Assembly: GCA_951406725.2 (NCBI GenBank)
Contig: OX597815.1
Location: forward strand, 104,594,001 to 104,658,000
DNA from: Octopus vulgaris
Taxonomy: Eukaryota
Reading direction: 5' to 3'
Length of the DNA stretch: 64,000 bases
Below the pieces are notes generated by a model. That model made no database searches and had not been told where the DNA came from. It saw only the letters and a program-made list of their open reading frames with translations. Below are positions 1 through 64,000 of the stretch, piece by piece. The translations under genes were made by a program, and so were the position numbers. Numbering within the stretch: position 1 is the first letter of the stretch; each line of letters starts with the position of its first letter.

Positions 1-50
1 ACTCCTTGCATTATTTACTGGCTTGTGTCCTTGTCTCATAATGTTATTCA

Positions 51-515
51 TTTTCACCATATTTATTGGCAGTCTAATATTGGGGCATATAAAAACATGA
101 CAGAAAAAAATGGGCATTAGTACACATGGCAATTGAAAATAAGAGGTGTGGGTCCAATTCTCACATGTACTAATACCCATTTTAATAGTCGTGGGTTTAT
201 ATGCTCAAATGTTAGACTATTTTTTATTGTCAATATATACAGTGGAAATTTATAATTATACTTAGGAAAGGTTTTCACTCATTACTGTTTCTTAACTTAA
301 ACAGAATATGCACATGTTTACACACTTAATGCCATGAAATCATAGTTCCTATATTTAATGGATGGGTATGTTGATGTAATTGGTAGCACACTCATTGTAA
401 AAATAAGAGATGTGGGTTCAGTTCCCACATGTACTAATACCTATTTTTCTTCCATTGTGGATTTATAATGCCCCAATATTAGACTATTTTCTATAGTTAG
501 AATATATGGTGAAAA
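51..515. repeat. Inverted plus tandem repeat of a tRNA-like (T-arm) unit
   Basis: 51-124 is the approximate reverse complement of 166-249 and 430-515 (exact 18-mer agtctaatattggggcat at 71-88 vs 468-485). Direct copies are ~264 bp apart and each has a gtggg-T-loop-c(t/c)cac arm. Confidence 0.7.
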
Positions 516-592
516 CATATATCTATGAAAACATTTTACTTGTAAACATTTCTTAACATGTGCAGAATTTCTCTCTCCCCCTCTCTCCCTTC

Positions 593-649
<57 letters not shown>

Positions 650-1127
650 TATATCATGCTAGCATGGACAATGGACGTATGTTAAATGATATATATATAT
701 ATATATATTGTACAAAGATTGAGTTAGAATCAATGCTATTGGAAACATATGATACCAATGATTTAACTATCCACAACGAAAACTACAGAAAATTGATCAG
801 TTACATACTCATTCAGGTGAACACATAAGCCAGGCAGAATTTATTTTCACCAGGAAATAGGAGATGGTTATAAGTTCAAAGTTTCTCCTTACTGAAGAAT
901 GCAACACTCAACAAAGATTAATGATTTGTGACATCAGAGAAACAGCTTGATGGATTCAGAGATAAAAGACAATCTGGAGGAAGATATGGATACTAAAAGA
1001 ATTCTTTGCTAGTTGTAGATTCAAAGAAGTTCTAGTTGGTGCTTATGACAGAAGGGAGGAAACTGAGATTTATAAAGAATATCCTATATGTACATGTGGG
1101 CATATACATACAAATATATATATATAT

Positions 1128-1360
1128 CATCATCATCATCATCATCATCATTTAGCGTCCGTTTTCCATGCTAGCATGGGTTGGACGGTTCAACTGGTGT
1201 CTGGGGAGCCCGAAGGCTGCACCAGGCCAGTCAGATCTGGCAGTGTTTCTACAGCTGGATGCCCTTCCTAACGCCAACCACTCCGAGAGTGTAGTGGGTT
1301 ATTTTATGTGCCACCGACACAGGTGCCAGACGAGGCTGGCGAACGGCCACGCTCGGATGG
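1128..1360 (-). mobile_element. 3' tail of an RTE-related retroelement/SINE with (GAT)n tail
   Basis: (cat)n-ttagcgtccgttttccatgctagcatgggttggacgg...ctggatgcccttcctaacgccaacc. The same tail recurs at ~23245, 44725 and 46075, and in opposite orientation at ~655. Confidence 0.65.
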
Positions 1361-2750
1361 TGTTTTTATGTGCCACCGACACAGGTGCCAGACGAGGCTG
1401 GCAGACGGCCACGATCGGATGGTGTTTGTTACGTCCCCAAAGCACGGAGGCCAGTCTATGCGGTACTGGCTACGGCCACGTTCGGATGATTTTCTTGTAT
1501 GCCACCGGCACTGGTACCACAAAGATACAAATTCCATTGATGTTCATCTATTTTGATTTGTTTTGATTTGATTTGATTTTCACTTGCCTCAACAGGTCTT
1601 CACAAGTGTCACAAGAAGGAAGGTATGCACAGGTGGACTGACTACGTCCCAGGTAGGGGCCACGGGTTATGGCCTGACTAGTCTTGCCGGGTCTTCGGAT
1701 GGTGTTTTTATGTGCCACCGACACAGGTGCCAGATGAGGCTGGCGAACGGCCACGATCGGATGGTGTTTGTTACGTGCCCAAAGCACGGAGGCCAGTCGA
1801 TGCGGTACTGGCTACGGCCACGTTCGGATGGTTTTCTTGTGTGCCACCGGCACTGGTACCACAAAGATACAAATTCCATTGATGTTCATCTATTTTGATT
1901 TGATTTGATTTGATTTTCACTTGCCTCAACAGGTCTACACAAGTGTCACACACTTGCCTCAACAGGTCTTCACAAGTGTCATAAGTAGGAAGGTATGCAC
2001 AGGTGGACTGACTACGTCGCCGGGTCTTCGGATGGTGTTTTTATGTGCCACCGACACAGGTGCCAGATGAGGCTGGCGAACGGCCACGATCGGATGGTGT
2101 TTGTTACGTGCCCAAAGCACGGAGGCCAGTCGATGTGGTACTGGCTACGGGTACTGGAACCACAAAGATACAAATTCCATTGATGTTCATCTATTTTGAT
2201 TTGGTTTGATTTTCACTTGCCTCAACAGGTCTTCACAAGTGTCACACGTGTCACACACTTGCCTCAACAGGTCTCCACAAGTGTCACACACTTGCCTCTG
2301 CCTCAACAGGTCTTCACAAGTGTCACACACTTGCCTCAACAGGTCTTCACAAGTGTCACACACTTGCCTCAACAGGTCTTCACAAGTGTCATAAGAGGGA
2401 AGGTATGCACAGGTGGACTGACTACGTCGCCGGGTCTTTGGATGGTGTCTTTATGTGCCACCGACACAGGTGCCAGATGAGGCTGGCGAACGGCCACAAT
2501 CGGATGGTGTTTGTTGTGCCCACAGCACGGAGGCCAGTCGATGCGGTACTGGCTACGGCCATGTTTGGGTGTGGTTTTCTTGTGTGCCACCGGCACTGGT
2601 ACCACAAAGAATACAATTCCACTGATGTTCATCTATTTTGATTTGTTTTGATTTGATTTTCACTTGCCTCAACAGGTCTTCATAAGTGTCACAAGAAGGA
2701 AGGTATGCACAGGAGGACTGACTACGTCCCAGGTAGGGGCCACGGGTATG
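1300..2750. repeat. Higher-order tandem array: four ~330-410 bp units built from ~62-bp and 33-bp subunits
   Basis: Four near-identical GC-rich units begin (c/t)ggatggtgt(t/c)tttatgtgccaccgacacagg. The 33-mer cacttgcctcaacaggtcttcacaagtgtcaca is present about 1, 2, 5 and 1 times per unit. Confidence 0.95.
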
Positions 2751-3488
2751 GATGGAAAAAAGTCAAAGGCTACCTGTGGGTTCGAATCCCACAATCAACC
2801 TCCAACTTTTTCCATCAAAGCGATCTTTTAACCCAACATTCTACATGCTATTATCTATAACTGTATCTACTTCAAGTTCCAATATTAAAAATAATTGACT
2901 TCATATTTCTTGATGTTTTTAAATTCTTACTGTTCATTCTTGTACTAGGTTGGCAAGATTTTTTTATGTCTAGTCTGTCGAAACTGATTTTGCCCTCTCA
3001 AGATACAACATTATAATAATGCTGTATCTTGAGAGAGCCAAATATTCTCAATTATTTTTCATTGCACTTATCTGTGATGTCAAAGTGGTTTTAAATTCTG
3101 ACAAAAAGTGTGAGGGTGGGGGAGGAATCTGAAAACTGCAACGAACTACAGCTGGTGAATGTGTTGTGCATATTAGCCAAACCCCCCATCCTCATGTATC
3201 TACAAAACAGCTATTTCAATTTTACCAGTAGTTCAGGAGGGAAAAAAAAAAATACTGCAAAACCCCAACCCATCAACTGCACCCATTTTAAAATTTGCTT
3301 TTGTATGCAAACAAATATATGCTTAAAAGTGATACTGGATCAAATGCCTCCAGGTACAAAAAGTATGTATGAATAAAAACACAATGTATATCACAAAGTC
3401 TTGTTATGAAGAATACATTACTTGAAGATAAAAAAAGTTTACAAATTACTATTATATTTGAGAGAAGTTTAGACACTATTTATTATGG

Positions 3489-3610
<122 letters not shown>

Positions 3611-4479
3611 TCTTATATAAAATATACCTGTGTGTGTATGTGTGTTCACTTTTCATGCAAAAACAGCTATGTGAATTGCTTCCATACTTGGGATGCATGA
3701 ATAATTTGACCTTGGATACAAAATAGGATCTTCAGTTTATTTTTTTATTAAAATAAATAATATTGCTTTTATATATATGATTCACTTCTTTGAAAAGGTT
3801 TTTCAACGACCACTTCCAGTATTGACATAGCAACAGCAATTTTTTTTGTTTTCATTTGTAAAGTCTCTCACTTATTGCTTTATTGTTTTCATTTCAAGTT
3901 TTAATTCATTATTTGCAAACAACTATGATAAATTAATTAAAGAAATAAAAAGCATGGAAGGAGCTTTTTCGGTAAAAAATAAATATTTTCAGAGGAAAAG
4001 GTGTACGAATCAATAGAGATTTAGCTGTTGTTTCTAGCACATCCTGAACTACCCTCCATTTTCACTCTCACATCGTTGCAAGTATTGATGTTTTTTTTCT
4101 CAGTATTTCTCTTCTATTAAACACATTTTGTGGAATGATACTGCTGACGTAATGCACGTGTAGTCCATTGGTGGGATATAAGCAACAAAAAAAAAAAGAA
4201 ATTGTAATTTAAATTTGTGGATAAATTCCAGCAATGACCTTTTCAGGCTCTCCCATGTTTCAAATTATAAACAGAAACAACTGGAGGCTGGGAGTGAGAT
4301 TGCAAAATAATCATAATTTTTCACATTCTTTTTATATCATATAATGTATTCATGGGGAAAAAAATATTGGAAAACTTCTATATATTCGACAATGAGAAAG
4401 AAACGAGGCGGGTTGTCCTAGGATGTGCTAGAAGCGACTGCCAAATCTCCCTTAAATCACTCTCTTTTTCCTCTGAAAA

Positions 4480-5062
4480 TATTAACAATTTTAAAAATAT
4501 TTTTTTACCAAAAAGGCTCCTGCCATGGCTTCAAAGTACAAAAAATTGGCCAAAATTGGTCCTAAGTGCGATGATGAGGAGGCGGGGTTCTACAAAAATT
4601 TCAAAATCTTTTTTTTATAAAAAGATATACCTCCCCATCACTTCGAAGGCTGTAGTTAAAAAATTGTAAAAATTCCTGTCAAAATGGAGTGGCTGCAACT
4701 TATTTGGGTTTCCTGATCCAAAACTCCATTTTTTTAAAACTCCTCTCCCCATCAACTCGGAACAAATTTTCCCCACAAATTTCTTTATAATCGTAATCTA
4801 TGCCATTTGAAAGGTATTTATGTAAAATTTCATGAAAAGATATCCATTTTCGGGAAAGTTATGAGGGAAAAATTCGGATTGTGTGAATTTTCCGAAACTC
4901 CTTTACCCACCCCCATGGAAAAATTCTTTCCCGTAATTCCTTATATACTCTGCATCCACAGGTATCTAAATGGTATTTGTTGAAAATTTTGTTAAAAAGT
5001 ATACAGTTTCTGGAAGTTATGAGGCAACAAATTTGGGTGGGGTACACATCTGTAGTTATGCC
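4480..5062. mobile_element. Probable non-autonomous interspersed repeat, unclassified
   Basis: Relatively CpG-rich block with recurring motifs (ctcccc(c)atca, aagttatgagg) ending at a (CTAT)n tract. No ORF or clear TIR seen. Confidence 0.3.
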
Positions 5063-5077
5063 GCTATATCTGCCTGT

Positions 5078-5094
5078 CTATCTATATCTGTCCG

Positions 5095-5168
<74 letters not shown>

Positions 5169-5210
5169 CATCCATCCATCCATCCATCTATCTGTCTGTC
5201 TGTCTGTCTA
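5078..5210. repeat. Compound (CTAT)n/(CCAT)n/(CTGT)n microsatellite
   Basis: Read directly from the sequence. Confidence 0.98.
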
Positions 5211-5265
5211 CCCGTATTAAGGCTATGAGTTATAACCTGAGTGTAACCAGGTCTTTCTGCTTGTG

Positions 5266-5316
<51 letters not shown>

Positions 5317-5537
5317 AGATGATGTAGAAAGCATTAAAAATATATATAACCACAGTAATCAAGAGCTTAATTAATAATAGGGTCATTAAACCCCAACACA
5401 TTATAGCACAGCAGCAAACCCAAGCAGGAAAAGCTTGCGTGTAAATACATAATCAGTTTCAATGATTCTCAAGAGCATAACATACTTAGAATAAAAATAA
5501 GAAAAGCATTGAATTCACTTATTGATCATAATTCAAT

Positions 5538-5660
5538 TATTTTCAACAGCTGTTTCAGTCAGAATAAACACTATTAATTCTATAATCATATAATTAAGTT
5601 ACATAATTAATTTTGATTAAATTAATTCCAAGCAATGTTTTCCCCTAAATCATCAGAAAT
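5538..5660 (-). ncRNA. Degenerate type I hammerhead-like motif with long AT-rich stem II
   Basis: Minus strand reads ATTT-CTGATGA-[~93 nt]-GAAA-CAGCTG-TT-GAAAAT, with palindromic ACAGCTGT. Homologous to 8611-8746. Confidence 0.5.
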
Positions 5661-6146
5661 ATTATGGACTATGCTAACCATAGACTGTTGTTAGTTTCTA
5701 ACTAAAATTATTTTCTGTATTATCCATATCATAAATACAATGAGAATCTACACTCTATCATGCAAGAATATATGCATAATACTAAGCTTAAAATGTGACA
5801 TAGTCAAATTAATAATCATAGAAATATCAATACAACTTTTAACGATAAGATTAAAAACTATAAGTAAATAAAAAATATTCTGTGACAAATACTAACAGGC
5901 AACTTCACTGTAAATTTATTAAAAATAAAAATAGAATATTGATAAAGATAAATATAATCTTTCATTGATTTATTTACAGATAATACTATAAATTCCTCCA
6001 AAAATAAAATAATACTAAATCTAGTAGCCTCACTACAAATGATAATTACGTTTCAGTAAAGTGTGCTCAGAATGCTACATACAATAGAAAAATCTATTAA
6101 ACAATGTTTCTATTCCACCATTCAAACCAATAAATATAATACTTTG

Positions 6147-7022
6147 GTACAAGTGAATATCAAAAAGTTCCTGGATTGGTTATGTTTAATTAAAACTAAC
6201 AGTTTTAACATCATCTCCTTCAAAATAGTCTTCTTGCACAGCAATACACCGGTCCCAGTGTTCCTGCCACTTTTGGAATCTGGCCTGGAAGCCATTTTCC
6301 GTAAGTGGATCAAAGACCTTCTGTGATTCGCTCTGGATTTCAATAACAGTATTAAAACAGTGATCTTTGAGCTGCATTTTCATCTTGGGGAAGAGATGGA
6401 AGTCCGCAGGGGCTCATCTAGAGAATAAGGTGGATGCAAAAGTGATGTTTTTGGTGAGAAACTCATGAGTGAGGAGAGCTCAGTGACAGGGTGCATTGTC
6501 ATCATGAAGAATCCAATTCTTCGTGCTGCACAAATCTGGTCGCTTTCACCGAATGTACTTCCTCAAATGCTTCAAAACATCATTGATTGTTCTCCAACGA
6601 TCCTCATGCACAAGCTGATGAATTTTTTCCACATTTCCAAGGATGACACTCATGGTGGATCTTCCAAATTGCTCATTGTCTTCTAGGGACGTTCTTCTGC
6701 TTTTAAAGCACCTGTGCCACTTGAAACATTACGTACGACCCATTGCCTCATTGCCATGAGCTTGTAAAAGCATGCTCTATATCTCTGTAGCAGATACCCA
6801 AGTTTAATGCAAAATTTTATGTTGGCCCTGTGTTCCTGTCCATGACAAAATCACAGACTACAGCAGACACATGATCGCAAAAACACAAATTTCACAACTT
6901 GCAAAGCAAACACAGTGATGTCACTTGGCACACTGATTCAAGAAGGTTGATGCTAGCTCATTGTATGCACGACCGTGTGTTGGCATTCTACAGAACTAGT
7001 CCAGGAAGTTTTTACATACCTT
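6147..7022 (-). mobile_element. Internally deleted mariner (Tc1/mariner) transposon, transposase pseudogene
   Basis: Minus-strand peptides EHRANIKFCIKLGVSATE (N-terminus), WILHDDNAPCH, HPPYS and FQKWQEHWDRCIAVQEDYFEGD (C-terminus). Imperfect TIRs aaaagttcctggattgg / ctagtccaggaagtttt. Confidence 0.92.
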
Positions 7023-8289
7023 AAATCCAAGATTTAAAAGTAATAAGATCTTCTGAGGTATTTCAAGTATTAATTATAGGAAATATAGTATTTCCCAATC
7101 CACATATACTAAATATACACCTCTCTGTAATTCACCTACTAAGGTAAGGAATGACTCCACTATATCATTAATAACAACGACCTTCAATTGAATAATAATT
7201 GACGAAATTACTGGTATAACATTCCATTTGCAAGAGCTGTCAAAATGAAAATTGCAAACTTATTTTTTAAAATACTTAAGGTCAATTTTCCACCATAGCA
7301 TAAGTACTGTCAAATATTCAGCAAGCCTCCTGTTTAACTTCTTATTCTACTATGCATAATTTAGCTTCTATTATAATTACCACTAGTCACTCTAAATTAA
7401 ACAAGTATAATGCAATAACAGTTTTCCTCTGAATATATTAGCTGTATTAGTATTGGTTATAATCGTAACCAGTACAAGGGTATGAGTTGTCATATTCATA
7501 ATGTTAGTACTAATAGTTATGATACCATAAGTAATTATCATAATAATAACCACAACAATAATGTAGATAAAGATATAAAAATGATTGACTATAGTACAAA
7601 ATGATAAAGCAGCATATATGATTCTCGTATTAGTGCGTAATAAGGTTACTTATTAAATAGAGGGTAATCATAAAATTACAAGTGCTAGCAATTTTCTGAC
7701 AGTCTCTAAGAATTCTTCTATGTGAAAGCCTGAAAAAATTAATGTAGTTGTAGGATGAAATAAAATTTCTACTCAATGGTCACTGCAAATGTGCTAATGT
7801 ACTTCAAAAATATAATGTTAAATGCTTAATTCTTCTTAATCTTGCACTGGTTCCACTTCTGATTTCAAAAAGGATATTACAGACATCATGATTCATTTTC
7901 TAAAAATATTCCAAAGAACTATTTGTCTTGCTGAACATATATTTCAATCTGAAAACCAGTAACTTGAAATGGTCCATATTGAATTCTGAAAATTCTTATC
8001 AAGGTGGTAAATAGATTTGCCAGTTATGTATCTGAGAGGATCTAAAAATTATTAAGGCTGACCACCAATCTTAATTTCAAACATGAAAGTGTTATTATGA
8101 ACTGTCATCATTTGAACTGCTTTCTCTAGATATGATAAGCATTTTCTATGTGTGGGTATATTTGTGTATTGTATATTTGTGGATGTCTATGCATACACAT
8201 AGACATATGTGTGAGTGCATGTGTGTGCATGTGTCTATGTGTATATCTATCTATCTATCTATCGATCTAGCTATATTTGTATGACTGTA

Positions 8290-8324
<35 letters not shown>

Positions 8325-8610
8325 CTTTAAACCAGGAATGACCTGTGGCTTGCATAGCCTGTAATATATATGTATGTGTGTATGAATATTTCTATATAGA
8401 TAAACATATGCACATGTACATATACATAAATGTTCATACACAGATATATAAGTCTATGCTTATGTATAGACATCCATAAATGAACATTACACAGTCACAA
8501 ATATACCCACACATAGAAACCATAAATATATATATATGCATTCCTGTTTTAAATATACACATACATATATATTCAAACCAGAAATGGCCCATGGCTTGCA
8601 TAGCTTGTAA

Positions 8611-8746
8611 AATTCCTGATGATTGGGGAGAGACATTGATTTAAATTAATTCAATTAATATTAATTTATATTAATTAGTGATGGATCTTAATTACATAAT
8701 TATAGAATTAATGATGTTTATACCTAATGAAACAGTTGTTAGAAAT
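8611..8746 (+). ncRNA. Degenerate type I hammerhead-like motif with long stem II (inverted homolog of 5538-5660)
   Basis: ATTC-CTGATGA-TTGGGGAGAGACATT...GATGTTTATACCTAAT-GAAA-CAGTTG-TT-AGAAAT. Confidence 0.5.
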
Positions 8747-8827
8747 AATTATGGTCTATCTCTGAAAATCATGCTTTTTTGGTTTGCATTCTCTTTATCT
8801 CTCTATTTCTCTTTGTGTGTGTATGCG

Positions 8828-8899
<72 letters not shown>

Positions 8900-9167
8900 G
8901 TATATGTATAAGTCTGCCAATATGGCATAGAATTTAGTCAATTCCCCGCATGAAACTTACATACACAAATTCCATTTGATATATACATGCATTGGGAAAT
9001 AGTTGGGAAATAGAGAGTAAAGTTATATAGTACCACCTCATCCAAGTATAGATACACACAAACATATATATGTACATATGTACAAATATATGCATGTATA
9101 TATATATATATATATATAATATAAATTATATATATATAAATAATATATATATGCATATATATTTATA

Positions 9168-9200
<33 letters not shown>

Positions 9201-9205
<5 letters not shown>

Positions 9206-10207
9206 TATATGGGCACAGGATGTCACCAACAGTAAACAGCATGAAATATGAAAACAAATGAGTTCAATACATAATGAGAGAAGCAAATGAAAAACAGGAC
9301 AAGTGACACAAAGAATGACTCTTCTTCAGATGTCAGCTGCCTATCTACTCATTTCTAGCATATGAGTCTTCAAAGACAGATGCTCCCATTAGTACCAAAA
9401 TAAAATTTGAGATTTATGCAGGCTCAAATTTGGGAACAAAAACAGGACAGTTGAGACATACAAGGAAACCAAATAAAAACAAACATGGAATGTCATTAGA
9501 CCAGAACGCGGATAAAATAACAAACTCTGGAGAAATATTTTCTTTGACAAGAGAAAAGATAGAAAAGAGAGATAGGATACGTCTAGTCCATAGGATGGTA
9601 CTGAAAGAAAAGAAACATGATCACATGAGGAAAAGAAAGATGGACGATGGTCACGTTTGAGCAATAAAATAGGGAGAGAGAAAGACAGATAAAATCGGTT
9701 ACTTTTTTTTCCTTCACCGTTTTCTATCTGTCTCTCTCTCTCTCACTCTTTCGTTACTCACAAGTGACCATCGTCTGTCTTTCTCTTCAGGACTGTCCTA
9801 AGGACAGGTTATATCCTATCTCTCTCTTCTATCTTTTCTCTTGTCAAAGAAAATATTTCTCCAGCGTTCATTATTTTACACCCGTTCTGGTCTAATGATA
9901 CTCCATATTTGTTTTCATTCAGTTTCCTTGTGTGTCTTCACTGTCCTGTTTTGTTCCCAACTTTGACCCTCCGTAAATCCCAAGTTTTATTTTGGTACTT
10001 ATGGGAGCAACTGTTTTCAAAGACTCATATTGTCATTCAAAGCTCGAAATGAGGAGTAGATAGCCAGCCAACAACTAACAAAGGGTCCTTCTTTATGTCA
10101 CTTGCCATATTTACCATTTGTTTCTCTCCTTGTTTGAATATTGAACTCATTTGTTTTTGTATTTCATGTTTTTACTGTTGGTGACATCCTGTACCCATAT
10201 ATGCATA
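9201..10207. mobile_element. ~1-kb palindromic fold-back element embedded in (TA)n
   Basis: 9201-9698 is the diverged reverse complement of 9717-10207 (e.g. caggatgtcaccaacagtaaa / tttactgttggtgacatcctg; ctggagaaatattttctttgacaagagaaaagatagaa / ttctatcttttctcttgtcaaagaaaatatttctccag). Spacer ~18 nt. Confidence 0.92.
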
Positions 10208-10248
<41 letters not shown>

Positions 10249-10509
10249 TATTTATATTACTATTTACCTGAATGCCACACATCCATTTCCAAGTAAGTTT
10301 ATATATGTATGTATGTATATATATGTATATATATATATACATATACATACATACATACATACATACATACATACATACATACATGTATGCATGGTTACAT
10401 ATATACAGATATATATATATACACATGTATGTATGCATAAGCTAAGATTCTTATATACTAAAGAAATTGCTAAGAAATTGTAGATAATGATTTAAATATC
10501 CATTTAAAC

Positions 10510-10776
10510 CAGTTGTTTCCAAACATTTTCAGGCTGCCGCCCTCTTGGCACCCAGGCCACATTCCTTACACCACCATAACCCTCCTCATCACAAATATAG
10601 ACGACTTTCTGCAGCAAATTAAAAATAACTGTATTTCACAAGTAAGACGTAAGCCTAATTAACCTGTTAATATTTTTTTACATCTATCACCCCATTATCA
10701 TCCCATTTTTCTTCAACACCCCCTCCTGGATCTTTCCACCCCCAAGGGGGCAGTACTGCCACTCTGGGAACTACTG
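10510..10776. mobile_element. hAT (Charlie-like) MITE
   Basis: Termini cagttgtttccaaa / tctgggaactactg. The 8-bp flanks atttaaac and atctagac match at 6/8 and resemble the NTCTAGAN target. Confidence 0.75.
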
Positions 10777-10899
10777 ATCTAGACCATAAATTATCTCTTT
10801 ATGAAAACAAGCAAAATCTTGATAGATGAATGAATATTGTAGGGTAATTCTGAGTGTGCTGAACAAAAATAACTCTGTAAACAGTATGCTGAAGAATCC

Positions 10900-11670
10900 T
10901 ATAATAATCACTTAAATGTACAATGTTTGTAGCTCAGTGCTTAAAAGGAAGCTTCTAGAAATAACAACTGAATGCTCTTAAATCACATCCTACATTGTAA
11001 ATAGAAAAGAACATCCAATGTAATCCTAGATATATTTTGTGTGAATGAAAGTAGGGATAATCATGCTTGGAATGTCTTAGACCATAGCTTGACAAGAATA
11101 GGACTAAGCTAGGGTTAAACAACATCAACAGTGTTAACAATAGCACTCCAACAGCATGAATGTGCAGAATCCAGATGCAATTATGAAAAGACTTTCCCAA
11201 TATTTTAGAATGAGGTCAGTTTAAAATCAACTAAAATAACAGAACTCGCTATATGAGCCATTTTTCTAAACATCACTGTATTGAATAAAAGACACAACTT
11301 TGAATAAAAGAGGAGGGGTTTATGATTGGAACAATTCCAGAATATGACAGCAGATCTAACCTTTAAAAAGAGTCCACCATTCCATTAATCCATCCATACT
11401 AAAGAATTTAATTGAGAATACAAATAAGAGTATTTTCAGTGCAAAAGGAAAAAAGACAATCATCTGATATGCAAACTGCTAAAATTACTTGTAAAGGGCT
11501 TTTCTAAATGTTAAATAAAATCCATGATTAAGTGCAATTCCAGAAACATTTAGAACTTAAAAAATAGACGATCTCTGGTTAAAGCAAATATTTCATGACA
11601 GGATATCCAAATTTGCAATAAACTCTCCGACTCTGCCCAGAAGTCTTCTCCAGATCAATAGACAGCATTT
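10900..11670 (-). pseudogene. Possible very degraded L1/Tx1 RT fragment
   Basis: Minus strand LSIDLEKT...YCKFG resembles LSLDxEKAFDRV...KFG. Little else is recognisable. Confidence 0.3.
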
Positions 11671-11999
11671 ACACACATAGGGGATAGGTTAGGGTTAGTT
11701 ATAATTGGATTAGGTATAAAAAAAATTACATTGAACACTTGAGCAGTATTCAAATATAGGATCAATAACAAATTTTACAGCCTGCTTAATGCAAAATTTA
11801 TCCATAAAAGTTACATTGTATATATCATGTAATATTAGATAACACATATATTAGTTTAGAAATAAATGATTTGTTGGTTAATAAGAAATATTTTGAGCAT
11901 GAGTTGAGAGAATTAAAAGGGTAAGAATGCTACGCTACCATTAATAATATTTGAATCAAGTAAGTTATCTCCATTAATTAAGAAGAATTTTTAAGTGGA

Positions 12000-12960
12000 A
12001 ATTTTAAGAGTGTTTTATTAGATAAGGAAAAGCAATGGATCAATAATTCATTATGCTTATTAATTAGATTTACATTTGAGAGTTTCTAACACTGCTACTG
12101 AACAGAAATTAAAGCTACCCTTACCCATTTTGTATGGAAGCGCATACCTATAACCCATGAAAATGAGTAATTGATATTTTTCTCCTTAAAGTCCCAGATG
12201 AATTTAGCCAATGTGGTGTTCTATGCACGTTTTAAATATATACTTAAATGAGTGTATGTGATTATGCATCTAACTTTGATTTAGGATGCAGTTGCTCTTA
12301 TGTAATAATAGACTTTATACAACGTTTTAGCAGAGTATTTATACATTAAATTATACCTAATAAATAAATTATTTAATGGACATTTATCATGAATCCTACA
12401 GTTACACATACTATTGTGTTTGTTATCAGAGGAAACCTTATTAATTTTATTAATGCTATTGTTTTTAATGTGATGTGATACTGCAGTATTATTATCATAT
12501 TTATACTGGACAGAGACATTTGCCATTTGAATAATTAAAAGTACATTTGTTATTACTAATAGCATTTGAATCTTTTTACTGTAAATTGTTGTTATATTAT
12601 TTGTTAGATTAGATGTAGTCGAATGCATAAATTTCAAGGTATGTCTTTTGAATATATTACTATATCTACTAGAAGGGGAAAGTTGCTTACCCAATGCTCT
12701 AGAAATATTTCAAGGATATCCATGACTATATGAATAAACAATTTGATAAAGATATGTAATACCATTATCTTCATTCTTTTGTTTGTTTGTTGTTATACAT
12801 TGCACTGTATACACCAGCTGGTTACTTGATAAATTTCCTCAGATTGACAGTTTGTATAGGACAGTGGATTCAATGAATATGAATTCTGCTTCTCATTTTT
12901 ATACATTGTTAGCCAGGAGGTATCTATCCAGATTTCCTAAATCACTCCTTTCTCTCACTA
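12000..12960 (-). mobile_element. Penelope-like element GIY-YIG endonuclease relic
   Basis: IFKRHTLKFMHSTTSNL, CNCRIHDKCPL, YYYIRATAS, HNHIHSF, TTLAKFIWDFKEK and LINKHNELL follow the PLE linker/GIY-YIG motif order. Stops and frameshifts are present. Confidence 0.85.
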
Positions 12961-13526
12961 CACATGTATGAATGTATGTATGCATGTACGTATGTATATG
13001 TGTGTGTGCACGCATGCATGTGTATGTGCATGTGTGTGCATGTGCATGTGAGTGAGTGTGTATGTGTGTGTGTGTGCGTGTGTGCGCACGCATCTATGAG
13101 TATATACCCACATTTTGAGATAAATAACTGAAGAAGAAATCTGGCAGAATCTAAATTATCTATTTAATTAGTTTAGGGAGTGGTTACCTGTACTTTCATA
13201 TCAACAATATATATGTTGATATATATTGTGTCAGTCTGCAGCCATCATTATAAATAGCTGATAAGACACAGATTGGGTGTGGTAAGATATGAGATGAAAA
13301 AAAACTTCAAGCAAAAACTAATTTAATTAAGTTTAAAGGTAAAAATTTATTTGAATAGATATTATCTATCATCTTCCCTTGATTGGATCATACATTATCT
13401 CTTCCAGAATTTACATATTTATATATTATTTCCTCATGCACAAAGCATACATGTATATATGAGCATACAAATTCACACACAACCACATACATAAAATTTC
13501 ACACACAATGCACACATACATGCACA

Positions 13527-13563
<37 letters not shown>

Positions 13564-13792
13564 GCTCACACAAACATTATGTTAGCTAGTACATGGCCTA
13601 CTCATTTGATCAGTTGTTGTGTGTGCTAAAGTTTGCAATACATGTAATGAATACTCTAAAATTGTCGTATATGATTTAGTTTTTCACAGTAAATGACTGT
13701 ATATTTTGGAGTGGATTGCAATTCTGTGTTTGATCTGGTGCTTGAGTATGCATATGAGGGACATTTAAGCTCAGAATCAGCTGAACAAGCAG

Positions 13793-13845
13793 TCCTTACT
13801 GAAGAGGCTACGGAAATAGCTGAAACTGAACGTTCAGTCTAAGGA
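13793..13845 (+). ncRNA. Minimal type I hammerhead ribozyme
   Basis: TCCTTA-CTGAAGA-GGCTA(cggaaa)TAGCT-GAAA-CTGAACGTTCAG-TC-TAAGGA. Stem I is 6 bp, the core is intact, stem II is 5 bp closed by G-U, stem III is palindromic, and the GUC triplet is at 13837-13839. Confidence 0.88.
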
Positions 13846-13897
13846 ATTCTCAAGTCAGTGTTTTTGGAAAATTACACAGCCCCTATGAACATATACA

Positions 13898-13961
<64 letters not shown>

Positions 13962-14390
13962 TATATATATACATACATACACACATTTATGTGCTTTTCC
14001 TTCAGCATTAGAGCATTTTAGCTCTTATTTCTAGCAATATAGGTGTCTTGTCACCTTTAGTCATGTTTAGTGACAATTATATTTTTTCCTTATGGTAACA
14101 CATTCCACATGGCTGTTTATAATAATTTATTCACACGCACACACACACTCACACACACACGCACTCACACACACACTCACACACACACACTGATATACAC
14201 ATATGACATTACAAGAATAATGTCAACAGTAACTTTGACGTTTTAGCCTGCTAGGGTTTTTCTATCCGAAATGATTTTTAACCAATATGTATGCACTATT
14301 ATCTATAGCTTTATTTGCTTTGAGATCTACTTTTGTTGGTTTTTTTGATTTTGCTTCCTGTCTCTGTCGGTCTGTCTCTCACTCTGTCTC

Positions 14391-14435
<45 letters not shown>

Positions 14436-14482
14436 ACACGCATATGTGCATGTGTGTGTGCGTGTGCATGTGTGCATGTGTT

Positions 14483-14514
<32 letters not shown>

Positions 14515-14984
14515 TGTGTGTGTGTATTCCTGTATATACATATACTGTATAGCAAAGGGTCAAGAATGCAAATGTCTAATATTAGCTTATGAAAGTTAAT
14601 TTTAAAACTTAGTATTACAGAAGATTAATGAACAAAAGTAGATTCAGTTCACCAGATTAAAGATCTTCCATCCCAGTCCTGGTTCACATATTTGAGATCA
14701 TAGAATGCCTTAGAAATGATGGTATGTAGACTGATTACAAGCAAGAAAGATACTGATCATCCAAGGTATATACCATCCAGAAACTAAATCTGCAGTTATA
14801 AGATGAAAAAAGGAATTAATATCTCAACTTAAATTCATTCAAACAACCTTGATACACTATGATGAAAAAAAGATTCAAACTTCTACCAATAAATCATGAT
14901 ATATACATCAGTCAATGGCTGAATGGTCATGTCTTGGTCAGAGAGTCACATATAGAAGATTATCAATTGTTTGTTTGAAAACTA

Positions 14985-15555
14985 TTGTTGTTGCTGTTTA
15001 ACCCCAATTTAATTGGAGAGGCTTATGATGAAAGGCAGTCTACCCATGATTAGCATATCTTTTTGCAGAACTACATCATCCAATATATCATTCCTCATAT
15101 AATTTGAAGAAGATTTAGCTGCCAATTTTTGTAGCTTGAACAGTTATTTTGTTGGTTTGGGTAAGGAAAGTGCAGCTTTTGAAAATAAAATAATCTCAGA
15201 GCAACTGTACTAAACTAATACATGGCCAAAAAGATTATCCTCACAATTATCTTTGAATATATCAAAGACCTGAAATATGGACTTTCTCATCCTTTTACAA
15301 TGAAAGCATACAGAAAAAGAAGATGATCTTATTACTGTTAAATGTTCCAGTACAAGCTAAATCTGCTAAAGACAGGAGCTAAAGGTTTCTTAAATAATAG
15401 CCTTCCATCTTGAAAAAGGAAAGGATTCATTGGATATTGTAGATCTAAATACACAATGTCCAAAATAAAGATGGAATAACATTGCTAAAATACTTTTGAT
15501 GATAAGTTTGCTGGATCACATCTTAGTCATGGATAGATAATAATAACAACAATGA
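14985..15555. mobile_element. Two oppositely oriented degraded copies of a (TTG)n-ended short interspersed repeat
   Basis: Shared motifs tatgat(c/g)aaagg, acatcatccaat and gattt(g/a)gctgc. Further copies at ~28440-28640(-), 42275-42470(+), 54125-54340(+) and 55660-55820(+). Confidence 0.6.
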
Positions 15556-16125
15556 TAGCAATTTAATATTGTTTATCAGTGGCTAAATACTGCTGATGAG
15601 TTATACATTACTTTTATTCAGTACCTGGCTAGATCTGCACAGCTTGTTTTATCTCAAGGCCATAATTACTACAAACTGACAAAAAGAACAGGATCATAAC
15701 ATATATCTCTCTTCTAAGATGTCAATTTTACTGATTGGCATCAAAAGTAAGTTGCACACTTACTGATAAACTAATTAAAAGATGTAGGTGAGAAGCTCAT
15801 TACTGATTCAGAAATATGTAGTCTTCGTATCTCCCCCAACCCATACCAAATTAGGTTATTGGAATCTAATGAGAAAGTACAAAAACATAGTCATGTTCTC
15901 ATTAATATAATTTCTCTTTGTCTTATATTGCTTTGTAAAGATAATTTCTAACATTACAAAAATCCGCATATTTTGGATTGGAAGAGGCAATATCAATGTT
16001 ATTTAATTCAACTAGGACCTATTTTATTAATTCCAAAGGAATGACAGGTGAAGTAAATGTGAGGGATAGATTAGAAATCAAACTATAAGAGACTAAATCT
16101 AAATAATAATAATAATTATAATAAT

Positions 16126-16257
16126 GAGCTCACCATGTCATGCACATATGGTTGTGATGCATGTGCCTAGTGTACCATTATCAGATGGGTAGTCATGATT
16201 GGGTTTTGTATATTTGTACCTGTGTCACTTTGATGGCATGCACTGCTCTCTCACTCA
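16126..16257 (+). mobile_element. 5'-truncated copy of the ~550-bp TAA-bounded element
   Basis: Ends gtcactttgatggcatgcactgctctctcactca-(ATA)n like the full copies. Confidence 0.9.
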
Positions 16258-16344
16258 ATAATAATAATAATAATATTAATAATAATAATAATGATAATAA
16301 TAATAATGATAATGATGAGGATGATGATGATGATAATGATAAGT

Positions 16345-16530
16345 GTTTCTAATTTAGGCACAAGGTTAGCAAATTTGATGGAAGGGTTAAGTTGACCTGA
16401 GTACTTGACTGATACTTTATTTTGTTGACCTTGAAATGATGTAAAGAAAAGATGACCTTTGAGAAATTTTGAACTCTGAACATAATCATAAGAAATACTG
16501 CAAGCTCTATTCTGGGGCTCTAAAAATTCA
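16345..16530 (-). mobile_element. Degraded tRNA-derived SINE
   Basis: ggcacaagg...agtacttgactgatactttatt...tttgaactctgaac matches the other SINE copies. Confidence 0.7.
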
Positions 16531-16691
16531 AATAGAATAGTTATTGTGATGACAGTACTATATTATCTTGACTAGCAAGTGACTAAATGAAAATAGGAAA
16601 TGGAAAGTTATGATATCCGTGTCTTTCCCAATGAGGTTATCAGTCATTGAAACGGTTCAATGCAAGAAATACCATATTATCAAGAACTTAC

Positions 16692-16757
16692 CTCTAATTT
16701 TTGCCATATGAAACACAATTAAGATAACAAAGACGTTTTCTCTTTCATTAAAAATTC
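16692..16757 (-). other. Candidate 66-nt exon
   Basis: Minus strand ttcttcag|GAATTTTTAATG...AAAATTAGAG|gtaagt. One open frame (IFNERENVFVILIVFHMAKIR); no recognised homology. Confidence 0.2.
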
Positions 16758-17102
16758 CTGAAGAACTAAAGAATTTTAAAGTGAAATGTTTTGTTTAAGA
16801 AATAAATAAATATATACCCCCTCCAAGTCTGAAAGATGCTCTCAATTTGAAAAACAACAAACAGACATTTGTCATAGGTGTTTTTGTTTCTTTCTTTTTA
16901 AAGTATATTTGGCAGGTATATTGATTTCCTACATCCATACAAAACAGTAGATACATGCAGAGGGGACAGTAGAAATAGTTTTACAGGCGAACACTGCTGG
17001 TTAATTTGCAAGCTTGGGTAGATAGTTGAAACCAATTTACGCACAACATTGAGGGTAGTTCATCTAACTAGGGTACAGGGTACAGGGTAGGAACACATAC
17101 TT

Positions 17103-17288
17103 GGAGGAGGAGGAGGAGGAGGAGAAGAAGAAGAAGAAGAAGAAGAAGAAGAAGAAGAAGAAGAAGAAGAAGAAGAAAGCTGTGTTTTCAAATAGAATAT
17201 GTAAGTTTTGATTAACCAAATTTATTGTTCTTTTTAAGATAAATAACATTGGAGAGTTTTATTTTTGATATTCCAAATGAGGAAGAAG

Positions 17289-17348
<60 letters not shown>
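17103..17348. repeat. (GGA)n(AGA)n and (GA)n polypurine microsatellites
   Basis: Read directly from the sequence. Confidence 0.97.
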
Positions 17349-17351
<3 letters not shown>

Positions 17352-17809
17352 TGGATGCTTGAGGTGTAATCAAGAATATATTTGATGAGATAGATGGCAG
17401 AGGTAGATGAGAATCTGAAAGTAAGAATCATTAGTTGATTGTTTTATGTTGATTGTTAGAAGTTAATTTTAAATCATTTTCTTTTTTCTATTGTTTTTTT
17501 CTTTTGTTTTCTGAATTTTGCTTTGTTTTCTTTCCAAAATATAATTTATGCTAAAGAGACAATTGATAGTTGTAATGAAGGGATTCACTTTTAATTATCA
17601 AAAAATCCCCTTTTCAGATAAAATTTAGAAATAGTATGCAATAAATAAGAATGGTCTTGGAAAAGATAATAATGAACTTGAAATAAAAATTCTTGTTTGG
17701 AAAAAATTTTTAAAATTGATTAGGAAACAAAACGAAAGCAAATAGTTTTATCAGAAATGAGATGCAATATAAAAGATGATATATAGTCAGTAAGAAGAGT
17801 TATTAAATT

Positions 17810-18200
17810 GTATATAACCATGGTAATGATAAAATGTATTACTATGGTGGTAGTGATATGCTACTGTGATAATGATAAGTAAATATATCACCAAGGTAAC
17901 ATAATACATTGGTAGTAGTAACATATTACTATAGTGAGGAAAGTAATGTATTTAAGCATGGTAATGGCAATATATTTTGTAGATAACCATAGGTAATATA
18001 TTACCTTAGTTATAGGTAAACCATGGTACAATAATATATTATCATGACAGTATTTAGTTATGTATAAATCATATAGCATTAAATAAAATATAAACCACAG
18101 TTAAATTAATTAGCAAGGTTATATTTACAAATAGTGATTGTAACACTAATCATTATATACCATGGTAACATTGATTAATATATTGCCATGGAAAGTAATA
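17810..18200. repeat. Degenerate minisatellite, ~20-27 bp unit with ACCATGGTAA core
   Basis: Recurring accatggtaa / actatggtgg / accaaggtaa / gcatggtaa / gccatggaaa followed by atatatt. Confidence 0.6.
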
Positions 18201-18548
18201 TATTAAGATGTCAAAGGAAGATATGCAAAACAAACCATGTTGGCAGTTTAAAGCAAATGAATTGACAAAGTAAATATCTAAATTTAGAGAAGTATATCTT
18301 ATTGACATCAGTACTCTTTCAATGGATAGTAGGTGTGCTATATTTAGTTATTATTATATCATTATAGTAAAGACAGAAGAAGTAATGATACTACTGGCAG
18401 TAAAATATTCGATAAGCAAAAAAATTATACATAATTGCAATAGCTTTATTGATATCTAATGAAATATATGTTTATGATAAATGTTTGGAGAATAGTGATA
18501 ACTTTACGAGTGTTAGCTATTTAGAATTCATAGAGGGAGAATGTAAAG

Positions 18549-18743
<195 letters not shown>

Positions 18744-19089
18744 TAGATACTATATAGATGGCTGTTGACCCTCTTGAGTTCATTCACCTTTTGACAGGTT
18801 TTTTTTTTACATTCTGCATGTTGTCCAAAAAGAAAAGAAGAAAAACACAAACACAAACAGCACCTTCCTCAGTAAGTGTGCTTAGCTTGTTTAGTTGTCA
18901 ATGGCTTGATGATGCTCAGATTATATGACATTGAGTGATTACCAGTTTCTCATGCTGACATTTCCCATTGCAATGTCAAGTGTTTTTTCCCTGCACTCAA
19001 AAATAAGAGGATACTGTTGTTACATATAACAGAAGGGTAGAGGAAGATGTATTTCACTGAGAATGTTGTTACAAAGGCAGAAAATGAGA

Positions 19090-19860
<771 letters not shown>

Positions 19861-19889
19861 ATAATGATGATGATGATGATGATAATGAT

Positions 19890-20320
19890 GATTTCAAACA
19901 TTGGCACAAGGCCAGCAATTTCAGGAGTGGGGTGAGGGTAATTCGATTACATCGGTCTCAGTGTTCAACTGATACTTATTTTATCAACCCCGAAGGAATG
20001 AAAGGTAAAGTTGACCTAAACAGAATTTGAACTCAGAAAGAAAAGACAGATGAAATACCACTAAGCATTTCACCCGGTGTGCTAACAATTCTGCCAGCTT
20101 GAATGGTTTCAAATTTTGGCACAAGGCCAGCAATTTTGGGGAGTGAGGAAGTTGATAACATTGACCCCAGAACTCAACAGGAACTTTATTTTTATTGACC
20201 CTAAAAGGATGAAAGGCAAAGTCAATCATGGCAGAATTTGAACTCAGAATGTAAAGCTGGATAAAATGCTGCTGAGCATTTTGCTTGGCCTGCTAATGAT
20301 TCTGCCTGCTCACCCCCTTA
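19890..20320 (-). mobile_element. Two tandem tRNA-derived SINEs (octopus-type)
   Basis: Reverse complement of ctggcagaa..gttagca...ttctgagttcaaatt (B-box-like)...actttgcctttcatcctt..gggtc.ataaa core...gccttgtgcc. Confidence 0.9.
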
Positions 20321-20362
20321 GTAATAATAATAATAACAATAAAAATAACAATAATAATGATT

Positions 20363-20733
20363 TCATGTATTTGCCACAAGTGTGAAGGATGAGGGGGACA
20401 ATACAGAGACAGACAGAAAGTGTGGGGGTTTACATATAATGAAATGACAAAAAAAAGTAAGTATACATAGTATACATTGAAAAAGAAGGGACATACGCAT
20501 AATAAGCAAAGATAAAAAAAAATGATAAGGAGGATGATAGAGATGTGGCCCTCCTGATACAGGAAGATGTCTAGGGATAATCAAGGAACTCCACTATCCG
20601 AGATTTCCCTGGAACCCTAGGAGTAAGTGCCCTCTCCAATTCCTTCTCTCCGACTTACAAGTCTACACTTCAAGAACTACCATCCACTCTTGCCATTTTT
20701 GCAACTTTGACTCACCTTTCAATAAACTTGCAA
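20363..20733 (-). mobile_element. 3' end of a Tx1/L1-like LINE
   Basis: Minus strand CKFIER*VKVAKMARVDG is homologous to SKLVERWIRVVRIG at 60.2-60.3 kb, followed by a T-rich 3' UTR. Confidence 0.6.
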
Positions 20734-20754
20734 TAATAATAATGACAATAATAG

Positions 20755-20888
20755 TCCTTTCTATTATAGGAACAAGGCCTGAAATTTTGAGGGAGGAGGT
20801 TAGTTGATTACATTGACCCCAGTACTTGACTGGTACTTATTCTATCAATCTCGAGAGGATGAAAGGCAAAGCTGACCTGGGCAGAATA
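20755..20888 (-). mobile_element. Partial tRNA-derived SINE
   Basis: cctttctattatagg...aggatgaaaggcaaag. Confidence 0.85.
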
Positions 20889-20901
20889 ATAATAATAATA
20901 A

Positions 20902-21430
20902 CTCTGATGCAGTACCAGGTACTGGCTTTCATAGCTTCTCATCTTAGCTGATTGGAAATGTTATTGTGTACATTGTTTTGTCTTGGTATAAAAGACGGGC
21001 TACAGCTAATATTCTGCTCAATACCACAGATTTGCTTGTTAGTTGTTTAACCGTAACCAGTTGAGCATGTCACTTAGTGGCTGACAATATGTGCATCTCT
21101 GATCATGAGCAGATGTAGTGGGGGAGCACCATAGCCATGTGTTGAGGGTTTGGATAATTTACTTTTGGAAACATGGGTGTTTCATTCCACACCCTTAAAC
21201 AATCCTCATTCAGGGACCTTTTGAGCAAGGTGGGCAGAAAAAAGTTCTAACTGGACCCCACCTGTAAGGTCATGCACTGTTTATCTTGATATGAGGTCAC
21301 CATGTTGCGCAGATATGGTTGTGATACATGTGCCTGGTGTATCCTTATCAGACGGGTAGTCATGAGTATACTGGACTTTGAATATCTTACCCCAGTGTCA
21401 CTTTGATGGCATGCACTGCTCTCTCATTCA
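20902..21430 (+). mobile_element. Full-length ~550-bp non-autonomous element bounded by (TAA)n
   Basis: ctctgatgcagtaccagg...cactgctctctcattca; five homologous copies in the window. Confidence 0.92.
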
Positions 21431-21434
21431 ATAA

Positions 21435-22880
21435 TAATAGAAAGAACATGTATGATAATCAACATAGCATACCCTGGTGGCAACAGGATCAAAGAGAGAA
21501 GAAGAAAAAATAAACGGCCATGACAATTTGAAGTGGGTAATACAAAGGTTATGGTCAATGAGGAGAGTAGATGTGACACCAATAGTAATTGGTGCACTTG
21601 AAATTATCAGCTGACAACTACCAACATGACCATAAAAGATTGGTATGAGTGTAAGGTAGAACACTTACAAAAATCAGCATTGCTTGTAACAGCAAGAATT
21701 CTTTGTAGGGTTCTTGAATTCTTGGCAGAATTTAAACTCAGAAGCTAAAGATGGAAAAAATGCTACAAAGCATTTTGTCAGGCATATTAACAACCCCAGT
21801 GTTTAACTGGTACCTGTTTATATAAAAACAAAGCAAGTACCTGTTTATATAAAAACAAAGCAATGACAACAACAAACAAAATAATAATAAGTGACAATAA
21901 CAGAAATCTGGCAATAGTTAAACTCTAAACAAACATAAATTGGGTCTATGGAATGCCATAATAAAACGATAAGAAATGTCCTTACATGACCAATACTGGA
22001 AAAGGCTGAATAAAGTGGAAATAGAAAAAGAAAACCCCAGCACTAATCAAAAACAATGGGACATGAAGCAGTGACTGAAGAATTCTTCATTGTAGCAAAG
22101 AACCAAAGCCTTCCTGACAAAAATTACCAAGTTCATATTATAAAGCAAAATAAATTAAATAACAGCAGAATATGAAGAGATGATAAGAGGGTAAAAGGTA
22201 AAGACTCGCTTTGGTCATGAATGACCATGGGATTGCACCTAGAAAGTTCCCCTCCAAGGCACAAGTCTGGACAAGGCAGTTTATGGAAGACCAGTAGTTG
22301 CCCATGCATACCAGCCTCCCCTCTCTATACCACTGATGTTATCCACAGGAAAGGCAAATGCTGATACAGCTTAACACCAGTGATGTTGCAACTCATTTCT
22401 ACAACTGAGTGAACTGGAACAACATGAAATAAAGTGTCTTGGTCATGGACACAATGTATAGCCCAGTCCAGGAATCAAACTACTACCTCATGATTGTGAG
22501 CCCAATACTTTACACGCATCTTCAGGTGATGAAAAAACAAATAGCCACATAATTTCTGAAAGTCTCGGCCAGGAAAGAATACACCCACATGACAGAATTG
22601 GGATTTACATACAGAGGGAGTTATGTTAGTATTATGAAATACCATGAGAAAAGAGTTACTATAGCTATGCACCAAAAAAGGTCTTCAATAATGACAAAGC
22701 AACTATAGTCATATACCAATATCCACAGATTGGAAGATAAAAACTAATCAAATAGATATTGTTATCAAAGGCCACCAAGAAAAGAAATGTGACCTAATCC
22801 ATATATCAGTCCTAACTAGAGACAGAGAAAACTACCTTCAAGTAAAGATGTTAAAAAATAAAAATAACCAGAATGTGAAG
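21435..22880 (+). mobile_element. R4/Dong-like fragments interrupted by SINEs
   Basis: CMIINIAYPG...QKSALLVTARILCRVLE (21440-21720); EEFFIVAKNQSLPDKNYQVHIIK (~22075-22145); RLE remnants at 22600-22880. Confidence 0.7.
22192..22515 (-). mobile_element. tRNA-derived SINE, second family
   Basis: Minus strand has a tRNA-like head (gtttgattcctgg) followed by ttgtgtccatgaccaagacactttatttc. A homolog lies at 43205-43335(+). Confidence 0.8.
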
Positions 22881-22884
22881 ATAA

Positions 22885-22972
22885 TTGCCAAAGGTGCTGT
22901 ACAGTGGGACTGAACCCAAAGCCATGAGGCTGTGATGTAAACTTAACTACACAACCATAGCTGTGCCTATGT

Positions 22973-23051
<79 letters not shown>

Positions 23052-23070
23052 TGTGTGTGTGTATGTGAGA
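22885..23070 (-). mobile_element. 5' head of a third tRNA-derived SINE plus (GT)n
   Basis: Reverse complement of ataggcacagctatggttgtgtag...tgggttcagtcccactg (B-box). Confidence 0.7.
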
Positions 23071-23243
23071 AAAGTGCCCAGAGATCAGTAGTAGAAGTAG
23101 TAGTAGTAGTTTCCGGTATAATTTAAATTCAAAAATTTAGAGCACCCATATATAGGATGGTGACCATGACATCTGTGTTCAAGTACTCAGAATGCATGTC
23201 TAGAAGTTGTCGAAAAGTTCAGTAAAAGCATAAAAATTCTATT

Positions 23244-23570
23244 CATCATCATCATCATCATCATCATTTAACGTCCTCCTTCCAGATTGGCATGGGTTGA
23301 ATGACTTTACAGAAGCTGGTCAGGCAGGAGCCTCTGCCATGCTTCTGTGTCTGTTTTGGCATGATATTTATATGGCTGGATGCCCTTCCTAACACCAACC
23401 ACTCCACAGAGTAGGCTGAGTGCTTTTTACATAGCACTCACACAGGTGCAGTCAGTTTTGGCAGGGTTTTTACAGCTGGATGCCCTTTCAGATGCCAACC
23501 ACTTTACAGTGTGGACTGGGTGCTTTTTAAGTGACACCTGCACTGGTAGGACCACCAAGTAACTTTGCAA
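23244..23570 (-). mobile_element. RTE-related 3' tail element
   Basis: (cat)n-ttaacgtcc...gcatgggttg and a duplicated ctggatgccctt(c/t)c...ccaaccact module, as at 1128-1360. Confidence 0.7.
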
Positions 23571-23659
23571 AACAAGGAATCTTTGAGAGGGGAGGGGGCA
23601 TTAGAAAGGGTGATCTTGTGTCAATTGAAGGAAGGTAAAATTGTGACAGAGAGACTGAA

Positions 23660-23990
23660 ACAAATGTCTCGCTGCAGAGAAGGTACATGGTTACCTAGCC
23701 AAAGAGAGGGAGAGAGAGAAAGGAAGAGAGTGAGAGGGAGAGAAAGAGAGTGAGAGAAAGAGAGCAAAAGTTAACAAAAATGAGGACAGAAACAGGTGTG
23801 ATGCTGAAGAGGAGGGACATGATTACCCAGAGGGGGAGGATGAGTTAACAAGAAAGAGGTGTGCTGCTGTAAAGGAGGTACATGGTTATCTAGCCAGAGG
23901 TAAGAACAAAAGAAGGAGGGAGAGAGAGTGATCAAGAATGAGGTTTGTTGCTGCAGAGGAGATACATGATTACTCAGCCAGAGGGAAGAG
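23660..23990. repeat. Four ~42-bp repeats separated by purine-rich spacers
   Basis: aggtgtg.tgctg.agaggag.tacatg.ttac..agccagag at ~23665, 23793, 23858 and 23941. Confidence 0.75.
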
Positions 23991-25249
23991 TGAGGGAAGG
24001 AAAGAAAGAGTAGGAGACAGCAAGAGCAGGAGAGGGATGATGGTAAGTGCCAGGGTATATTGCAAGGAACAGGGATCAGGACATAGATGAGATGGTAGAG
24101 TAAGGAAGAGAGAGAGAGAGATGAATGGTGGCAGGTGTTGGCAGGGTATTGCCAAGAAGTCACAAGTAGAGGGTGGGGGTTGGGAATGCTGGGAGGGGTG
24201 AGAATCTGGGTATAGAGGAGATGCTAATGTGATCATGACTCAGATATTTCATAGCTCCATCTTCTACTTAGAATGTATAATTCTAATTTGTTCAGATGCA
24301 CCCTTCCTCACATAACTGCATTAAGTTTCTATATTGAGAATGGTTTATGACTTTGGATCAATGCTTAAGTCTCTTAGGTAAGCCTTAAGAATGACCCTGT
24401 AGTGCCTGTGCAGGCCAACAACTGAACTTTTCTCTCATAATTAATTTGTTGTAGAGAAAACGTTTATGTGGTCAATAAAATTATATACCACTATTTTATG
24501 ATTAACAATGATTTTATGATTTCAAGCTATGTTGAAATATCTAATTATTGAGCAAATGATAAGTTCACTTATTTACTTAAAGAAAATCATTTTTTATTTT
24601 GACTATTTCACATCCCTAACCACCTTTAATTGCATTCAAGAAAACAATTATTAGAATAATTATTGGTTATCTATTGAATAATACTTTAGTTACTAGATAA
24701 GTTTCTTTTTAGAATAATTCTTTTTTGTAATTAAAATATGATTAAAGACCTAACAAATAAAAGACTATTATCAGCATTATCATTATTAATATTTCATACT
24801 ATAATTTCAAAATGAATTTCTTTCCAAGAAATCTACCATTATCTTCATTGCCACTGTAGTCATCATCATTATCAATGATATTTTTCCATGTCTGCATGGC
24901 TTAGACAGATTTGCAGTGTAGTGAGCATTCATCTCACTCCATTAATTCTGAGAGCTATTATTTTTTATTCTTAAACCTCTACTTACCACAACTTCCCACC
25001 ATTCTAGCTACTGGTATCTCAAAAATTACCACATTACACTTTTTTCACTCAGCAGGCATCACCATCCAATCATATAATTTGTCTCTCACTTTTAACAACT
25101 AGCTGACTTGTTCTCAGATTTTCATAGAGTCCCCACCAGCCATCATACTATTTTTCACCTTACTAAATATTCAATCAAAATCTGCAGCCTCTATTGTTGT
25201 TTGATTTCACTAGATATAGCCCTCCAACTATTTTAATCATACATCATAT

Positions 25250-25770
25250 TTCAGATATACATCTCAACAACATTTTGGCAATTAAAATGTTTCAGACACA
25301 GTATTACCTCTCTACCAAACAATATTACAGGGTAATCTAGCCTTAATATTTCATTAAAGCTTCATCTCTTCACAGCATTGTGCTATAGTATTAACACTCC
25401 AAATAATATCTTAGAATTAACACTCAACAACATCATGCTTACAGTGGTAACTTCTAGCAATTCTACTATAGTGTTAACCCTTAACAACACTGCATCAAAG
25501 TGTCAGAACTCAAGAGTACTATTGTACAGTATTAACTCAGAAATATAGTACAAGAATATTTAACTCTTAACAACATTATACAACAGCACTGGCACTCAGT
25601 ATTACCATAATTGAATCCTAGCTTCCATAGTACTGTATACAATAAGTTCATCATTATTATTTTATATCTACAATATTGTTCTTCAGTGTTAACTTTACAT
25701 CACGTTGTCTTAAAATTCAGCAACACTATACTACATTCATAACTCTCTTAATTTTTAACATTATTCTACT
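25250..25770. repeat. Degenerate ~28-bp minisatellite
   Basis: Recurring ...actatagt(g/a)ttaac(t/a)ct(c/t)aacaac... Confidence 0.55.
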
Positions 25771-25779
25771 ATATTAATG

Positions 25780-26770
25780 TAACCCATAATGTTTTTGTGG
25801 ACAACCTCAAGATTTATACTAAAGACATTAACAATGTCAAAAAAACCAAAAAAACCCCAGCTGGAATTAATAACATTTTCAGCTGATACAGGACTGGAAT
25901 TTGACCAAAAGAAAAGTTCATATTTGATTATTTAATGTGGAAAATCAATCCCTCAGACCCAAAATTTGTGCATCAATGTCTCACTATCTCTCTTATCCCA
26001 CAAAAAGAATGCTACAAGTACCTAGGTATTGATGAAAACATACTATTTACTAAGAAAATATAGAGTGACCTGAGAATATCATGCCAAACTTAAGAAAAAT
26101 ATGGCATCCAGAACTCTCTTCTTACAACAAGACAATATTCCACAATGCATTTGCAGTACCAGAGCTGATTCCAACATTTGGGATACTTGATTGGTCTGTA
26201 CAGAAAATCCACTCCATAGATATTAAAACCTGCCAGATACTGACATAACTGGAAATCTCTACAGAAATAATGATATAGACAGGCTCTACTTAAGAAGAGA
26301 TGAAAGAGGTAGAAGCTTCAAATCAGTGCAGATAGCCATTGAATGTCATATAGTCTCTCTCAGAGAGCGTTTCCTAAACAACAACAACAGAAAAAATAAA
26401 TACATTAACTTATTGCTGAAAAGAGTAAAGAACAATATTCTATGTGTCAGCAGTGAGCTCCTCAGGAAGCATTATCTTCCTGATGACCTCCCATACAACC
26501 TCAAACAGCTGGACTAACATACTTCAAAGAAGACCTGAATGTGAAACACTCAGCATACCAAAAAGAAGACCTTGTGTGAGTATCTTTCCCAAAGATTTGA
26601 AGAAGACTGTAAAATTGACATGAAACAAAACCTCTCTCGGACTGGTGACTGCTACATCACACCACACTTCAAAAGCTAAGCATTTGCAATCCAAGAACAA
26701 GAGATTACTACTAAACGCATAATAAACAAAAGAGACAGTGAAGCTGTTGGAGTTCCAAGATGTAACCTAA
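25780..26770 (+). mobile_element. R4/Dong-like RT/thumb fragment (distinct subfamily)
   Basis: FVDNLKIY, YKYLGIDE, ELSSYNKTIFHNAFAVP, DIDRLYLRRDERGRS, FAIQEQEITTK; disrupted. Confidence 0.85.
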
Positions 26771-29700
26771 AACCTAGCAGCTGCCCAGAAATGCCATCAA
26801 GGTACTACATTCCTAGCTCACTGCAGCACTATACAATAGAGGTGACTTAACTCCCCATAACACAGTGTTCATATTGATCACAATGCTGTACTTCACAACT
26901 ATATCTCATACTTGTTGCCCCATTAGTGTAACGTAAATAATTTTGCTTTCCCCATAAGAAGAGGACTGTACTATATCAGAGTATCAGTATATTCCTAGTA
27001 TCAGTAGTTCCACCCTGTCAATATTTCCAAAGTATTAATAACCCTAAAGCAGTTATATACTTCCACAGAATGAATTGTTCCACAGCAATAATATATATTT
27101 AAATAGTAGCAGTAATTTCGCAGCAACATTTATTTTGTAGTATCATATATTTCTACAAATTCAGTTGTTGAATGTCAGCAACAGCCTACTGCAGCATTTT
27201 TACTCTAATCTTCTCAGTAATTCTGTCTAATTAAAATTCATGCTTAACTGCCCTCTTACTACTAATGCATGTAATTCTTCATAAAACATTGTAACAGTAC
27301 TTTTTGTTGATCTCAACCAAATCATAGAACTAATGTCGCCACTGAATCAGTTGAATTATATAATAATATTAGCAACACTGACGTCTCAGTAGATTTATAT
27401 TTGTGTATTTTATGTGTGTACATCAGACAAATCTACTACACAGTGTTAAAAATATCCAGTCAATAAACTCTTTACAACTGACCAGTATTTGTGTAAGCCT
27501 TTCCTGCAAAATCAAGTGTTATTCACATGTATGTTAACAGAATTCATTCTAGTTATTTTGGTATACAAATACATGAGTAACAACCTATAGACAGATAAAA
27601 ATTGACTGTACTGAGTCAGTATGTTAGTTCAGAGGTAATGTAATAGATGGTGGGATTTGACTGGCTTTGCAGTTTAGAGATCAATTCTTATTTGAATAGT
27701 ATGTGTCACAGAGAGTTAAGATTATAGAATTGTGTCATTTAACATGCAAACACTAATATTGTGTTATTAAAAGTAAAGACGGTAGCATACTTGGTAAAAG
27801 TCATGATTATGGGGACTGTGCAACAAGGGTTGAATACTTGGGTTGTGCAACAGTTGTATCATCTGTGTTAATGAGAGTAAAAGCTTCTGCACAGTATTTT
27901 GAAAGTTCAAACTATACTGTAATTAAAAGTCGAAATTATAATACAGTTACCAATAAAGTATCTAATTGAGTCATTAATTTATCTAAGCAAAGTATTAAAA
28001 GTTTTGTTTGGTAAAGAAATTTCACTTGAAATGACAGTAAGAAGACACTTTTGTCAATGTTGAAGTTGTTGTTGAGCAGTTGCTTCAGTTGTTGCACGAC
28101 TCAAAAATTCTCTGCATAAGCAGATTTGACAAGAGTGTAACCAGTCAAATACTTATATGCCACATTTCAGTGTTTGGTATTATATCTCATACAAAGCTGC
28201 ACATTTTATCATGCAGCAGTTGTCATTCTGAGTTCTAATAGCATTAACATGGAATGTATCAGTTGAACATCTACTTGTCTAATTAAAGAATATGAGTCTA
28301 TCCTTGTCAAGGCAGACTTAATCAGTGGATGACAGTAATATTTGTTTTTTATACAGTTAATTTGAGAGAAGAGGGCAGGATTCATGATTTTTACTAGCCA
28401 TCATGGACAAGTGAAAATTAACCATTGGGGAGCAATTATATAGTCATTGACTTGCTAGAAATAACAACTAAAAAAAATCTCCCTAAAATCATATCCTGTT
28501 GTCTTAAAAAAAGAACAGACATATTGGATACTGCAATCTTTGATACACTGTCTGAAAATATCACAGAATAATTGTAGCTGGAACATCTTTGAGCATAGAT
28601 CTGCTTGGTTGAAGCTCACTTGAGGCTACACAACAACAAATAGGTGAAATGTAAGCCAGGTTAATTTAAACCAACTTCAATAATTAATTGAATCACATGA
28701 AGGGAATAAATCCTTATTAAATTTATAAAGTAAATCCTAATAGAGTATTTAAAAGTAAAAATTGGGATTTTATATAAAAATTGGAAGCTGCTTAAATATT
28801 TTGAGTAGAGGCATAAGAAAAGAGCTTCCAAGTTTTACCCAAACTGTGACTTAGTGCTTTACCACAATTAAGTGAACTCTAGCTAAGTTTGAAATTGAAC
28901 GTGTATGTTGGACACAGCTTCTTTAATCCTGCTTATTTCACCATAACAACTTCCTGTTTGGATAAAGCAGTTCACATCGTGTATAATTTCAACTTGTTCT
29001 CATAACCAGACACCTAAACCTTGTGTGCATCCTTGAATTAGCTAGTTTGCGGAAGATTAATGAAGTTAAATAACTTAGGAAAGTGATTTTTGGATACCAA
29101 AACATATTAAAAAACAAGAAAAAGATCGTTTGCTAATAAATTTTTGAACTTAGAATAAAAAAATAGATAAATATATGAAGTAATAAACAAATAGCATATC
29201 ATGTAACATATAATATAATATTAAAATTTTTCTCCAAAACTCCAAAGTTTTATTTCTCTTGGGAAAAATTCATACTATCTGTAGCCATATTTCTGCTAAA
29301 TTAATTCTAAAAACTCAATGATATTAAAACAGTTAAGATTGAGAAGCTAATTGCAAACACAGGAGAGTTAGCCTTATTTAATTTTGTATAATAGTCAACT
29401 GAATGGAAAGGACACAACTATGACATTCTTGTATAATTTTACTGATTTCAATGATTGGACTGTAGCCATACAGTGAAAGGCACTATCTTCAGTGGGGTAC
29501 ATGTGATTTATATCAGCTCAATATTTGTAGACTGGTACTTATTTTATTGGACTTGAAAGCATGAAAGTAAAATTAAGTTGGAGGACATAACCAAATACTA
29601 AAAGATTTTGTCTGATGGTCTATTAGATTTCCATCCTCCACTCTATATTGACATCCTCATATTCATCCTTTCCACCATCAGGATCATTCCTAAAACCATT

Positions 29701-30439
29701 ACCATTACTATTATTACCCCCTCCTCTCCCTCCTCCTCCTCCTCATCATCATCATTACCACCACCACCACCACCACCACTACTGCTACCACACCACTACC
29801 ACAATTTAATTTCCATTTTAATATTTAACTTTTCTTTCATGATTCTATACACCCATTTTCAATAATGGCATTTACAAAATCTCACTCAACTTATTACCCC
29901 CACCTACATGTATACTCGATGCATAATAGCTGTCAATTGAAACAGTCTGCAAAAAACATGTTTCTCCTACACAATTACAATTATTAACAACAGATATCAA
30001 TATGACAGAGAGCAATGAATATGAACACATAAACGAAGATAACTATTTTGAATTGGCCAGACAGGTTTATAAACATGTTTTATTTACATTTTTACTTCAT
30101 TGAAGCGCATGACAGAACAATTATTTCACCTACTCTTCCAATAATACTTTTAATCTTCATTATCAAAACTAATTGATATATTCTAAGAAAAAAAGTGTTC
30201 TTCTTTTTGTTGTTTAGTTCTAATTCTCAGTCACGACTCCAGTGGGATATGTCAATGTTGGGAAACCATGATCAGATGCGTTTTAACAGTAACCTATCCA
30301 ATCATTTATTTCAGACATTGTAAATTCAGGATTATTATACCATATGGCCTTCTTTATTGTTATTTAAGTAATGAATTGTTAGACCTCAGAATAAAATGTT
30401 TTGGGGCATTTTTTTCTAACTCTCTGATCATTGAATTCA

Positions 30440-31720
30440 AATCTGTCTGAGATAAAATAATGTACCAGTCCAGGCACTGATAGCATTAGAGCTGGAAAGA
30501 TCAGCATTGATGCAGCTACACTTTGTGAGACAAGTCAGGTAGAATAAATCAATATCAAAAATATGGGGTACATATTCTTTTAAAGGAAAAAACCAACAGA
30601 GCAAGAACATGTTCAATATTGGTTTTGCCATAAAAAGCAATATCATGACCAAATTAAAGAAGTAATGTCTATCATCAAACAGATCATAAATTTCAGAGAT
30701 TCCATCACAAAGGGTTGCTGTGTCATCTAGACTTGTGTTTACATTCCTACAATGATGAACCCTGATTGTGCAAAAGAGAAGTGATACAATATGCCTCAAA
30801 TTACTGTATGCAGTGTATCACAGAAAAACAAACAGATAATAATGGGTAATTTCAATGCCTGCATCACACAAAGCATATGGAAGTGGCTCAGAATTATTAG
30901 TACACATGATATGGGGAATTTTCAATTTCTCATCATTAACTCTGTCTTCAAGCAGAAGTAAGAACAGAAAGTGATCTGAATGCATTTGTACTCAAGAGCT
31001 GGTATTTCACTAATATTACCAGGACTACATCATAGCAGTGAAATAAAACAGAGTACATGCACACATTGCATGAATGATGAAATGCACAAACTATAATACC
31101 AAATGATTTAGTTAAAGATAAACTTCATAGTAGTTTCCAAATGATACAGGATCAGACCTTTCAAATCACTGAAGCTGCAAAAATGTAAGTTTGTTGATAG
31201 GATTACAAGAAAAGATATGAATAAAGCTCTGGCTTTGTGAGAAAAAAACCCCAACATAATAAGGAATGAAGATGTTTCTTACTTTACTCCACAGAATATA
31301 ACACAGCTGGAAAAGCGGCTTGGAAATCAACAAAAACATTAAAACTAATTAGATTGTGAGGACACCTCTCTTGTTTCACTATTAGACAACTGAACTAGAC
31401 AGAACTGCCTCCTTGTCCCAACACTCTTCTAAACTTTGTTAAATTCAAAGAAACTAGAAGATTGATCCACAAGGTGAATTTAAATCAGAAGGAAAACAAA
31501 ACAATTGAACTGGAAACTGATGCAGATTTCAATGGCATTTGTTGTTTCTATACTGAACTAAGGGAGATATACAGACATAAGAAAAGGAATGCTGCCCAGT
31601 TTATGATTCAAGTTTTCCAGGAAAAATTACATGTAACCACTTTGAAATACACCTTCTCTAAATGCTCAAAAATACTACCTTTCCACCACTAAGTCACTAA
31701 AGAACTATTTCATTGAACAG
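30440..31720 (+). mobile_element. RTE-clade LINE relic (APE endonuclease and linker)
   Basis: ALIALELE..IDAATLCET, GYIFF, IGFAIK, MGNFNACI, IINSVFKQK, ELETDADFNGICCFYTELREIY. Confidence 0.75.
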
Positions 31721-33349
31721 GATAAAGGCAAGAATAATCAGTCATGTTAATTGTAGTAAATTGATTTGAAGTTAATCAAACAACTGTGAAGTAAGTTGAA
31801 GTTGAAAAAAATCAAACAACTTATAAGGCAATCTAGGAATATCAATTATTGAAGGAATTTGAAGATAATCAGTGACACAGCATTGAGATAAGTTGGTGAA
31901 ATAGGAGAATGTCGAAAGTTGCTGGAAGATGAAAAGGTAAGCAGTAGAGGAAGTAAGAGGTAATTCTATGAACAATAATAAATCTGTATAATCTGTTAAA
32001 ATTAATTTTTCCAACAATTAGTCACTTTTATACATGTTCTTCAAACAGTATTTAGTTTTATAGATAATCAATTAATCTCATTTTTACTAACAACTAGACT
32101 GTTATATAAAAGAGAAACTAAATGAAGAAACCTGAAATTAATCAATTAAGCAATTATGAGTTAATATGCAAATTCCAGTGCCAGTTAAGAATGATAACAA
32201 TAACTTTGAGATAATTAGTCAGACAACCTAGAAGCCACCAATAGTTAACCAACCGTCCAAACAAGTGTTAACATGCCATACATTCTCCAGTTAACAAGTC
32301 TTAAAATAAAAAGATAACCTGGAGATAAGCTGTTTAAATGTAAATGAGTCAATAAACTGCCATTGAAACAATGAAACTTGAAGATAGAGGTCTCAGTAAT
32401 ATGGTGATAAGCTTACATGCATCATTGACCAATTTTCTTTACTCTTTTACCTTCACTGCTATTATAGAATTTAACTAGCCAGTTATATTGCTGCAATACT
32501 CTCTGTATAAAATCTTACTGCATATATCAGATATAGTTTTCTTCTCATTTGATTTAATTTATAGAGTACATTCTATACCTAAGTATTGCCACTAACATTT
32601 ATTTATGTTTCCTTACAATCCATGATACACTTTAGACAATTCTAAGATTTTGGATTAAATCCATAATTCTTGAAAATTAGATTTTTACAAAATTATTTTC
32701 AGATTTTCTTTTTACACAATCTGACAAATTTCTCTGGGTTCTTTTATTGCATACTTTACAAAGATCATCAGATTTTTTTGCTATGCATTATTCCCTTTCT
32801 CCTTCTAATTTTTTTCAGGCTCAAGTTCATATCCTTTCCTACTTTGAGATTGGCCTTCACTTATTTTCTTTGAATAGAATACTGCCTTTTCCACATCTTT
32901 CTCTTCAATGTGGTTCTCATCCTTTTACACATAGTGTTCAGATACCATTAAACATTTTTTTTTCTTTTTGTTCATTTCACTGTTTTCTAATGCATATATC
33001 CCTATTCACAATATAAATAAACTTGCTTGTGTACAAAACAAATGATTCTGTAATGATTCCTTCTCACATTTATCTGTCATTTTTTTCTGAACTCATTCCA
33101 AATTCTCTCGTAACTATTCTAGAGCTTATGGTTTCTATGAGGCTTTTGTTGACCTGATATTTTTTATCTAGGTTTCTATTTCCAGCTGAAATCTCTGTTC
33201 TTATTATTTTGACTGTTTACAATTACTACTACTACTATTCCATTTATATATTTTTTATTTTGGCCAGAATCTTTTCGAAATTACTCTTATAAAGTATTTT
33301 TACAGTGTAATTTTGTTGTTCAGTTTTTATCATAGTTAGCTCTTACTTG

Positions 33350-35020
33350 AAGCATGTGACCTTCAAAGGAACTGATTACAGAGAGAAATAGATTAGAGGA
33401 AGAGCAAGTGAATAAGCTACAAGAGGCAATTAACAAAGGTATTGTGACTAATGTATTAGTGGCAAGAAGGGGCTATGACCATTTCTTCAGTGCAAAACAT
33501 GATTGCTGCATGGTCAGAACTAGAGCTCACATGCTAAAATAAGATGGAATGAAAACTATTTGATAGGCATCGTTGGTAGAGGTACTACATAGTAACAAAG
33601 CCACAATTTGGTCTTTGGCAGATTGGAACAGGTACATACTACTCAGTTTTGAGCAAATGTGTGTAATGTTCCAGCAGCACTTTGTTCTATTGTTCAGAGT
33701 GGGTGAGTTAGAGGCAGTTATGGACCTTAGCACTCACCTTAACAGCCTGCCAAAAATCCTCAGAGAAGTCACAAAACACTATGAAAGGCCAATAACAGTA
33801 ACTGAAATACAAGAGATATTGGGTGGTTGTGCAAGGAACAAATTACCTAGTCTGAAAGATTTGTCCTATGAGTTTCATATTCTAATGCCAGAACAAATAT
33901 CTAATGCAACTGATGGCAAAAGAATGGAATAATTGGTGTATTAATGCTGCTGAGTAAAGATACAAACAAAATGGAGTTGGGATTGGTAAATTTCCAGTCC
34001 ATAAACCTGCTAATTGTTGAGTTTAAAATTTTGGTCTAAGTGTTAGCAAAGAAGCTTGTGCTTGTTGTTTGTGGTTTGGGCAAGGAAACACAAACAAATG
34101 TGATCTCCTAAAGATCCGCCCTCTACAGCCTCTACCTCACACAATACATTATAGTAAGGGTGTAAAACCAACCTGGCTTTGGTTAATTTGGGTCAGTCAA
34201 GAGTTTTCAGTAGTGTTGACCATTGCTACTTGGTGGTTTTGGGCCTGTTTTTCAGATGCTAGATCACAGATATGCATAGTGATACTTGCTCTATGGTCAA
34301 AGTGCATAGCCACTTCCTGGAATCACTTCCTGTTGCATGGTTGGTCCATCAGGATATCATCTCTCCTCTTTTCTATACTTACTGTCTCTCATGTAATTAT
34401 TATGGAAGCTACAATTCTTGAGTAGCATTCTTTCAAGCTGGGGTGCACAATAGTTGTGTCAATATAAGTAGATGGTGTCATCATAATGATGTTGGACACC
34501 GTAGAAGTAAAGATAGTCAACACCATTCTAAAGGAATACAATGCAAATATGAGGTTGAATAAGTTGATGTCTTTGCAGCTTGGCACCGGGAGAGGAAATT
34601 TATTCTACTCCTTTGAGCAGTGTAGTAAATCAATGTACAACAAGAATGGTTAAATTGCATTGCTCAGAATCAGGTTCAGACCAGACCTCCAGGTGGAATG
34701 AGATTACAAGCGGAGTAGCCAACTTCAATCAGAATAGGCTGAAAGGAAGCTTTCCCTGAAAAGTTGAGCAGAAGTGGTGAATGCCTACATTGTCTCCATC
34801 ATAACTGACTACCTGATCATTGTGCCTCATCCCAGGCATCACCTAACCATATTGGATCATACACTTCCTGCTTATTTAGTTCCATTGATTAGACATCAAT
34901 TCATTTATTGCTAGCACCCCCAGGTAGGTAGGTTCAGCATTCAATTAATGCTGATGCACAGGCATAGCCAGTGTCTGTATCACCTGCAGATTTTCTTACA
35001 TGAAGAGTAAGTGTAGGCAC
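33350..35020 (+). mobile_element. Tx1/L1-clade LINE RT relic
   Basis: PITVTEIQEILGGCARNKLPSLKDLSYEF (KSPGxDGLxYEF-like) and NFQSINLLIVEFKIL (NWRPITLLNxDYKIL-like); many stops and frameshifts. Confidence 0.8.
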
Positions 35021-37649
35021 ATTTTTTTCTGCAGTTTTTCCTGTGTCAGAAGGACTGTATCATCCATGTGCTATGGATCTGTGCCATATGTTTTCTTTAC
35101 TAATGTGATAATATTTATACATTCATATAGTTATTTTAGTTAAGATTGGATATTCTATCCATTAATTATCAATAACACAAGATTATTCTATGGTTGTTGT
35201 CTGCCATATGTTCTTCTACATAAGTTATGGTCTCCTTAGACCTGGTTAAAATTACAGTTTTTCTAATGCCTTTGTATTCTTTAATTTTTTTATTCTTTTA
35301 CTGGTTTAAATCGTTGGACTGCCTAGGCACTGACTCAAGGATTTATGTCAGCTTTTTTCAAGCTCAGTACTTTGTTATCAACTTATTTTTATCAAACTTG
35401 TTACAGATAAAAGATAAAAATCAATCTGAGCTTATATGGACATGACTCAGGTGGCACACAATATCAAAAAGCAATGTTTGTACTAATTATCAATTAGTGC
35501 ATTTTCTACTAAACTTGATCATGTAGTCATTTGATAAGGTCCTTTATAAGTGGTTCTGCTGTGCTAGAGTAATTTTTACCCTGTAATTCAGTTTCATGAT
35601 ACAACTGTCAATCATCTAACACACACACACACACATACACAAACACACACACATCCACACAGACACAAACATACACACACTAACACATGTACACACGCAT
35701 ACTAATACATGCACACACACATGCTAATATATGCACACACACACAAACATGCACACACACACACATACACATTTTTGTACAGATTTTTGAATCACCATAA
35801 TATTTGACATTGTGACACTGTCCACACACAACCTGGATATTTCTTCATTGTCTTTGATGCCAATATACTTCTACTTTCACTGACATTCTACAACCACCAC
35901 AATATTGACATAATGTGTCCTTCATCTAGTTCTGCTACTCCTACTAATATATTGATCAATGCTATTCTATACTTAGAAACTCCTTTATGCATCCCTATCT
36001 AAATTTCTTGATACATTTATGTAATTTTCTATCACCAACCTTGCAATTTCTTATCCAAATCTTTCTTGCCTAGAACTTAAGTTATATGTAATTCTTTTTT
36101 ATGCCCAGGGTACCCCAGATTTGACTTGTAGAATTTCAACATGAACAGAGACGAGATCTTCATCATTAGTACATCTCCAGGAGAATCCTGCAAGAGTTTA
36201 TTTTTTCTTAGACTAATTGATAAAAAGAAAATATGCAGAATCTAACAAGAGAATATTGCACAAAGTTAGAACTGAAATATGAGTTCTTTCATTGTGACAA
36301 AGAGTGTTTTTAAACCTCTACAAACAAGAAATGTTATTTATTGTACTAGGAAAGTAAACTGATAAATACACATATATGAGTAAACTCTGATAAATATACA
36401 GATATAAATATACAGATATAATTTCAAAGTGATAAAGTGGAATGCAATATGAAACATTCCATATTTTGTCCAAGGAATATCAGCAGAAATTAGAAATACG
36501 GTTTTAGATAATGACAAATTCAATGAAATAAGCAAGTAGTAGAGCTAAAAAAGTCATATATGCTGAGTTGACTTATATAACCTGTATGATAACAACCCTA
36601 CCTAGTTATAATGATGTCTATGAGGTGCTAATATCTCTCAGAAAGCTTGCAGCCTCTCTATGATATACAAAAACAGCAAGAGGAAGAATGAAAATTACAC
36701 TTACCTAGACCCAGAATGTAATATTTTAGTAGAGGGGAAGTAGGAATTAAGAGTCAACATCCATTGACAAGGTTACAAAAGGAATTAACAATTTTATGTC
36801 TCAAATATAAGAAAATATGACAGTAATAACAACAATTATAATACTAATCGTAAAATTGATTTCTTACACAAATTTATAGGAGAAAGGAGTATAGTAGGCT
36901 CACAATATGATACAGAAACTGTTATAAACCTCACAAAAGGAAAGCCAACAGAATAATTATTCTGGATGCTGGCCTATAGTCAATGTCTCATATCGATATA
37001 TATGATGACACAATAAATGTAATTACATAAGGAGAAACTCAAAATCAAATTACAAACCTAAAAGCAATGATTTTCATTTGATATGTACTATATTTATTCA
37101 CAAGTCAATGAATAATAAAACAAGTTCATATATTACAAAACAAAATACCACCTAATACCAAATAAGATATCAATATTCTTTGTACATTTGTGTCAATACT
37201 AGTAAGCAAAGAAACACATGAGTGAAATTAAGATAGAACACTTGGTTAATGGTCAAATATAAATATTAACTAAACTGACAATGACCTTTGAGAAACCAGT
37301 CTATGAAAAGAAATACACTAGACAGAGGTGGTTGATATCAAATGTATCAAGTTATTGAAGCATTCATTAATTAAATTCTATGGGAAAATCACACAGATCA
37401 AACTTATCATATAAGAAGCAAAAGTAAATAACCGAAATATAAAAATTTATGTAGGTTGTAATAGGTTGGCTAATATAAGGTGACATATCACAAGAAATAG
37501 CTTGATATCAAAGGCAAGCCAAGTAAATATAAAGGGGAAATGGAAAACTACCTAGGTAAGAATGAAAAATACATGACAGGACAATACAAACAAATGAAAG
37601 CAGGAGGAGCTAAAATGGATCTATGAAGACTAGTTCTACCAAAAACATT

Positions 37650-38099
37650 TGACTACAGGACCATCACAAAATGTATTAAAACAATAACAAATAACCAGAC
37701 AGAAGATGAATGCATGTACAGAGAAGATACGTACATCACAATGATAAATATAATACAAAGCATTAGAAGAAAACTAGAAGAGAATAAGGTTACCCCAATT
37801 GAAGAGAGACCACACATAGGTAAGATCCACTATAATATAAGGAATAAAATATTAATATAATAAGTCAGTAAAGCACTTATATTAAAAGGACAAAATGTGA
37901 TAAGCATATCTACTATCATCCATTTAATGTAGGCAGCAAACTGTGGGAGTTGGCATTAATCCGACGCATGACAAACAATCAAAAACAAAAGTATGACAGA
38001 AAGAAAGAGACACAGACAGGCAACATAACCTATATAAGAAGAAAATGTTGGAAAAGAAATGAATCTAAGGATACTAACACAGAAAAGGGTGTTTATGAG

Positions 38100-38135
<36 letters not shown>

Positions 38136-38330
38136 CTTTTAAATATTTCATAAACAGTAGTATTGTAAAAAAAGGTAAAAAAGAAAAAAAACAACAAAAT
38201 TAAACAGGATTATAAGAATATATGCCACATAGTTGACGATTTCATCTGACAGAATAAAAAGATTTGGATAATGATTGAAATATTTCTCAAAATGAAAATA
38301 ATAAAAGAATAGAAATCCAGAGGATAGAAA
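37650..38330 (+). mobile_element. Possible N-terminal fragment of an R4/Dong-like ORF
   Basis: PIEERPHIGKI...VSKAL...HLM*AA and RIIRIY...*QNKKI resemble the pre-RT region. Confidence 0.35.
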
Positions 38331-38549
38331 GAATATTCTGTATTATTTCTATCAATGACGAAGTAAAAGACTTGGTAGTTTAATTTCAGGTTAGGTGATC
38401 CTTATTAATGGAGCTGGGTACTTTGAAAGCATTGAAAGTAATAGTTTATAACAATAACCTAATTATGTATTATTACTGTTTTATCAGCCTCAGACATTAC
38501 AATTGTAATAACTTGTCAAACAAAACATACATTTTTTTATTTTTCTCTG

Positions 38550-38860
38550 CAACTGTACCTACACACAATATATGCACTTAAAAACAACAGCTGTATCTAC
38601 ATGACTGTGGCATTGTATAGGCTGTACCTGCATAAAATAGCAGTGCCTAGACATCATAACTATACCTACACAACATAGCAGTACCTACACAACATAACAG
38701 TATCTACCACAGCTGTACCAACACAAAACAGCTAAATCTAAACAACATAGCAGTACATACCATAGTCATACAACATTGCAGTACATACACAACATAGTAG
38801 TGCCGCTGTACCTACACAACAATGCAAAAATTACACAACAAAGCTGTACCTACACACTCC
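38550..38860. repeat. Degenerate 19-bp minisatellite (gcagtacctacacaacata)
   Basis: More than 10 variable copies visible. Confidence 0.85.
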
Positions 38861-38874
38861 AGTGATTCATAATA

Positions 38875-39080
38875 ATGGTTTCTGATTAAAACATAAGGTC
38901 AGAAATTTTGAAAGGAGAGTATTACCCCAGTACTTAATTAGTACTTAATTTTATCAAACCCCAAGGTAGGAAGGTAAAGATGATCCCTGCAGAAAATTGA
39001 ACTCTGAACATTAAGAGCCAAAAGAAATAATACAAAGCACTTTTTTTGATACTCTTATGATTCTGTAGGTTCACTGCCTT
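38875..39080 (-). mobile_element. Degraded tRNA-derived SINE
   Basis: ccccagtactt...ggtacttaattttatc...ttgaactctgaac...cactgcctt. Confidence 0.75.
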
Positions 39081-39091
39081 GGCAGGTATAC

Positions 39092-39164
<73 letters not shown>

Positions 39165-39166
<2 letters not shown>

Positions 39167-39648
39167 TGTTTTGTCTTGGTATAAAAGATGGGCTACAGCA
39201 AATATTCTGCTCAATACCACAGATTTGCTTGTCAGTTGTTTGGCCTTAACCAGTTGAGCATGTCCCTTAGTGGCTGACGATATGTGCATCTCTGATCACG
39301 AGCAGAAATAGTGGGGGAGCATCATGGCCATGTGTTGAGAGGGATTCTTTGGGGTTTGAATAACTCACCTCTGGAAACATAGGTGTTTCGTTCAACATCC
39401 TAAAGCAACCCTTATTCAGGGACCTTTTGAGCAGGATGGGCTACTCAACCTGAAGAAAATTCTAACTGGGCCCCACCTGCAAGGTCATGTGCTGTTTATC
39501 TTGATATGAGATCACCATGTCGTGCACATATGGTTGTGATGCATGTGCCTGGTGTACCTTTATCAGACGGGTAGTCATGATGGGTATATTGGGCTTCGTA
39601 TATTTTACCCCAGTGTCACTTTGATGGCATGAACTACTCTCTCACTCA
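39165..39648 (+). mobile_element. 5'-truncated ~550-bp TAA-bounded element
   Basis: Colinear with the 20902-21430 copy from about 20972 onward; (TAA)n on both sides. Confidence 0.92.
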
Positions 39649-39814
39649 ATAATAATAATAATAATAATAATAATGTATTTGTATTCATCATCTTAGTCCA
39701 TTTTGTTCTGGCAGCTATATAATGATGACCAGCTATATAATGATGTGTTGCTCACCTACAGAGCACCTGCTTTGTGAAAGTCCATCACCTGTAGTTCCAT
39801 CCTCATTTACACTG

Positions 39815-40046
39815 TTGATTTCAAATTTTGGCAAAAGGCCAGTAATTTTAGGGGTAGGAGAACAGTTGATTACAACAACTCCAGTACTCAACAGGTATTT
39901 ATTTTATCGATTCTAAAAGGATGAAAGGCAAAGCTGATCTTGGCAGAATTTGAGCTAAGATTGTAACAGATCGAGAGAAATGCTGCTGCTATTTATTTTT
40001 CCACTGTGCTTCTGATTCTGTCAGTTCACTGCCTTGATAGCTGTAT

Positions 40047-40085
<39 letters not shown>

Positions 40086-41365
40086 GAAATAATAATAATA
40101 ATAATAATAATAATAATCCTTTCTACTATAGGCACAATGCCTGAAATTTTGAGGGAGGTGAGATAGTCGATTATATTGACCCCAGTACTTGACTGGTACC
40201 TTTTACATCAACCCTGAAAGGATGAAAGGCAAAGTCGACCACAGCAGAATTTGAACTTAGAATGTGAAATCAGATGAAATACTGTTAAGCATTTCATCCA
40301 GTATGCTAACAGTTCTGCCAATAATAATAATAATAATAATAATCTTTTCTACTCTAGGCACAAAGCCCGAAATTTTGTGGGAAGGGAGCCAGTCAATTAG
40401 ATCGAGCTCAGTATGCAACTGGTACTTAATTAATCGACCCTGACAGGATGAAAGGCAAAGTCGACGTTAGCAGAATTTGAACACAGAATGTTAAGGCAGA
40501 TGAAATACTATTAAGCATTTCACCCAGCATGCTAACGTTTCTGCCAGCTCTAATGATTTCTAATAAGGACTTGACTGGTACCTTTTACATCAACCCTGAA
40601 AGGATGAAAGGCAAAGTCGACCACAGCAGAATTTGAACTTAGAATGTGAAATCAGATGAAATACTGTTAAGCATTTCATCCAGTATGCTAACAGTTCTGC
40701 CAATAATAATAATAATAATAATAATCTTTTCTACTCTAGGCACAAAGCCCGAAATTTTGTGGGAAGGGAGCCAGTCAATTAGATCGAGCTCAGTATGCAA
40801 CTGGTACTTAATTAATCGACCCTGACAGGATGAAAGGCAAAGTCGACGTTAGCAGAATTTGAACACAGAATGTTAAGGCAGATGAAATACTATTAAGCAT
40901 TTCACCCAGCATGCTAACGTTTCTGCCAGCTCTAATGATTTCTAATTTAGGCAGGTGCCAGCAATTTTGAAGGAAGTATATTAATTGATACTATCAATCT
41001 CTGTACATGATTGGTATTTTATTTTAACAACTATTAAGGATGAAAGGTAAAATTTTAAAGAGCTATATTTCAAATGATTCTGTCAATTACTACTCTAGAG
41101 TATAAATAATAAGGCAACTGATAGGGTTTTTTTTGTGTTTTTTTTTACTAAAACATGGGCCTTACATTTTGGGAGAAGAGTGTGTAGTCAATTCAGTTGA
41201 CACCAGTATTTGACTACTACTTATGTTATCAGCCTTGGTAAAATGACAAACTTAATGCATTTGAACACAGAAAGATAAGAGAACCAAGTAACAACTATAA
41301 TAATCATAATGAAATTTTCTTGAAAGGTGAAAAGCAAAGTTGGCCTTAGCAGAATTTGAAATCAA
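39815..41365 (-). mobile_element. Cluster of ~7 co-oriented tRNA-derived SINE copies
   Basis: Repeated ggatgaaaggcaaagtcgac...cagaatttgaac...ttctgcca modules separated by (AAT)n. Confidence 0.9.
40187..40946. repeat. Apparently exact 378-bp tandem duplication
   Basis: 40187-40564 equals 40569-40946 with spacer aagg; the internal (AAT)n has the same length in both. Confidence 0.93.
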
Positions 41366-41419
41366 AGAATAACGGGACATTGTCAGAACATGAGACATAC
41401 TCTGAATTGTAAGGGACAT

Positions 41420-41457
41420 AATAATAATATCATTTTATTACATTGATGATGATAATG

Positions 41458-41504
<47 letters not shown>

Positions 41505-41557
41505 CCTCATTATCATCATCACTACCATCATCATCATCATCATCACTACCATCATCC

Positions 41558-41597
<40 letters not shown>

Positions 41598-41690
41598 TGT
41601 CATCACCACCACCAACACCTCCAGCACCACCGGTACAACCACCACCACCACCACCGTCATCACCATTATCACCATTGTCATTGTTATCAA
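41420..41690. repeat. Compound (ATA)n(ATC)n(ACC)n microsatellite
   Basis: Read directly from the sequence. Confidence 0.97.
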
Positions 41691-41893
41691 TGTCTTCATC
41701 ATTTCTATTAACTTCATCACATATTGTTATATTGTTATAGCTAAATCTACAAGCTATATTGCCACAATGGATATAATATAACTACTTACATTTACACATG
41801 TAGATGCTTGTGTATATGCATATATATGTTTACATGTGTAAATTTACTTGTATGTTTCTATATCGATTTTTAAATATATGTACAGGTTTACAA

Positions 41894-41929
<36 letters not shown>

Positions 41930-41996
41930 CTATCTAAGAATCCATGAGTCAGGGAAAAATGCACTCATATATCTGCCAGTAGAGTGGGTATATTAA

Positions 41997-42237
41997 TTGA
42001 AGTGTACAGTATTATATTCATTATGGTCAATCTTACCAATCAATTTTGCATTAGGGGTTCAACAGAGTGTTAGGTAATAGCCTGATTATGTAACCTGCAT
42101 TCTTCAGAGATGGCAGTTCATCCCTGGAGAGTGCAGGGTTACATAATTGGACTGTCACCAAACACTCTGTTGAACCCTTAGTGTGAAACTGATTGGTAAG
42201 ATCGGCCAGAATGGATATATAACACAGTACATTTCAA
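41997..42237. mobile_element. ~240-bp palindromic element; each arm carries a degenerate type I hammerhead
   Basis: Arms 41997-42112 and 42119-42237 with loop gcagtt. Plus arm: ATCC-CTGGAGA-GTGCAGGGTT..AACCCTTAGTGT-GAAA-CTGATTGG-TA-AGAT. Minus arm: ATCT-CTGAAGA-ATGC...ATGC-AAAA-TTGATTGG-TA-AGAT. Confidence 0.8.
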
Positions 42238-42549
42238 CAAATATATATATGTATATATGTGCAAGACAATGGAATTTGTTGTTGTTTCAGCTTATGATTA
42301 AACCTATGATTAAAGGTATTACAGTCATAACTATCCCATCTTCTTTTCATGCATAGTGTATTGTCGACTACACTTTCAAATAGGCATACATTTTAGCAAT
42401 GACAGTGTCTAATTTGAGGGAGATTTATTGTTCATTGTAGCTGGTTGAATTACCACATAGATGCTTCTTATTTGGTTGTAATCAAACAGAAGATAAATCC
42501 AAGTACACAGAAGGCACTTGTAGTACAATTGTAAGTATAATATAAAACA

Positions 42550-42783
42550 TTAACCCTTTTGATAATGACAAGGGGTGGTCTCAGACCACCCCTTGATCTA
42601 TGACTAAAACTTCTTGCTTTAAAGTGATCTAAATTAGAATCTTCCATCAAAATTTCATGTTAATTTATGCTCCAAATACCAGTTTAATAATGACAGTTAT
42701 TTTATCAAATGTTTCATTATTTTCAAAATTAATTGAAACAAAAGTTTTGTATTTCAACAGAAATATAATTACAAAAGATATAA
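42550..42783. mobile_element. piggyBac-type MITE
   Basis: Left end TTAA-CCCTTTTG; decayed right end caaaagatataa. Confidence 0.55.
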
Positions 42784-43204
42784 AGGAAAACTAAAGTGAT
42801 TCAGTGAGAGTAGTGAAAGCTGAGACAGTCAGTGTACACTTTATCTTAGACCAGACATGTCCTCCCTGGCAGCTAAATGCTTATGACAATTATTTCCTGC
42901 AGTTATTTTTAGTGAGTTTATCAATCAAGAGAAGCTGATTGTTGCATCCTTGTTATTTGTTTATATTTGATATATTTCTTTGAACCATTCAAAATAATAT
43001 GTTCACTAACACACTACACCTACAGATTCTTTCTCTCTCTCTTTGTGCATGTGTGTCTACTCCTCTGAACTTAGCAACAGCCTACTTTCTCCACACAAGC
43101 CTACATAAAACCTGTCCAATACAATACACTACCACCTTCACTATACCTCACCTCAAAAACTTAAAAGTTGGTAAAGTGACACTCTTTGGTATATTCCTAT
43201 TTTT

Positions 43205-43335
43205 ATATGGTTAGGGTACCAGACTTACAATCATAACACTCTGGGTTTGATTCAGTGACTGGATGACATGTTGTGTCCTCGAGTAAGGCATTTGTTTCAG
43301 TTTGTTCCAATTTACTCAGCTAAAAACTGAGTATC
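43205..43335 (+). mobile_element. Partial tRNA-derived SINE, second family
   Basis: tggttagggta...gggtttgattc...gttgtgtcctcgagtaaggca. Confidence 0.7.
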
Positions 43336-43529
43336 AGCCTAGTTCTGATGCAGAACTATCTTTCTCCTGCCGTCACATCATGGATGTTCTCTTGGGTCAA
43401 GAACAGGGGAAGATGAGGGTGAGGTTATGTCTGCTCACCACTCCAAAGACATCTAAAACTATTATCTAAAGCATTGAATATACTACTGAGCTATACTTGT
43501 TTGCAAGTGTCAGTTGTAGTAATAAGTAA

Positions 43530-43580
<51 letters not shown>

Positions 43581-43689
43581 CAGCGGCGGCAGTAGCAGCA
43601 GCAGCAGTATTAGGAGTAGGAGGAGGAGGAGGAGGAGGTGGAAGATTGTAGGACATCTTTCTTGTGATTTAGTATTGTAGTTGGTCTCC

Positions 43690-45110
43690 ATTTTTGGATG
43701 GCACTTTTCATGAATTCTAAAACTTCTTGGTGATAATTTATACATCCCTATTGACTCAAGGATCTATGAATGTGGCACACACTACAAAACTGTAGGCAGA
43801 AGAAATTATGTAATGCCTGAATATAATGCTGGCATTATGTAATTCTGGTTCTGCCTGTAGTCTTCTAATATTCTTTTATTCATGAGCTAATGATCTCTAT
43901 AGTCATATTTTCCTGTCCAGCTTAGGCTATTTTGTTGTTCTTCTATAAGTATTCCATTGTACATTTGACAACTGTATGTTTTTTTTTTATTTGTAGGTAA
44001 ATTTTAAGATTGTATTATTCAGTTCTGGTTTATTTCTATTTGTGTTTTTCTAATACTGGATTTAACAATACGTAGTGTGATTTTGTATTGCTAGGTGATT
44101 CTGTATGGTTAAGTGTCAATGCTGAATTTTTCTATGTCTACTTTTCATTCCAAAGATTTTAAAGTTCATGTTACAATAATATCCAGGACTACGAGTGAGC
44201 ATGTGGTGGGTATGCTTGTTGCTTGTGGAGCAAACTTACTGCATACATCATGCATAATTGTCATAAAGTGCAGTAGCTTTTTGAGAATATCTTGTGTAGA
44301 GAGATTTGTAGACCAGTTTTGTTTCATGACCTCTTTCTAACACCCTTCCAATCTGCTTTATGAAAATTCAGGCTAGAAAGGAGTATGGAGCTTCTAGTAG
44401 CCTGCATGTCTGCAGTTTTCTGCAGACCATACATTGTTAGTTTTATTAAGTTATGGTCTGAGAAAATAGTCAGCGTTACCTTAGCATTATGGATGAGTGA
44501 GTATGTTTGTGAGGTCAAACAGAGATTCTGCTTGTCTCTTCATGCAGTGACATAGCCAAGAGAAGGTGACAGTCAGGCCATTTAACATTATGGAGACTGA
44601 AGTCTCCTAGAAGAAGTATGTGAAAGCTGTCATTAAAGTTGGTTAATAAGTCCACCATCTTTTTAAGGCACTCTTCGAATCAGTTCCCCTGTTTCTGGAG
44701 AATCAGGTGGGAGATATGTAGTGCATCATCATCATCATCGTTTAACGTTCACCTTTCATGATAGCATGGGTGAGACAAATGTGTACTGCCAGAGTGTCAT
44801 GAACTGAATTTGAATGTGACAACAGGACTACAGGCATGACATCTTCACAGATGTACATTGCAACTCTACCATGTGTTCATTCACTGACAGTTTGAAATAC
44901 AACATAATTGGTGTGTGTATCTCAGTATCTGAAATGTGTACATTTAGATGTGTTTCTGTTGGCACCATGCTTATTGCTTGATTACAAATTCCTATGTCTC
45001 TCAAGTACGGAGTTTTGCATCAGTGAGATGTTACAAGACCCCTGACATTCAGCAGATATACTAGTGTGACATATAGGGTATCAATAGTGGCCAGTTGTCT
45101 GACATTTGTA
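43690..45110 (-). mobile_element. CR1/Jockey-group LINE relic (APE endonuclease region)
   Basis: LLNVRGL, ETHL, TIFSDHNLI (SDH motif), LNFHKADWK; interrupted by a (cat)n tail at ~44725. Confidence 0.75.
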
Positions 45111-45850
45111 GAAATGTCAGAGGTGGCTGCACTGGATCTTTTGCAGTTTGCAGTAGTCTTGAGTGCTGGTGTGTTTCTCTGACTCAATGTCTGATGAAGC
45201 AAGGTTAGTTACCTTATAATCCTCTGTACCATTTCCAAAAAAAGAAGCTGTTTAGCATCTGCTGTCCACACCGTGTATACATGGTGTTTCTTATGTCTGA
45301 TGAAACCAGGTCAGCTATTTTACAATCCTCTCTGTTTCCAAAAATGCTGCTCAGCATCTGCTGTCCACAATGTGTATACAAATTGTTTCTTCTTAGGAAC
45401 AGTATGTGCACTAACCACATTTCCAAGGAGGAGGCATTGTGACTTGTGACTTGGTCTTGTGCCCTTATTGATTCTGATGTAATTATTTGTCTTCTTGGGG
45501 ACAGTTCTTCCTGGCCTTGGGTTAAGTAAGACAAGTACCACTCATATTGTCTAATTACTCAATGCGCAGTTTAATCAATACATACAAATGAATGAATTTA
45601 TTCTTTTTCCTTTTGATTTGAGCTATGATTTGATGAAAACCAAAACTCTTCAAGGTCTCCACGATTGGAGCATTTGGTGGTGATCCTCCTGCTAGGTTCC
45701 ATGCACAGAGCATTGTTTTCATTTCTTCAAACTGTCAGTTTCTTTGTATTTTAAAGGCAATTCTATCTTTGGTATAACTGAGGTCGATGTTGCAGAGATG
45801 GGAGGGAGAGAGAGCAGGAAAAAATAGAGATAGATATGCAGAGAAAGGGT

Positions 45851-45890
<40 letters not shown>

Positions 45891-47514
45891 TAAAAGTAGT
45901 CAAGGAAAGCAGATAGAGGAGAGACAGAGAAACGTGAATAGAGATGAAGAAACTGAGAGAGAAAAACTAGGATAAGATAGAGGGACTTAGAGGTAGTCAG
46001 GAAAAGTAGAGAGAGAAGGAATAAGAAAGAGAGCAAGAGATTGATGTGAATGGAAATTCAGTGGTAGAGAGTGCTCATTTAGCATCCATGTTCCATACTG
46101 GCATGGGTTGAATAGTTACATATGTATGTTACAGATGTATATCTGTGTGTGTTTGTGTGTATGTGTGCATGTGTGTGTATTGATAGATAAATAAATAGAT
46201 AGATTGATAGATATGTTATATATTATTAGTGATGAAAGTAGTATTAGTTCAAAATAGCAGTTTGTATATAATACTTGAAACAGATATGTAACTGAAAACC
46301 CACTAGACTGTGGTATTGGTCTCATGAAAGCATCTCTTATGGGTGTATAGTGTTAAAAAGCATGGAGATATAACAATAGCAGATGAAAATCGTACAAAAC
46401 AAAGATGACATTGCTAAATATGTATCACATACATAAATATGTATTAAATATTTGTATACAAGTTAAAACAGAATCTAAAGAGACTGGTGATCATCTGCAT
46501 CACCAAAACTCACTATTTAGTAGAATGACAGAAAGCATACTGTGAAATTGCCATGGGAAGTAATTATATAATGTTTCTGAGAGATTCCTTCTTCAGTGTT
46601 AAGATAAGAGGTGAAAAAGGCAAAACAGCAGAGATTTACATCTTTGTTTGAATGACTGGTTGCAACTGATCAGGAGCAGGAGACAACATGAGCTTGCATA
46701 TCTTGAGATGAAGAAAGAGGAGAAAGTAATCAGGTGAGAGATGATAAAAGAAAGGCAAACAGAGGAAGAGAAATGCCTGAAGGTGAGGTGAAGGAAAACA
46801 TTAAAATGACAGACATTAGAATATCAGATAAAATTCTTTGTGGTATTTAAGATCAACTTGCTTTCATCTTTTTAGTCTCAATGAATAAAGTATCAGTTTA
46901 GGGAGATTGTCTGGCAGAATTGCTAGTGCATCAGGTTGGGTGTGTATTTGTTCCAGCTTTTGCATTCAATATTTGTTCCAGGCTTTGCATTCTGAGTTCA
47001 AACTTCGCTATGGCCTAATTGGATGATTGATTTAATATGTAACTTTACCTCACCACCAATCTTTAATTGCCTTTAATAGTATCTTCTCTGTTTCAAGTAT
47101 TTGGATCAGATGTATAGTTTGAAGCTATCTCTTTTCTTCCCTCCCACCAGTTTCAGAGGCCCTGTAAGAAATCATGAGCATCATCTTTCCTCTTGACTAA
47201 GGGACATATATATTTCTATATATTTTTACAATTGATAACCCATCCAATCCATAAAAGCACAGGAAGATGTATATATAATGATGATGATGATAATATGTCC
47301 ATCCCCATTTATATGTAATGCCAATTTGTAAAGCATTTGTGTAGGTATGAATGGGTCTTACAGCAAAATCCAAGAAAGTATTGACCTAGTGATTCAGAAG
47401 TTTATTTCACTATCATAAGGTCCAAGGTTTGATCCCACAAATCACTAGTCTTTACATTAGAAATTGTGAATGTTACTATTATCCTCATGATCATCATCAA
47501 CACTGTTGTTGTAT

Positions 47515-48040
47515 TATTATTTTTATTATTATTATTCATTAGTTTTATTTTTTATCATGTGCTTTTGCTGCACTACCAAGTGTAGCTCTGTGAGCCTTGG
47601 GTATGAACTGTGGTTCATGGTGATGCTCTTATTTTTAGTGTATTGAAAAGGTTTTATGATGGATGTGTGTGGTGCCTAGTAGTGCTATTTTCTGTGTGTT
47701 ATATATACTTGTTAGTCTTGGTGTTTTTGTTATGTATTTGTCTGAATATTTTCTATCACACCTAATACGCCCAATATGATAGGAATTGTTTGTTTTTAGA
47801 CTCCCCATTCAAGTTAACTATATTTCCAGGTCTTTGTATTTTGAAAGTTTCTCCATTTCTTTTAGAGAAACATTGTCATCTGTTAGTATTGATGTATCAA
47901 TTAGAAAGCATTTTTTTCTTTATGATCTCTGACAACTATTGGCCTTAATTTCTCTATCTGTGTGTATTGGCATATCCCATAGTATGGTTGCCTTCTCATT
48001 TTCTGTGACCCTTTCTGGCATGTGCCTATACCATATTTTA
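47515..48040 (-). mobile_element. 3' end of an R4/Dong-like element (RLE domain plus 3' UTR)
   Basis: WYRHMPERVTENEKATILWDMPIHTDREIKAN, KEMEKLSKYKDLEI, QKIALLGTTHI, then a (TAA)n tail on the minus strand. Confidence 0.9.
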
Positions 48041-48078
48041 TTATCATCATTATTATCATCATCATCATCATCATCATT

Positions 48079-48119
<41 letters not shown>

Positions 48120-48129
48120 TATTATTATT

Positions 48130-48445
48130 GCTTAAAATTTTGGCAAAGAGCCAGTAATTATGAGGGAGAGGGCAAATCAATTACATTGAGCCCAGTGTTT
48201 CACTGGTACCTTTTTTTATTGACTCCAAAAAGATGAAAAGCAAAGTTTACCTCAGCAGAATTTGAACTCACAATATAAAGATGGATGGATTGCCCCTAAG
48301 AATTTCGTCCATCTTTTCATTCTGATTTCAAATTCCACACAGGTTGACTTTGCCATTCAGGTTCGATAAATTGAGTACCAGTGAGACACTGGGGTCGATG
48401 TAATCGATTAGAACCTCCCTCAAAAAATTTAGTTGAAAGGATTAT
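48130..48445. mobile_element. Two divergently oriented SINE copies
   Basis: Minus copy ~48130-48310; plus copy ~48315-48445 ending gaaagg-(att)n. Confidence 0.8.
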
Positions 48446-48460
48446 TATTGTTATTATTAT

Positions 48461-48999
48461 TCAATGAGAGAGCAGTGCATGCCATCAAAGTGACTTGGGG
48501 TACAAATATACAGAGCCCAGTATACTCATCATCACTATCTGTCTGATAATGGGTACACCAGGTACATGTATCACAACCATATGTATAAAACATGATAATC
48601 TCACATCAAGATAAACAATGCATGACCTTTCAGGTGGTGCCTAGTTAGAATTTTCTTCAGGTTGAGTAGACCATCCCACTCAAAAGGTCCCTGAATAAAG
48701 ATTGTTTAAGGATGTTGAATAAAACATGCATGTTTCCAGGGATGAATTATTCAAACACCAAACAGTTCCTGTCAGCACATGGCTATGATGTTCCCCCACT
48801 GCTTCTGCTCATGATCAGACATGCACATGTTGTCAGTCACTAAGGGACATGCTCAACTGGTTACGGTCAAACAACTGGCAAGTAAATCTGTGGTACTAAG
48901 CAAAGTGTTTGCTATAGCCCATCATTTATACCAAGACAAAACATGTACATGATAACACTTCCAATCAGTTAAGATCAGAAGCTATGAGAGCCAGTACTG
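48461..48999 (-). mobile_element. ~550-bp TAA-bounded element
   Basis: Reverse-complement homolog of 20902-21430. Confidence 0.92.
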
Positions 49000-49005
49000 T
49001 TATTA

Positions 49006-49063
<58 letters not shown>

Positions 49064-49107
49064 TATTTAGTGAGAGAGCAGTGATGGCAGGCACTGCTCT
49101 CGCACTC

Positions 49108-49179
<72 letters not shown>

Positions 49180-51175
49180 CTGGAAAAAATGGAGTCCTGC
49201 CACATGAGCAGAAGGGTTGCAAGTGTAAGTGCAGAGGTACCAAAGATCAACTCCTAGTAGACAAAATTGTACTTAGAGACTGCAAGAAGAGGAAAACTAA
49301 CTTAGCTATGTCATGGATTGATTATCATAAGGTGTACGATATGATCCAACATTCTTGGATTATGGAATGTATGAATCTATGGAATGTATGAACGCATTGA
49401 ATGTTGAGTGATTGCTTGGAAAAACTATGGTGAAGTGGAAGGCGGAACTGACAGCATATGGTAGAAGTTTAGGTATAATAGAAATCAGGAGAGGCATCTT
49501 ACAAGGGGACTGCCTGTCCCCACTGATCTTTGTACTGTGCATGATACAACTAACACTGATTCTGAGAAAAGTAAAGGCTGAGTATGTATTCAAAAGCCGC
49601 CAACAAAAAGTCAACCACGTGTTATTCATGGATGACCTCAAACTTTATGGTAAAGATGAATCCCAAGTCAGTTCCCTCGTTGATATGATGTATACTTTCA
49701 GTGTTGATATCAGAATGGAGCTTGGACTGAAAAAGTATTGTGTGTTAGTCTTCAAGAGATGCAAAATCAAATGTAATGATGGGCTAGTGATACTGTCAGG
49801 GGAGGTTATGAAGTAGAGAGAAAAAATAGGCTATAAGTACTTGGGGATATTGGAAATGGATAAATTGATGGAGAAAGAAATGACAGAAGTATTTGAGGTG
49901 GATTACTTGCACAAACTGAGACTGATCCTTATGTCGAAATTAAATGAATGGAATAAGATTAAAGCTATCAACACCTGGGTGGTTTCACTCCTTAGATAGG
50001 GGGCAGGGGTAATCGCATGGATAATAGACGAACTAAACAGCTTAGACAGAAAGACAAGGAAGTTGCTAACTAGACATGGGATACTTCACCCCCAAAAGTG
50101 ACACAGACAGACAGTATGTAGCAAGAAAAAGAGAGGGAAGAGGACTGATTGGATGCAAACACAGCATTAGAGCAGAAGAAAAGAACATAGCATGGTATGT
50201 AAAAAATGCCACAGAACCACTATTATTGGAAGTAAAAAGGTCAGGCTTGTGTAGGATGGAAGATTGCAAAGATAAAGCACTGTACAAGCACTTGAGAATG
50301 AATGAAACTGAAAATAGGTGGATAAAGAAAATAATGCATGGACAATTTCATAGGGATATTGAAGATAAGATAGACAGAGAAAAAAGATGGTTATGGATGA
50401 CTAAAATTGATTTAAAACCGAAAACAGAGGCTCTAATCTGTGCTGCCCAAGAGCAAGCACTAAGAATGAATTACATCAAATATAGAATAGACAACACATC
50501 AGAAGGTGATAAGTGCAGAATTTGTGGACAAAATGGTGAAACCATATGACATATTACCAGTCAATGTACACTACTAGCCCAGGAAGAATATAAGAGATGT
50601 CATGACAATATAGCAAGGATTGTCTGTTGTACACTTTGCAACAAGTATGGACTTGACAGAGCACAAAGTGGTACAAACAGAAACCCGGAGGCATCATCAA
50701 AAATGATAATGCAGAGATCCTATCAGATTTTATGATTCAGTGCAACCATGAGATAGGGAATAGGAAGCCAGACATAGTGTTAATTGAGAAAGAAAGCAAA
50801 CGATGCTGCATCATAGATATAGTATGCCCAGCTGAAAACAAGGTATGTGATGAAAGAAATGTCAATAAATATGACGATAAATATGTCAATAAATATGTCA
50901 ATGAATATGACATGTTAACTTGGGAGGTTAAGCAATTGTGGTCAATGAAAAAGGTGGTAGTAGTACCAATAATTGTTGGCAACAGTGAGTAAAAATCTTG
51001 AAAAGTACATAGAACATATAAGGGCTGGAATAAGGGTGAAGCACTTGCAGAAAACAACACTGCTTGGAACCGCTTGAATACTCTGGCTGGTGCTCGGAAA
51101 ATAAGGAGTGACCTTAGTTCACTGGTAGTGAACAGCTGGCACCATAGCACATCTCCAGTGATAGAAGCTGGATAA
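49180..51175 (+). mobile_element. 5'-truncated R4/Dong-like RLE non-LTR retrotransposon (RT, CCHC, restriction-like endonuclease), inactivated
   Basis: EQKGC...[54 protein letters not shown]...HITSQC, RCHDNI, KPDIVL..IIDI. Stops and frameshifts present; (TAA)n at both ends. Confidence 0.95.
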
Positions 51176-51184
51176 ATGATAATG

Positions 51185-51237
<53 letters not shown>

Positions 51238-51257
51238 CATAATAATAATAATAATAC

Positions 51258-51810
51258 TTGAGTAAGAGAGCAGTGCATGCCATCAAAGTGACACTTGGGT
51301 AAAGTATAAGATGCCCAGTATACTCATCATGACTACCTGTCTGATAATGGTACACCAGGTACATGCATCACAACCATATGTGCATGACATGGTGATCTCA
51401 TATCAAGATAAACAGCTTATGACCTTGCAGGTGGGGCCCAGTTAGAATTTTCTTCAGGTTGAGTATACCATCCCACTTGAAAGGTCCCTGAATAAGAGTT
51501 GTTTAAGGATGCTGAACAAAACACCCATGTTTCCAAAAGTGAATTATCAAAACTCCAAACAATTCCTTTCAACACATGGCTATGATGCACCCCACTACCT
51601 CTGTTCATAATTGGAGATGCACATATCGTCAGCCACTAAGGAACGTGCTCAACTGGTTAAGGTCAAACAACTGACAAGCAAATCTGTGGTATTGAGCAAA
51701 ATTTTGCTGTAGCTCATCTTTTATACCAAGACAAAACAATGTACACGATAACACTTCCAATCAGTTAAGATCAGAAGCCATGAGAGCCACTGCCTGGTAC
51801 TGCATCAGGG
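51258..51810 (-). mobile_element. Full-length ~550-bp TAA-bounded element
   Basis: Minus strand starts ccctgatgcagtaccaggcagtggctctcatggc and ends cactgctctcttactcaa. Confidence 0.92.
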
Positions 51811-51811
51811 C

Positions 51812-51869
<58 letters not shown>

Positions 51870-53135
51870 TAGGCAGTGAGTTAGCAGAATCCTTAGCAAG
51901 CCGGGGAAAATGATTAGTGGTATTTTGTCTGTCTTTATGTTCTGAGTTAAAATTTCCCCAAGGTTGAATTTGCCTTTCATTTTCAGGTTGGTAAATAAGT
52001 ACCTGTCAAAAACCAGGCTCAAATTTCAGGCTTTGTGCCTATAGTGGAAAGGATTATAATTATTATCATTGATGTTAAATCAGAAGCAATTATTTTGCTG
52101 TTATTATTATTGTAGAGAAGCAGAATAACTAGAGAGTCAGAAAAAATGTCTTGTAGCTTTGTTCTTCTGGATCATTATGTTTTGAGTTGAAATCCAACTG
52201 AGGTTAACTTTGCCCTTCATAGTCAAATAGCCTTGAAATCTTTCTCAGTGTGTATTGGCATACCATAAAGCATAGTAGTTTTGTTGTTCTTGAAGACCTT
52301 TTCTGGTGTATGCTTTTACCATAATTTTCAGTCGGTAATTCTGTCTTGAATCCTTTTAGGACTGTAGCAGGATGTGTAGCAAAAGATGTTGTTGAGGTAG
52401 CAGATGAAATAGGCATGTGGATGACATCAAAGTAAAACAATGGGAAAGTATCAGATTGTGGTTTAAATAATTTATTTAATCAACACTTGCATTTATGTGT
52501 TGTATGCACAAGGAAATCCGTTACATGACATTACCATCTTGCTTTGAGTTGACGAAGTAAAAAATAAACAGGAGAAATACTGTGTTGATGTGACGAGGTA
52601 GAACTGGGCATGTTTTGTGTCTGTGTATGCTTTGGTCATTCAGTCGTGTCTGTTTATGTTCTGCAACTGCTGGCAGAATCATTAGCTCACTGGACAAAAA
52701 TGCATAGTGATATTTCTTCCAGCTTTATATTCTGAATTCAAATTCTGCCAAACTCAGCTCTGTCGTTCATACTTTCAGGGTCGATAAAATAAGTACCAGT
52801 TGAATGCTGGGGTCAAGGTAATTGACTTATCCCCTCTCACAGAATTGCTGGCCTTCTGCCAAAATTTGAAATCATTATTATTATTTTGGTGCCCCAGCAT
52901 GGCTGTGGCCTTCGGGCTAAAATATTTTAAGGATTTAAGGAGTTAAAGCAGTGAGTTGGCAGAGTCATTAGCCCTCTGGACAAAAATGCATTGTGACATT
53001 TCTTCCAGATTTATATTCAAATTCAAATTCCATTGAGGTCAACTTTGCCTGTTTTTTACCTTTCAGGATTGAGGAAATAAGCACCAAATGAGCACTGGGG
53101 TTGATGTAATAGATTAGACCTTACTACCAAAAATA
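51870..53135 (+). mobile_element. Cluster of plus-strand tRNA-derived SINEs with a small minus-strand Dong fragment
   Basis: SINEs at ~51870-52060, 52115-52220, 52665-52875 and 52945-53135; HTPEKVFKNNKTTMLYGMPIHTEKDFKA at ~52225-52330(-). Confidence 0.8.
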
Positions 53136-53400
53136 CCAATAATAACTGGGCATTGGGCATCATAAAAAGCATACGAACAAAACGTAGAAGCTATATCTGG
53201 ATCTTCAACACTACACACTATCCAAAAAATAGCCCTGCTAGGAATAGACAACATCCTATGCAAGACACTATCACTTCAATAATACAACCTAAACAAAACA
53301 ACCCACAAACACAAGACACACACTATACAGCAATTACCCAGTGAAATAAACTTCCACCAGCAAGTTAGGTAACCAATGCATTACACACTCAACTCATAAT
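53136..53400 (+). mobile_element. 3' end of an R4/Dong-like element
   Basis: PIITGALGIIK...IQKIALLGIDNILCKTL. Confidence 0.75.
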
Positions 53401-53596
53401 AGAAAAGAAATAATACAGTAGAAAACTGCACCATACCTCAAGAGAATAAAAAAACCAACACGATACAGTACTAGGAAGAGTTTGCACACTCCCAACAACA
53501 AAAAAGAACTCACAATACTGCACACACCCCAGCAACATGGAGGTGTAGCAGGTGATGCAGTAGAAATTCGCCTCAAACTACCAAATGTTGAACAAT

Positions 53597-53654
<58 letters not shown>

Positions 53655-54786
53655 TGATGATGATGATGGTGATGATGAGGATAATAGATTTCATAATATC
53701 TAAAAACTGTCTCTCGTTTTCTTTATCAAGAATCATGAAGCAGTGATAAATCCTACTTTTCTTTATCTGTAATCAATATGTATTTCATTTTAGAACAGGA
53801 AAAAAAGAGAAAGTTGCAGAATAATTATTAAAATATTAAAATCTTTATTTGATATGTTAGATTTTCTAACTCTTTGTAGAGCTTTGATATGGAAATCTAC
53901 AACTGTTACATAAAATAAGGATAAGACTTATATATGGTAAGCAAATATACATTCAAGATTTATTACTTTTAAGAATGTTTTAACCTATTATGTCAGTAGT
54001 TGATTAAATGAAAGACTTTTTAAATTAAAATAATTATGATAAATAGTTAAACACAGGAAGAACAGTTGATTTGTTAATTTAAAAGGGGGAAAATAAGGAA
54101 AATGAGATTTGATAAAACATATTTTTGTTTGTTGGTTTCATCAGAACTTTTAACTTTAGCATGGCTTAACCAAGTAAAGCTATGATCAAATGTGTCTTGG
54201 CTGTCCAGTTTTTTGTTCAGAAGTATATCTAGGACTTTGCTATCAAAATGTCATCTCTTATGAAATAGAATTGTGAGATTTGAGAGAAATTTGACTGTGA
54301 TTTCTAGTATGTTGAATGATTATGCAAAAGCTTTTCCATTCACTCTTTATCATCAGAGCTGATTTATTTGAGACAGCATGTAGGTGGATAAATTGTAAAC
54401 AAGTTTATTTGTTCATTTAATAAATACATTATGTCTTAGTACTTTAGTATGTGTTGCAAATGATTGTACTGGTATACAGATGTACTTGGTCTGTACCTGT
54501 TACTCATAGCATTCTTTTATAAATAGTTGTAAGCTGCTTTATCTTTTTAGAACAAACATATTGGCTATTCCCAATGGGTAGATGAAAGCCAGACAAACCT
54601 GTTTGATCATAGCCTTGCTTGGTCAAGGCCATCAAGCTATTTTCCAGTCTGTTTTGTGAGTAAGAGTCCAGTGATTTAATGTCAGGTTACATTTACACGT
54701 CAATGCTATATGTACGTATGCTTATTAAATGTACAAATGTGAGCTTACTTCTTGTATATATACACATACATACATACATACATACA

Positions 54787-54818
<32 letters not shown>

Positions 54819-54914
54819 CGTATATACATATATATATATATATTTATGTAAGCTTGCTCCCAGTGCACACACACACACAAATGCACGCATATATAGTTGT
54901 TAGAAACTTCATAT

Positions 54915-55370
54915 ACTGTACCCAGTACAAGGTATGTCCACACAAGAGATGCAGCAGTATCACAGGAAAGTTAACAGAGAAAGCAGTCTGTATGTGGCAG
55001 ATATGCTGATACATTAAACATGAGGATTGTACAGCATTGACGTCTTCAAATGTCCAGAGGAATCCTTAGAAGCTGTCGACAATTTCCATTAGTTAGCAGT
55101 AGAGGAGGTAGTTTTGAAAGTGTAGTTGCTAAAATAAGAACAGGTTGCACAAATTTCAGAGAGCTGGTACCTCTGTTAGTAACAAAGGGCCTCTCCTTCA
55201 GAGTGAAAGGTAGATTGCATGATGCCTGTGCATTGACAGCAAATGCTACACGGCAGTGAGACATGAGCTGTGACTACTGAGTACATGTGAAGGCTTGAAA
55301 GAAGTGAAACCAACATGCTCCACTGGATGGATATTGTCAGTGTGCATGTACTACAGAGTGTAAGTGATTT
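54915..55370 (+). mobile_element. RTE LINE C-terminal fragment
   Basis: ESVVAKIRTGCTNFRELVPLLVTKGLSFRVKGRLHDAC, MLHGSET, RLERSETNMLHWM. Confidence 0.85.
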
Positions 55371-55439
55371 GTGTATATAAATGTATATACACACATATAT
55401 TAGCTTATCTGATTTATAATATATAGTATGCGTAAAACA

Positions 55440-55650
55440 ACGAGCTGGCAGAAACGTTAGCATCCTGGATGAAATGCTAAGTGGTATTTCATCTGTCTTT
55501 ACATTCTGAGTTCAAATTCCACTGAGGTCAACTTTGCCTTTCTCCTTTCAGGGTCAATAAATTGGATACCAGTTGTGTACTGGGGTTGATCTAATCGACT
55601 GGCCCCCTCCTCCAAAATTTTGGGTCTTGTGCCTAGAGTAGATAAGAATA
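55440..55650 (+). mobile_element. Well-preserved tRNA-derived SINE
   Basis: cgagctggcagaaacgttagc...ttctgagttcaaattcc...actttgcctttc..ctttcagggtcaataaa...cttgtgcctagagtaga. Confidence 0.92.
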
Positions 55651-57802
55651 TATACAGTATGTATCTTAATCAAATGCTATTCAACAATGACCGTCTTGCC
55701 CTTTATTTGGATATAGTATAGTATACATTGTATCCTTTTTCAAGACAGTAGGAATAATGTAAAAGAGATTTGGCAGCTATTTTTAGCAAGTCAAATGACA
55801 ACATAGAGATCACTCAACTAGCCAAAAATACAATGTTTATAATTTATATGTGAATCTATGACAAACTAGTCTATAATTCAATATCTTTTACATTCTATAT
55901 CAATATTTCTACTTTGTTTTCTGAATTGATGGCATTTTAGACATTTGTATTTTTATATGATATATCCAACTCTAATTGACCTGAACAAAATTCAAGTCAT
56001 ATTCATAAACAAAATCTTTTATATCATCAAGCTGACTTAGTTTGTTATACAATTCAAACTGAAATACATAGGTATAATTGATCTAAATTTCAACCAGTAA
56101 AATCTCTTACACTTTCCACTGTATATTTTCTTATTTCTCAAATATGAATGTTGAACTACTATGATTTCTTGAATGTTTATAAAAATATTATGAGATTTTA
56201 TTAGCATGACCAAATCTAACTGACTTTGAAGTAAATTAACTAAGTAATGAAGGTACATGGGTTGATATCAGAGAAAGGTGGGGAGAGGGTGCAAACCAAA
56301 ATCAATCCTTCTTCAAGCAGTATTGATTTATCTTAAATGCATAGAAATCCACTGGTTAACGTCTTAGTCAAACAAATATTGAGGTTACTCTATTCCAGTT
56401 CAAGATATAATACCATGAATCTCAAAGTTTTCCATGCAGAATTAGAAGAGAATTTTCAAACAAATACTGCCAGTTTAGAAATGTACACTTTGAACTGAAG
56501 AATTAGTTTTATTTGTCTTCCTTAGATTCTTAAATTGCATCATTCAATTTCTAATTTTAACCCTTCTTTGGAAGTTTTTATTATATATAGATTGAGATGT
56601 GTCTTTCCCTGAAGTTTATGTTAACTTCTCAGTGAAACAGTTTGATTCTATCGGAGGGATGCAACCAAAGGCCACCTGTCTGTTGGAAGTGGTGGGAAAA
56701 CTTTTATAAAAAAAGAATTTTAAAAAGTATTCATTCATATGTAGAATTGTGAACATTTACAGCTCTTCCTTCAGTCATGTTAAGTTAGAAAGTTAGTTTT
56801 TTATTAATTAGCTAAAGGAGACGGGGCAGTGCCCAAATCTTTATAGTACATTTCATGATAGCTGACATTGATATGACAAATACCTATCCTGAACAGCTGC
56901 AGGTTAATGTGTGAAAGGAGAGAACAAAATGCTGGAAACAGAGAGGACTCTGTTTTAAATGTTTGAATCATCTTGATGGTGGACCCAGGCAATATGGTAA
57001 GCCCTACTGCCTAAAAGTTACTATCCCTATATAATATATGTTGTCTTATATATATATATATATATATGTGTTGCCTTATCAGATAACTCTAAATAATCTC
57101 ACAAGTAAAATGAGAGTGGTGAATTTAGGGATGGTTGACAGAATCTGAATATTTCTATTATATATGCTCGCAATACACCATATACACATTTTATAGATGA
57201 CATCGATGTTGAACTTGAGCTCTTTGACACTGCATAAAGTTAATGCTGGTAAAATTTTAATTTCAGTTATAAAGATTTATACCTTAAAACTATAAGATAT
57301 TTCACAAAAGACATACATTCACTGCACATATAATGCATGATCTTTGGAAACCTATCTATGAGAGTAGTAACTATTACATTGAAGAGGGGCAATACTTCAG
57401 TCCTGGAAGGTAGCCACTTTCATGCTGATGGCACAATAAATTTCACTCATTTTATGGTGATGGGGATGGTGATAGAAAAGGCATCAAACTTGTACAAAGC
57501 TACACCAAAACATAACAGTCAGATCAATGAAAAATCACAAGATTAGGATTGCTCATCTGAAGAGAGATGTAGGGGACATGGCTGTATCCAAGGAAAACCA
57601 CAATTTTACTTAGCTTGCCTTGTCTTGTCAAGCACATCAAACCACCAAAAAGCTTTGGTCTCTTGTCATCCCCTCTGTGAAGCTCAGCACCTGAAGATCC
57701 TTTCTCAGCACTTCATCCCACACATCTACCTGCCTATTTGTCTGTCTGTCAGTCTGCCTGTCTATCTATCTATCTATTTATCTATCTATCTACACACACA
57801 CG

Positions 57803-57850
<48 letters not shown>

Positions 57851-59904
57851 TAGAGACAGACACACATAAATTATATAATTTTAATATAAATTAACCATTA
57901 TGGTATTTTAGTATGCTGGCCACTGATAAATCATTAAATAATGACTTTATTCTAATTACGTATAAATATATATATATATAGCACCATCTGATTGTGGTCG
58001 ATGCCAACTCCTCTGGCCAGTCTCATAAAGAAATGAAGTGGCTATCCCTGAAAGGTTGGGCAGAGGTGTCATATGCTCTCACCACCTCTGTCATTGTGTA
58101 CCACCTGACTGTCATACTTTGGCTTAGTTTCTGTCTGACTAGATTGCAGCACCTGCTTTTTGATATTTTGTAGGAAGGAAGCCTTCCTCTGGTTAGATAG
58201 TCCATTGGCTGCCAGGTTTTGCATGGTGGACTTGGCATCCTGTGGCTACTGATGCACAGACATACTCTCTGGTTGTACCACTTACAGAGTTTACTATATG
58301 GTAAGCTGATGTGGTCACCGATTGTGAGACACATCTTTCCACAGCTCATCTCCTTGACAGGGCTGTAGCCCTAGGTGAAATGAAGACCAAAACAGGCCAC
58401 CTAGGCTACAACACATTTGGGAAAACTCTGGATGTCAATGAGAACAAGTTTGCCAGTACGTTCTGAAGAACTTTGAAGCTGGAGACTCCAATATATAACT
58501 CCCAGAAGTCCTTAACTGGTGGTGCTATTGGAGGAAGATGCTAGTTTAAGATAAACTCTACAGACACTAAGGTGTCATCAGATAAACCTGTGTACAGAGC
58601 AATGAAACTGTTGTGTGTGCATTTGTTCAGTATCAAGGAATTGAATTGTGGAGTAATGTTGAACAGCTGCTGTCATGTGTAGGACAGATCTGGTTGTGAA
58701 CCAATTCCATTGTAATGACTTCTCTGCTGGCCTCCTTTAATTAGGCAGGGAAAGGCGGTTTTACTTTGACAATTGTTGTGAAAGAGGTTGTTTGGTAACC
58801 TCTATGTGTCTGTTTGACATGCTAAAAATTGCACTTAAACTTTATCATCTCTAAGTAGAAAAAGTCACAATGTGGTCATAGAAGTAAAACGGAGATAAAA
58901 GAGTGAAGTATGATCTTTCTTCTATAAAAATTTGTATTGAACTTTGAAGAAAGGGAAACGTATAATATTAAGTAAATATAATTAATGCTTATAATTTTAA
59001 ACTCATTAAGTTAGACTGGAGTATCAAGGTAGCTTCAGTTTGAATACTAGCCAATAAACAGATTATTTCAACTATTAAATAGCAGTGAGCTGTTTCTGAG
59101 ACTTATTATTTCTGAAGTAATAAATTAGGAATAGTTATTTCTAGGCCACAAAACTGTAGATGATTATAATTGACTGAGCTGATTCCAGTACATGATAGAA
59201 TTTCAATTTATCAGCATTAGAGAGAATGTAACGACTTTCTTCCATCACCTTTCTCACTATTAATTTGAATTCAGAATGTTGAGAGGCAGAAAGTAGACAA
59301 TGAAGATTATTTAGTTCTATTGTCTATCATTTCATATGTTTTATTTTCCTTTTTGGCCTTTTGATCAAGGTAACATTTTGGAATTTTATGTGATGATAAA
59401 ACATTTTGACATGGACTAGAAATATTCCTTTCAGTGCTTAGCTCCATTAAATATATTCCAAAGCAGAAACAAAAAGAGCTAGCATATGCAAATTAAATTC
59501 ATTTAGCAGATATCCAGCTCTGTGATATACATCTTGCAAAAACTGTCAGTAGTAGATGTCATACTAGGTTTTCCAGTATGACTTCTCTTTCTCTTATAAT
59601 TCTGATATCAACAGCAGCTTCACCTTATGCTCAAGACCTGTCAGTATATGACTATCTATGTACAACTGAAACTGTGCCATTATTTTATTTCCATGGTGGA
59701 CTTTTATCAGCTTAGACAATCTAACATTGTTCATCTTTTAAGTCTAAGTGCATACACCTTCTGTTTGGAAAGATATTAATCACACCTGATGTTGAATTTA
59801 AACTTTAATGCTATTCTAATATCCTTTCCATTTCTTTTGTTCTAAATATATATATATTTTCATAACAAAATACTTGTAACAAAATAAAATGGCAATATTA
59901 TCAT

Positions 59905-60007
59905 TATTGTTGTTGTTGTCAATATTAATAACAACAACAATAACAACAACAACAACAATAATACTAATAACAATAATAATAATAATAAATAATAATAAAT
60001 AATAATA

Positions 60008-60055
<48 letters not shown>
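59905..60055. repeat. (AAC)n/(AAT)n microsatellite
   Basis: Read directly from the sequence. Confidence 0.97.
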
Positions 60056-60056
<1 letters not shown>

Positions 60057-60530
60057 GGTGTGTAAGCAATAAAATAACAGAAGCAAAGAAAGAAAAAATT
60101 AATTTCTAAAAAGTGAGGAAACCTCCTGGTACTGCTCTTCTGGACATCCCATAAAACCATGGTCACCATGATTACTAGTGTGAGTGCTCTCATGCTATCC
60201 TCTTCCCTCATGTACTGACACATGCTCAGAGCAAGCAGGGCTACAAAACCTATCCTTACCACTCTTATCCACCTTTCAACTAATTTGCTGGAAATTAGCA
60301 CTTCCCTATACAGCCTCACTTTCCTTTTCAAAAGAAATTTTAAAAAGTTGATGATGGCTTGCTCAAGAAGAAGATATCTGTCTTCAGTTCTTTCAGTCTG
60401 GTCTGCCACCAAACAAATAAAAACTGTCCGTCCTTCCCTATGTAAGGAAGGTGGCAGGGCAATCTTCACAGTGGTCTTACCTGAGAGATGGATGTCTCCT
60501 ACATGCAACAGCAGGTGTTCAACATGATAA
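60055..60530 (-). mobile_element. 3' end of a Tx1/L1-like LINE
   Basis: VFICLVA...INFLKFLLKRKVRLYREVLISSKLVERW, homologous to 20363-20733. Confidence 0.6.
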
Positions 60531-61864
60531 TAATTGTTATAATACTGTCTATTATTAGCCACAAAGACTCAGGACATTGAAGACAATATAGAAGGATGAA
60601 ATACAATGCACAAAAGTTGAGGTTTACATCAATTAGAGAAAGAAATCAACAATAAAAATATAACAAAACAGAAATTAAAATTTAAAAAAAGATTCCAACA
60701 AGAAAATAATTCCCCAATAGTGTCACAGTTCACCTTGGGTAACTTTGAGAGAAGCCCACACAAAAAGGCTTAGATTCTCAGTTATTTCCAAGGCAATAAA
60801 AGTGTGCTCTCCCAGTTTCTTTCCTCTTACTTAGAAAAGCATACTCAGAGTAGCCCATTCAGACTCACCATTCTTATCACTAGGGATCTGTTGTAAACTG
60901 GACATGAAAAGAACATTACAAAGATAGGTTACATAGTTTGTTTGGGTTTACCTAATATCAAACGGTGGTGGGCATGAGATGAATGATTCGGTTCTCCTTG
61001 ATAACTTCAACTCAGACCAATTAGGGAACCCCATAGATGCAAGATTACACTGACCACTATGGTAAGTGCTCTAGGGTCACACATTTTAATGGAAATGTAG
61101 TCAACTGAGTCATCTCATAATTTAATTAGTAATTATATTAGTAATTATATTGTAATTATATAATTATATAATTAGTAATTATATTGTAAACCTATTAAGA
61201 GAAGAAAAACAGATTCAAAATTACAAGGATTTGAACTCAGAATATGCAAAGAAATAATTCAAAATGTCAAGGGATCTCTTTTTTTAAGCTCCTTATTCAT
61301 TCATTCAGTATTCTTATAAAACCATACACTTTTTGGTGGGAGTATATTTGACTAAATTTTCACACTGTATGTTCCTGGCATTTATGCCATCATCCTTGAG
61401 ACTGGCATGATTTGAGTTCAGAACGTAAAGAAATATAACAAAATTCTGAAAACTATTTTGTGTTGCTCTAAATTCGAAATTTTGTTTTGATAAGTCAATG
61501 AATTAAAATAATAAGTGAGGGAGTAGTTTACACAGTTGTCTGAAGACAGATCTATAAAATCAAAAATATATATATAATAGAGTCACCATTCTTGACTTGA
61601 TGCTAAAACATTTGGTGCTTAGCTCCAAATATGTTTTTAGTTGCAAGAATAAATATTTTTGAAGCATATATAATTGTTATAAGCTTTAACTGAAATCCTA
61701 TATCTCATATTCATACAACTGATACAGTATAAAAAGAATATTTTAATCTAGATGTCTTCTCTGTTGTTGGTAATATAATAAAATGCTTCAAATTTATGCT
61801 ACAAAATGGTTGGTAAAAAGAAAGACATCCTATCATAGAAAAGACATGACAAAAATGACAAATC

Positions 61865-62200
61865 ATTGACTACTGGCTGTGTAATGTTAGTATGCATGTG
61901 AATGTGCTAAGAGGAAACTGGACATCAGAAGTACTCCCTGTAGTATTCAAGAGGGGAGTCCATGATGGTATTGACATGTGACATGCATGCAGTGATAGTT
62001 GGGTAAAAAAAAATAAGTGTTAAATGCTGCTAAGTGAAGATGTCTGTAAAAAAAGGAAGACCAAAGAAGTGTAGCTGAAGAAAATGATGAAGGCTGAATT
62101 CAAGGTGACAAAGGACTGAGATAAGTGGAGAGATGCTGTGTTAAAAGTAATCTTTCCAACCAATATTAGTATGAAAAAAGCAGACATAAATATGATGATG
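61865..62200 (+). mobile_element. RTE LINE 3' end relic
   Basis: WLCNVS, SWVKK, GRPKK, DKWRDAV, then a (GAT)n tail. Confidence 0.7.
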
Positions 62201-62779
62201 ACACAGGGAGTTTCAGTTAATTTTGAAACAGAAAGGCAAAAATATTAAATGCAGAGCAGGGTTTAAATCAAATATCTAAGTAACATAAACAAATCCTACA
62301 CCTAAGGAGATCAGTCATTTTAAATAAGAAACTGAAGCAAAGAGCTATAGAAATAGGAAGAATTGACAAGAAAAAAATAAACATTAATAAAACACCTCTA
62401 TCATGATATTTTAAAATGTCATTGTATGAAAAGTCATTCCATGACAATTATTCAGAAAAAGATGAAGAGAGCAGATAGAAATCAAGAAAGAATTCAATCC
62501 TAACTGAAAATTCCTTGGCTCAGAGCTGGATTGAATTAGTAAATATTCATTGAACTAAAACAATATCTTTCTGACTGAATCTATTAATGTTACTCGATGA
62601 AGTAAAATATAGTAACTGGGTGGAAGCTGGAGAAGCTGATAATTATACTTTTCACTGGATTCCCAGTCTCAGACAAAACAGTATATATTTTTTTAATGAT
62701 AGAATTGCAAACTTCATACACTGAAATATTCTATTATTACCAAGAATCCCAGTAGAGAAAATACTATAAATGCACACCA

Positions 62780-63120
62780 TGATGATTCTGAGAAAATATG
62801 ACAATGTAATCAATGAGAAGAGGTGAGTTGTTACTGACAGAAAATAATAAAGGCAGTCATCTTGATTTTTATTATTCAAGAGCCCAGAACAAGAAATATC
62901 TCTTGATAGATATATCAGTCCCAGTGGGCAAACACGTATCTTTAGAAGAAATGGAGAATTTATCTAAATATAAATATCTAGAAATAGATAAATACAGAAT
63001 ATGACATTTGAAATAGAAATAATTCCCATAATAATAAGTATGTTAGGAATTATGCAAAGAGACACAATTATATATCTTAAGATACCCTAAATCCAAATAT
63101 ATATAATAGCCAGCTATGTA
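62780..63120 (+). mobile_element. R4/Dong-like RLE fragment
   Basis: YLLIDISVPVGKHVSLEEMENLSKYKYLEI, IIPIII. Confidence 0.8.
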
Positions 63121-64000
63121 ACATGCTTAATGTATATACACATATAAGATATGATTGTTTTGCCCATGATAAAATGTCTTTTAGACATTCTGTGTTAACA
63201 CATTTGTCAGAGAGACAAAAATCATCCCAGTAGTGGCTAGTGAGAATGCCAGATACATTTTGGCTTTTTTTTTCTTATATATCAGAGATGATAAATTTTG
63301 TCTAGATATGTAACTACAGGTATTTGTAAGCATGAGGGTCGAAATACTTCCAGCATTCTTGTTAGCCATTACTGGGACATAGTTTTGTCTCCCTCCTATA
63401 TATATTGTTTTTAGCACCAAATCTATAAGAGATTTTACCTTGAAAATAAACTGCAGTATCTTGCCTGTCATCACGGAGATACATTAAGTATGATACATAA
63501 ATAACAATTTTAATTTAATGTTGCTTCAGTTGTGTACTGTAAGAATGAATGTATGTATATATGTATGTAATGAAAATATGAGGATTTATATCCAGTATGG
63601 TACCGTTTAAGCACTTTGTTATAATCCAAGTCATGGCTAACCACATTGAATGGCAAGGAACAACCTAGGACTATTCAAGTTAAACAATGTTAATGGCTAT
63701 TTCATCCAAAGGACTTCTTGGATAATAAATAGTACAGAGTGTATAAAAAGAATAATACATCTTCATATTTTTTTATTATTACAGTCAATTATACAATATA
63801 ATCAATTTAAATCTGTCCAGCATATGCTTCTTCTGCATGGATATCTTGCAATGTGGTTTTCATTTGCATCTGGTTTGCTCATCAGGTTAAGAGTCTATGT
63901 AGCTGCATTCAAGGTGTTACGCACTAACTTCAAATGACAGCATTGTGCAGCATCTTGAATGAAGTAGCATAGATTGCATAGATTCTTAGCCAGATGAACA

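What the first reader, a model, noticed from the sequence alone, without database searches (positions are those of the whole stretch)
13793..13845. Near-canonical minimal type I hammerhead ribozyme with a perfectly palindromic stem III
Seen: TCCTTA/TAAGGA stem I, CUGAAGA core, GGCTA/TAGCT stem II, GAAA, the 14-bp palindrome ACTGAACGTTCAGT, and a GUC triplet with predicted cleavage after 13839. The only deviation is G-U in place of G10.1-C11.1, consistent with CpG decay of CGAAA. Established: minimal type I hammerheads with palindromic stem III occur in Penelope-like elements and non-LTR retrozymes and can cleave as dimers. Inference: the ~250-nt block around it (about 13640-13890, between CA/TA tracts) is a retrozyme or pLTR monomer.
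Basis: partly seen in the sequence, partly recalled or inferred. Interest (0 to 1): 0.85.

Follow-up and report, generated by a model that had tools for sequence, protein, structure and literature searches.

The report
Fossil Penelope-type retrozyme carrying intact hammerhead
A hammerhead ribozyme motif, predicted to cut its own RNA, sits in a truncated, decayed copy of a 350-base non-coding repeat with at least about a thousand old copies in this genome, which likely spread as RNA circles copied into DNA by Penelope-like retrotransposons: a new family of a known kind of element.

Summary
The hammerhead at 13793-13845 is real. The core is intact, all 16 stem pairs form (one as G-U), and 0 of 200 shuffles give an equal match. 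Between subfamilies, four stem pairs change on both sides and the loop-3 palindrome covaries. It is not a 'minimal' hammerhead: helix III has 5 bp and helix I extends past an internal loop. The proposed 13640-13890 block is wrong. The element runs 13765-14128, holds 279 of 351 unit bases and is split by a microsatellite. The family has no ORF and is old (981 exact hits to an 18-mer; near-full-unit relatives at most 87% identical). It carries Penelope-like footprints: 5' truncation, head-to-head inversions (25 of 67 loci), two 3' ends about 50 nt apart, and TA/CA targets. 22 of 112 fragments exceed one unit, and 5' ends show no excess at the cleavage site, which fits a circular or multimeric template. 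No autonomous partner was found. Cleavage and expression are untested. Verdict: an extinct non-LTR retrozyme family, a new member of a known kind. This single-ribozyme copy cannot make a unit circle by itself.

The parts
13765..13895 (+). 5' part of the repeat copy (unit positions 277-351 then 1-53, position 1 being the first base after the cleavage site); 5'-truncated, no inverted partner
   Evidence: 85.5% identity to the family majority; all non-self genome hits begin at 13760 or later
13793..13845 (+). Type I hammerhead ribozyme motif: stem I 6 bp, core, stem II 5 bp with G-U at 10.1-11.1, GAAA, stem III 5 bp plus 4-nt palindromic loop, GUC triplet
   Evidence: sequence; descriptor and shuffles; pair counts
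13825..13838 (+). 14-nt perfect palindrome: stem III as a monomer, or a 14-bp helix between two ribozymes
   Evidence: sequence; covariation of loop-3 pairs across subfamilies
13839..13840 (+). Predicted self-cleavage site, 3' of C17
   Evidence: established hammerhead numbering; not assayed
13780..13859 (+). Extension of helix I beyond a 3x3 internal loop (13780-13784 with 13855-13859; 13788-13789 with 13849-13850 remain paired); partly broken by CpG decay
   Evidence: constrained folds of the window copy and of the family majority
13896..13971 (.). CA/TA microsatellite grown inside the element at a short TA-rich stretch of the unit
   Evidence: unit positions 48-53 appear on both sides of it; tandem repeat rows 13889-13990
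13972..14128 (+). 3' part of the repeat copy (unit positions 48-204), ending at the family's commonest 3' end
   Evidence: 90.4% identity to the family majority; 3'-end clusters
14132..14191 (.). (CA)n tract at the 3' junction, the likely insertion target
   Evidence: 54 of 75 clustered 3' ends are followed by such tracts, against 446 of 3300 random distal 30-mers

Best explanation
This is a hammerhead ribozyme motif inside a truncated, decaying copy of an ORF-less repeat with a unit of about 351 nt, which likely spread as a non-LTR retrozyme using the enzymes of Penelope-like retrotransposons. Shown: the motif, the family, its unit length, its age, its insertion anatomy and the covariation of its stems between subfamilies. 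Inferred steps: (1) master loci with two or more units were transcribed; (2) successive hammerheads, alone or paired through the stem-III palindrome, cut out unit-length RNA that circularised into a strongly self-paired ring; (3) a Penelope-like reverse transcriptase with GIY-YIG endonuclease nicked TA/CA microsatellites, primed at AT-rich sites of the RNA and copied it, sometimes for more than one turn and sometimes with a 5' inversion; (4) the family died out and copies now decay, fastest at CpG. This copy holds one ribozyme and 279 of 351 nt. It could at most cut a read-through transcript, probably slowly because of the G-U pair, the damaged helix-I extension and a competing fold.
For: Family: 53 matches to the region; 981 exact matches to an 18-mer from the 3' part and 0 to its reversed control; 21 of 59 sampled segments keep that 18-mer, which suggests about 2,700 or more segments. 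Unit 351 nt, 38% GC; tandem periods mostly 345-361 nt. No PLE ORF homology within about 1.5 kb in 94 loci, 2 of them duplicates. Footprints: 25 of 67 loci with head-to-head inversion and 0 tail-to-tail; 75 of 109 3' ends in two clusters about 50 nt apart; 9 of 25 inverted loci have one long and one short end, against 2 with equal ends; 54 of 75 of those ends run into microsatellites. These match the PLE hallmarks in PMC8557442, section 6. Template: 22 of 112 fragments exceed one unit, up to 572 nt; 5 of 109 5' ends lie within 8 nt of the cleavage site, 5.0 expected by chance. Selection on past masters: with subfamilies included, 86.1% of cells pair and 69 cells change on both sides, 0 of 500 shuffles as high, at three stem-I pairs and one stem-II pair. 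The variants broadly follow a tree built from sequence outside the ribozyme (most forks weakly supported). The family majority folds with the hammerhead as its minimum-energy structure and as a circle with z = -6.65. Age: best near-full-unit relatives 84-87% identical. The genome holds young PLEs with 781- and 784-aa frames that also end in (TA)n.
Against: No cleavage assay and no RNA evidence. No autonomous partner: the unit matches the pLTR of none of the PLE loci tested (30, 7 and 38 loci; the one hit is a single locus with an old fragment upstream on the opposite strand). Long tandem arrays of the full unit, typical of published retrozymes, were not seen: the longest run is 1.6 units, and the only array has a 112-nt sub-unit. 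In the first, narrower alignment covariation did not exceed shuffles (37 rows; 137 of 500 as high for pairing). The later signal counts related copies many times and rests on about five events. One subfamily has a non-palindromic loop 3. The tail is about 50 nt, not the 30-40 bp described, and both 3' ends are TA-rich, so microhomology priming explains them too. Single real units fold less well as circles (z from +0.73 to -5.32, 21 units). No target-site duplication was found at this copy (longest shared word 7 nt).
Confidence: 0.8

Rival explanations
1. The copies are 5'-truncated 3' ends (solo pLTRs) of an extinct autonomous Penelope-like element whose full-length copies were not sampled. 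The hammerhead processed the retrotransposon RNA, and no free small circle existed.
For: All insertion footprints are those of PLEs themselves. Most PLE insertions are 5'-truncated, and pLTRs carry type I hammerheads (PMC4209133; preprint 10.64898/2026.07.22.740005). Only about 90 of several thousand segments were examined.
Against: Wherever a copy extends 5' past one unit it continues into more unit, never into coding sequence (22 of 112 fragments). No tblastn hit to four PLE frames in 94 loci. The unit folds as a closed self-paired ring. The ribozyme has the long-stem form, not the minimal PLE form.
Confidence: 0.13
2. This copy has been kept by the host as an active ribozyme that cuts a host transcript, like the intronic hammerheads of amniotes (recalled, not tested).
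For: It is the only one of 52 hammerhead-spanning segments with an intact core and all 16 stem pairs. Non-CpG differences are 2 of 47 inside the motif against 20 of 218 outside.
Against: That difference is not significant (Fisher p = 0.39), and the copy was picked because it looked good. 19 of 52 segments keep the core and 10 are near-intact, as neutral decay would give. C11.1 and the helix-I extension have decayed at CpG. No host exon was recognised: of 138 window frames scanned, only one RT fragment passed a Pfam cut-off.
Confidence: 0.05
3. The repeat is a DNA-level element (MITE, Helitron fragment or satellite), and the hammerhead is a passenger or a chance fold.
For: No clear target-site duplication. 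The 112-nt array on C25 did grow by DNA-level duplication, with a repeating higher-order pattern. The window copy does not prefer the active fold.
Against: Fixed 3' ends with spread 5' ends and 5' inversions point to reverse transcription. Compensatory stem changes between subfamilies need selection on the RNA fold. Chance is excluded by 0 of 200 shuffles.
Confidence: 0.02

Closest known systems
Non-LTR retrozymes of metazoans, closest the Mytilus galloprovincialis repeats of about 350-390 bp (Cervera and de la Pena 2020, PMC7229834)
   Same: Type I hammerhead in a non-coding unit of 150-450 bp, GC under 50%, thousands of copies, predicted self-paired circle, co-existence with autonomous PLEs.
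   Different: Here the copies are dispersed, truncated and old, with at most 1.6 units in a row. No expressed circle is shown. Helix III is long (5 bp, 14-nt palindrome). Sequence similarity to the mussel unit was not tested.
pLTR hammerheads of Penelope-like elements, minimal HHR (Cervera and de la Pena 2014, PMC4209133)
   Same: Palindromic positions around loop 3; G10.1-C11.1 in the family; an extra base between positions 9 and 10.1 in some subfamilies.
   Different: Helix II 5 bp (not 7-8), helix I 6 bp plus extension (not 4-5), helix III 5 bp (not 0-2). Not attached to an ORF. The long helix III resembles the fungal and protist PLE variants that cleave as monomers.
Endonuclease-positive PLEs, Neptune/Nematis type (Craig et al. 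2021, PMC8557442)
   Same: 5' truncation, partial tandems, inverted 5' copy, tail at one end, microsatellite targets.
   Different: No RT or GIY-YIG frame; tail about 50 nt; unit not homologous to the pLTRs of the two young families examined in this genome.
Vertebrate non-LTR retrozymes as non-autonomous PLE derivatives (Li, Clavereau, Pollet 2026, bioRxiv 10.64898/2026.07.22.740005)
   Same: Same proposed relationship; many monomer or partial copies.
   Different: Their link rests on pLTR homology and co-occurrence; here it rests on insertion footprints. This copy fails their 'active' criterion of two consecutive units with complete hammerheads.

Membership tests
Type I hammerhead ribozyme | Core C3 U4 G5 A6 N7 G8 A9, G12 A13 A14, A15.1-U16.1 and NUH triplet | tested here: met
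   13799-13805, 13822-13825, 13837-13839
Type I hammerhead ribozyme | Three helices, open at helix I | tested here: met
   6/6, 5/5 and 5/5 pairs; 0 of 200 shuffles as strong
Type I hammerhead ribozyme | G10.1-C11.1 pair | tested here: not met
   G-U in this copy; C in 35 of 50 family segments, so met by the family but not by the copy
Type I hammerhead ribozyme | Compensatory covariation of stems among homologues | tested here: met
   70 rows: four pairs with 12-20 two-sided changes each, 0 of 500 shuffles as high; not significant in the 37-row set; cells are not independent
Type I hammerhead ribozyme | Rfam gathering score | tested here: not met
   best RAGATH-1 hammerhead 18.7 bits vs 56.3; no Hammerhead_1 match at E up to 10
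Type I hammerhead ribozyme | Site-specific self-cleavage | not testable with these tools
   needs a transcription assay
Minimal PLE hammerhead (PMC4209133) | Helix II 7-8 bp, helix I 4-5 bp, helix III absent or very short | tested here: not met
   5 bp; 6 bp plus extension; 5 bp
Minimal PLE hammerhead (PMC4209133) | Palindromic 15.2-16.2 and loop 3 that allow a dimer | tested here: met
   perfect in this copy; 79.8% of cells paired across 70 rows; one subfamily departs
Non-LTR retrozyme (PMC7229834) | Non-coding unit of 150-450 bp, GC under 50%, carrying a type I hammerhead | tested here: met
   351 nt, 37.9% GC; no PLE ORF nearby
Non-LTR retrozyme (PMC7229834) | Tandem copies with two or more complete ribozymes | tested here: inconclusive
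   not met by this copy; 22 of 112 fragments exceed one unit, at most 1.6 units; L036 has two motifs, one with a broken core; 12 motifs in a 112-nt array
Non-LTR retrozyme (PMC7229834) | Highly self-paired circular fold | tested here: met
   family majority z = -6.65; single decayed units +0.73 to -5.32
Non-LTR retrozyme (PMC7229834) | Accumulation of unit-length circular RNA | not tested
   no read-level data were obtained
Autonomous Penelope-like element | RT plus GIY-YIG reading frame between pLTRs | tested here: not met
   no tblastn hit in the window or in 94 family loci
Penelope-like mobilisation (PMC8557442) | 5' truncation, partial tandems, inverted 5' copy | tested here: met
   25 of 67 loci inverted head-to-head, 0 tail-to-tail; 5' ends spread
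Penelope-like mobilisation (PMC8557442) | 30-40 bp tail at one end only | tested here: inconclusive
   two 3' ends about 50 nt apart; long plus short in 9 of 25 inverted loci, equal in 2, unclassified in 14
Penelope-like mobilisation (PMC8557442) | Insertion into TA/CA microsatellites | tested here: met
   54 of 75 vs 446 of 3300
Derivative of a named PLE pLTR (bioRxiv 2026) | Sequence homology to the pLTR of an autonomous family | tested here: not met
   none among the PLE loci; other or extinct families were not sampled

The most novel reading that the evidence does not exclude
The family is a circular-RNA parasite of Neptune-type Penelope elements, and its thousands of insertions record the copying of an RNA ring. 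Copies run through the cleavage site and beyond one unit, 3' ends are fixed, 5' ends ignore the cut, and subfamilies kept a dimer-forming palindrome while swapping its centre. That would be genomic evidence for the long-proposed circular intermediate in Penelope transposition, in a lineage where such elements have not been described.
Probability: 0.45. Interest if true: 0.5.

Novelty: new member of a known kind. Interest (0 to 1): 0.3.

Why it matters
Type I hammerheads in 150-450 bp repeats are common in animals, so one more decayed copy is ordinary. The family adds two modest things. First, an ORF-less retrozyme unit shows the insertion footprints of Penelope-like elements (inversions, a tail at one end, microsatellite targets). 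That supports by a different route the idea that animal retrozymes are moved by PLE enzymes, which so far rests on co-occurrence and pLTR homology. Second, copies longer than one unit, with 5' ends indifferent to the cleavage site, bear on the untested 2014 proposal of a circular template. Its subfamilies also give a natural set of compensatory variants of a long-stem, palindromic hammerhead for monomer versus dimer assays.

Tried and rejected
Rfam: no hammerhead family at cut-off. Pfam on 138 of 176 non-repetitive window frames of 55 aa or more: only an RT fragment at 49412-49813 passed a cut-off, so no host gene could be placed. Autonomous partner: GIY-YIG search (148 matches, 30 loci read), 15 wider PLE regions and a second young family (30 loci). 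The unit matched one locus only, as an old fragment on the opposite strand; rejected as a partner. Young subfamily: four unit queries gave no near-full-unit relative above 87%, and a 31-letter core pattern had 4 exact hits; only the top 40 candidates are scored per search. 5' ends at the cleavage site: no excess. Target-site duplication at this copy: none. Inverted fragment in 13561-13770: best E 0.15, rejected. Sequencing runs: no RNA holder listed; 9 of 22 listed runs hold part of the stretch, none on record as RNA; this is no evidence either way, and no read-level result was obtained. Covariation in the first 37-row alignment: not above shuffles. Effect of G10.1-U11.1: no paper held all three search terms, so the expected slowing is from memory. 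Earlier findings: three look-ups, nothing. Rows dropped: overlapping loci (L019, L020, L100, L103, L105 and re-fetched duplicates); L016 as a near-duplicate of L010 in most counts; all or most units of the C25 array; 8 of 78 profile hits that did not parse; 13 of 70 rows too short for the tree.

Full report
Observation. The motif is present as described: stem I 13793-13798 with 13840-13845, core 13799-13805, stem II 13806-13810 with 13817-13821, GAAA 13822-13825, a 14-nt palindrome 13825-13838 and GUC ending at 13839. A descriptor requiring all three helices gave 3 hits in the window, this one far the strongest; 0 of 200 shuffled windows gave one as strong. Rfam does not recognise it at cut-off (RAGATH-1 hammerhead 18.7 bits vs 56.3). 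For this copy ViennaRNA prefers, by 1.9 kcal/mol, a fold in which the 3' arm of stem III pairs with the core. The program ignores the tertiary core, so this lowers but does not exclude activity.

Host. The window lies on contig C2 of a 2.8-Gb assembly of 227 contigs, AT-rich and full of microsatellites. It looks like an octopus-type cephalopod; that label is recalled from genome size and familiar interspersed repeats and comes from no call. No host gene could be placed: of 138 frames scanned, only a reverse-transcriptase fragment near 49.4 kb passed a Pfam cut-off.

The element. Partial tandems define a unit of about 351 nt and 38% GC. The window copy covers unit positions 277-351 and 1-53 (13765-13895), then a 76-nt CA/TA expansion, then positions 48-204 (13972-14128), then a (CA)n tract. 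That is 279 of 351 nt with one ribozyme. An 18-mer of its 3' part has 981 exact matches in the genome and its reversed control none. 21 of 59 sampled segments keep the 18-mer, which puts the family at roughly 2,700 segments or more (the sample favours well-kept copies). The family is old: 12.6% non-CpG and 27% CpG divergence from the majority, and near-full-unit relatives at most 84-87% identical.

The ribozyme across the family. Of 52 segments spanning the motif, 19 keep the core and 10 are near-intact; the window copy alone has all 16 pairs. It is not significantly better kept than its own flanks (2 of 47 vs 20 of 218 non-CpG differences, p = 0.39). In 37 copies close to the window type, covariation did not exceed shuffles. 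With other subfamilies added (70 rows), 86.1% of cells pair and 69 change on both sides, 0 of 500 shuffles as high, concentrated at three stem-I pairs and one stem-II pair. The centre of stem III stays self-complementary while changing, except in one subfamily. These counts repeat a few inherited events many times. A tree of 57 rows on sequence outside the ribozyme shows the variants broadly following subfamilies, with few well-supported forks. The reading is that master elements were selected for the fold while the inserted copies decay. In the family majority the hammerhead is the minimum-energy fold and helix I extends past a 3x3 internal loop. With helix II at 5 bp and helix III at 5 bp this is not the minimal PLE form of PMC4209133. 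Some subfamilies carry an extra base between positions 9 and 10.1, as that paper describes.

How it moved. Among 67 loci with mapped fragments, 25 have a head-to-head inversion and none a tail-to-tail one. 75 of 109 3' ends fall in two clusters about 50 nt apart, and inverted loci pair a long with a short end in 9 of 25 cases against 2 with equal ends (14 unclassified). 54 of the 75 clustered ends run into alternating-base microsatellites, against 25 of 109 5' ends and 446 of 3300 random positions. These are the PLE hallmarks listed in PMC8557442, section 6, though the tail there is 30-40 bp. 22 of 112 fragments are longer than one unit, up to 572 nt. 5' ends show no excess at the cleavage site (5 of 109, 5.0 expected), so the template was not a single cleaved linear monomer; a circle or an uncut multimer both fit. 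The majority unit folds as a circle with z = -6.65; 21 real units range from +0.73 to -5.32.

The partner. The genome has young RT plus GIY-YIG families with 781- and 784-aa frames and the cysteine linker of the Neptune and Nematis clades; they also end in (TA)n. Their pLTRs are not homologous to the unit, and four PLE frames find nothing in 94 family loci. PLE-type mobilisation is therefore inferred from footprints, and the actual helper is unidentified and may be extinct.

Comparison and novelty. It works like a metazoan non-LTR retrozyme, and meets the unit, ribozyme and fold criteria of PMC7229834. The multi-unit tandem criterion is only partly met, and circular RNA is unshown. It is not an autonomous PLE and not a minimal PLE hammerhead. 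Searches for a description of such a family in cephalopods found none. The giant squid genome paper does list 235 Hammerhead_1 matches (PMC6962438), so cephalopod hammerheads are not new. Repbase and Dfam were not available, and supplements that I did not read (PMC7229834, PMC4209133, the 2026 preprint) may already list it.

Papers seen: bioRxiv 10.64898/2026.07.22.740005, parts 1-3 of 5; PMC8557442, 12 passages and section 6; PMC7229834, parts 2-3 of 6; PMC4209133, parts 1-2 of 4; PMC6962438, two passages. Others as search listings only. The effect of a G-U pair at 10.1-11.1 and the amniote intronic hammerheads are recalled.

Verdict. Observation confirmed; interpretation right in kind, wrong on 'minimal' and on boundaries. 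A decayed, sub-unit copy of an extinct, PLE-mobilised non-LTR retrozyme family (confidence 0.8). Cleavage, expression and RNA ends remain open. New member of a known kind; interest 0.3.

Noticed in passing
L021:4410-5757 (G000:C25, about 4,012,400-4,013,750): A unique array of 12 x 112-nt units, each holding the family's hammerhead region, embedded in one insertion. Units differ by 0-11 bases with a repeating four-unit pattern; 5 of the 11 units scored keep CUGA. No second such array among 40 scored candidates.
   Followed up: partly
L088:5566-5594 and the matching place in L089-L091: The pLTR of the young 781-aa PLE family carries a hammerhead-like core of the U3-A8 type with a short palindromic stem III, like the variant described in PMC4209133; helix I not checked.
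   Followed up: partly
L088-L091, L094 and L133-L162: At least two very young Neptune/Nematis-type PLE families with many intact 781- or 784-aa frames and near-identical copies, many in inverted pairs. The 781-aa family has an upstream frame of up to 479 aa with no Pfam match.
   Followed up: partly
window 13798-13803 and 13825-13838: The stem-I/core junction repeats the 5' arm of stem III, so the 3' arm can pair with either; the alternative fold hides the core and could act as an off state.
   Followed up: partly
window 49412-50992 (+): Broken non-LTR retrotransposon in several frames: RVT_1 match (E 5.8e-10) followed by a cysteine motif and a frame that resembles a restriction-like endonuclease (label recalled).
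   Followed up: no
window 1302-2640 and 40094-40946: Clusters of interspersed repeats in partial tandem (periods 342, 33, 382 and 226 nt), probably SINE-like (recalled).
   Followed up: no
L010 and L016: Two loci on different contigs share about 93% identity over more than 1.1 kb including an inverted retrozyme insertion: an old segmental duplication.
   Followed up: no
L092:2428-3000: A 287-nt direct repeat (88% identical) follows the GIY-YIG frame of another PLE family, probably a duplicated pLTR.
   Followed up: no

Follow-up and report, generated by a model that had tools for sequence, protein, structure and literature searches.

A decayed head-to-head pair of hammerhead repeat ends in Octopus vulgaris, likely left by a Penelope-like retroelement

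Insertions of Penelope-like retroelements (PLEs) are described, in the sections of PMC8557442 on which we draw, as carrying an inverted, 5'-truncated copy and a tail of 30-40 bp that is often one-sided, and as showing a bias for microsatellites that hides target duplications. The Hydra-clade rows tabulated in that source combine a preference for (TA)n with a CTGAnGAG hammerhead core, a motif located near the 3' end and a helix III of approximately 10 nt that is palindromic or near-palindromic, and one PLE, Penelope-13_HM, is given there as having an inverted copy and one hammerhead per strand. The relevant passages of PMC3846280 name the head-to-head arrangement as the most frequent inverted form and propose self-priming. 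Cleavage at AT-rich DNA and two start sites for reverse transcription (RT), which would explain the tail, are reported in the cited part of PMC11167929, where hammerhead cleavage proved dispensable for insertion in vitro.

Two further types of hammerhead-bearing sequence are relevant for comparison. Dual minimal hammerheads on opposite strands, 100-700 bp apart and tied to truncated PLEs, occur in Schistosoma mansoni, with cleavage that is low and dimer-dependent according to the sections of PMC4209133 used here. Retrozymes, as presented in the excerpted parts of PMC7229834 and 10.64898/2026.07.22.740005, are head-to-tail tandem arrays.

The DNA analysed in the current study, hereafter the window, is a stretch of 64 kb from the genome of Octopus vulgaris that is AT-rich and microsatellite-rich, with an observed/expected CpG ratio of 0.2. 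Self-comparison of the window revealed an inverted repeat at 41989-42245 (77.7% over 260 columns, E 1.8e-52), the predicted fold of which has a minimum free energy of -147.3 kcal/mol (z -19.7) that was equalled by 0 of 200 shuffled sequences. A preliminary description had reported an imperfect palindrome of approximately 240 bp between TA tracts, with both arms reading outward as type I hammerheads. The palindrome is real and the two outward layouts were confirmed on the strands and at the positions originally given, but the insertion as a whole is longer (approximately 315 bp) and asymmetric, with a tail of some 60 nt on the left only (Table 1). We consider it likely, at a probability of roughly 0.8, that the locus consists of two decayed, 5'-truncated copies of a hammerhead-bearing repeat end placed head to head in (TA)n, and that these stem from one integration by a PLE, probably of the Hydra clade.

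Table 1. Features of the insertion and its immediate borders, in positions of the window.
Feature	Positions	Strand	Details
Whole insertion, read as two 5'-truncated copies of one element 3' end, head to head	~41929-42243 (~315 bp)		Ends approximate
(TA)14 tract by the long 3' end	41901-41928		Likely target site
3' extension ('tail') of ~60 nt, left arm only	41929-41988	-	Seen in contig family depth and loose ends
Left arm, ~190 nt, outward reading	41929-42118	-	Begins 11 nt upstream of the core
Decayed type I hammerhead, left	42030-42111	-	Core CTGAAGA 42107-42101; CAAAA (G12>A) 42048-42044; predicted cut after 42034; helix II region 53 nt
Head-to-head junction	42118/42119		Both arms truncated within the 5' strand of helix I
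Right arm, 125 nt, outward reading	42119-42243	+	Begins 5 nt upstream of the core; stops at the short 3' end
Decayed type I hammerhead, right	42120-42202	+	CTGGAGA 42124-42130 (A6>G); GAAA 42185-42188; helix II 42131-42184 (54 nt); quasi-palindromic helix III 42188-42197; predicted cut after 42198
Interrupted (TA)n tract by the short 3' end	42241-42258

Copies of the repeat beyond this locus were gathered by mapping contigs from four of 24 public runs (X2, X4 and X9, which are large, and X11, which is small) on 41931-42380 at 80% likeness or more, which yielded 851, 1171, 643 and 38 mapped contigs in the four runs. X11, possibly an RNA run that may also contain DNA, was not counted as evidence of transcription. 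The arm repeat is a dispersed family. In the three large runs, the family depth summed over the arms and tail is 126-509 times the depth of the unique flank, a measure that is not a copy number and that we read only as 'hundreds'. No further copy of the fold-back repeat was found within the 64-kb window, and searches of viral contigs and prokaryote genomes each returned 0 matches. One metagenome match was rejected as a true copy, being a chance match of 22 of 24 positions within a reading frame of CpG-rich DNA.

These contigs also define the extent of the insertion. High family depth over 41946-41990 lies to the left of the palindrome and reaches toward the (TA)14 tract, and the loose contig ends at 41955 (32, 34 and 18 contigs) match the window to approximately 41926-41930; the left end is approximate, since contig mapping began at 41931. 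The tail has no mirror image on the right side, where the loose ends at 42222 (22, 22 and 13 contigs) pass the short end and enter TA/TG repeats in X4 and X9 and the tail in X2. Thus the family has two 3' ends approximately 60 nt apart, located 45 and 104 nt from the hammerhead cut site, and at this locus the left arm carries the long end and the right arm the short one. No target-site duplication could be distinguished from the microsatellite, the longest shared string being 10 nt of AT repeat. A separate, lower-copy repeat with a contig depth of approximately 20-50 times the unique flank is present at 42291-42350, just to the right of the insertion.

The head-to-head junction itself is not an assembly artefact, since a contig of run X4 (record 19) covers 42066-42190 with 0 differences at a single-copy depth of 45.6. 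The eight 'spacer' bases at 42112-42118/9 are mostly left-arm sequence, and a loose end at 42095 in X4 (23 contigs) tracks the window to 42118 before it diverges. A dip in central depth (7-43 times the flank) was rejected as a count of fold-backs, given that alignments clip at a 1-nt deletion at 42095.

Both arms have decayed. Among 122 aligned bases 99 are identical, the remainder comprising 17 transitions and 6 transversions, and the corrected distance between the arms is 0.22, or approximately 0.11 per arm. If the octopus calibration in the cited part of PMC13282606 applies, in which a distance of 0.09 corresponds to approximately 25 million years, the insertion would be tens of millions of years old. 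The preliminary description had assigned one core break to each arm, and those breaks (CTGGAGA on the right and AAAA on the left) are present, but each arm carries several lesions. In the right arm, A6 is mutated to G, helix I opens with a C-A mismatch, and most of the helix I 5' strand is missing. In the left arm, G12 is mutated to A, pair 10.1-11.1 is A-C, helix II contains another C-A mismatch, and one nucleotide has been deleted. An intact hammerhead core is accordingly absent from both arms as written, with GAAA intact in the right arm (where it reads TGAAA) and the TA cleavage dinucleotide retained in both.

Neither arm alone is above chance as a hammerhead. A descriptor allowing at most one core mismatch found five sites in the window, versus a mean of 1.9 in 20 shuffles, and missed the left arm, and a looser descriptor found the left arm and missed the right. 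A search of 41931-42245 against Rfam gave 0 matches up to E 10, which says little because the intact hammerhead at 13795 in the same window reached only 18.4 bits where the gathering score is 56.3. Folding of single arms (z 0.01 to 1.73) produced no hammerhead fold, a weak result in that the same programs failed to recover helices I and III of the 13795 hammerhead, which is intact. The hammerhead assignment therefore depends on the family data.

At the level of the family, the core is largely restored. Position 42127 is changed from G to A in 95, 99, 99 and 100% of depth in the four runs, which recovers CTGA with T or A at N7, and C15.2 is recovered in 81-92% of depth in X2, X4 and X9 and in 43% in X11, with G10.1 present in a loose-end consensus of 23 contigs from X4. 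The check proposed at the outset, for an intact CTGAAGA/CGAAA core in a consensus, succeeds for CTGA. The C11.1-G12 dinucleotide is a decayed CpG, with C in 39-47% of depth on the right arm and G12 in 26-48% on the left arm, where mapping is biased; the column frequencies listed include no row for 42185.

Three helices can be examined in the same way. Helix I in other copies gives the strongest independent support for a hammerhead: when their upstream flank is set against the sequence beyond the cut site, 14 of 16 opposed bases pair, with a single bulge (aligned by hand; binomial 1e-5 at p 0.33 with the bulge left out of account). This flank is mostly absent from the fold-back locus itself. 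Majority alleles repair mismatches of helix II at 42156 (C>T, 96-98%), 42051 (T>C, 64-80%) and 42078 (T>C, 80-84%). For helix III, two C bases had originally been proposed as lost through CpG decay. Support for the first comes from 42042, where A>G makes up 51-53% of depth in X2, X4 and X9. The second lacks such support, as most of the family reads GATTGG (consensuses of loose ends from 44, 58 and 28 contigs) and all five A>G places in X4 and X9 are accounted for, 42038 not among them. This majority helix III would dimerise through G-U pairs. As computed, the 10-mer of the right arm self-pairs over 10 nt at -6.6 kcal/mol and that of the left arm at -1.8.

Such evidence reflects conservation of pairing, which is distinct from covariation. 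Pair 42149-42168, which is A-T in the left arm, has changed on both sides, but was rejected as covariation because both changes are CpG decay. Judged from sequence, the CTGA core and helices I, II and III indicate that a putative type I hammerhead holds at the family level.

We then consider whether the locus could act as a folding switch, as had been suggested on the grounds that hairpin and ribozyme folds would compete in a transcript of either strand. The predicted fold-back pairs have a mean probability of 0.91 on the plus strand (72 of 82 above 0.9) and 0.85 on the minus strand (67 of 82 above 0.9), versus 0.0 for the hammerhead helices on either full strand and at most 0.03 even in isolated arms. 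The head-to-head layout also places the antisense arm first in a read-through transcript of either strand. Because the antisense arm is made first, the fold-back dominates and both cores are mutated, no competition of folds and no ribozyme/hairpin switch is expected, and both ribozymes at the locus are predicted to be dead.

A central question is whether the fold-back moves as a unit. Nine of the 15 joints listed, from a total of 49, skip on the same strand from the left arm to the right arm, which is the signature of another head-to-head copy, and a further table adds five. Among those listed, left ends range from 41952 to 42090 and right starts from 42124 to 42199. Five of the nine recur in two runs, and those in X2 have depths of 47-80 versus 61, which is near single-copy; only four of the nine have 30 nt or more on the short side. 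Overall, there are at least 13 head-to-head junctions other than 42118/42119, and some inverted pieces measure only 20-80 nt against a longer partner. Six opposite-strand joints among the same 15 were set aside as single-arm copies split over homologous arms around an indel near 42017.

The reading that the fold-back is a miniature non-autonomous element, as proposed in the preliminary description, and that its two-ribozyme unit was amplified by PLE proteins in trans fits poorly with these data. Head-to-head joints do recur in the family, and the truncation points of the two arms at this locus lie only 6 nt apart. Young perfect palindromes may collapse in assembly graphs and contigs, where they are possibly under-represented. 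Furthermore, pLTR sequences alone can be mobilised in trans, according to the cited portion of PMC3846280. However, junctions vary among copies, the two ends are unequal, and, in each large run, groups of 16-25 contigs proceed from 42124 or 42129 into shared upstream sequence and not into an inverted arm. Under a 31-nt rule, the centre is bridged by one piece among the 32 listed of 2891, and this piece is the locus itself with 0 differences; one X9 piece, which has 21 differences and extends 25 nt across the centre, is ambiguous. We therefore consider amplification as a unit unlikely, and the variable junctions and the upstream continuation of other copies indicate that the fold-back is likely re-made at each insertion.

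Less probable still is that the locus derives from a DNA transposon of the fold-back or MITE type that inserted at TA, had long terminal inverted repeats, lost variable parts of its interior and bears an incidental or captured likeness to a hammerhead. Internally deleted DNA transposons also yield variable junctions and depth enriched at the ends, and the long inverted arms and TA flanks are likewise compatible with such an origin. Opposed to this are the two alternative outer ends some 60 nt apart, at either of which copies stop, the very short inverted pieces noted above, and the retention at the family level of the core, of helix I pairing and of a near-palindromic helix III. A MITE or fold-back transposon would also be expected to have a uniform structure and terminal inverted repeats that are fixed and equal, whereas the ends here are unequal and the junctions vary.

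We find it very improbable that a solo truncated copy came first and was later duplicated in inverted form by template switching during DNA repair or replication, apart from retrotransposition. The unequal arms, the blunt junction and the position within unstable microsatellite DNA would suit this history, but the inverted segment ends at the short 3' end of the family like other copies, no flank was copied, and the same geometry is repeated at the other junctions. Equally improbable is that the family is a non-LTR retrozyme (a short tandem hammerhead repeat with a circular RNA) and the locus an aberrant inverted insertion, for despite a type I hammerhead with a dimer-type helix III and the proposal that retrozymes are PLE derivatives (10.64898/2026.07.22.740005; PMC7229834, in the parts cited), the listed loose ends at 3' termini enter TA, TG or CA microsatellites and not a next unit, none of the 15 joints listed of 49 goes back, and the 64-kb window holds no tandem copy.

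An inverted 5'-truncated copy, a variable junction, a one-sided tail, a hammerhead near the 3' end and a microsatellite target together point to PLE membership on structural grounds, and the earlier suggestion of inverted Penelope-type terminal sequence agrees with this anatomy and with the intact family CTGA. Compared with insertions of endonuclease-bearing PLEs, as far as these are described in the cited parts of PMC8557442 and PMC3846280, the locus shares the head-to-head arrangement, the 5' truncation of both copies, the one-sided tail, the hammerhead near the 3' end and a microsatellite target without a readable duplication. It differs in its extreme truncation, which leaves no coding sequence, and in its tail of approximately 60 nt versus 30-40 nt. 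The length of the tail and the 54-nt helix II are points against the fit to the published PLE pattern, and the 30 nt available from each loose end linked the family to no parent reading frame with RT or GIY-YIG coding sequence.

Assignment to the Hydra clade is probable by motif likeness only. The family resembles the Hydra-clade hammerheads of Penelope-1_SK, Hydra-1_aMil and Penelope-13_HM (PMC8557442 File S2, in the part compared) in CTGAnGAG, (C/T)GAA, a helix III of approximately 10 nt that is palindromic or nearly so, and (TA)n. In contrast, its helix II region of 54 nt contains an inner hairpin, versus roughly 10-25 nt in the rows of PMC8557442 consulted, and far exceeds the spacer of 7-17 nt in the descriptors published there. 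The sequence of Hydra-1_Obim differs from that of the fold-back family, and the published Octopus Naiad and Hydra consensus ends in the supplement of PMC8557442 gave no match among the ends compared. Exact 9-12 nt motifs of the family are likewise absent from the searched text of that supplement, in which line breaks could hide a match, and a narrow literature search together with this supplement did not find the family in print.

The dual hammerheads of S. mansoni (PMC4209133, sections cited) similarly comprise two hammerheads on opposite strands associated with truncated PLEs; the octopus locus differs in having a longer helix III and in that its motifs meet with their 5' sides. Non-LTR retrozymes, in the portions of PMC7229834 and 10.64898/2026.07.22.740005 considered, are also non-coding and PLE-related with a type I hammerhead, but are arranged head to tail in tandem, whereas the copies described here are head to head with ends in microsatellites.

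Other sequences in the window are also of interest. A second type I hammerhead, unrelated in sequence to the fold-back, is located on the plus strand at 13795-13843, approximately 50 nt before a (CA)n/(TA)n tract, and has a full core, a helix I of 4 bp and a helix III that is a perfect palindrome of 14 nt. Among the descriptor matches in the window it alone is free of mismatches (0.15 per shuffle). Its Rfam score is weak, as given above, and it probably represents the solo, truncated end of a PLE from another family and would make a better candidate for assay. A decayed reading frame on the minus strand at approximately 12020-12709 resembles by eye the C-terminal part of Hydra/Penelope-clade proteins (CNCR...CPL and LAKFIWDFK motifs). 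Searches of Pfam, PDB and ESM Atlas with the PLE-like fragment at 12284-12709 gave no informative match, and the frame shows no DNA likeness to the fold-back. As it points away from the 13795 hammerhead, the two might belong to one old head-to-head insertion.

Decayed reverse transcriptase sequence in several frames lies on the plus strand at 49412-50992 (RVT_1, E 5.8e-10), with a shorter piece at 26227-26517; it resembles an R4/Dong-type LINE. Dispersed copies of one or two repeat families of 200-600 nt, in both orientations, occupy 16124-16500, 19860-21460, 39090-40950, 48100-49170, 51200-53110 and 55440-55650, and include a near-perfect tandem duplication of 381 nt (99.7%) at 40184-40946. 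Within 136-521, a tRNA-like sequence at 365-436 (37.3 bits in Rfam, not called by ARAGORN) has a 78% copy at 136-254, and these are likely SINE heads. A 1.3-kb region at 9065-10353 matches itself in inverted orientation at 74%, a match that is partly low-complexity in this microsatellite-rich sequence.

The presumed PLE insertion at 41929-42243 may have formed along lines suggested by published PLE biology. A GIY-YIG endonuclease would nick AT-rich DNA, and RT would copy the element RNA from near its 3' end and stop early. A second, short inverted copy could then arise from another start site or by self-priming, leaving a tail on one side only. Later drift would have changed each arm by approximately 10%, with transitions making up much of the change. 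The hammerhead of the parent element is predicted to cleave as a dimer via its near-palindromic helix III, and read-through RNA of the present locus would form a hairpin of approximately 125 bp. The parent template may have been an autonomous element or a non-autonomous derivative.

A more far-reaching proposal, which we regard as doubtful, is that the family constitutes an undescribed short non-autonomous PLE derivative whose 54-nt helix II is missed by standard descriptors, and whose frequent head-to-head insertion seeds the genome with hairpins in which the antisense arm comes first and the ribozyme is shut off. Small-RNA silencing or A-to-I editing of the same family could in turn draw on these hairpins.

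The fold-back locus is likely an ordinary dead insertion of a PLE and not a new mobile element, and as the fossil of an insertion pattern that has already been published it is of minor importance in itself. The family to which it belongs is of modest use, as its several hundred copies, two 3' ends and variable inverted junctions offer a dataset for the unsettled mechanism by which PLEs generate head-to-head copies and tails. The long helix II of the family further suggests that PLE ribozymes are undercounted when hammerhead descriptors assume short spacers.
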